Sequence record: DRR723986_8790
Direction: 5' to 3' (one strand)
Length of the DNA stretch: 37,250 nucleotides
Made by a program: the position numbers and the translations under genes. Positions 1 through 37,250 of the stretch are shown here, in pieces. The notes below the pieces were generated by a model. That model was not told the origin of the DNA. It saw only the letters and a list, made by a program, of their open reading frames with translations, and made no database searches. Positions within the stretch are counted from its first letter, which is position 1. Every line of letters starts with the position of its first letter.

Positions 1-319
1 GATTCAGCTATTCATTGGGTGTAGCACGCTGTGCGTCCGTGCGACTCGCACTAGAACAATGCGTCGGCTTCCTATCATCGCGCCGTTGCGGCACTACGCC
101 CGTACCGTGCAGCTCATTGTAATCCATCCGAATTGAGTCACGCAAGATCTGGCGCTCGAGCCGCCTGGCAAGTGATGTCAGCCAGCACAGATACATCGGC
201 TGTAAATCTGAGAGAAAAAAGCACTGACTTGATAACGGGATTCGTGGCCTCATCCACTACGGATTGAATCAAGTCGTCCAAGGTGCCCGTTCAAGACTCT
301 TGTCGAGAAAGACGCTGCA

Positions 320-1693
320 TCAGCGGTCGAGTTGGCTCTTGCTTCGTAGGATATGGTGATAGTGCTGCGCGAATCGGTGGGATTCATCGCGAACATATTG
401 GAGCAACCGAAGTGCAAACGCATGCCGGCTGATTCGAATGGGTTCCGATTCTCCCGGCAGGAACACTTCTTCTTCCTTCTTGGCCAACGATATGACCCTG
501 GGAGGATCAATCTGCTGATCTCGGAAGGCCGCCATTGCAGAACTCAATTGCCCTTTTCCACCATCGATCAGTAGCAGGTCCGGAAAGGATTCTTGTGCGT
601 CGCTGAGCGCGCGAAACCGCCGTGAGACTGCTTCGTAGATGCTGCGAAAATCATCAACACCTTTGACATCACGAATCTTGTAGCGTCGATAACCAGGCTT
701 GAAGGGCAGGCCGTCGATGAATTGTACTAAGCTGGCGACGGTGTCGTTTCCACCCAAGTGTGCAATGTCGACACCTTCGATGACTCGCGGTGGCTCCTTC
801 ATCTTGAGGATCTTTTGCAGGCCGTGCATTCCCTTCTTGGGGTCCACATAAAAGACCTCAGGTTGGACGTGAGTGTCTAGTTCGCCTCGTTCGTCGAGCC
901 GCTCGAGCATTTGAATCTCGTCACGCAGGCGAGCCGCTTTTTCGAAGGCAAGCTCCTTGGATGCTTCCAGCATCTCGCGTTTCATTTGTCCAAGCAGACG
1001 TTTTTTTCCTCCGTCGAGGAATGTTTGCAGTCGCCGGATATCCTGCTTGTACTCTTCCTTGGTGATTCGCTCGTTGCAGGGAGCAGTGCATTGCTTGATT
1101 GATGCGAGGAGGCAAGGGCGAAACCATCGCCAAGCCGGATCGCCTTCGGTGATATCAAGCGAGCATGTTCTGAATTTGAAGATCTTCTGCAACGCTGCTA
1201 TTGCACCACGCAGAGCGCCAGCACTTGCAAAAGGCCCATAAAGCTTCACGCCGGATGTAGGCGGGGTTCGGGTCAATTCGACACGAGGAAAATCCTCTCT
1301 GGTCGTAATCATCAAGTAGGGAAAGCTCTTATCATCCTTGAGCTCTTTGTTATGCTTCGGCTGCACATCTTTGATCAGTCGGCTTTCCGCCAGAAGAGCG
1401 TCAACTTCGCTTTCGCACTCGATAAAATCAATGTCGCATATCTCATTGACCCAGCCTGCAGTGCGTTGTTCGACCTGGGCGGCCTTCAAGAAGTAACTAC
1501 CCGCTCGGGATCGGAGGTTCTTTGCCTTGCCAACGTAGATGACGCGACCAGCGTGATCCTTCATCAGATACACGCCAGGCGACTGGGGAAACTCGCGGAC
1601 CTTCGACGCAGCCTTGCGAAATCCGTACGAATCGGCGTCGATCGGCTCCGAATCGCTGGGATCCTTAGCATCTTGTGGTTCTTCTTCATCCAT
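320..1693 (-). CDS. uvrC: UvrC-like excinuclease (short form, no C-terminal HhH)
   Basis: N-terminal GIY-YIG (PGVYLM..VIYVGKAKNLRSR), Cys cluster C-x16-C-x7-C-x3-C, UVR motif (FEKAARLRDEI), RNase H-like domain (GVDIAH, LIDGGKGQ, RDESHRFA). ATG 1693 chosen after GGTGGTG; ORF extends to 1705. Confidence 0.9.
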   Translation of the reverse strand: MDEEEPQDAKDPSDSEPIDADSYGFRKAASKVREFPQSPGVYLMKDHAGRVIYVGKAKNLRSRAGSYFLKAAQVEQRTAGWVNEICDIDFIECESEVDALLAESRLIKDVQPKHNKELKDDKSFPYLMITTREDFPRVELTRTPPTSGVKLYGPFASAGALRGAIAALQKIFKFRTCSLDITEGDPAWRWFRPCLLASIKQCTAPCNERITKEEYKQDIRRLQTFLDGGKKRLLGQMKREMLEASKELAFEKAARLRDEIQMLERLDERGELDTHVQPEVFYVDPKKGMHGLQKILKMKEPPRVIEGVDIAHLGGNDTVASLVQFIDGLPFKPGYRRYKIRDVKGVDDFRSIYEAVSRRFRALSDAQESFPDLLLIDGGKGQLSSAMAAFRDQQIDPPRVISLAKKEEEVFLPGESEPIRISRHAFALRLLQYVRDESHRFAQHYHHILRSKSQLDR

Positions 1694-1795
1694 GTATATC
1701 ACCACCCAAGATGGAACTTAAGAATCCGTTTCGATCGCCCGCGCGACTGTTCACACGTGCAGAAAGCCACGCACGATCTGTCCGCGCAATGCCCG

Positions 1796-2317
1796 TTAGT
1801 ACTCTAGCAAACTGAAAAGCGAGTGCGGCTCAAGCTTTTTGGCACCATTGAGAAACGTCAAATTGATGCAGAAGGCGATCTCGACGATTTCCACTTCGAA
1901 GTTATCCATCAGTTTCAAACAAGCCTCGACCGTCCCACCTGTAGCCAGTAAGTCATCCAGAATCAACACTCGCGCTCCCTTGGCGAGGGCGTCTTGATGA
2001 ATCTCGATGGTATCGCTGCCGTATTCCAAATCATAGGAATGGGAGAAAGTGGCCGAGGGAAGCTTGCCTGGCTTGCGAACGGGCACAAATGACGCCCCCA
2101 GTCGAAGTGCAAGCGGTGCGCCGAAAATGAACCCACGCGATTCAGCGGCTACGATCGCATCAATCTTCTGGTCTTTGTACCTTTGCTCAAACTGGTCAAT
2201 GGCCGCCGAAAACGCCTCCGCCGACGAAAGCAGCGGAGTGATGTCTTTGAACATGATGCCAGGTTTCGGAAAGTCGGCAACGTCGCGAATGTAATCGTTC
2301 AGGTTCAGAGAGCTCAT
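1796..2317 (-). CDS. apt: adenine phosphoribosyltransferase
   Basis: DFPKPGIMFKDITPLL, ESRGF, RKPGKLP, PRPP motif LDDLLATGGT; ATG 2317 chosen. Confidence 0.96.
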   Translation of the reverse strand: MSSLNLNDYIRDVADFPKPGIMFKDITPLLSSAEAFSAAIDQFEQRYKDQKIDAIVAAESRGFIFGAPLALRLGASFVPVRKPGKLPSATFSHSYDLEYGSDTIEIHQDALAKGARVLILDDLLATGGTVEACLKLMDNFEVEIVEIAFCINLTFLNGAKKLEPHSLFSLLEY

Positions 2318-2609
2318 GTCGGTTCCAAAGGAGGGTCGGCTGATGGACAATGTGCGCACAAGTCATGAAGGTAACTGATGCGCCGAATTAGTTGGTGTGT
2401 TGGTGCCCCAATCTGGACGATCGTTGCGGTTTTGCCAAGACCGCATGTCCGAGCACGCGCGGTGGGGGCGGCTTCGGTTTGACATCTGGGACGCGCGAGC
2501 GCGGGTTGCGATTCACTGCCAGGATGTTAAACACTAGAGAGTGGTTGGTCTTGGCAACTAACCTAGGTTCGGCAACCGTGATACGGCAACTCTGGCAAGG
2601 CATAAACTG

Positions 2610-3398
2610 GTGCAAACACATCTTGAAGTAGCTTGCGAAGCGGCAAGGGCTGGAGGAGCGATCCTACGCGACAAACTGGGACGCGTTGCGGTCCGCGAAA
2701 AGGCGCCCGCAGACCTGGTCACCGACGCTGATTTTGCCTCTCAGGAGGCGATCGAACGGCTGCTTACGGCCCGTTTCCCAGGGCATGCATTCCTGGGGGA
2801 AGAATCGACGCCCAGTGATCGAGAAGCAGCGATTGCCACCGGAAAACCTCTGTGGGTCGTCGATCCGCTGGATGGAACCGCCAACTTTGTACACCGGCTG
2901 CTGAGTTTTTCGGTTTCTATCGCGCTTCTGGAGGATGGAAAGCCAACGGCAGGCGTCGTATTCGATCCCATGCTGGATGTTATGTACGCCGCGGAAGTTG
3001 GTGGTAAGGCAACGAAGAATGGCAAGCCGATAACCAACAGCGGCTGTAGTGATATTTCCAAAGCAATGGTTTGCTGCAGTTTTCGACCCGGCGTGTCACG
3101 CAACGATCCCGAAGTGGAGCGTTTCTTGTGTGTGCTCGAGAAATCGCAGAGCATGCGTCGACTCGGGTCGGCCGCACTTAACCTTTGCTATGTCGCCGAA
3201 GGATGTTTGGATTCCTACTGGGCAACCAGCGTGAAGGCGTGGGACATCGCCGCGGGATACGTCATCGCCAATGCCGCAGGTGCGAAGTTCAACAACGTTG
3301 CCGGCGGAAGCGTTGACCTTTGGGATCCGAAATTTGTGGTATCGGCCACCGACGAACTGCAGTCGCAAATGCTGCAGTGCCTACAGGCCCGAGCGTAG
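2610..3398 (+). CDS. suhB: inositol monophosphatase family protein
   Basis: DLVTDAD, GEE, WVVDPLDGTANF, RRLGSAALNLCYVA, WDIAAG motifs. Confidence 0.93.
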   Translation: MQTHLEVACEAARAGGAILRDKLGRVAVREKAPADLVTDADFASQEAIERLLTARFPGHAFLGEESTPSDREAAIATGKPLWVVDPLDGTANFVHRLLSFSVSIALLEDGKPTAGVVFDPMLDVMYAAEVGGKATKNGKPITNSGCSDISKAMVCCSFRPGVSRNDPEVERFLCVLEKSQSMRRLGSAALNLCYVAEGCLDSYWATSVKAWDIAAGYVIANAAGAKFNNVAGGSVDLWDPKFVVSATDELQSQMLQCLQARA

Positions 3399-3433
3399 CA
3401 AACACGCTGTGCCGCCGCACTAACGGCGGCTGT

Positions 3434-3838
3434 TCAATCAAGTTCAAACGCGTCAGGTAGCAGCTCTTTGATCGTCCACCGCTGAAGCTCACCTGTATCG
3501 GCAGTGAAGGAATAGACAGGGAAGTCCTCGCCCGCCGCGAATTCACTCAACACCTGGCGGCAAGAGCCACAGGGCGACCCGCCATCTCGGGTTGCGACGA
3601 CGACGAATCGAATCGTTCGCTTCGTCGTCATGGAAACCATCTTCGAAATCGAACTTCGCTCCGCGCAACAGCACAGTCCGTAGGATGCGTTTTCGACGTT
3701 GCACCCAGTGAACGTTTCGCCAGCGGTTGTCACAATCGCGCAACCGACCTGGTAGTTGCTGTACGGAGCGTAGGCTCTTTCGCGAACTTGCATGGCAGCT
3801 TCAACAGCCGCTTGCAACTGGGGTTGCTCAATTGTCAC
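3434..3838 (-). CDS. cdd: cytidine deaminase (tetrameric type)
   Basis: AYAPYS, GCNVENASYG, CAE, PCGSCRQ, ELLP.AF. Confidence 0.96.
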   Translation of the reverse strand: MTIEQPQLQAAVEAAMQVRERAYAPYSNYQVGCAIVTTAGETFTGCNVENASYGLCCCAERSSISKMVSMTTKRTIRFVVVATRDGGSPCGSCRQVLSEFAAGEDFPVYSFTADTGELQRWTIKELLPDAFELD

Positions 3839-3882
3839 AACCGATTTCCTCCGGCAATGGATCGGCCAAATGGCCAGCGAGT

Positions 3883-6800
3883 CTACTTCGACGCCCGCAG
3901 CTTTTCGAGCGTAGCCGTCACAGCGTCAAGCTGTTGTTCTAGGTCCGCGAGGGCAGCCTTTTCCTTTTCGACAACTTCAGCCGGAGCCCGAGCGACGAAA
4001 TTCTCATTTGAAAGTTTGCCCTTCTTGCCACCGATCTGCTTGTTCACATTCTCCAGCAGTTTCTCGTTACGTTTGATCTCGGCTTCGACATCAATGAACT
4101 GCCCCAAATCAACGGTAACTTGCATCGAATCGACGTTGATTTCTGCAGGCATTTCGGGCAGTGACAGGTCCGATCCCATTCCAGCACAATCAGCCTTTGC
4201 CAAAGACTTCAGGTAGGGCAGCATCGGTTCAAGCTGTGCGGCCGCTTCCTCTGTGCAACCAACTGTAAAACTAATTCGTTCTTTCGGGGGAATATTGTTC
4301 AGAGAGCGAATCTTGTTGAGGCCGCCAAGTACTGAGACGAACCGCGCAAATTGCGATTCGATCTCAGGATTCTGGTGCTCCTTCACCGCCGATGGCCAGC
4401 TCGATTGCATCAGCCATGGCTCCGTCTTCTGATCGGCTGACGCTGGAGCAAGAACGCGATCCGTCCCGAAAGCGGCCAATTCCTGCCAGATCGCTTCGGT
4501 AATGAAAGGTATGACCGGGTGCAGAAGTCGCAGCAATTGGTCCAAAGTGTGCGCAAGTACTTGCTGTACAACCGGACGCGTCGCGGCATCTTGCATCCGC
4601 GGCTTGGCTATTTCGACGTAGTAGCTACAGAACTCATCCCACGCGAAATCGTAGGCCGTCCGTACTGCGTCGGCATGCCGATACTCGTCAATCGCTTCGT
4701 TAACTTTCTCGATAGTCGTTGACAATCGAGCCAAAATCCAACGATCCTCCAAAGGCAGAGATTCGATTTCAAGCTCGGTGGGCGTGAAGCCTTCCAAGTT
4801 GATCATCACGAAACGAGATGCATTCCAAAGCTTGTTGCAGAAGTTACGCGCCGATTCAAAACGCTCGCTGGTCACCGCACCACGCGGATGCTTCGTATGC
4901 TCAGCCTCTTTGGCCCACTGCGTCGAGAACTCCTTGTTGCAACTCGAACACTGCACAACCGGTTTCTCACGATTCTGCTTCGTCTGGTTCATGCTAGTTT
5001 CGCAATGCGGGCAAACGAACTGGACCGGCATGCGAACATCTTGCGTTTCGGTGGCCAGCCAAGCGAGCCCGAACCGCAGCGCGTCGGCACCAAAGCGATC
5101 AATCACATCAATCGGATCGACGCCATTGCCCTTACTCTTGCTCATCGTTTCGCCATAACCATCGAGAATCTTCGGATGGATATAGACCTCGCGAAACGGA
5201 ACGTCGCCGACATTGTTCAAGCCGGCTAGAACCATGCGAGCAACCCACAGTGTGATGATGTCGCGACTGGTTATCAGAGTGCTTGTGGGATAAAAGTACT
5301 CAAGTTCAGGAGTCTTCTCTGGCCATCCGAGCGTCGAATGAGGCCATAACGCCGAACTGAACCACGTGTCCAGCACATCTTCTTGCCTTGTGTAGCCCCG
5401 CTGCTCGAGCATGTCGGCGGCATTGCCGTTTTCCAGCAAGCAAACATGAACCGTCGAAGGCTCTTGGATTTCGACACTGGCTCCGTCGGATAGCTCCGCC
5501 ACACTGCTCAGTTCAGAACGCTCTTGCTCTGCGTCTGCGGCAGAATCAAATTCACGGCTCCAGATTGGAATCTGATGTCCCCACCACAGTTGCCGTCCCA
5601 CTGGCCAGTCGCGTTTCTCACCGAGCCAATCTAAGTAGCCCTTTGCGTATCGCTCCGGAAAGATCTTAACTTTCCCGCTGGTAACGGCGTCCATGGCATT
5701 CTGTGCAAGCTGATCCATCTTCACGAACCACTGGTCCGCAAGGTAGGGTTCAATGGGTGTCTTACTGCGATCACTGTGAGCGAGATCAATCTCACGATCC
5801 TCAGTCTCAACCAGCAGTCCCTCAGACTCGAGGTCTTCAATGACTCGCACACGCGCCTTTTTCATCGTCAGTCCGGCATAGGAGCCCGCCTGTTCGTTTA
5901 GCGTGCCGTCGGTGTTGAGGATGTTGATCATCGGCAGGTCGCAACGCAGGCCCACTTCGTAATCGTTGGGATCGTGAGCCGGTGTGATCTTAACACAGCC
6001 CGAGCCAAGCTCTGGTTTTGCCCATTGATCTGCGACTAGTGGGATGGTGCGATCCGTCAGCGGCAAACGCAATTGCACGCCTCGCTTGGCCATTTCCGCT
6101 AGCTTGAGCAGCTCGGGCAGGTGCGTTTTTCTCCGCTCGGCCAGCGACTGCAATTGTGCTTCAAGCGCGTCGCGTTCCTTTTCCGCAGCGGATTCGAGCT
6201 TCTCACGCGTTGCCGCTTCAATTTTTTCAAGAGCTCGGGCTGGGTCGGGGTGAACGGCAACTGCCGTGTCGCCCAGCATCGTCTCAGGACGCGTCGTCGC
6301 AATCGTCACGAATTCCGGCTCACCGTCCGCCGGATCAATCACTGGGTACTTGAAATGCCAAAAATGACCTTTGACAACGGCGTGAAAAACTTCGTCATCG
6401 CTGACAGCAGTCTGTAAAAAGGTATCCCAATTGACCAATCGCTTTCCGCGAAAGATCAAACCTTTTGAGAACAGATCGAAGAACGTCGTTCGAACCGCTT
6501 TCGCGCAGACGTCGTCCAGCGTGAATCGTGTTCGTTCCCAATCGCATGAACACCCCATGCTTCGGAGTTGCCCGAGGATGCGTGTTTCGTATTCTTTTTT
6601 CCAATCCCAAATACGTTCCACCAGGGCTTCGCGGCCGAGATCGTGACGAGTCTTGTTCTCGTTTTCCTTCAGGCGACGTTCGACAACCGCCTGCGTGGCG
6701 ATTCCAGCATGGTCGGTCCCTGGCATCCAGAGCGCTTCGAAGCCGCGCATGCGGTGCCAGCGAACTCTAATGTCCTGCAGCGTATTGTTCAGCGCATGCC

Positions 6801-6972
6801 CCAGGTGCAGAGCGCCGGTCACGTTCGGCGGAGGAATGACGACCGTGAAGGGCTCCTTGTCCGGATTCGGTTCTGCATGGAAGCACCCGTCGGCTTCCCA
6901 TCGTGAGTAGATGTCACTGCAAACCTTCTGGAAATCAAATCGATTAGGAATCTTGTCTGCAAGATCGCTCAT
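3883..6972 (-). CDS. valS: valine--tRNA ligase
   Basis: PPPNVTGALHLGH, GTDHAGIATQ, ATTRPET, DTWFSS, TMSKS, C-terminal coiled coil (NENFVARAP). Confidence 0.98.
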   Translation of the reverse strand: MSDLADKIPNRFDFQKVCSDIYSRWEADGCFHAEPNPDKEPFTVVIPPPNVTGALHLGHALNNTLQDIRVRWHRMRGFEALWMPGTDHAGIATQAVVERRLKENENKTRHDLGREALVERIWDWKKEYETRILGQLRSMGCSCDWERTRFTLDDVCAKAVRTTFFDLFSKGLIFRGKRLVNWDTFLQTAVSDDEVFHAVVKGHFWHFKYPVIDPADGEPEFVTIATTRPETMLGDTAVAVHPDPARALEKIEAATREKLESAAEKERDALEAQLQSLAERRKTHLPELLKLAEMAKRGVQLRLPLTDRTIPLVADQWAKPELGSGCVKITPAHDPNDYEVGLRCDLPMINILNTDGTLNEQAGSYAGLTMKKARVRVIEDLESEGLLVETEDREIDLAHSDRSKTPIEPYLADQWFVKMDQLAQNAMDAVTSGKVKIFPERYAKGYLDWLGEKRDWPVGRQLWWGHQIPIWSREFDSAADAEQERSELSSVAELSDGASVEIQEPSTVHVCLLENGNAADMLEQRGYTRQEDVLDTWFSSALWPHSTLGWPEKTPELEYFYPTSTLITSRDIITLWVARMVLAGLNNVGDVPFREVYIHPKILDGYGETMSKSKGNGVDPIDVIDRFGADALRFGLAWLATETQDVRMPVQFVCPHCETSMNQTKQNREKPVVQCSSCNKEFSTQWAKEAEHTKHPRGAVTSERFESARNFCNKLWNASRFVMINLEGFTPTELEIESLPLEDRWILARLSTTIEKVNEAIDEYRHADAVRTAYDFAWDEFCSYYVEIAKPRMQDAATRPVVQQVLAHTLDQLLRLLHPVIPFITEAIWQELAAFGTDRVLAPASADQKTEPWLMQSSWPSAVKEHQNPEIESQFARFVSVLGGLNKIRSLNNIPPKERISFTVGCTEEAAAQLEPMLPYLKSLAKADCAGMGSDLSLPEMPAEINVDSMQVTVDLGQFIDVEAEIKRNEKLLENVNKQIGGKKGKLSNENFVARAPAEVVEKEKAALADLEQQLDAVTATLEKLRASK

Positions 6973-7149
6973 TGCCGAAGGGTCTTCGCTTAGTGTTCAG
7001 AGAATTACAACTTGTTGCCGCTGTGACTACAACGCATTAACTTCGCACGCTGTAGCTTTTCTACTTTTGGTCGTCTTCCTGAATGGGAAGCAGGAGTTAA
7101 GACAATTAGTATCTATTTTGGTTGATGCAAGAGACATGCATCATCTTGC

Positions 7150-8130
7150 TCATTTGGTCGCGCTAGGAGCACGAATGCCACAGGCCTCTTCGACGCGCCG
7201 CAGTACTGCGCCCGCCGTTGCACGAGCTGTCGCCGCGCCTGCAGCCAGCACCTCGCGGACCAGTTCAGGTTTCGATTCGAGTTCCTGCCTTCGCTGTCGA
7301 GCTTCGCCGAAATACTCTGCCGCCGCTTCAGCAATGGCCTTCTTCACATGACCGTAGCCGAAACCGCCCTTCCGATACAGCTCTGCCATTTCATTGACCT
7401 GATCTGCATTGGCGAGCAATCGGTAAAGTTGGAACAGGTGATCCGTTTCCGGCTCCTTCGCGTCTTCCATGGGACGGCTGTCGGTCTGAATCCGCATGAT
7501 CTTTTTCTTCTGCGGTTTCTCTTCTTCGAAGATCCCAATAATGTTGTCGTAGCTCTTCGACATCTTCTCGCCATCCGTCCCCGGCACTTTGGCAGAATCG
7601 TCAAGCAACCGAGCTTCGGGCAAAACGAGCGCTTCACCGAAATGATGGTTGAAGCTGGTAGCCAGATCGCGACAAACTTCAATATGTTGCACCTGATCCT
7701 GCCCGACTGGGACCCATTTCGCATCGTATGCCAGGATGTCCGCAGCCATCAGGACAGGGTAAGTGAACAGTCCTGCATCGGCGGCGATTCCTCTCGCCTT
7801 TTTTTCTTTGTAAGCGTGACAACGCTCCAATAGTCCCATTGGTGTTCCGGTCATCAGCAGCCAGGTTAACTGCGAAACCTCAGGTACATCAGACTGCACA
7901 AAAAGAGTTGCTTTGTTGGGGTCGAGCCCAAGTGCGAGCAGGTCGACAGCCGCATCCCACGTCAATTGTTGAAGCAGTTCTGCATCACGAATGGTGGTCA
8001 AAGCGTGCAGGTTGGCGATAAAGTAGTATCCATCGTGCCCTTCTTGGAGGTCGATATACTGCCGGATAGCACCAAAATAGTTGCCCCAGTGAAACCGTCC
8101 GGTAGGTTGGATTCCTGAAAGTACTCGCAT
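7150..8130 (-). CDS. trpS: tryptophan--tRNA ligase
   Basis: [37 protein letters not shown]. Confidence 0.98.
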
Positions 8131-8145
8131 CGAAACGTCGCTTCT

Positions 8146-9069
8146 CTAAGATGTTCGGTTGTGTAGTGTTCCCACGGCCTGGCTAACGGCCTGAACACCG
8201 AGTTGGTCCAAGGCGCCCGGCAGCCCTTCGACGATACGTTGGCTGACCGTCGGGTCGTAGTAGTTTGCTGTACCCACCTGGATGGCACTCGCGCCGGCGG
8301 CTAAGAACTCCATGCAGTCATCCAGCGATGCGACTCCACCAATGCCAACAATCGGAATGTCAACTGATGCAGCGACTTGATAGACGCACCTGAGTGCAAC
8401 CGGTTTGATCGCAGGCCCACTCAGTCCCCCCATCACGTTGCCAAGCAAGGGCTTTCTGGCTCGCCAATCGATGGCCATACCAAGTAGTGTGTTGATACAG
8501 CTTACTGCATCGGCACCACCGTCGGCGGCCGCCTGTGCAATCGTGGCAATGCTAGTCACATTGGGAGTCAACTTGGCTAGGATTGGCAACTCGCACGCCT
8601 CACGCACACCCTCAACAACTTGTCGGCAGGCGGCTGGATCGGTTCCAAAGTCGACACCGCCGGTAACGTTTGGGCAGGAGACGTTTAATTCAAGAGCGTC
8701 GGCTCCACCGGCTGCTTCAATTCGCTGTGCCAGCTCGCGGTACTCTTCGATCGTCCGTCCAGCGATGCTGACAATGATTGCCGAGTCCAAGGTTCGCAAA
8801 TACTGCAAATGGCCTTTTACGAATTCATCGACGCCATCGTTGTCGAGCCCGATCGAATTCAACAAACCGGCCGTCGTTTCGACGGTACGCCACGGGGCGT
8901 TGCCAGGCCGGGGCAATACAGTGATTGTCTTTGGAAGAATGCCGCCAAGGCTCGCGAGGTCGACGAGCCCCTCCATTTCGCGGGCGTAGCCGAAGGTTCC
9001 ACTTGCGACGAGGACGGGGTTCTTAAGCGTCAGCCTACCAAGAACCGTCGTTAGGTCGTGACCATCCAT
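8146..9069 (-). CDS. pyrD: dihydroorotate dehydrogenase, family 1 catalytic subunit
   Basis: NPVLVASGTFG, NSIGLDN, ELNVSCPNV, KLTPNVT, GGLSGPAIKP. Confidence 0.95.
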   Translation of the reverse strand: MDGHDLTTVLGRLTLKNPVLVASGTFGYAREMEGLVDLASLGGILPKTITVLPRPGNAPWRTVETTAGLLNSIGLDNDGVDEFVKGHLQYLRTLDSAIIVSIAGRTIEEYRELAQRIEAAGGADALELNVSCPNVTGGVDFGTDPAACRQVVEGVREACELPILAKLTPNVTSIATIAQAAADGGADAVSCINTLLGMAIDWRARKPLLGNVMGGLSGPAIKPVALRCVYQVAASVDIPIVGIGGVASLDDCMEFLAAGASAIQVGTANYYDPTVSQRIVEGLPGALDQLGVQAVSQAVGTLHNRTS

Positions 9070-9077
9070 TTCGTGCC

Positions 9078-9734
9078 CTAGCTATGGTGTTCTTGAGTTT
9101 GCTGGCGGCCGGCAATCAGTCCGCCGACGGCATCCATAATGGCGCCGGCAACCTGTAGCTTGTCGCCCTTTGCTTTCGCAATCGTTGAGCCGTCAGATGC
9201 TAGAATTTCCACGTCATTGGTCAAGGCGTCGATGGCTGCTGGCCCGTTGGATACCATCAAATCGCAACTCTTCTTCTGCATTTTCACCGTTGCTCGAAAT
9301 CGCCGATCGTCCGTTTCCAGCGCGAAACCGACCACCCATTGATGAGCGAGTTTTTCCGCGGCGCACGTTGCCACGACATCCGGCGTTTCGACGAGTTCTA
9401 ACTTGAGTGGACGTCCGTCCTTGGAAAGCTTCTGATCACTGACGTGAAGCGGCATGTAATCGCAGGGAGCGGCCGCACCGATCAAGCCATCGGAATTAGC
9501 GAAATGCGACTGTGTCTCTTGGAGCATCTCATCGGTAGTCACAACCTGGATGACAGTCGCACCAGCGGGGTAGTCAACCGTGACTGGACCAGAAACGACG
9601 GTGACTTCGTGTCCCGCGTCCAATGCCTTCTGTGCCAATGCCGCACCCATCCGGCCACTGCTCGCGTTCGTCAGATAGCGAACAGGGTCTAGGTATTGCC
9701 GTGTCGGTCCGGAGGTAATGAGGATTTTGGCCAT
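9078..9734 (-). CDS. coaB: phosphopantothenate--cysteine ligase (stand-alone CoaB domain)
   Basis: ILITSGPT..YLDPVRYLTNASSGRMG, AAAPCDY, VGFALET. Confidence 0.9.
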   Translation of the reverse strand: MAKILITSGPTRQYLDPVRYLTNASSGRMGAALAQKALDAGHEVTVVSGPVTVDYPAGATVIQVVTTDEMLQETQSHFANSDGLIGAAAPCDYMPLHVSDQKLSKDGRPLKLELVETPDVVATCAAEKLAHQWVVGFALETDDRRFRATVKMQKKSCDLMVSNGPAAIDALTNDVEILASDGSTIAKAKGDKLQVAGAIMDAVGGLIAGRQQTQEHHS

Positions 9735-9934
9735 CAGCGGCAACGATCAGTAGAAAACTAAGAAAGCCCGAAGATGAGTTTCAACAGCCAAAGGCCGCTC
9801 CGGCTCAATGGATCCAGCATGGCTGGCTAACACGCTTGGGCACTCCAGGTCCGCCGCTTGGCGAAACCAGGGCGTTTTGTGCTAGGCACGAATCTCCTTG
9901 TTAGAGAGCTAGTCCGGCCGCGCAACGCCAACGT

Positions 9935-10474
9935 CTAAGCCAACAATTCCTTTGCAGCAGTATGAATCGCATCTGCTTCACTCATTCGTCCGGCGCCGAT
10001 CTCTCGGCAGGAAAGCCAACCGGACTCAGGGCCAACGAAGTGTACGCCATCGTCCTTCAACGTTTGTACGTTTCGCTGCACTGCGGGGGCATTCCACATA
10101 GTGTTGTTCATCGCCGGGGCGACCAGAACGGGACAATCTGCCGCTAGGTAAGTTGTAGCAAGCAGATCGTCGGCAGTCCCTGCAGCGAAACTCGCGAGAA
10201 CACGGGCAGTCGCCGGTGCAACAATCAGTAAGTCTAGCGAACGAGTTAGTTCAATGTGGGCTCCAAGCGGAAATCGGTCGTCGTAGGTATCCACGACAGG
10301 TGGTCTGCCGCACAAGGCTGAAAACGTTGCCGCTCCAACGAAATGCTCACCGCCGCGCGTCAGGATGACATCGACATGGCATTCTTGTTGCACAAGTCGA
10401 CTAACCAATGCCGCTGACTTGTAAGCGGCAATACCGCCTCCGACACCAACAACCACTCGCCGCGACGCGGTCAT
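9935..10474 (-). CDS. coaC: phosphopantothenoylcysteine decarboxylase (stand-alone CoaC flavoprotein)
   Basis: [28 protein letters not shown]...G.GRM. Confidence 0.92.
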
Positions 10475-10728
10475 AGCTCAAGGCTATCCATATCCAACAA
10501 ATCGCCTTCGTCGTGCTCGACCATGGCCATCTCACCTGCTTCACTGAGATAGATTTTGTCCTGCAGGATTTCCTGCAAGACGACTTCCATCTTGTTCTGC
10601 GGAGGGTTGTCGACGAGTGGACGACTGCCTCGGTTCAGTTGAACCAGGCGTTTTTGGATCAATGTCGAAAGCTTGAAGCGACCGCCAACTTTGTTGACGA
10701 TTTCTTCTTCTTTGAGATCCTCAAGCAT
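10471..10728 (-). CDS. rpoZ: RNA polymerase omega subunit
   Basis: [17 protein letters not shown]; conserved gmk-rpoZ-coaBC order with overlapping ends. Confidence 0.88.
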
Positions 10729-11317
10729 GCTCTGCTCCTATCGCGTTCTGTTCAAGTATCTTGCAAATTTCTTGGACCGATTCCTGGATGTCTCGGTTCA
10801 CGATTTTGTATCTGTAGTGGCCGACGGCCTGCAATTCTTCGGTAGCAGTTTGCAGCCGTTTTAGCACGGCTTGCTCATCGTCGGTCTTTCGGCTGACAAG
10901 CCGCTGGCGTAGCTCTTCTTCACTTCCCGGATGGATAAAGAAGCTCAGTGTGTCGTCGCGTTGTTGCATGACCGACAAGGCACCTTGGACGTCAATCTCA
11001 AGGATGACCCACTTGCCTGCAGCCAGAGCTTCATCAACGGTTTCGGCAAATGTTCCGTACCAATTGGCCCCGAACACCTCCTTACACTCCAGGAAGGCTC
11101 CTTCGGACCGTAATTGGTTGAAGCGCTCTGTTGTTACAAAGTGGTAGTCACGTCCATCGATTTCGCCAGGGCGTGGTGCCCGTGTTGTCGCGGAGACACT
11201 CATTTGAAGCGGCAGTGAACAGGTGCGCAACAGTTCCTTCAGCACGGTACTCTTGCCCGCGCCGGAAGGTCCCGAAACGATTATCAACTGCCCCCGCGCC
11301 ACAGGTTCACTCCACAT
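10721..11317 (-). CDS. gmk: guanylate kinase
   Basis: [43 protein letters not shown]. Confidence 0.97.
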
Positions 11318-12185
11318 TTTGCACCAGTTCTCGCATCTGCTCGATCGTCGTCTTCATCTCTACAACGTGCTGAGCGATCTCGGCATCGTTGGCTTTGGAT
11401 CCGATTGTGTTCACTTCACGAAACATTTCCTGAATCAGAAAGTCCAATCGTCGTCCTTCGCAAACATCGCTGTCGGCGTGTTTGCCAAACTGCTCAAAGT
11501 GACTTTCAAGTCGGACAATTTCCTCACGGACATCCAGCTTGTCGGCCAGTAGGACTACTTCACGGGAAAGATCCGCTGGCGAAACACCTTCTGCAACCGT
11601 TGATTCGATCCGATCGGTCAATCGTTTGGAAAACTCTTCCATCACGACCGGCGCACGCTCGGTAATCTTGGCGCAGAGGCCTTCGAGCCGTTTGAGCTGC
11701 GAAAGCAAGTCCTTGAGCATCGATTGGCCTTCGCGCTGCCGCATTGCGACCAAATCTCGAATCGCAATATCGAGCGCCTCTTCTGCGGCGGCACGAATCT
11801 CAGGGGCAATCTCGGCAGTCAATCCCGACTCGCGGACTTCTTGAACGCAGCCGGGCAACGACAGCAAGTCGACCAAGCGAACGTCCCCGCCATCGACTTC
11901 GGCCGCAACATCACTGGCTTGCTGGAAGTATGACTTGAGCACTTCTGGCTGGAGAGCATAGACGCTCGATGGCCTGCCGCCGATTAATTGCATATTGAGC
12001 TGGATTGAACCACGACGAATTTCACGTCGTAGCCGTCCTTCCAATTGCGGTTCCAGAGGCGAAAGCGCATCTCCGACTCGCGACTGCAACTTGAGGTGAC
12101 GGTTGTTGACGGCGCGAAGCTCCACTGAAACCTCGACGGTCTCGACCTGAACTCTTCCGCCACCTTGGCCGGTCATACTTCTCAA
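11307..12185 (-). CDS. yicC: YicC/YloC family endoribonuclease
   Basis: [57 protein letters not shown]; start uncertain (TTG 12185 or ATG 12176). Confidence 0.93.
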   Translation of the reverse strand: MRSMTGQGGGRVQVETVEVSVELRAVNNRHLKLQSRVGDALSPLEPQLEGRLRREIRRGSIQLNMQLIGGRPSSVYALQPEVLKSYFQQASDVAAEVDGGDVRLVDLLSLPGCVQEVRESGLTAEIAPEIRAAAEEALDIAIRDLVAMRQREGQSMLKDLLSQLKRLEGLCAKITERAPVVMEEFSKRLTDRIESTVAEGVSPADLSREVVLLADKLDVREEIVRLESHFEQFGKHADSDVCEGRRLDFLIQEMFREVNTIGSKANDAEIAQHVVEMKTTIEQMRELVQNVE

Positions 12186-12275
12186 ATCAGGGTCCCTGAA
12201 GGGATCAATCAACGTGACAAACGATTCGACCGCTGCATGGCGAACGAATGTTTCTGGCGAGTAGACCGTTCAGGC

Positions 12276-12797
12276 CTAGTTGTTATTTGGTTCACTGCCG
12301 TCGGTTGAGCTCTCGCCCTCACCGGAAGCATCGCCCGCAGAAGTGGTACTTGTGTCCTCGCCAGCGGAGTCTGCAACTTCACCAGCTACCGCTTCGGTTC
12401 CTGCACCAGCTTCAGTGTCGCTATCGCCGGCGTCTTCATTTCCTGCTGCACCACTGCTTGTAACGTCACTGCCTGTTGCACCTGTGCCGACTGATTCGTT
12501 AGCTGGTGATTCAATCGACGCGCCACCGGTCAAGCCGGTGCTCGGTAGTGGCGGTGCTTTGAGAAAATAGACGGCAGCCGCACACAAGAAAATCCAAACG
12601 GTTGCAATGCCGATGGTAATCTTGGTGAACAAGTCCCCTGCTTTGGTACCGAAGGCGCTTTGGCCTCCGGGCCCGCCCAGAGCTCCCGTCAATCCTCCGC
12701 CTCTTCCACGCTGAACAAGCACCAACAGGATCAAGAACCCTGAGGCAAAGAAGATTGAGATTCCGAAAAAGTACTGCGACATGTCAGCCAAGAGCAT
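12276..12797 (-). CDS. secG: preprotein translocase SecG with long acidic low-complexity tail
   Basis: Two TM segments around [15 protein letters not shown]; directly downstream of tpiA. Confidence 0.9.
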
Positions 12798-12863
12798 TTC
12801 TAATCCCTCATGGGAAACAGGATAGGCCGAGCCGTCCGGGCTCGCACCGATGTGATGAATTGT

Positions 12864-13619
12864 TTACGATTTTGCAGCCGCTACGATGGCTGCAAAACTA
12901 TCAGCTTTGAGCGACGCGCCACCGACGAGTGCACCGTCGATGTTCGCTTGGCCCATGAGTTCTTCAGCATTGTCAGGTTTGACGCTGCCACCGTACTGAA
13001 TCCGAATGGCTTCGGCAGCGTCACCGCCGAATAGCTCAACGAGCAGTCCGCGAATCTGAGCATGAACTTCTTCCGCCTGTGCGGGGGAAGCGGTCTTGCC
13101 GGTTCCGATCGCCCAAACTGGTTCATAAGCAATCACGATCGTCGCTGCCTGTTCGTTGCTCAGTCCCGCTAGCGATCCTTTGACTTGGGTCGCGATAACG
13201 TCCGCCGTCTTCCCGGATTCACGCTCCTCGAGCGTCTCGCCAACGCAAACGATTGGGATCAGGTTGCCCGCGAGTGCAGCGACAAGCTTTTTGTTTACCG
13301 ATTCATCTGTTTCACTGTAATACTGGCGTCGCTCGCTGTGCCCGAGAATGACGTACTGGCAACCGATATCGGTCAGCATGGCCGCCGAGACTTCACCGGT
13401 GTAGGCACCTTCGGCTTGGTCACACATGTTCTGTGCGCCCAGGCCAACTGAACTGCCTTTCACTGCAGCACTGCATGCTTGCAGATAAACCGCTGGAGGA
13501 CAAATCGCAGCCTCAACGTCACTTCCCTGAACCGCCTCCGCAACTCCCTTTGCCAGCCCAACAGCCGACTCCTCAAGGAGATTCATTTTCCAGTTGCCAG
13601 CGATAAATGGCTTTCTCAA
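12864..13619 (-). CDS. tpiA: triosephosphate isomerase
   Basis: AGNWKMN, GHSERR, AYEPVWAIGTG, YGGSVKP, GALVGGASL. Confidence 0.98.
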   Translation of the reverse strand: MRKPFIAGNWKMNLLEESAVGLAKGVAEAVQGSDVEAAICPPAVYLQACSAAVKGSSVGLGAQNMCDQAEGAYTGEVSAAMLTDIGCQYVILGHSERRQYYSETDESVNKKLVAALAGNLIPIVCVGETLEERESGKTADVIATQVKGSLAGLSNEQAATIVIAYEPVWAIGTGKTASPAQAEEVHAQIRGLLVELFGGDAAEAIRIQYGGSVKPDNAEELMGQANIDGALVGGASLKADSFAAIVAAAKS

Positions 13620-13691
13620 GTTTTCAAACTCCAGTTTGGTTCAATCTATTGTGTGGAAACATGCCGCCCGTGCTGGGGTGGCGTATCTTTG

Positions 13692-14729
13692 CTACGCCGC
13701 TGTTTCGGCAAGCTGCTTTACTGATTTATCGAGCACGCCCGCGATCTCTGTGAGCTGTTTCATCAGTTGACTGTAGGCGTCCGGTAGCAGAGCCTGCGGT
13801 CCATCACTAAACGCTTGCTCGGGCGCATCATGGATTTCGATATGAACACCGTCGGCTCCGGCGGCGAGCCCCGCCATCGCACAGGAAGGTATCAGTTCAG
13901 GTTTGCCCGTTGCGTGGCTGGGGTCAACGATGATGGGCAAGTGGCTTTGTGTCTTCACCAGCGGGACGGCAGCCACATCGAACAAGTTGCGTGTCGCCGG
14001 ATCAAATCCCTTCACACCGCGTTCGCAGAGGATCACGTTCGGATTCCCCTGACTGAGCACATACTCGGCACTCATCAACAAGTCCGTGACGGTCGCCGAC
14101 ATGCCTCGCTTTAACAGGACAGGCTTGTTGGTCTTGCCGGCTTCGGTCAGGAGCACGAAGTTTTGCATGTTGCGAGCACCAATTTGCAACATGTCAGCAT
14201 ACTGTGCCACGAGCTCTACATTGCGAGGGTCGGTCACTTCGGTGACAACCGGCATGCCGTGCTTGTCTCCTGCCTCGCGCAGGATTTGTAGTCCCTCTTC
14301 ACCCAAGCCTTGGAATGCATAAGGGCTCGTGCGAGGCTTGTAGGCGCCTCCGCGAAGGATGTTCGCACCTGCCCGTCGAGCAGCTTGTGCAAGAGTGTCC
14401 ATCCGCTCACGAGTTTCTACGGAGCAGGGACCTGCGATCATCGCCAATTGACCACCGCCGACCGGCACGCCGCCAACGTCGACCACGCTATCCTTCGGAT
14501 GGGCTTCGCGACTGGCCAACTTATATGCAGGCAATACGCGGAGGACATCCTGAACACCGGAAATGCTTCGCATCTTGGATTCGACGGCGGGATCTTCGTC
14601 TCCGATGATGCCCACGATCGTTCGATGCGTACCAGTGCTCACGTGCGCAGCAAACCCCATCGATTCAATCGCCGTAACGACTGAATCAACTGTTCCCTGG
14701 TTGGCATCGCTGCGAAGGATAACGATCAC
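13692..14729 (-). CDS. aroF: DAHP synthase (type I-beta, N-terminal regulatory domain)
   Basis: IAGPCSVE, RGGAYKPRTSPY, QIGARNMQN, LLKRG, CERG, DPSH, SDGPQAL. Confidence 0.96.
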   Translation of the reverse strand: MIVILRSDANQGTVDSVVTAIESMGFAAHVSTGTHRTIVGIIGDEDPAVESKMRSISGVQDVLRVLPAYKLASREAHPKDSVVDVGGVPVGGGQLAMIAGPCSVETRERMDTLAQAARRAGANILRGGAYKPRTSPYAFQGLGEEGLQILREAGDKHGMPVVTEVTDPRNVELVAQYADMLQIGARNMQNFVLLTEAGKTNKPVLLKRGMSATVTDLLMSAEYVLSQGNPNVILCERGVKGFDPATRNLFDVAAVPLVKTQSHLPIIVDPSHATGKPELIPSCAMAGLAAGADGVHIEIHDAPEQAFSDGPQALLPDAYSQLMKQLTEIAGVLDKSVKQLAETAA

Positions 14730-14792
14730 TGACGTGAGCCTTTAGGGGCCGGGAGACGTGCGTGAAGCCACAATTTGGGCTGGAAACGCGAT

Positions 14793-14821
14793 AGTTTACC
14801 GCCCTACTCAATACCCGTCGA
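14793..14821 (-). promoter_or_regulatory. candidate sigma70 promoter for aroF
   Basis: Minus strand reads TCGACG-N17-TAAACT. Confidence 0.4.
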
Positions 14822-14930
14822 GGCGTTATTTGCAGGCAACAGATCGGCCAACGGCAACCGACTGCCAATGCAACTGACCTTACTGTGTGAAAAGTTGAAC
14901 GATGTAGCACTAGAACGTGTCAATTGAGAG

Positions 14931-14960
14931 CATTTGGCAGCTTTTGCTAGTTGCCAAATG
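14931..14960. promoter_or_regulatory. inverted repeat / candidate operator overlapping the -35
   Basis: CATTTGGCAGCT-tttgct-AGTTGCCAAATG: 12-bp arms with one G/T mismatch. Confidence 0.6.
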
Positions 14961-14979
14961 TTCGACTCGTATTGATAAT
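14951..14979 (+). promoter_or_regulatory. sigma70-like promoter predicting a leaderless transcript
   Basis: TTGCCA-N17-GATAAT; the ATG at 14986 begins 7 nt after the -10. Confidence 0.6.
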
Positions 14980-14985
14980 GACTAT

Positions 14986-15402
14986 ATGGCAATCCACCGC
15001 ACCATTTTATCCTTGATCTTGCTGCTATCTGCGGCTGCTGGTCAAGCACCTTTGTGGCTTCACCAAGCCTCAGAGTGCTGTTCAGCGGTTCATGCCGGTG
15101 CGCCCGCGAACAGCGACGGCCAGGATGTCTCCGGCACTGGCTGCGATGAATGTTGCGAAGTTCGCGAAGTCTGTGCTTCGCCAGCCGCTGCCGTAGAAAC
15201 GCACCCGCTGCAGGTAGAGCCCAAGCAAATCCACGAGAGCTGCTTCTCATGCATGCAGCTTTCCCAAGTCGCCTCCGAGGCGGAAACTTGGTCACCTCTC
15301 TCAGTATCGCCTCTTGGCGTATTGGTCTGCTCGGTTGCTTCAAGCCGTGAATCTCTATTCGACGGTTTTTGTGTAGCGCGAGGCCCGCCCACTGCGGCCT
15401 AA
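14986..15402 (+). CDS. Cys/His-rich leader protein with C-terminal RGPP (DUF2946/CruR-like uORF)
   Basis: 138 aa: hydrophobic N-terminus (ILSLILLLSAAAG), ECC, CDECC, HESCFSC, ending VARGPPTAA*. Confidence 0.75.
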   Translation: MAIHRTILSLILLLSAAAGQAPLWLHQASECCSAVHAGAPANSDGQDVSGTGCDECCEVREVCASPAAAVETHPLQVEPKQIHESCFSCMQLSQVASEAETWSPLSVSPLGVLVCSVASSRESLFDGFCVARGPPTAA

Positions 15403-15532
15403 CTCTTTCGCTACCTAAATATCAGTGCTACTTGGCATCCCGCCGCGCCCTTCCTTGGTGTCTCGGCGTCATGTTTGTCAGTGCCGCTTCTCCCGCATGC
15501 AACCCACTTTTCGCATATACACAGACTCTCAA

Positions 15533-16480
15533 ATGAAGAATTCTATTATCCTGTCGCAGCATATTATCCGCCCTTCGCTGAAACGAAGCCGCGGCTTCAC
15601 GCTTGTCGAACTGCTCGTCGTCATTGCCATCATCGGCATCCTAGTTGGATTGCTGCTGCCAGCCGTTCAGGCAGCTCGCGAGGCGGCGCGTCGGATGCAG
15701 TGCTCGAGCAATATTCGTCAGTTAGGAATTGCTGTCCACAACTTTGAATCCGCTCATAAGAAGCTACCCTCCGGATTCACGTCGCATGGTACCAGTGGCG
15801 AACCAGGCTGGGGCTGGGCAACTTACTTGCTTCCATTCGCCGAGGGAGGCAATCTCTACAACAGCATCAATTTGGATGTCCCGATCGAAGAAGACATTCA
15901 CGCAATGCCTCGCAATACAGTCCTGTCGCTATTCGTCTGCCCCTCGGATCCATGGCCCAACCAATTTGAAATTGCCGAAGGCGATGGTCACGACCATGAC
16001 CATGATCACGACCATCTCTCTGACGGGTATTCCATGCGAATCGACGACGATGAACATAAGCTCTTCGAGGTTGCAAAGAGCAACTACGTTGGCATGTTCG
16101 GCACCTTCGAACTTGTCGATGCCCCATACAACGGCAACGGAATGTTCTTCGGAAACAGTCGACTGAAGTTTCGTGACGTTACGGATGGGCTTAGCAACAC
16201 GCTCATGATCGGTGAACGGAGTGGGCGATTGGGCGGCAGCATCTGGGCTGGCAATATTCCAGAAGCCGCCGAATCTTACGCACGGATCTTGGGAGTCGCA
16301 GATCACGGCCCCAACGAGCCTGATTCCCACTTTGAAGACTTTGGCAGCTACCACACCGGTGGAGTCAACTTCATGCGTGCCGACACCTCAACATTCTTCC
16401 TGCCCCAGACGATCGATCTTCAGGTGTATCAAGCGATGTCAACACGCGCTGGTGGCGAAGCTGCGTCGTATGTCGAATAG
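15533..16480 (+). CDS. DUF1559 (prepilin-type N-terminal cleavage/methylation) protein with His-Asp repeat
   Basis: [48 protein letters not shown]-terminal H-x9-D(T); HDHDHDHDH insert. ATG 15533 preferred over 15425. Confidence 0.93.
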
Positions 16481-16530
16481 CCGGTAATTTGCAAACCCCC
16501 GCTTTGAACGCGGCGGCGAAATTCAACGCT

Positions 16531-16569
16531 AAAGGGTGAAGGCTCGATTTCGAGGCTTCGCCCTTTTTT
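16531..16569 (+). terminator. intrinsic terminator after the DUF1559 gene
   Basis: AAAGGGTGAAGGCTCG-attt-CGAGGCTTCGCCC followed by TTTTTT. Confidence 0.8.
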
Positions 16570-16831
16570 CGTAAGCTGATTCACCGTGGCCCCCAATTGG
16601 GGGCCCCTGAGGTAAGAATTGCGAGCCAAATGGGATTTGATGCGTAAGTGTGATAGAGGACACTGCGTCCAGAGTTGCACAGCGCAGTCCGTTTGGGCCC
16701 GTCTTGCCCAATCAAGTCGCCCGTTCGACTCGCACTAGACTGCCACCGCAATCGCACGACAATAACGCGGCACAGATAACGGTGCTCATTCCGCTCACCT
16801 TCATTCCCACCCATTTCCTGGACCTACCGAA

Positions 16832-18034
16832 ATGAAATCCCTCAAACTGACATTTGGAATTGCTGGATTGCTTCTGGCGTTTTCTGTCTTGCCGGGCTGT
16901 AACGATACGGCTGAAACTGCGCAGTCGGACACCGACGCTGCTACCAATTCCGAAGGCCAAGACGCGTCCGAGGGAATGGCCGATGCTGATTCGAATTCTG
17001 AAAAGTCATCGGAAATGGCAGGCTCTTCAAGCGAAGGCGGTACCAGCAAGGACGACAACAGTGGAGCAGCCGACGCTGAGTCTGACGAGCCAGCTTGGGT
17101 CGACAACAACGACACCAAGTACCTGACTCTGAAGTCCCAAGTCGGCCGAGCCACGGAAGCCTACATTCAAGTTCGAGCGATGACGGACGAAACCAATGCC
17201 GTTGACCTAGCAAACTTAGCAGGCGCTTCACAACAAGTCGCCGTTGCATTGATGCAGCAAGACAAAGAAGACGAAGCACTCGGCTTCCTGTTTCAATCTG
17301 GCGACCTGATGCGAGCTGCAGACAAGATCGGTGATGAACAACTGGTTGATCAATACTTTATGCAAGCTTACTACTTAGAAGGTGTAGGGCGTGCACTGAA
17401 CGGCGAGTTTGAGAAGGCGCTTGGGGCTTTTGACGATGCAGTTCAAAAGGGCTTCAATCAATTCGCTACACTCGAGGGAGATCCTGAGCTGGCTGACTTG
17501 CGCAGTTCCGATGGCTTCGACAAGCGACTTGCCGAGTGGAAGAAAATCGCCCTCGAACGTGAAGAAAAAGAGCTGGAAGCAGAATTGGCAAAGGGCAAGC
17601 TCTTCGACTTCGAACTTGCACGAAAGGACATCGACGGCAACGATGTCGACCTAGCTAGCCTCAAGGGTAAGGTAACGATCGTCGACATCTGGGGAACATG
17701 GTGCCCTCCATGCCGTGCAGAGATTCCGTCGTTCGTCAAACTGCAAAAAGAATATGGCGAAGAGGGCTTTCAAATGGTCGGCGTCAACTTTGAGCGTGGT
17801 CCGTCGGAAGAAGCGAACATTGCGGGCATCCGAGACATGATTGCCTCCATGGAAATCAACTATCCATGCACCTTGGGGGACGACTCAGTTCTTGAACAAG
17901 TTCCTAATTTTGAAGGCTACCCAACAACTCTCTTCATCGACAAAGCGGGCAACGTCCGCATGAAAGCTGTCGGTCTGCACAGCTACGAATATTTGGAGTT
18001 GGTCGTCAAGAAGCTTCTCGAAGAAGAAGTCTAA
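16832..18034 (+). CDS. TlpA-like thioredoxin lipoprotein with TPR-like region
   Basis: Lipobox LPGC, acidic linker, TPR-like YYLEG..AL.GEFEKAL, WGTWCPPCRAEIP, YPTTLFID..G. Confidence 0.9.
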   Translation: MKSLKLTFGIAGLLLAFSVLPGCNDTAETAQSDTDAATNSEGQDASEGMADADSNSEKSSEMAGSSSEGGTSKDDNSGAADAESDEPAWVDNNDTKYLTLKSQVGRATEAYIQVRAMTDETNAVDLANLAGASQQVAVALMQQDKEDEALGFLFQSGDLMRAADKIGDEQLVDQYFMQAYYLEGVGRALNGEFEKALGAFDDAVQKGFNQFATLEGDPELADLRSSDGFDKRLAEWKKIALEREEKELEAELAKGKLFDFELARKDIDGNDVDLASLKGKVTIVDIWGTWCPPCRAEIPSFVKLQKEYGEEGFQMVGVNFERGPSEEANIAGIRDMIASMEINYPCTLGDDSVLEQVPNFEGYPTTLFIDKAGNVRMKAVGLHSYEYLELVVKKLLEEEV

Positions 18035-18045
18035 GCTGACGCTAA

Positions 18046-18519
18046 TTATTGGGAGGCTTTGGCCGCGAGAGAATTTTGCCTTGCGAAAAAAGCCTCCCAG
18101 TCATCTTTGAACTCAAGCTCACACCATAAGTCGACGACCACAGGGTTCGCGTCATTGATATGCGGCGAGGTCCAGTCGACTGCTGGCGGGCATTTGCCTG
18201 TGAGCATGAGGTCGATTAGCAATCGTCGCTGGCCTGAGTCGTTCGCGATGTTCTTAAAGCGGTATTGAAAGTACGCAATTGCCTTCAGTTCGACCAAACG
18301 TTGCTTATGATATTCATGCACCGGCAATACATCAGTAGTATCAGTGTACTGAAACCCTGATGAATCAATTTGCATCGGACCATTGTACATGTATTCATGT
18401 GCCACATTGAATCGCCATCGATGTTAGCTGATTTGCAGTGACCGGAAGCTGCCACTGACAAAGCACACGACTACTACCAATACTAATGCAGCCATTGCCG
18501 CGGCAAATCGCCTACGCAT
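18046..18519 (-). pseudogene. membrane/exported hypothetical gene interrupted by an in-frame TAA
   Basis: GGAGAGG then ATG 18519 gives MRRRFAAAMAALVLVVVVCFVSGSFRSLQIS, TAA at 18426-18424, then HRWRFN continuing in frame into ORF 18046-18405. Confidence 0.65.
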
Positions 18520-18657
18520 TCATCCTCTCCCGCGAAATTCTTCGCAAATCTCCCTTTGAGTCATACACGCGTTGCTTGTCGTGCCCGCCCGGTTCGATCG
18601 CGTCTGACTATGGAACACCTCACCAGGTAGGTTGCTTCGCATCTTCCATTAAGATGA

Positions 18658-18834
18658 CTAGTGGGCCTTTGAGAAATCAGCCGCAGCATGCTTCTCTTCG
18701 ATTTGCTTTAGAACGACTTCCGAATTCTTCAAATTGCGAGCATGAATCACAGCCTCTGGCTCGCCTGTCTCCTGACCAAGGGCGAAAGCGAGAACCATCG
18801 CGACAAGACATGCACTTCCACCGAGTTTTATCAT
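18658..18834 (-). CDS. 58-aa signal-peptide-bearing small protein or gene remnant
   Basis: MIKLGGSACLVAMVLAFALGQETGEPEAVIHARNLKNSEVVLKQIEEKHAAADFSKAH*; absent from the ORF track, whose shortest entries are 60 aa. Confidence 0.5.
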   Translation of the reverse strand: MIKLGGSACLVAMVLAFALGQETGEPEAVIHARNLKNSEVVLKQIEEKHAAADFSKAH

Positions 18835-18982
18835 TTCGATTTTCCAATAAAGTTATGCGCAGGTGCAACGCGAAATTTGGCATCTAAGTTAAAAGCGACG
18901 AGGGCTGCGAGGGCGGACGTTTCCGACAGAGGAGCTCTATGACGCGGTTGCTTCTGTGAATCGGTGTTAAGGAACGGTCCCA

Positions 18983-19450
18983 ATGACTCATGCAGAAACG
19001 CGCAAAAGTTCGACTGAGCCGGCCTCTCAAGCCTCAAATACCGAACCTGCTGTGGTCAAAGAAACGGTGGAGATCTCGCCGATTTCTGCAAACGGCGTTG
19101 GGGCTGCCTTGTCAGGTGTCGGCCTTGCTATTTGCATAATCGTTGCCTATGCAGCCGTGGGGTTTGATAGCCAATATGAAGCCAATCGGATTGCACTGGA
19201 GTATAAAGATTACCCAGCGGGAGACATCTCCTTCCCGTTTGACTGGCTGGCGCACTATGTTAAAGCACTCGTCCGTACGCTGATTTGCATCGCGGGGTGG
19301 CTTATCGGAACATGTCTTTGTGCTGCCGGTGGAACCACAGGTCTAGTGAGTTACTTGCGCGTTCGCGATGGACAAGCCGAATTCGCCATGATAGCAGGAG
19401 CGCTTGGGCCGATCCTGCTGGCGGGGACATTCTGGTGGCTCTACGGGTAA
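18983..19450 (+). CDS. hypothetical membrane protein (about 3 TM)
   Basis: AAGGA RBS; three hydrophobic segments. Confidence 0.7.
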   Translation: MTHAETRKSSTEPASQASNTEPAVVKETVEISPISANGVGAALSGVGLAICIIVAYAAVGFDSQYEANRIALEYKDYPAGDISFPFDWLAHYVKALVRTLICIAGWLIGTCLCAAGGTTGLVSYLRVRDGQAEFAMIAGALGPILLAGTFWWLYG

Positions 19451-19459
19451 TGTAGTCGC

Positions 19460-20032
19460 CTATTTGACGCGTTTCGCCTTACCTTTCATGAAGACGATCC
19501 ACTTGCCGTCAGGGCCTTTCACGCTAGACGAAACATCAATCGTGTCGTCTGAGGTGAATTGATACATATCGCGATACATTGCCTTCTTGTCTGGATCCGC
19601 CATGTCCGGCCCCTCGGCAAGGAGCGACAATGTCGATCCATCTTCGCTTACCGTGCCCTCATAGTGCCAAATGAAGTCGCTTGTATTGTCGACCCATGTG
19701 CCAATGTACTTTTCCTTTTTGCGATCATAGCCGACCGTCTGCCGCCCTTCAATCTTGAACCCATTCATCTCCGCCTTCATCGTATTGATCAGCCAAAACT
19801 CTCCGAGTAGCGATGATTCAATGGTGCCCGTCATCACCACTGCATCTTGGCCAGGGGCAGCAGCAGCAGAACTCTTGGATTCCCATTTGCCAGCCATCTT
19901 CTTCAGCCACTTGTGCTGTTTGGTCGCTTCAGCGGTGGGGATTTCCTGTGCCGTAACCTGCGTGCAACAAACAAACAGCAGTGAAGCGGAAAGCAATGGA
20001 ACGATGATGCTTGATGCGTTTCGAGTAGGCAT
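19460..20032 (-). CDS. DUF1579 family exported protein
   Basis: Signal peptide; HKWLKKMAGKW, GYD..KEKYIGTWVD, GPD. Confidence 0.85.
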   Translation of the reverse strand: MPTRNASSIIVPLLSASLLFVCCTQVTAQEIPTAEATKQHKWLKKMAGKWESKSSAAAAPGQDAVVMTGTIESSLLGEFWLINTMKAEMNGFKIEGRQTVGYDRKKEKYIGTWVDNTSDFIWHYEGTVSEDGSTLSLLAEGPDMADPDKKAMYRDMYQFTSDDTIDVSSSVKGPDGKWIVFMKGKAKRVK

Positions 20033-20284
20033 TTCGTTTGGTCCAAAAAATAAGAGGCTATCGTCGAGGAGAATCAGGGCGAATGGCGTTGCAGCAAAGG
20101 CAAGCTCGATTCATTGTTCAGTACGGTATCATAACCGCTGTGCCGTTAAACATGCACCGCCATGCATCAATTCAGTTTCCTTAGCAATATCAGTCTTCTC
20201 CCCTGAGGCAGTACGTCTGTGGGAGTTTCAAGATGCAGATAATCATCCAACGAGAGCATTCTGTAGGAACGGAGGTCGCAAAAG

Positions 20285-20617
20285 ATGTCTAGCATTGAGT
20301 TCACCGATTTTGCCAAGGTTGAAATGAGAGTTGGCACGGTCGTTGCCGCCGAGATCAATGCGAAAGCCAGAGTGCCTGCCGTTGTGCTGGATATTGATTT
20401 TGGGGAACTGGGCGTCAAGAAGTCTTCAGCTCAAATTACCGAGCACTATACGACAGAGAATGTTATTGGCCGCCAGGTCATTGCGGTAGCAAACTTGCCG
20501 CCTCGCCGAGTTGCGGGAATCAAGTCGGAGGTGCTTGTTCTCGCCTCGACCGGAGTAGACGGTACGGTCTTGCTTGCACCGGACCGCAAGGTTGAAAATG
20601 GATCCCGGGTGGCTTGA
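20285..20617 (+). CDS. csaA: CsaA/Trbp111-like tRNA-binding OB-fold protein
   Basis: DFAKVEMRVG, IDFG.LG.KKSSAQIT..Y, NLPPR..AG..SEVLVL; GGAGG RBS. Confidence 0.9.
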   Translation: MSSIEFTDFAKVEMRVGTVVAAEINAKARVPAVVLDIDFGELGVKKSSAQITEHYTTENVIGRQVIAVANLPPRRVAGIKSEVLVLASTGVDGTVLLAPDRKVENGSRVA

Positions 20618-20654
20618 TCATTCAAGCTGAAGCTCGGTGCCAGCACTAAACTCT

Positions 20655-21377
20655 TTAGCATCGCGCCGCATCGAAGTCGGTTACATCCGCGCCAGCGTCC
20701 TCTGCCGTGACAGCAGGTGCATCGGGAGTATAAGGGGTCGTCCCAAGCGTTGCCTCGAAGGCTGCGGTCCAAGCTTCGCGTGTCGCAGTAGTAAAGCCAA
20801 CCGCGACGGTCGTGTAGGCCTCAATCTGCCCAAGTGGTCCAAAGCCAAAGGGAGGGATGTCAATGAGTAGAACCTGGGCTGGCTGTCCAATGATTGTACC
20901 TCTCGATTTACGGCAAAAGAACTTCACGCCAGTTGCTGGGCCAGCTCGAACGCGACACTCTTGCAGGTCGACTTTGATCAGATAGCGTTCGCATCGGACC
21001 TGCAGCGAATCACCGATGAGTGTGACCGTCGGGTAGCCGTACTTGGGCGGCAAGGCGGAGCATGAATTGAGTGATACAGAAAGGCGAACTGCACCGCAAA
21101 CAATGAACCCGGTTAGCAACGATGCCAGCCAAGAGATGGGGCCGAATCCATCGTTTAGGCAAAGCAGCAATAACGCTGCGGTACACGGGAGGCTAACGCC
21201 CGCTACCAAAGCAAACGCGATTGCCTGCAGAAGGCAACCGCGTTTTGCGTCGGAGTCGCGTCGGATATCGTCAGGGATAGTTTCAACCAGCCGGTGGGAT
21301 TGAATCCGCTCTTGGAACCCATTGCGACCGGTAGGGGATTCACGCAGTTGAATCAGTCCTTTACGTTTCCCGCCCAC
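20655..21377 (-). CDS. hypothetical membrane protein (2 TM)
   Basis: Long ORF with two hydrophobic helices; start uncertain. Confidence 0.6.
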   Translation of the reverse strand: MGGKRKGLIQLRESPTGRNGFQERIQSHRLVETIPDDIRRDSDAKRGCLLQAIAFALVAGVSLPCTAALLLLCLNDGFGPISWLASLLTGFIVCGAVRLSVSLNSCSALPPKYGYPTVTLIGDSLQVRCERYLIKVDLQECRVRAGPATGVKFFCRKSRGTIIGQPAQVLLIDIPPFGFGPLGQIEAYTTVAVGFTTATREAWTAAFEATLGTTPYTPDAPAVTAEDAGADVTDFDAARC

Positions 21378-21425
21378 AGGCGATGGTGACTGCGACTTTG
21401 ATGGGCAAAATTAGACTTGAAATTC

Positions 21426-22004
21426 CTACTTGGATGATTTCATTTCCTTGATCATTTTCGTGATGGGATCGGCAAGTTTGTCCATTACTTCGGCGGGACC
21501 GATGGCTTTGACAAACTGTAGACCACCCTTAGTCTCGATCACCGCACCAAGCATACGATAGTTGTCACGAATCTTCGGCTTCACTCGCATCATTGGTGGA
21601 GCACCCATCGTGTCCTTGAAACTACCGTGTAGATCAACCAAGGTCACCTTTTGTTCGGCAACCTTCATCTCGGTGGTCTTGGATTTATCCTTGTTGATTT
21701 TCTCCATCTGCCCTTCCCAGCGAGCAATATTCGCTTTCACGCTCCCGCCGGCGCGGCTGATGGTGATTTTGGCTGTTGGCTCGCCTTCCTTTGCGTCGGC
21801 CGGTGCGGCGAATTCGTAGTTGATAATGTCAGGGAAGCGAGGCTTCTTGGTTTCCCAGTTCTTAGGTGTCACCATCGTCAGATCTGTGCCGCGCAGCTTG
21901 ATAACAACTGGCTTCGCCTTCTCGTCAGACTCAACTTTTTTCTGAGCGCTGGCAACTCCGGCGGGGATCAGGATCGAAGCTATGGCAAGTAAATGAGTAC
22001 GCAT
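21426..22004 (-). CDS. exported hypothetical protein
   Basis: Signal peptide ending ASA, GGAG RBS; P.NW, GGSVKANIARW.GQ and FVKAIGP motifs. Confidence 0.85.
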   Translation of the reverse strand: MRTHLLAIASILIPAGVASAQKKVESDEKAKPVVIKLRGTDLTMVTPKNWETKKPRFPDIINYEFAAPADAKEGEPTAKITISRAGGSVKANIARWEGQMEKINKDKSKTTEMKVAEQKVTLVDLHGSFKDTMGAPPMMRVKPKIRDNYRMLGAVIETKGGLQFVKAIGPAEVMDKLADPITKMIKEMKSSK

Positions 22005-22070
22005 TGGGGGACTCCGGTTTATAACTTGGTTGTTCTCGGTACGTTCGGTGGTTCGGGATTCGTGCGTTCG

Positions 22071-22397
22071 CTAGTAGCGTGGAACGCTGCTGTCGATTTC
22101 TTGGCTCCATGCATCAATGCCGCCCGTCATGTTCTGGGCATCCTCAAAGCCGTTCTCTCGCAGCCACATCGTCACTCTTAGGCTTCGACCACCGTGATGA
22201 CAGTGAACGACGACATTCGACTTGTCTAACTTGTCGAGTGTTTCTTTTTGTTCTGCAAGCGTACTCATCGGCATAAGTGTTGCACCTTCGATGCGGGCTG
22301 TGTCCCATTCTTCCTGTTCTCGGCAGTCAATCAAGCTGACGTCTCCAGCATCAAGTTTGGCTTTGACGTCTTGAACAGAGATCTCAATCGGTGTCAT
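22071..22397 (-). CDS. rhodanese-like domain protein
   Basis: LIDCRE..EW, HCHHGGRS, GGIDAWS.EID..VPRY (MoeZ C-terminal-like). Confidence 0.93.
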   Translation of the reverse strand: MTPIEISVQDVKAKLDAGDVSLIDCREQEEWDTARIEGATLMPMSTLAEQKETLDKLDKSNVVVHCHHGGRSLRVTMWLRENGFEDAQNMTGGIDAWSQEIDSSVPRY

Positions 22398-22707
22398 TTG
22401 TTTTTCTTATGTTGGTTTGCACGAGTGGCAAAATGTTTGGCCCAGAATGCGAAAATACAGAAGGGCGATAGTATACGCTCTGCCCATTTAATTGACTGGC
22501 AAATCACCCAAATCTGCCCTTATCCTTTTGCTTCGATTCTAGGTTGATGCCAAGAACGAAAGAGGGTTGCCACCATATCTACTTCGCACAGTTTGTTGAA
22601 AGTAACGAAGCAGAATGTCCGGCGTTTCCGCTAAAACCATTCGGTTTTGCCAAAGTGTCGTTTGGGTATGCCTAATTTTAGTGCCTGGAAACAAGCGATT
22701 TTCCATC

Positions 22708-22775
22708 TTGACATCACGCTTGAGCTATAATTAGGGTGGAAATGGACGGGGAAAGCAATACTCGCTAGAGGAGGT
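22708..22775 (+). promoter_or_regulatory. promoter/RBS region of the 22781 gene
   Basis: TTGACA 22708, TATAAT 22726, TAGGGT 22732 (18-nt spacer from TTGACA); GAGGAGGT SD at 22768-22775. Confidence 0.5.
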
Positions 22776-22780
22776 TCCCT

Positions 22781-23314
22781 ATGGCAAATTCAAACTCCGA
22801 TTCTACTCTTGGCAGAATGTTCGCTGGCCTCAGCGAATACGTCTTCCATTCTAAACTTGGGATCGTCGATACGGAACTCGTCGACTACGTATCCTCACTT
22901 CTAACGCGTTTCATCCGGTTGGAAGGCCTGCAGAAGATCCGTAGGACCGATGGTTCACTTGCGACCGAAGTTTTCTCGATGGTCCAAGAAGCAGAAAAGC
23001 GTGTCGGTGACGCAAAACGCGAGATCCATCGTCACATTGGTGACTTCACACTATTCTGGTCCGGTGTTTACCCTGAGGCGCTTGGGGAGATGAGGTCGGC
23101 GAGTTCAGTCGATCACTTCGTGAACTACTGTGCGCAGGGCAAGCGTGCTTACAAGATTGCGAGCACTCTTGATACAACCAGGCCCGTGGCTGATAGCTCT
23201 CTGTTGCACCGGATGAGTGATCAGTTTGAGATGTGCGCTTACGGGCTCCGGGAAGTCCGCCGAGAGTGGGAGTCGCGTGACGATGAAAGCTCTGACGGTC
23301 CGCTGTTGATCTGA
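22781..23314 (+). CDS. conserved hypothetical protein
   Basis: Strong SD; helical protein with HIGDFTLFWSGVYPE and GKRAY motifs. Confidence 0.85.
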   Translation: MANSNSDSTLGRMFAGLSEYVFHSKLGIVDTELVDYVSSLLTRFIRLEGLQKIRRTDGSLATEVFSMVQEAEKRVGDAKREIHRHIGDFTLFWSGVYPEALGEMRSASSVDHFVNYCAQGKRAYKIASTLDTTRPVADSSLLHRMSDQFEMCAYGLREVRREWESRDDESSDGPLLI

Positions 23315-23476
23315 GAAGAGATCTTTCTAGTTGACTGCTGAGCCTCACGCGATGCCGTGACGGTTTTCTTGTCGAAGATCTACTAGCTGCTAGCGTTGAG
23401 CTGTAAGCAATGATCTATAACCATCGTTACTTTCAACCGCTGGCGTCCATTGTGTCGCAAGCGAATGTTCGCGGCA

Positions 23477-25483
23477 CTACTTGAGGACCGCTTGCAACCA
23501 CTGTTGGTCGACTTGCAACTCTTGCACGCTCAGCTCAGAGAGTCGAGGGTAATCCTTGGCCAGCTTTTCAAAATCGATCTGAATTTCAGGCTTGAAGATC
23601 TCCTCGAACTTGCGGCGAAGGACGCTTCGCATAGCTGAGTCCTTAAAGCCGCCGCGACCAAAATTGGTCTCGATCTCACCTTCGCGTTGAAGGATGACGG
23701 TACCGTTGCCCCATAACGGGACGTAGGTGACGCTTGCACTGGAGGCTTGCTTGATCTGCCCCTGTTTGCCAGCGATCTCCTTCATCTTGATGCTTAATCG
23801 AACACGACCGCCGTCGAGTGAAATATCGACTGGACGATCAGCGGCCATGCGTATCATCCACTCTTCATTCTCAGCCTCACGCTCGAGCTCTTCCGGCGCT
23901 TCGCCAATGATCTGTTCTGCCAAGTCATCCAGGTTATCGCTCTTGAGAACTCTTCCAGCTAAAAACCGGTCAAGATAGTTGGTGATCGCGCTCTGGTGCA
24001 ACTTGAACACAACGCCGTAGGTGGTCGGCTCTGGCAACGGGCAGGCCGTTGGAGCACCAATTTGGTTCAGTCCACCGGCAGCAACTTCGGCATTGAATGT
24101 TGTTGATGTGGATGCAAGCGTGAACCGCGGCCTTGGCAGATCAAAACGAGTTGCGATTGGTGCGGGGCCATTGAACCGATCCAGGCTCTCGTTCGCACTT
24201 GTCAATTGTGTTTCGACCTGTTCGTCATAGCTCGTTGTCAGCCGCGAACGCAAGCGGCTACGAGCAATCGCGTCTGCTTGAGGCTTGGTTTGAGCAGCCT
24301 TCCGCTGAGCAATCTTGCGGACAATCTTTCGCTTGTGGTGGATCGAGTTGATCTTTGTCTGTAGGTTGCCGTCGGCGTATGCTGGCCCTGCAGAGATCTG
24401 ATCCATGGTCATCCAGAGCTGTTTGGAGGCACATACGTCAGCGACACTGCTTGTCCGTAGCACAACGCCTCGATTGAAGCCCTTGTTCTGACTGGTCATG
24501 CAGCCGTCAAAATCAATCTTGATCGCCGCTCCCCCAATCATCGGCGACATGTCGACCGACACTTTCCCAGTCAGGCAGGCTTTGCCGATGACGCGTGTTC
24601 CGAGCAGGCACTCATTGACATCTCTCGGTTCAGCGATGTCTCTGCCAATTAATCGGTTGATGAAGTCCTCGTGGACCTTCACATCGATGTTAGGCTGCGC
24701 AAACGCTTGGAGCAGCACATCAGCGGCTTCGGTCTGGCCGCTTTCGATGTAGTAGCTTGTCAGGCGTGAGATCATGTGAAGTTGTTCGGCGTTCAGGCTA
24801 GCCTCCGCTTCATCGGCTGCAAGCGCCTCCAAAGCCTCTTCGGTGCGGCCAACCAGGACTTTGTTTGCCGATTCTGCTTTCCCGAACTTTCTGGCCGCAA
24901 CAAATTGATCAACGGCTGATCGCAAATTCATGAACGGAGCGTTTTCTAGCCCAGCGTAATTCTGACGCATCGTCGTGCCGATATCAGCTAGGTTCGTCAA
25001 ACTAGCTCGCTGCCCTTTTTCCAGTTCCGCCCGAAGCATCTCTAGCTTGAGGAACTTCTCCCAAGCCTTACCATTGGGCGTACCAAGTCCGATGTATCGT
25101 TCAACTCGTTCAATGGCGTCACGCAGTTGCTGTGTTGCGACTTCGCGATTCGGGAATTTGGTTTCGTCAAGCGTGCTAACAGCCTCTTCGAGTGCGGTAG
25201 TCAAGCTGCTGCGGTACGAGTTCGGTACCGTTGGCTCGATAGAGAGACAATTGTCCGCCAGTGGGCCAGAAAGGAGAATCAGTGGGCCAGCCACGAAAAA
25301 TAGTGCAGCACAAAGCATGCTTCGGTGCCGGGGAGTATGCTGGCACATGGACCGTCTAAAATTTGACCGCCTGCAATTTGATGAACGGACGTTGCCACCA
25401 GTTGATTGTGGATGAACCCCTGAGAAGCTTTCGCAGCCAGAGAGCATCCATGCACTTGTATCCCGCTTCATAGGCTGGGTCAC
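23477..25483 (-). CDS. large exported hypothetical protein
   Basis: 668-aa ORF with a hydrophobic segment near residues 55-72; true start probably downstream of 25483. Confidence 0.8.
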   Translation of the reverse strand: MTQPMKRDTSAWMLSGCESFSGVHPQSTGGNVRSSNCRRSNFRRSMCQHTPRHRSMLCAALFFVAGPLILLSGPLADNCLSIEPTVPNSYRSSLTTALEEAVSTLDETKFPNREVATQQLRDAIERVERYIGLGTPNGKAWEKFLKLEMLRAELEKGQRASLTNLADIGTTMRQNYAGLENAPFMNLRSAVDQFVAARKFGKAESANKVLVGRTEEALEALAADEAEASLNAEQLHMISRLTSYYIESGQTEAADVLLQAFAQPNIDVKVHEDFINRLIGRDIAEPRDVNECLLGTRVIGKACLTGKVSVDMSPMIGGAAIKIDFDGCMTSQNKGFNRGVVLRTSSVADVCASKQLWMTMDQISAGPAYADGNLQTKINSIHHKRKIVRKIAQRKAAQTKPQADAIARSRLRSRLTTSYDEQVETQLTSANESLDRFNGPAPIATRFDLPRPRFTLASTSTTFNAEVAAGGLNQIGAPTACPLPEPTTYGVVFKLHQSAITNYLDRFLAGRVLKSDNLDDLAEQIIGEAPEELEREAENEEWMIRMAADRPVDISLDGGRVRLSIKMKEIAGKQGQIKQASSASVTYVPLWGNGTVILQREGEIETNFGRGGFKDSAMRSVLRRKFEEIFKPEIQIDFEKLAKDYPRLSELSVQELQVDQQWLQAVLK

Positions 25484-25611
25484 TCCGATTTAATCCGTAA
25501 ATTGGTGGTTTGAAGGTCAATGACGTATCGCGGTGCCACTCAAGCGAACTCCGACCTCTGTCTCGTTCACCGACCCGCATAAACTTCCTAGTTTACCAGA
25601 AGGGCTCTGCT

Positions 25612-26709
25612 GTGGAAACGCAGATTCAAGACCACTCGCAGCCAAACCAAGGACCATTTGCATCGCTTCAGCTTGTTCTACGGCGATCAGAGCACCGAAA
25701 ACTGGCATCTAGCATTCGGCCGCTCGTTAAGGCCTGCATTCTGATTGTATCGATTAGTCTGTTTTTGCGAGCCGAATTAACTCAGGTTCGGGCTGACGAA
25801 GATCCGCCAAAGATCGCCCGCTGGGTACCAAGTGAAACTCTTGAGAGTTTGGTCGTTTCGGCGTTTGCAAGCTGTCATGATGGATACAGCGTCGACGAGG
25901 TGCTGCTTCACGATCAACGCCGAGAGGGCTTTATCGAAGCATGTCGGAAGCTAGCGAAGGACTTGCCAGCGATGGCGAAGAACCCAAGCGATACCCGCGA
26001 TGAAGGGGCAGCGGAAGAGTCACTAAGTTTCACAACCGATCAGTTGACTTTCACAGCCGATCAACTGTGTGCGGCACTCTTGCACGTTCGTAAAGCTGGC
26101 GGAAGGTTGGCGAAGGCCACGCGGCGGGCGAAGCAAACGGCCAAGCAGACTGCGGCAGCGCTGGAGTCCGTCGCCGAGATCGCTGCCCGACGACTCGATG
26201 ATGAATTGCAGTACCATACCGACCGACTGCTTGATAACTCGAACGCTCGCAAACACTTTGATGCAACTGTTGAAAGCATCGTTGGCTCCGCCGATCCCTA
26301 CCCGTTTCGCAGAGCGGCCCTCAAACTCCGCAAGACTCGTCGTCTCAAGCCAGAGCTGCTTAGTCGCGTTACCAATTGGAAGCGAACTATCGTCGAGTAT
26401 CCGGTCGCGGAGGCGGCTTCGCGAATCGAGGAGATGCCCGAGCGTCCAGGCGTTTACATTTTTCGCGATCGGACCGGCTACCTTTATATTGGCCAGGCAA
26501 AGAATCTGCGAACTCGCCTGGAAGACCATCTGGACGGTTCCGACCGAAAGGCATTGGCGAACTATCTAGACAGTGGAGCGAAATCGGCGGTAACGTTGGA
26601 GGTCCACGTTTTCGGCGATGGATCTCCTGGTGAAGATCTGCGAATACGGCGAGCCTATGAAAGCGAGCTTATTCGGACGCGTGCTCCCAGACTTAATATC
26701 AAGCCCTAA
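25612..26709 (+). CDS. protein with C-terminal GIY-YIG nuclease domain and N-terminal signal/TM segment
   Basis: PGVYIF..YLYIGQAKNLRTRL..H ... YESELI....PRLN; GTG 25612 chosen after AGAAGGG (ORF open from 25510). Confidence 0.82.
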   Translation: METQIQDHSQPNQGPFASLQLVLRRSEHRKLASSIRPLVKACILIVSISLFLRAELTQVRADEDPPKIARWVPSETLESLVVSAFASCHDGYSVDEVLLHDQRREGFIEACRKLAKDLPAMAKNPSDTRDEGAAEESLSFTTDQLTFTADQLCAALLHVRKAGGRLAKATRRAKQTAKQTAAALESVAEIAARRLDDELQYHTDRLLDNSNARKHFDATVESIVGSADPYPFRRAALKLRKTRRLKPELLSRVTNWKRTIVEYPVAEAASRIEEMPERPGVYIFRDRTGYLYIGQAKNLRTRLEDHLDGSDRKALANYLDSGAKSAVTLEVHVFGDGSPGEDLRIRRAYESELIRTRAPRLNIKP

Positions 26710-26722
26710 AGGATTGTCCACT

Positions 26723-27925
26723 ATGATGCATCGAATTACTGCAGTTGCCCTTGCCTTGGTGTTGTCGTGCTTCGCCCAGCCGCAGGCAACGCTATCGCAA
26801 GAACCAACGCCAGCCGCCCGCCCCATCGGCGATAAAATACGAGGCGAGATAGCTGAATTGGTCGCCGATGCCATCACCCAAAAGAAAATGCCGGGATGCG
26901 TCATCTGTTTTGGCAACGGTCAACGGATTGAGTATCTGGAAGCCTTCGGACGGCGTAAAACGATTGGTGAAACGGAAGCTATGACGACCAACACCGTTTT
27001 CGATCTCGCCTCATTAACCAAGCCAATTGCGACGGCGACAAGTGTGATGCAGTTGCTTGAACAGGGGAAGTTGCGTTTGCATTCTCGTGCCGCGGAGATC
27101 GTTCCCGAATTTGGCATCAACGGGAAAGATGCGATTACAATCCAGCAGCTTTTGGTTCACCAGAGCGGGTTGATTCCTGACAATCCGCTTCGTGATTATT
27201 TGGATGGTCCCGAGTTGGCTTGGCAGCGCATATGTGAACTGGAACCAGTCGCACCAGTTGGAGAGCAATTCAAATACTCAGACGTTAATTTCATCGTCCT
27301 GGCCAAAATCGTCGAGAAACTGAGTGGAATGGACATTGCTACTTATTCTAGTGAGTCCATCTTCAAGCCTTTGAAGATGACTGAGACGGGCTTTACCCCT
27401 GCGGATGAGCTCAAGGTGAGAGCCGCAGTAACTCAGCGGCGCGACGACCAGTGGATGCGAGGAGATGTTCATGACCCGCGGGCTTGGGAATTGGGCGGTG
27501 TCGCCGGTCATGCTGGGCTTTTCTCCACCGCGTCTGATCTCGCTATCTACGGTCAAATGATGCTTGGCCGCGGATCAAAGGTCGTTGAAGGGAAAGCGGT
27601 CAGGGTGCTCAGCCCAACTACTTTTGAACTCATGACTTCAGGTTACAAGGTGAGCCGTGGAACCCGCGGGCTCGGCTGGGACAAACAGTCACCGTACTCC
27701 AGCAACAAAGGCAAGCTGTTGAGTGATGCAGCGTTCGGCCACGGCGGCTTCACCGGTACAGTCCTTTGGGTAGATCCTGAGCTGGACCTGTTTTTTGTCT
27801 TCCTTAGCAATCGAGTTCACCCCGATGGCAAAGGAAGCGTGAATAGGCTGGCGGGCAGCATCCTCGATGTCATTGCCGGTCGGTGCAAAGAGGTCATTGC
27901 CAGTCGGCGCAAAGAGACCGAGTAG
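26723..27925 (+). CDS. serine hydrolase, beta-lactamase/PBP family, exported
   Basis: Signal peptide; FDLASLTK (SxxK), LLVHQSGL, YSDVNF, GVAGHAGLFS, FGHGGFTGT. Confidence 0.93.
   Translation: MMHRITAVALALVLSCFAQPQATLSQEPTPAARPIGDKIRGEIAELVADAITQKKMPGCVICFGNGQRIEYLEAFGRRKTIGETEAMTTNTVFDLASLTKPIATATSVMQLLEQGKLRLHSRAAEIVPEFGINGKDAITIQQLLVHQSGLIPDNPLRDYLDGPELAWQRICELEPVAPVGEQFKYSDVNFIVLAKIVEKLSGMDIATYSSESIFKPLKMTETGFTPADELKVRAAVTQRRDDQWMRGDVHDPRAWELGGVAGHAGLFSTASDLAIYGQMMLGRGSKVVEGKAVRVLSPTTFELMTSGYKVSRGTRGLGWDKQSPYSSNKGKLLSDAAFGHGGFTGTVLWVDPELDLFFVFLSNRVHPDGKGSVNRLAGSILDVIAGRCKEVIASRRKETE
27869..27916 (+). repeat. 24-bp tandem duplication at the serine hydrolase C-terminus
   Basis: GTCATTGCCGGTCGGTGCAAAGAG / GTCATTGCCAGTCGGCGCAAAGAG (22/24 identical). 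Confidence 0.9.
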
Positions 27926-27990
27926 CAGCAGATGCGAGTCCGCTGAATCGACGGTCCGGATCAACGAAGCAGAATCGATGATCCTGAACG

Positions 27991-28473
27991 TTACTCTGCC
28001 TCGGACGTGTCTTGCTGGGTTGGTTCGATGGCTGGAACACCGCGAATCTTGAGCGTTCCGGAGATGGCAACGATGATGACACCAAACAGGCAGATAACCC
28101 GCAGCCATTTCTCGCGCGAGTCGCGTAGCTTCTGAAGAGCCGGGCTACGTCCGACGAGCGCGGACGCGAGAAAGAAGACAACGAAGGCCAGTAGCATTTT
28201 GATGCCGATCAGCATGTGATACTGCCCGTCGCCCTTGTGGTTCGGTATTGCTTGAAAATAGTTGTAGAAGCCTGAAGCCAGGAACAAAAGCACACCGAAG
28301 TGAACGAATCGCTTCCAGCGAGCGACAATTGAATCGTGAAGTTCCTGCCGCTGTTGCTCACCCAGTTTCTTCAGAACGGGAATGAGCACTAGCAGAGAAA
28401 ATAGACTGCCGCCGATGAGCGTGATGGCAGTTAAAACATGAACGACTCGTGAAACTACATCTAAAGCAAACAT
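27991..28473 (-). CDS. 4-TM membrane protein (CopD-like architecture)
   Basis: R.VHVL.A..LIGG..F, L.SG.YN, YH.LIGIK..L pattern in four helices. Confidence 0.75.
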   Translation of the reverse strand: MFALDVVSRVVHVLTAITLIGGSLFSLLVLIPVLKKLGEQQRQELHDSIVARWKRFVHFGVLLFLASGFYNYFQAIPNHKGDGQYHMLIGIKMLLAFVVFFLASALVGRSPALQKLRDSREKWLRVICLFGVIIVAISGTLKIRGVPAIEPTQQDTSEAE

Positions 28474-28524
28474 CTGAATTCAAGTGCTTTGAATTTGAGG
28501 TATCTATACGAATTTACGAACAGC

Positions 28525-29229
28525 CTAATTTGTCGAAAAATCAGGAGGGAATTTTCGGTCGGCATCTCCCTCCTCCTTCTCCTCGACTCTACTTTCCATG
28601 CACCGTATCAGGAGCCGACAGCGGACATCAACGTTTGGCTCTCGCAGCAGTTGCTGCTTCACTGTTAGCGGCAAGTTCAATGCAAACGAGATCGTATCAG
28701 TCAGCGTCCCAAGCGGAAGCTGTTTCCCGACAAGTTGTTTGAAACTTTGTTGGGCGGCCAATCCGTCTGGAACAAAATGCGAAAACAGCTCGTGCAGACG
28801 CATCATCATTGCCTCTCGCCGCTCGAGCGTGCTCTCCGGATACACGTCCTCTACCAATTCAACTTGGGCTTCGCGGTACGAGGTCTCGCCGTCGAGTTCC
28901 TTGATGATCTTCGCTCTCTGAAGACCCACCAACAGAATGTTATGCCGGCCATCCTCGGTCGGCGTATGCGAGACTATTTTTCCGACGCAAACTGTATCGG
29001 CAATTGGTGGTCGGTCGAGGTAGGCGGATTCCCAGTCCGGTTGCAGCAGAGCCATTGCCAACAATGAATCGGTTGCAAGTGCCGCTTCCAGCATCTCGCA
29101 GTATCGTGGCTCGAAGATGTGGAGTGGCTGAACGACGTGGGGGAAGAGCACCAAGTTGGGCAACGGAAACAATTTAACAGCGCCGGAGAAATCTTCCGGC
29201 ATGTTCGGTAAGCCTTCCAAATCTGACAT
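28525..29229 (-). CDS. stand-alone LON peptidase substrate-binding domain protein
   Basis: LFPLPNLVLFP....PLHIFEPRY..ML, DGR.NILL.G..R, KQQLL; GAGG before ATG 29229. Confidence 0.9.
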   Translation of the reverse strand: MSDLEGLPNMPEDFSGAVKLFPLPNLVLFPHVVQPLHIFEPRYCEMLEAALATDSLLAMALLQPDWESAYLDRPPIADTVCVGKIVSHTPTEDGRHNILLVGLQRAKIIKELDGETSYREAQVELVEDVYPESTLERREAMMMRLHELFSHFVPDGLAAQQSFKQLVGKQLPLGTLTDTISFALNLPLTVKQQLLREPNVDVRCRLLIRCMESRVEEKEEGDADRKFPPDFSTN

Positions 29230-29648
29230 CGTTTCCTCGCAGTTCGGAAAGTTATAGGACCGTTGGAAAGCGAGCTCGTTGGCAGCCCCAAAATCATCCA
29301 TGCGTGGCCATCAATAGGCTGGACCAATCAAATGCCGACGACCCATAGTCTAGCGTTCAGCCGCCCATCAATCGACCGGTCGAATCAAGATCCCCTCGAG
29401 GAATCAGTGGACCGCTTGGTGTGGGAGCAAAAAAATAATGAACCGCGAGCCGATGGCATCGAACGTGACATTGTACCGTCGCTGACAACCATTGCTCACC
29501 GAAGCAATTGGCCGGCATCTTGCGCGAGCACATTGCTGCACCAACGATTGCTGGGCGTATAACTGGTGCGACTCGTTCGGCGGCTCGTGGGGAGAAGGTT
29601 CGACGACGAATCGCGCGAACTGCTGGCCACGCACTGCTTAGTACGAAC

Positions 29649-29687
29649 AAAAAAAGCCCCGTCAGAAGCCGAAGCAACTGACGGGGC
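29649..29687 (-). terminator. intrinsic terminator (minus strand)
   Basis: Minus strand GCCCCGTCAG-ttgcttcggctt-CTGACGGGGC-TTTTTTT: 10-bp perfect stem. Confidence 0.88.
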
Positions 29688-29699
29688 CGGAACAGAGAA

Positions 29700-30250
29700 G
29701 AGGCAATTTCAGTGTAACGCCTTCGAAACCCAATGTCTACAATTTCCACTCGGCTTCTCTGGCACCGCGGAGTTCTGGATTGCGGAAGCCAGAACTGGAT
29801 CTTGGATCACGGTGCCTTCGGAGATCCACAAGCTTTCCTTCGGCGGCTTATACAGCAGCTTCAGGCTCGAACTCAGTTTTTCGCACAATCCAAGCGTCGA
29901 ACTCGTTCACTGCAGATGGCTGGCTAGAGCGTCGCGTAGAAAACGCGTGGTACGCTTTGAGCCCAAAATGAAGCTCATAGAGGTTATGAGTGGGCCAGCG
30001 GTCGAACCGGGACTTGTCGGTCGGGGTAAGGGTGATCGACGAAGGACGCCAATTCGGCGGCGCTCAGCTAGACCAACTTGTCCAAGCGGAGTAGATCTAG
30101 CGAAATCAAGATGGGGCGGCCACAACTCAGTCGCTGATTCAAATGGCCGTGGTACGAATGCGCACTTGATCTCAATTCCACAAGCTATCGCAAGGCGCTT
30201 GTGGTGATCGGATTTCCACCTCGTGCTCTCGGCGCCCTTCAAGGTTTCTG
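29700..30250. ncRNA. candidate large structured RNA, unidentified
   Basis: No credible CDS; series of 5-9 bp local stems, a possible pseudoknot and GNRA/UUCG-like loops (see findings). Confidence 0.4.
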
Positions 30251-30309
30251 AATGTCAGAATTCAGAATACCGGGCCGCAAGATTCAAAAATAGAGCTCGT
30301 TTGGTGGGC

Positions 30310-30582
30310 CTAGGCGGCAGATTGACTGGTCACCATCAGGTGAGCCATACGACTCTTTAGCCGAGCGGCCTTGTTCTTGTGGATGACATTCTTAGCCGCT
30401 GCCTTGTCGAGCAACTTTGCAGTCTCGAGTGCAAGTGTCTTCGCGGTGTCGAAGTCCTTCGCATCTACAGCTTCACGGAACTTACGCAAAGAATGACGCA
30501 TCCGTGTCTTCTTAATGCGGTTACGATCTCGACGGACGATGCTCTGTCGAAGTCGCTTCTTGGCGCCTTGCGTATTCGGCAT
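30310..30582 (-). CDS. rpsT: 30S ribosomal protein S20
   Basis: MPNT..AKKRLRQ...RR.RN, LDKAA.K.VIHKNKAARLKSR. Confidence 0.97.
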   Translation of the reverse strand: MPNTQGAKKRLRQSIVRRDRNRIKKTRMRHSLRKFREAVDAKDFDTAKTLALETAKLLDKAAAKNVIHKNKAARLKSRMAHLMVTSQSAA

Positions 30583-30696
30583 TTATCTCTTCTCTCGGTA
30601 CGACAAAAACCAGTGTGCGGCGAGGGAAACCATTCCCTGCCAGATCCAAATTAAAAACGCTGTGCATGGCGGACTTGGTCCTACCAGCAAATCACT

Positions 30697-30705
30697 ACTA
30701 TAGCA
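30697..30705 (-). promoter_or_regulatory. extended -10 promoter for rpsT
   Basis: Minus strand TGcTATAGT about 115 nt upstream of the ATG. Confidence 0.5.
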
Positions 30706-30742
30706 GGACCGTACACAAGGTCTGAAATGGTGTTCAGTGGGC

Positions 30743-30771
30743 TTGCCAGTCCTGCGAATCCTCCATATTGT
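30743..30771 (+). promoter_or_regulatory. sigma70-like promoter for cobA-hemD
   Basis: TTGCCA-N17-TATTGT. Confidence 0.5.
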
Positions 30772-30863
30772 CCGATTCTTTCCCAACTGTCTAGTCGAAA
30801 TTAGCTTCTGCGCTGGCTCCAACCAGAAAAAGCGGATGCGAAGACTCCATCAGCAATTCGCTA

Positions 30864-32564
30864 ATGACAATTCCTCCTAAAGTCTTCCTTGTTGGCGCTG
30901 GTCCGGGCGATCCTGGACTGGTCACAGTCCGCGGGTTGTTATGCCTTTCGCGAGCTGACTATGTCCTGTACGACGGTCTAGCCAACAGCCGACTCCTGCA
31001 CTTTGCACCGCAGGCGGAGCATATCTGTGTTGGGAAACACGGCAAGACACCAATCTGGCCGCAGGAACAGATCCACGCCAAAATGATCGAGCTTTGCCAG
31101 CCCGGCAAGCAAATCGTGCGACTCAAGGGCGGTGACCCCGCCGTTTTCGCTCGCACCGCCGAGGAAGCGGAAGCACTCAAGGCTGCGGGCATCGGATTCG
31201 AAATCGTGCCAGGCATTACCAGTGGTCTGGCCGTTTCCAGTTACGTCGGAATTCCACTAACGCATCGCGACCATGCTTCAGCGGTTGCATTGGTTACCGG
31301 CAGGCAACAGGCTGGTGCCGATGATACTCTCGACTGGGAGGCCCTAGCCAGGTTTCCCGGCACTCTCGTTTTCTACATGGGCGTCACAACCGCCGAATAC
31401 TGGACCGGCAAACTGATTGCAGCAGGTAAAAGCCCAGAAACCCCCGCCGCAATTGTCAGACGCTGCAGTTGGCCCGATCAGTTGACGCTTCGGTGCAGCC
31501 TGGGAGACGTGGCGAAGGAGCTTACGCCGGCCAGTCGCATTCGCCCGCCTGTTGCCGTCGTAGTTGGCAAAGTCGCCGACGAAGCATGTAGTTATGCACT
31601 TGGTGAACGCGCCGCGTTTGACGAGGAAGAAGCCAGGCAGCTCAGTGACCTCATTCGTCAGATGCAGGCCAGCAGCACTTCCGCTGACAGGGGCTCACGG
31701 CATTCGCCCTCAATGCCATCACGAGGCGATGCACAGATGACTGCAGCAGTTCAGCTCGGCAGCGTTTTACTTACTGCCTCGGACTCGATAAATCGCACAC
31801 TGGAAAGTGAGCTTTCCCAAAGCGGCATCGGTAGTGTTTCGCAGAGCCTATTAAGTCATAGAACTATTCAGCCCTCCGAGCAACTTTCCGCACAGATCAC
31901 GTCGCAATTCCAGCGAATCGCTGCTGGTGAGTTCACTGGCGTGACGTTCTCCAGTCGGCAAGGAGTCCATAGCTTTTTTGACCTTCTCATTTCCACCGGC
32001 TTCGACGTGCGCGACCTCCGAGGCGTGAAGATGTGTTGCGTCGGGCCTGGTACGGCAGAAGCTCTGCTCGAACATGGTATTCAAGCAGACGTTGTGCCGA
32101 GCAGTGAATTTGGAGCAGCAAGCCTAGTGGCCCTGCTCACTGGTAAGGATCGTGACAATCCACTGGGAGCATTCTTGGTTACGACAACCAACACATCTGG
32201 GCACGAACTCGCCGAAGGGATACGTGGTGCTGGGAGTGAAACGGTTGAAGTTGAGGTCTATGAAACCGTGCCTGTTGCAAACTTCACCGACGAAGTGCGT
32301 AGTGCAATTGCTGGAGGGCACATTCGTTTTGCGACCGCAACTAGCTCGCAGATTGCAAAAACGCTCCATAGTCTTTTGGTAGAAGCCAGTTCAGCTACTG
32401 GGAGATTGCCCAACGTAGAAATCGTCGCGTTCGGCGATGAGATAGCTTCTGTCTGCGACGAGCTTGGATTGAAAGTCGCCGCGGTCGCCAAGGAGCGAAC
32501 GAGTCACGCGCTCTCCGCTGCCTTAATCGAATCTTGGCGTCGTTTGGTCCAACTAGAAAGCTGA
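30864..32564 (+). CDS. cobA: uroporphyrinogen-III C-methyltransferase / synthase fusion (CobA-HemD)
   Basis: LVGAGPGDPGL.T, VRLKGGDP.VF, VPGITS, FYMG; HemD-like FSS..GV..FF, VGPGTAEAL..HG..AD, VYET. Confidence 0.92.
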   Translation: MTIPPKVFLVGAGPGDPGLVTVRGLLCLSRADYVLYDGLANSRLLHFAPQAEHICVGKHGKTPIWPQEQIHAKMIELCQPGKQIVRLKGGDPAVFARTAEEAEALKAAGIGFEIVPGITSGLAVSSYVGIPLTHRDHASAVALVTGRQQAGADDTLDWEALARFPGTLVFYMGVTTAEYWTGKLIAAGKSPETPAAIVRRCSWPDQLTLRCSLGDVAKELTPASRIRPPVAVVVGKVADEACSYALGERAAFDEEEARQLSDLIRQMQASSTSADRGSRHSPSMPSRGDAQMTAAVQLGSVLLTASDSINRTLESELSQSGIGSVSQSLLSHRTIQPSEQLSAQITSQFQRIAAGEFTGVTFSSRQGVHSFFDLLISTGFDVRDLRGVKMCCVGPGTAEALLEHGIQADVVPSSEFGAASLVALLTGKDRDNPLGAFLVTTTNTSGHELAEGIRGAGSETVEVEVYETVPVANFTDEVRSAIAGGHIRFATATSSQIAKTLHSLLVEASSATGRLPNVEIVAFGDEIASVCDELGLKVAAVAKERTSHALSAALIESWRRLVQLES

Positions 32565-32784
32565 CGTCAAAGAATCGCTGAATAGTTTAGCAGACCTTCG
32601 CTGACGGGCGTCGCTTGGCCTGCTGAACCTGTATTGATGCGTCATCACCGTCAGCTAAGCGGTGCATCAAAAGCTTTTTCACTAGTCCGTCAAGTGGTTT
32701 CCCCAACATAACGTTGATTGCGATCCATTATCGCCATTGTCTCGGTACAAATAGATGCTCTGGCACTACATCTCCCCGCTTTGG

Positions 32785-33762
32785 CTACCGTCGATCAACG
32801 GTTGCAAACTCAAAATCCAAGTTTGGCAAGTTCTCGCTTGCCCAACCTGCGAGATCGACTTCGTCATCGGCTGTAATCATTTCGACAACCAGTGAATTAG
32901 GTTCATCGCTGTCAGCAAAATGAATGTAGATCGTGCCAACCATGCCGTCCTCGCCAACGATCGTTAAATCGACGCACGGCAGGTAACCTGGCGGTTTTGC
33001 GGGCGTTTCTCCTTGCCACCAAGCCTTATACTCTTCAGTCGCTTGCCCAACGATAGACACCAGCCAAGGGCGATCACCTTGCTGTTTAAGAAACGGGAAT
33101 ATGAATTCGGACTCGGGGGTCTTTAGGCCAGAGAAGCCAATTTCTGCCGATTCTACCCTCTCGAGTTGGCTTACAATTTGCTCCCAACACTTCGCCGTCG
33201 CCTGAATAGTCTCAAATTGAATCGTAGGGACTTTCCCGCCTGCTGTATCGATCTTTTCAAGCATCTCCAAACCAAGCAGTTTCTTCGCGAGTTGACCTTC
33301 TTCTCCCTCGGATGACAAGCCCTTGCCGGGCTCCTTTGAGAGGCTGATCCAGCCAGGGTTCCGCTTTTTGACAGGCGAAAGGCGGCAGATAGTGCTGACT
33401 GGTAAGCCGGAACAAACGGATTCAGTTCTTACTACCAGGCTCCATTTTCTAGGGGCTTCAGTTTGCCGGTTGGAAGATAAGAACCAGTCTACGTACCCGC
33501 GTAGGTGATCCAAATTGAAATTCGACAAATGCTCAAGATCCAACCTCAATAATGCGTCTTCCTTCGGAACACCAAAGATTGGAACGCCACGAATACCCGA
33601 GGGCGGATGCAAGTCTGGAAGCAGATACTCAAAATGATCTTCTTGCGTCGCCGGCACGCAATCCACTCTGCGTCGATCCTCAATAGACATAACAGCATTA
33701 CGCACCGCAAGTAATCCGGACGCATCTGGCGTTGCTTTGCTCTTCCCAACTTTGAATTCCAT
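32785..33762 (-). CDS. hypothetical protein (possibly immunity-like)
   Basis: 325-aa ORF with GAAGGAAG RBS, 13 nt after the upstream stop; no recognisable motif. Confidence 0.75.
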   Translation of the reverse strand: MEFKVGKSKATPDASGLLAVRNAVMSIEDRRRVDCVPATQEDHFEYLLPDLHPPSGIRGVPIFGVPKEDALLRLDLEHLSNFNLDHLRGYVDWFLSSNRQTEAPRKWSLVVRTESVCSGLPVSTICRLSPVKKRNPGWISLSKEPGKGLSSEGEEGQLAKKLLGLEMLEKIDTAGGKVPTIQFETIQATAKCWEQIVSQLERVESAEIGFSGLKTPESEFIFPFLKQQGDRPWLVSIVGQATEEYKAWWQGETPAKPPGYLPCVDLTIVGEDGMVGTIYIHFADSDEPNSLVVEMITADDEVDLAGWASENLPNLDFEFATVDRR

Positions 33763-33775
33763 CCGTACTTCCTTC

Positions 33776-33955
33776 CTAAGGGCTTCGTATGAACTCGGGT
33801 ACTATTCCATTATCTTCAAAAAACTCCCTAAGCTTTGGAGTTAACTGGGAGCTATGCCCTTTCTCAATGATGTAGGCGATATCTTCAGCCCTATCATTCT
33901 CATGTACTATCTCAATCCAAGGAAAACACCGAGCGAGATCGATAGGAACAACCTC
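33776..33955 (-). pseudogene. 3' remnant of a truncated gene
   Basis: Protein-like tail (IEIVHENDRAEDIAYIIEKGHSSQLTPKLREFFEDNGIVPEFIRSP*) closely followed by the next gene; the 5' part of ORF 33776-33979 looks IS-derived. Confidence 0.45.
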
Positions 33956-33959
33956 GCAA

Positions 33960-34525
33960 GCAGAACCATTGCGAATCATATGCGCTGGGGACGCCCGGGA
34001 ATTGCAGGTCGTCCCGACGCGAAAGCGATTAAGTCACAGAGAGCTACGCAACGTGATTCATTCGAGTTCGTACTCCGCTGCGTGTAACGCAAGCAGCTCT
34101 CACGTCCTGGCGTCGTTCAGTCGCTGGATGGTTCGTAGGAACTCACTTGACCGCTTACATTTCTGCTTCCGCTTGGATCGTTTCTCCCGAGTGGCTGATG
34201 GGGTAATGGCCTCGAGAGCTTCGCGTTCGTCACTACGCATTCAATGAAGTGCTCGACCCGAAGCGACATTTGCCGCTTCCTCTCGTCGGTTTTCATTCCG
34301 CTGTACGCTTCCGCAATTGATGGAACACCGGTTTCCTTACGCCAAAGCTCGGCATGACAGCCGTCTGCGCCTTGCCAGCGTTCAGCATCACATCTGCATG
34401 AAGAAGCTTCGCAAAGACTTCCTCTAGCCTATCGATTTACGTTTCGTCATCGGAGTGTCTCCTGTCAAACTGTTGGAGCTCTCAACTCTCAGGCACCTTG
34501 GTTTAGACAAACGGCACCGACAACA
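33960..34525 (-). mobile_element. heavily decayed IS3-family (IS407-group-like) element
   Basis: AGGAG + ATG 34450 gives MTKRK; frameshifted pieces EEVFAKLLHADVMLNAGK...HQLRK and YSGMKTDE resemble OrfA. RASPAHMIRNGS at 33997-33962 resembles the OrfB RG.P.HIRSDNG motif. Ends approximate. Confidence 0.7.
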
Positions 34526-34872
34526 CTGCTGTACTTAGCCGAGCGGGCGGCAAACTTCAATGGGCGATTAGCCAACCACGCTGGGGCGGGGCTTCGTTGG
34601 GTAAAACAGGGGCAAACTTCCAGACTAGCGAAAGTGTTCAATGTCCCGGTAGAATTTCCGCCTTGGACTGTGACAAAGTAAGCCAATACGTTTAGGCTCG
34701 CAAAAACGATCGAACGCAAGGGTGTAACTTTCCGGACCCTAGATTTCGTACAACGTAGCGTGGACAAGTGTGTACTGCGCGTCGAAACGCTTCGGCGTGC
34801 GCCTGGTGCAGGCCTAATCAGATTAAATAACGTCAAGAAATTTTGCCTTGAAACGACTGGAGTAGTCAACTT

Positions 34873-37038
34873 ATGCATTTTCAGTTCAAAGCCCCGCTTC
34901 GCGCAGGAGCCTCCCTGGCGCTGGCCATCGCAATGTCGCTGGGCAGCGTCGCTCGCGCCAGCGACGATTTGTCGACGACGGCCCTTTCGATCGCTGACGA
35001 AGATGCTGCATTCTTCAGCACGAGTGTAAATCTGGCCGATAGCTGGAACGACTTTGCGACCAGTCGCTTCATGCAACGACTTCAGCAAGTCCCCTACGTT
35101 CAAAGCTTGATTGCCGAAGGAACCCAGCAGTGGGATAACCCCGCCGGACCCGTACTGCAAGTAAAGCAGACACTGGAAAGCCCCCTTGCGAAACAGCTTC
35201 TGCAACTGGGCAAGGAAATGTTCAGTGATGAGATCTTCGTTTACGGGGACGCCAAGTGGACATCGATGATCGGGCAGTTCGTCGAAATCAACAATCGTGC
35301 GCAGTATCAAATGGCGCAAGATCCTGAGTCGATGGAAGAGTTCATTAAGAACGAACTGCTTGCCATGGTTGCCAGCGTTGAGATTCCCACGACCGTCATG
35401 GGCTTCCGCGTTGAAGACACCGAGAACGCAATGCTGCAACTGAATGCCTTGGACGGCCTGATCCGCATGGCAGGTTTTTCCGCTGAAGAGCTGCAGCCCG
35501 TGATTCGAAATCTGCAGCGAGCTGACTTGGAAAACGGCCTAAGTTTGTCGCTCACCTTGGATGCTTCATTGGTGCCCTTGGACCAGATGCGTGGCGAAGA
35601 ACGTGAAATCGCCGAGGCTGTTGTTGAAGCCTTAGGCGGACGAAAGATCATTCTTTCGATCGGTGTGAAGGATGGCATTCTCTTGCTAGCCTCCGGCGAA
35701 GAAGAAGGCATCATCGACTCGCTTGGTAAATCAGATTCACCGCTGCTAAATCACGATGCCCTCGCACGACTTCGTGATGCTGCACCGACTCGACTGCGAA
35801 GCGTATCTTATGTTTCGGCTGATTTCAAAGAAGCCGGTTGGCGGGCGAGCATGGAGAACTATTGCCAACGTCTGACGAGCCAGTTGTCTGCCGCCGTTGC
35901 CCAGGAAGCTGGCGAACGACCTGGCGTTACCGAGTGGCTTGAGGACATCGAGCGTGATGCAGTTCAACTAGACGAATTCATCATGGACGCTGCACCTGAG
36001 TTCGGTGCCACGGTTGCTTGGTCTGCTGGGAACGATGTCGGCGCAGAGGGCTATGCCTATGACTTCACGACGCCGAGCGCACTCGAAAACGCGACTCCTC
36101 TATCTGTGGCAAAACACTCCGGGATGAACACTCTGTTCTCGTTCGCCTGCATGCAAGCTGCTGATTCTCCGCAAGCTCGTCAAGCGGCGGAGTACATCTT
36201 GGATGCAGTGCCTCGTCATGTCCGAAACTTCATTGCCACGGCCGAGCAGTCTGACGAGGAGCGGGCACGAGTCCTTGCGGTGTTCGATCGCGGATGGCCA
36301 CTTGTGCTAGAGGCTGTCGAAATTTTGGATACCAAGATCGCACCATCCATGGATCGTCGCCAAAGCGTCATTTCACTTGCGGGCGGATGGATGGTTGACG
36401 ACTTTGGCCCCAACGCTCCACCAATGCCCGGGCCAATGCCGTTGCCAGAGCTTGCCCTTGCGTGTGAGCTCGAGAACTCCGAGTTGTTCCTGAGCGGATG
36501 CAGTGACATGTACGGTGTCTTTGACAAAGTGACCGAGTTGATCAAAGAGGTTTCTCCGAACGCTGTACCACCGGGCTACAACGTACCACGTCCGCAAAGT
36601 GATACGATCCAAGGTGGCCAGCGATTTTATTACGAAGAGTGGGCCGCAAACGTGCCCCTAAAGGGCTTCTTGCCTCAAGTCGCTGTTACTGAGAGCGCCG
36701 CCGTGTTCGGTTATAGCCAACGACAGGTTGATGACATGTTGGCAAACGCGGAGACCAGCCTGGTACCGGCTTGGGTCAAGCCGGACGAGGGTGTTGCAGC
36801 CGCCTGGACCATCAATATCGCCGGAATCACTGACATGATTCGTCCTTGGGCCGAGTTCGGAATCCTTAGTTCGACCGGTTCGCTTGACGTGCCGCTTTCA
36901 CCCCAGCCCGGCCCTGTTCCTACGGGCAATGACGTACTCCAAATCTGGGATTGCCTAACCAGTTTGGGTAAGTTCGTCGGAACTGTGAAAGTGCTCGATG
37001 ATGGCGTCGAATCTCGCTGGGTTTGGATTGAGCAGTAA
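34873..37038 (+). CDS. large exported hypothetical protein
   Basis: 721-aa ORF, GGAG RBS, signal peptide ending ARA. Confidence 0.88.
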   Translation: MHFQFKAPLRAGASLALAIAMSLGSVARASDDLSTTALSIADEDAAFFSTSVNLADSWNDFATSRFMQRLQQVPYVQSLIAEGTQQWDNPAGPVLQVKQTLESPLAKQLLQLGKEMFSDEIFVYGDAKWTSMIGQFVEINNRAQYQMAQDPESMEEFIKNELLAMVASVEIPTTVMGFRVEDTENAMLQLNALDGLIRMAGFSAEELQPVIRNLQRADLENGLSLSLTLDASLVPLDQMRGEEREIAEAVVEALGGRKIILSIGVKDGILLLASGEEEGIIDSLGKSDSPLLNHDALARLRDAAPTRLRSVSYVSADFKEAGWRASMENYCQRLTSQLSAAVAQEAGERPGVTEWLEDIERDAVQLDEFIMDAAPEFGATVAWSAGNDVGAEGYAYDFTTPSALENATPLSVAKHSGMNTLFSFACMQAADSPQARQAAEYILDAVPRHVRNFIATAEQSDEERARVLAVFDRGWPLVLEAVEILDTKIAPSMDRRQSVISLAGGWMVDDFGPNAPPMPGPMPLPELALACELENSELFLSGCSDMYGVFDKVTELIKEVSPNAVPPGYNVPRPQSDTIQGGQRFYYEEWAANVPLKGFLPQVAVTESAAVFGYSQRQVDDMLANAETSLVPAWVKPDEGVAAAWTINIAGITDMIRPWAEFGILSSTGSLDVPLSPQPGPVPTGNDVLQIWDCLTSLGKFVGTVKVLDDGVESRWVWIEQ

Positions 37039-37104
37039 GGCTGTTCTTCCTGGGCGATTCAATTTCGCCTAGCTATCGAAGAGTCTAGTAGCCAAAGACA
37101 CGAA

Positions 37105-37138
37105 CACGCCCCAGTTACTGCTGGGGCGTGATTTTTTT
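37105..37138 (+). terminator. intrinsic terminator
   Basis: CACGCCCCAG-ttactg-CTGGGGCGTG-ATTTTTTT. Confidence 0.9.
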
Positions 37139-37250
37139 GTGCCTCAGTCGTTGTTCTCGTTGCTTTTGCGCGCCATGATCAGCCGCCTGGCGCCAACCTG
37201 CGGTTTTCACGTTGCGCTGATCCAGGGGGAACCGCACGCTTGCGCGTTGC

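Follow-up and report, generated by a model that had tools for sequence, protein, structure and literature searches.

A Leader ORF With CxxC and RGPP Motifs Upstream of a DUF1559 Prepilin-Type Gene: A Candidate CruR-Type Arrest Peptide of Planctomycetes

The Leader ORF and the DUF1559 Gene

The window analyzed here is a stretch of 37,250 nucleotides from sequence record DRR723986_8790. Its plus strand contains a two-gene unit in which a leader ORF (uORF) of 138 aa (positions 14986–15402; ATG at 14986, TAA at 15400–15402) comes first and is followed, after a spacer of 130 nt (15403–15532), by a DUF1559 prepilin-type gene of 315 aa (15533–16480). The unit is closed by a terminator-like hairpin with a U-run (16531–16570, plus strand; hairpin 16531–16566, U-run 16565–16570). 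Folding of a 120-nt segment in the terminator region gives a z-score of −2.34; a simple terminator scan missed this hairpin because its stem has one mismatch.

The leader N-terminus resembles an export signal: inspection of the translation reveals, within residues 1–20 (14986–15045), a basic residue (R5), then an 11-residue hydrophobic run and the sequence AAG/Q. Three Cys/His clusters follow (ECC, CDECC, and HESCFSC), the last of which includes, after H-E-S, the CxxC motif C86-F-S-C89 (15241–15252), the presumed sensor. A stretch of 42 residues (15253–15378) separates the CxxC from RGPP (residues 132–135; 15379–15390; codons CGA GGC CCG CCC), which is followed by only three codons (T, A, A) before the stop codon. 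This RGPP is the sole occurrence of R[AG]PP or RAGP in the 8330 aa encoded by the 23 assigned genes of the window. A preliminary description of this DNA had named the 138-aa ORF, its signal-like N-terminus, the Cys/His clusters, RGPP, the 130-nt gap, an HDHDHDHDH tract in the downstream product and the terminator, and each was found in its place.

A longer form of the leader starting at GTG-14917 is unsupported, as the alignment of relatives begins at the methionine of ATG-14986. Promoter-like hexamers (TTGCCA-17-GATAAT; 14951–14979, plus strand; 10 of 12 matches) end 6 nt before this ATG. The evidence that they provide is weak, with two such sites in the region against 1.4 expected, and no consistent counterpart is present in relatives. 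The idea of a leaderless mRNA, which arose from the position of this site, was therefore dropped.

The downstream product matches Pfam DUF1559 (E = 3.9e-58) and N_methyl (E = 7.5e-9), and has a prepilin N-terminal cleavage/methylation motif with a hydrophobic helix at residues 17–42 (15581–15658), as placed by the domain matches. An AF2 model (pLDDT 88.6) shows a pilin-type fold; an earlier model built with 16 sequences (pLDDT 58.7) was set aside. The best fold matches of the model in a wide structure search are type IV pilins and pseudopilins, all weak (Z 3–4.9), and a Foldseek search against PDB returned no hit at E ≤ 0.001, with only the pilin N-terminal helix matched. The HDHDHDHDH tract (residues 153–161; 15989–16015) is located in a predicted surface loop, and pLDDT falls below 50 at residues 153–159 and 166–170. 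For the C-terminal H-X9-DG model TIGR04294, the protein scores 14.3 bits where the cut-off is 19; it does have the corresponding residues H274 and D284, which do not vary across 16 leader-linked proteins.

The Leader Family and Its Conservation

A word-indexed search with the single leader ORF found no relative, and a genome-contig scan found none among 80 pattern matches; an exhaustive phmmer search recovered two relatives, and a profile search 71 proteins. Family-profile genome searches covered 802 sampled genomes. The set of genomic loci leaves out the three weakest order-level matches, which contain in-frame stops (L029–L031), and four of the 34 phylum-level places. Such an ORF is present at 36 of 37 genomic loci (28 with RGPP, 7 with RAPP and 1 with RSPP); the remaining one (L066) lies at a contig edge, where a complete ORF is absent, and is not counted.

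Four traits are common to the 74 family proteins and the 36 loci: an N-terminal hydrophobic segment, CxxC, a spacer of kept length, and R[G/A]PP near the stop codon. RGPP occurs in 72 of the 74 proteins and RAPP in one, at 1–8 aa from the C-terminus, and CxxC is located 42–45 aa upstream of the motif in 73 of them. Over the 36 loci this distance is 42–48 aa, with 22 loci having exactly 43 aa. In each of the 27 aligned members a hydrophobic stretch comes after a basic residue, and both CxxC (in three family alignments) and RGPP are invariant. The mid-section contains much His in addition to Cys, with H-D-C-x-x-C after His runs as the typical arrangement. Little else is conserved beyond the N-terminus, CxxC and RGPP (mean column identity 22%); between CxxC and RGPP, the stretch has a fixed length and a free sequence. 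The conservation of RGPP and CxxC in homologues, on which the preliminary description made its interpretation depend, is thus borne out.

At the motif, synonymous codons vary widely across loci, with all six Arg, four Gly and four Pro codons in use. This variation at the codon level, together with conservation of the motif, points to selection acting on the peptide, and indicates that the leader ORF is a real, conserved and translated gene. The leader features exceed what is expected by chance: RGPP is unique among the window proteins, and relatives with just 13–40% identity retain the motif, CxxC and the distance between them.

Relationship to DUF2946 and CruR

CruR (Bp2923) of Bordetella pertussis is a small first gene of an operon and has an export-signal-like N-terminus, as does the leader. 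As described for CruR, CXXC and RAPP are 45 residues apart, RAPP is 3 aa from the end, and long spacers lie downstream; the signal peptide is dispensable, CXXC senses copper, and CruR is undetectable as a stable protein (Roy et al., 2022; PMC9426467). More than 95% of DUF2946 members have an export signal. The window leader has the invariant CxxC, a fixed distance to the motif (42 residues, compared with 45 in CruR) and R-x-P-P three residues before the stop, and the locus has a long spacer to the next gene with a C-over-G region as a candidate Rho site. Of the DUF2946 family traits, CXXC, the spacing of about 45 residues and, by inspection, the export signal are present, whereas the literal RAPP is replaced by RGPP at the right position. 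Likening the leader to CruR, as the preliminary description did, is therefore apt with respect to the CxxC-to-motif distance (42–45 versus 45 residues), the location of the motif three residues from the C-terminus and the long spacer. The leader differs from CruR in having RGPP rather than RAPP, in lacking a Pfam DUF2946 match, and in preceding a pilin-like DUF1559 gene rather than a TonB-dependent transporter gene. A first place in an operon ahead of metal-homeostasis genes is a further trait of the DUF2946 family; the window leader comes first in its unit, and the DUF1559 gene behind it is not known to have a role with metal.

The HMM search against DUF2946 which the preliminary description had suggested gave no match to the leader ORF at E ≤ 1, and the same was true of Pfam and NCBIfam as a whole. 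When the DUF2946 model (PF11162; gathering score 23.7 bits) was compared with nine family members, one match was obtained (E = 4.3). Among the 34 places found by the family profile, nine match PF11162 at E ≤ 0.01 and five reach the cut-off. An hhalign comparison of the leader family with five other cut-off-passing planctomycete DUF2946 ORFs gives a probability of 95.1% (E = 3.4e-8), and an Atlas feature match with family member P0005 as the query places DUF2946 in 16 of the 30 nearest clusters (score 0.95). Because five of the 34 places pass the Pfam cut-off and the hhalign probability is 95%, these comparisons indicate that the leader is part of a divergent planctomycete RGPP branch of the CruR/DUF2946 arrest-peptide leaders, as a remote relative below Pfam-level membership. 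The Pfam model misses most of this branch, leaving the other 25 of the 34 places unmatched by PF11162 at E ≤ 0.01, and surveys based on it therefore undercount such leaders.

The leader also agrees with the description of RAPP/RGPP arrest peptides: it is under 300 aa, carries a localization signal as well as R[AG]PP close to its C-terminal end, and lies directly upstream of a gene. The peptides surveyed by Fujiwara et al. (2025; PMC12992588), which include seven from Streptomyces lividans, are likewise small secretory proteins that have R[AG]PP close to their C-terminal end and are encoded ahead of a non-Sec gene; none of those reported as tested in that paper is of planctomycete origin. In the same study, RGPP gave the most robust arrest and was refractory to EF-P, arrest of CruR was seen by toeprint, and the observed/expected ratio of RGPP in Planctomycetota was 0.15.

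SecM, ApdA, ApdP and ApcA resemble the leader in that their nascent chain is exported and that arrest takes place at an R-A/G-P-P-like C-terminal core while Pro-tRNA occupies the A site. The force with which translocation pulls on the chain relieves their stall, and they are not known to have a conserved CxxC at a set distance. They precede sec or yidC genes, whereas the window leader precedes a DUF1559 gene, and no sec gene was found downstream in the 36 loci.

CutF, from Rhodobacter capsulatus (Ozturk et al., mBio 2023, PMC9973294; bioRxiv 10.1101/2025.02.05.636593), is likewise described as an exported leader of the DUF2946 type; it combines a cysteine motif with a proline stall motif at the C-terminus, and controls the next gene in cis according to metal. 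Its motifs are CxxxC and an EF-P-dependent PPP-type sequence, in contrast to the CxxC and RGPP of the window leader, and it melts a stem-loop over the ribosome-binding site of the next gene across a short spacer; at the window locus, the spacer measures 130 nt and folding predicts no stem-loop of this kind.

Genes Downstream of the Leader

The leader has the same orientation as its neighbor at all loci. The next same-strand gene is of the prepilin type at 21 of the 36 loci, and DUF1559 is above the Pfam cut-off at 19, the window included. Among 71 other DUF1559 loci used as controls, only one has a leader of this kind; these generic DUF1559 paralogues (27–56% identity) were all that a genome-contig scan with the DUF1559 protein and a metagenome scan with three aligned orthologues returned, and are not taken as orthologues. 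The pairing proposed in the preliminary description therefore recurs (21/36 versus 1/71). Still, the comparison indicates that the leader is not specific to DUF1559, because at 15 of the 36 loci it precedes genes of other classes, including DUF58 operons, an unnamed secreted-protein family and a PEP-CTERM protein.

A single monophyletic clade of leader-linked DUF1559 proteins is not borne out by the tree: a 16-tip clade with support 0.0 takes in 14 of the 22 proteins, the others are in separate clades, and the pure leader-linked clades have 9, 5, 3, 2, 2, and 1 tips. A His-rich DUF1559 target, as claimed in the preliminary description, stands for the window gene and for its two closest DUF1559 orthologues, where a comparable insert occupies the same position, and falls as a general trait: His/Asp-rich inserts are present, at two different sites, in 5 of 16 aligned leader-linked DUF1559 proteins, and the other 11 have no His-rich tract. 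Conserved cysteine pairs are found in most of the leader-linked DUF1559 proteins.

Among the paralogous families of Planctomycetes, DUF1559 ranks with the largest. In the literature found that mentions the family, neither a metal role nor leader-based regulation is assigned to it. In the source table of Figure 4B in Fujiwara et al. (2025; PMC12992588), DUF1559 appears downstream of RAPP leaders (112 RAPP versus 68 AAPP, 6.5-fold) as a row without comment, and the main text of that paper makes no mention of it. A few planctomycete DUF2946 proteins had already been noted by Roy et al. (2022; PMC9426467). The idea put forward in the preliminary description is thus preceded in both of its elements, the planctomycete DUF2946 proteins and the DUF1559 row, and is less new than assumed there; the kind of system is already known, and the window locus adds a member to it.

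Gene Neighbors and the Metal Context

In the window itself, the neighbors of the unit are housekeeping genes and one thiol-disulfide oxidoreductase gene (TlpA/ResA-like), which directly follows the terminator; metal genes are absent. At the closest orthologous locus, a ZIP transporter gene is divergent to the leader, and genes for a CobW-type GTPase and for ArsP_1 permeases are near leaders at other related loci. These neighbors, together with the His-rich loop, are suggestive of a link to metal. No TonB-dependent receptor was found in four of the five related genomes checked.

Some relatives have efflux-type neighbors, namely OEP and HlyD genes and an ArsP_1 permease gene whose product weakly resembles a Cu/Zn efflux family. 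Neighbors of this type would fit induction by metal, and not repression. In one relative, a gene for a DUF255 thioredoxin-like protein follows the DUF1559 gene.

The Spacer and RNA Folding

The 130-nt spacer is rich in C and poor in G (46 C versus 23 G), a bias that places it in the top 0.5% among windows of this length in the sequence, and is not notably structured (fold z-score +0.18), which makes it a candidate Rho-loading region. Spacers across the 21 prepilin-linked loci are 119–438 nt long, with means over relatives of 0.30 for C and 0.25 for G; C exceeds G at 18 of these loci, equals it at two and is below it at one. Part of this skew is a matter of strand composition, because C also exceeds G in the leader coding regions (mean 0.32 versus 0.27). 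Rho is present in all five related genomes inspected.

By thermodynamic prediction, the unpaired fraction of the start region of the window DUF1559 gene is 0.66, whether or not a ribosome is stalled. When the footprint of a stalled ribosome was forced open, start-site accessibility over the 21 loci averaged 0.486 compared with 0.488 (mean change +0.001); the change exceeded 0.1 upward at one locus and downward at another, and 19 of the 21 loci displayed neither masking nor unmasking. A start-masking hairpin that would be opened by the stalled ribosome is thus unsupported, within the scope of such predictions, by the fold z-score and by the unchanged accessibility. The C-rich unstructured spacer and the absence of predicted start-site unmasking favor Rho attenuation of the CruR type.

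A Model for Regulation by the Leader

Taken together, the conserved architecture makes the leader a strong candidate for an arrest-peptide regulator acting in cis on the downstream gene, and it probably has this function. By analogy with CruR, it most likely switches the His-rich pilin-like gene in response to metal. Stalling, metal binding, the direction of the switch, the involvement of Rho and the role of the DUF1559 protein are the steps that we infer. In a ribosome stalled on the leader, Pro134 would occupy the P site and Pro135-tRNA the A site, a position deduced from the CruR toeprint (Fujiwara et al., 2025). At this stall, CxxC would be about 45 residues back, just outside the exit tunnel and free to bind a metal ion, for which Cu and Zn are the likeliest candidates. 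The stalled ribosome would cover the leader 3′ end and keep Rho off the 130-nt spacer, so that RNA polymerase reads into the DUF1559 gene. Metal bound to the nascent chain would release the arrest and allow termination at the UAA at 15400; with the ribosome gone, Rho could load and stop transcription before the DUF1559 gene. Rho attenuation upon metal binding would mean that the His-rich pilin-like protein is made when metal is scarce, and the protein might then serve metal capture or uptake in the envelope. We regard this full scheme, with metal-released stalling, Rho attenuation and DUF1559 expression under metal scarcity, as a tentative proposal whose chance of being correct in every part is slightly short of even. 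As far as sequence evidence reaches, the interpretation in the preliminary description is supported.

The same leader could work with the opposite sign, as a CutF-type switch. Metal on the exposed cysteines would delay co-translational export and prolong the RGPP stall, thereby favoring translation or mRNA stability of the DUF1559 gene, and the His-rich protein, induced by excess metal, would buffer or export it. CutF is a DUF2946 protein reported to work in this manner (Ozturk et al., mBio 2023, PMC9973294; bioRxiv 10.1101/2025.02.05.636593), the N-terminus of the leader resembles an export signal, metal could be sequestered by a His/Asp-rich loop, and OEP/HlyD genes and efflux-like ArsP_1 permease genes adjoin some related loci. 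However, the folding predictions provide no start-masking stem-loop to be melted, spacers of 119–438 nt are far beyond the reach of the ribosome, and the leader has CxxC like CruR, unlike the CxxxC of CutF. In addition, cysteines about 45 residues from the peptidyl-transferase center would be barely out of the ribosome and would not have crossed the membrane. We consider a CutF-type switch rather unlikely. An arrest peptide unrelated to metal, in which CxxC reports thiol/disulfide status or export capacity and oxidation or Sec pulling releases the stall, would tune the secreted pilin-like protein to the folding or secretion capacity of the envelope. RAPP/RGPP leaders are found upstream of DsbA-family, thioredoxin-domain and sec genes (Fujiwara et al., 2025; PMC12992588), and the oxidoreductase gene behind the window terminator, the DUF255 gene in one relative and the cysteine pairs of the linked DUF1559 proteins are in line with this. 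By contrast, the leader mid-section is His- as well as Cys-rich, which suits metal binding, the ZIP, CobW-type GTPase and permease genes recur as neighbors, and in CruR the signal peptide is dispensable while CXXC is what senses copper. These points make a metal-independent role quite unlikely.

Regulation might be absent altogether, with the leader product being a small secreted metal-binding protein that serves the DUF1559 protein as a chaperone or partner, and with RGPP being a structural or sorting feature. Although the leader is conserved, exported-looking, Cys/His-rich and always co-oriented with its neighbor, little of its sequence other than the N-terminus, CxxC and RGPP is conserved, and the 42–45-residue stretch keeps its length and not its sequence. 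Proteomes strongly avoid RGPP, whose strong arresting effect is proven (Fujiwara et al., 2025; PMC12992588), and both CruR and CutF are reported as undetectable as stable proteins (Roy et al., 2022, PMC9426467; Ozturk et al., PMC9973294). The occurrence of the same leader before unrelated gene classes likewise suits a regulator better than a dedicated partner, and this reading appears very improbable.

Implications for DUF1559 Function

If the CruR-type scheme applies, regulation of this type would extend to Planctomycetes and to pilin-like targets, for which the published trace is the source-table row mentioned above. The DUF1559 subclade and the unnamed secreted family of about 450–480 aa might then constitute an envelope metal-acquisition device of planctomycetes, switched by RGPP leaders as proteobacteria switch TonB-dependent copper/zinc receptors; we consider this doubtful, albeit worth stating. 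If it is true, DUF1559 pseudopilins of this kind would be metal-capturing fibers or pistons, and not parts for adhesion or secretion. The pairing offers a testable clue to DUF1559 function: a defined DUF1559 subclade behind a leader with copper-sensing relatives provides a condition that can be tested, namely metal scarcity or excess, as well as a genetic handle.

Leader ORF and its gene pair

The 138-aa leader ORF runs from an ATG at 14986 to a TAA at 15400–15402 (+). It starts with a basic residue followed by an 11-residue hydrophobic run, contains ten cysteines including C86-F-S-C89, and ends with R132-G-P-P135, T-A-A and the stop codon. The stop is 130 nt from the start of the DUF1559 gene (15533–16480, +), which encodes a 315-aa protein (Pfam DUF1559, E 3.9e-58; prepilin N-methylation motif, E 7.5e-9) with HDHDHDHDH at residues 153–161, and a strong hairpin with a U-run (16531–16570, +) closes the pair. 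Every item listed in the preliminary description (leader, RGPP, DUF1559 gene with its His-Asp tract, and terminator) is confirmed. The leader RGPP is the sole R[AG]PP or RAGP in the 23 assigned genes of the window (8330 aa).

A promoter-like TTGCCA-17-GATAAT (14951–14979, +) ends 6 nt 5' of the leader ATG and would yield a leaderless or nearly leaderless mRNA; a counterpart is not consistently seen in the leader relatives. A 179-aa antisense ORF (14804–15343, −) overlaps the leader and lacks family support; it most likely just reflects the high GC content of the coding strand.

Conservation of the leader family

A single-sequence word-indexed search with the leader and a scan of representative genomes each returned no match, and exhaustive phmmer against 1.84 billion representatives returned only two (E 2.8e-14 and 1.1e-5), both sharing with the leader an N-terminal G-x-x-P-L-W-L-H, a CxxC and RGPP, which in these matches lies 2 residues before the stop. 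A 9-sequence profile collected 71 proteins at E ≤ 0.01. Among the 74 proteins of the family, 72 carry RGPP, one RAPP and one neither; this last protein lies on a 438-nt contig and is probably truncated. The motif ends 1–8 residues from the C-terminus, and CxxC lies 42–45 residues upstream of it in 73 of 74. At the genome level, 401 genomes sampled from the order gave matches in 10 with a 3-sequence profile (E ≤ 0.01), and 401 sampled from the phylum gave 34 places in 28 genomes with a 27-sequence profile (E ≤ 0.001).

An ORF with CxxC, a 42–48-residue spacer and R[AGS]PP 1–7 residues before the stop is present at 36 of 37 loci, window counted; the spacer is 43 residues in 22 of 36 loci, and the motif is RGPP in 28, RAPP in seven and RSPP in one. 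Outside the N-terminus, CxxC and the motif, the family is barely conserved (mean column identity 22%), and the stretch between CxxC and RGPP is kept in length and free in sequence. Six Arg, four Gly and four Pro codons are used at the motif across loci, and therefore selection acts on the peptide. Judged by sequence conservation, the leader ORF is a real gene.

Relation to CruR and DUF2946

CruR of Bordetella pertussis is a DUF2946 leader with an export signal, a CXXC–RAPP separation of 45 residues kept within 1–2, RAPP three residues from its end and a long stretch before the gene that follows (Roy et al., 2022; PMC9426467). The leader is alike in architecture, having CxxC, a spacer, R-x-P-P near the end, an export-like N-terminus and a long intergenic gap after it, whereas its motif is RGPP, and that of CruR is RAPP.

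Membership of DUF2946, for which an HMM search had been envisaged, did not emerge at the Pfam level: the window leader has no Pfam match at E ≤ 1, and the DUF2946 model matches only one of nine family members (E 4.3). Over the same 401 genomes of the phylum, nine of the 34 family places are hit by PF11162 (E ≤ 0.01); five of these reach the gathering score, and one of the five is a leader preceding a DUF1559 gene. Five other planctomycete DUF2946 ORFs that pass the cut-off and are missed by the family profile align to it from CxxC to the motif (95.1% probability, E 3.4e-8). In the ESM Atlas, DUF2946 clusters account for 16 of 30 matches of the family protein P0005 (score 0.95, 164 shared features), whose UniRef name is DUF2946. 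Because the PF11162 places, the profile alignment and the ESM Atlas bridge the gap, the leader is taken to belong with the CruR/DUF2946 leaders as a divergent branch carrying RGPP, below Pfam-level membership. The reading of the preliminary description, a planctomycete CruR-like RGPP arrest-peptide leader, is supported by conservation for this candidate. As far as sequence can tell, the leader is a divergent, previously undescribed member of the CruR-type RAPP/RGPP arrest-peptide leaders.

RGPP generally causes the most robust arrest, refractory to EF-P, and is strongly avoided in Planctomycetota (mean observed/expected ratio 0.15); CruR undergoes arrest in vitro, its two Pro codons then occupying the P and A sites (Fujiwara et al., 2025; PMC12992588). 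In the source table of Fig. 4B of that survey, 'DUF1559 domain-containing protein' is among the top 30 classes downstream of RAPP leaders (112 RAPP vs 68 AAPP, 6.5-fold), and the main text makes no mention of it. 'A few' planctomycete DUF2946 proteins are reported, and Table S1 names some of them, DUF1559 and RGPP being absent from that table (Roy et al., 2022; PMC9426467). Of four papers mentioning DUF1559, none ties it to metals or leaders, going by their search entries and abstracts. The one unexplored aspect of the leader is what it would control, a DUF1559 subclade of pilin-like proteins.

Genes downstream of the leaders

The next same-strand gene was recorded at 36 loci, window included. 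A prepilin-type gene follows at 21 (DUF1559 above the Pfam cut-off at 19, window included; below it, at 21.8 bits, at one; N_methyl only at one), a DUF58 gene heading a DUF58/transglutaminase/MoxR operon at four, a 400–480-aa protein without a Pfam family at 10 (nine forming one family by BLASTP), and a PEP-CTERM protein at one. In a control set of 71 further DUF1559 loci, each having 700 nt or more of sequence upstream, only 1 has a leader of this kind. Both the motif conservation and the DUF1559 pairing anticipated earlier are therefore borne out. The sole control leader (L131, a metagenome contig; 572–931, +) has a RAPP end and a C-P-I-C motif, showing that DUF1559 genes can follow either RAPP or RGPP leaders.

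At the nearest loci, L018 and L025, the DUF1559 orthologues are 71–72% identical to the window protein and have a His/Asp-rich insert at the same position; such inserts occur in 5 of 16 aligned leader-linked DUF1559 proteins, in two of them elsewhere. In a FastTree phylogeny of 22 linked and 84 control DUF1559 proteins, the linked proteins fall into pure clades of 9, 5, 3, 2, 2 and 1 tips, and a single linked clade is without support.

The nine unnamed-family genes directly follow leaders at L053, L058, L059, L063, L064, L065, L067, L068 and L069 and encode ~430–480-aa proteins that have a signal peptide, resemble a coiled coil at their start and belong to no Pfam or NCBIfam family. One of them weakly resembles a siderophore porin model, below threshold. 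This family may be an outer-membrane channel controlled by the same leader.

Three genomes, at L152 (G674:C1:5524000-5543900), L153 (G627:C20) and L154 (G052:C61), each carry a pair of leader-headed modules separated by a few kb: leader, DUF58, transglutaminase-like, MoxR AAA ATPase (and ArsP_1 permease) in one, and leader, DUF1559 (and beta-propeller), ~135-aa protein and ~470-aa protein in the other. L154 has an additional leader 5' of Flp/Tad pilus genes, with a CobW-type GTPase adjoining.

Direction of the proposed switch

Two tested models differ in what the stall does. Without copper, CruR stalls the ribosome at RAPP and the operon is read, the stall being the ON state; once CXXC senses copper, the stall is relieved and Rho stops transcription ahead of the gene for the TonB-dependent transporter (Roy et al., 2022; PMC9426467). 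In the DUF2946-type leader CutF of Rhodobacter capsulatus, metal makes the stall last longer, and the stem-loop covering the ribosome-binding site of the next gene is melted by it (PMC9973294; bioRxiv 10.1101/2025.02.05.636593). The 130-nt spacer in the window holds 46 C and 23 G (top 0.5% of all 130-nt windows in this sequence) and folds no better than shuffles (z +0.18); C exceeds G in leader coding regions also, and the skew of the relatives' spacers is modest. Predicted accessibility of the DUF1559 start is 0.66 whether or not a stalled-ribosome footprint is forced open, and averages 0.486 vs 0.488 across 21 loci, changing by >0.1 upward in one and downward in one. As the spacer is C-rich and unstructured, start accessibility is unchanged, spacers range over 119–438 nt (21 loci) and all 5 related genomes examined have Rho, the evidence leans to a CruR-type switch over a CutF-type one. 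CxxC at 45 residues would lie just outside the tunnel and hence not yet across the membrane. A second Rho-like match (~450–470 bits, below the rho cut-off) occurs beside the true rho in each of G003, G352, G674, G627 and G052.

Metal context and the DUF1559 protein

His and Cys are abundant in the leaders, typically as H-D-C-x-x-C. In relatives, genes near the leader code for a CobW-type GTPase, for ArsP_1 permeases that weakly resemble a Cu/Zn efflux family, and for OEP/HlyD proteins. TonB-dependent receptors are the class most often encoded behind such leaders in proteobacteria (PMC12992588), and their barrel (PF00593) is found in only one of the five related genomes (6–8.6 Mb), a scarcity that would fit a metal-uptake role of the planctomycete leader targets. 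The DUF1559 model built from a 100-sequence alignment is confident (pLDDT 88.6), with the HD tract predicted as a disordered loop, and the structures it matches best, with low Z (3–4.9), are those of type IV pilins and pseudopilins.

L156 (G352:C136) is among the two closest orthologous loci and has, divergent to the leader, a ZIP-family metal transporter (5304–6353, −) whose loops are His-rich. In the window, the pair is flanked by housekeeping genes and a TlpA/ResA-like oxidoreductase of 400 aa (16832–18034, +) just 3' of the DUF1559 gene terminator. The N-terminus of this oxidoreductase is lipoprotein-like; the protein also has an acidic linker rich in Ser and Asp, a stretch resembling TPRs and, at the C-terminus, a thioredoxin domain of the TlpA/ResA type that contains CxxC (Redoxin, 3.7e-17; ResA and TlpA models below cut-offs). 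AhpC_TSA-type genes are among the CruR operon partners (Roy et al., 2022; PMC9426467).
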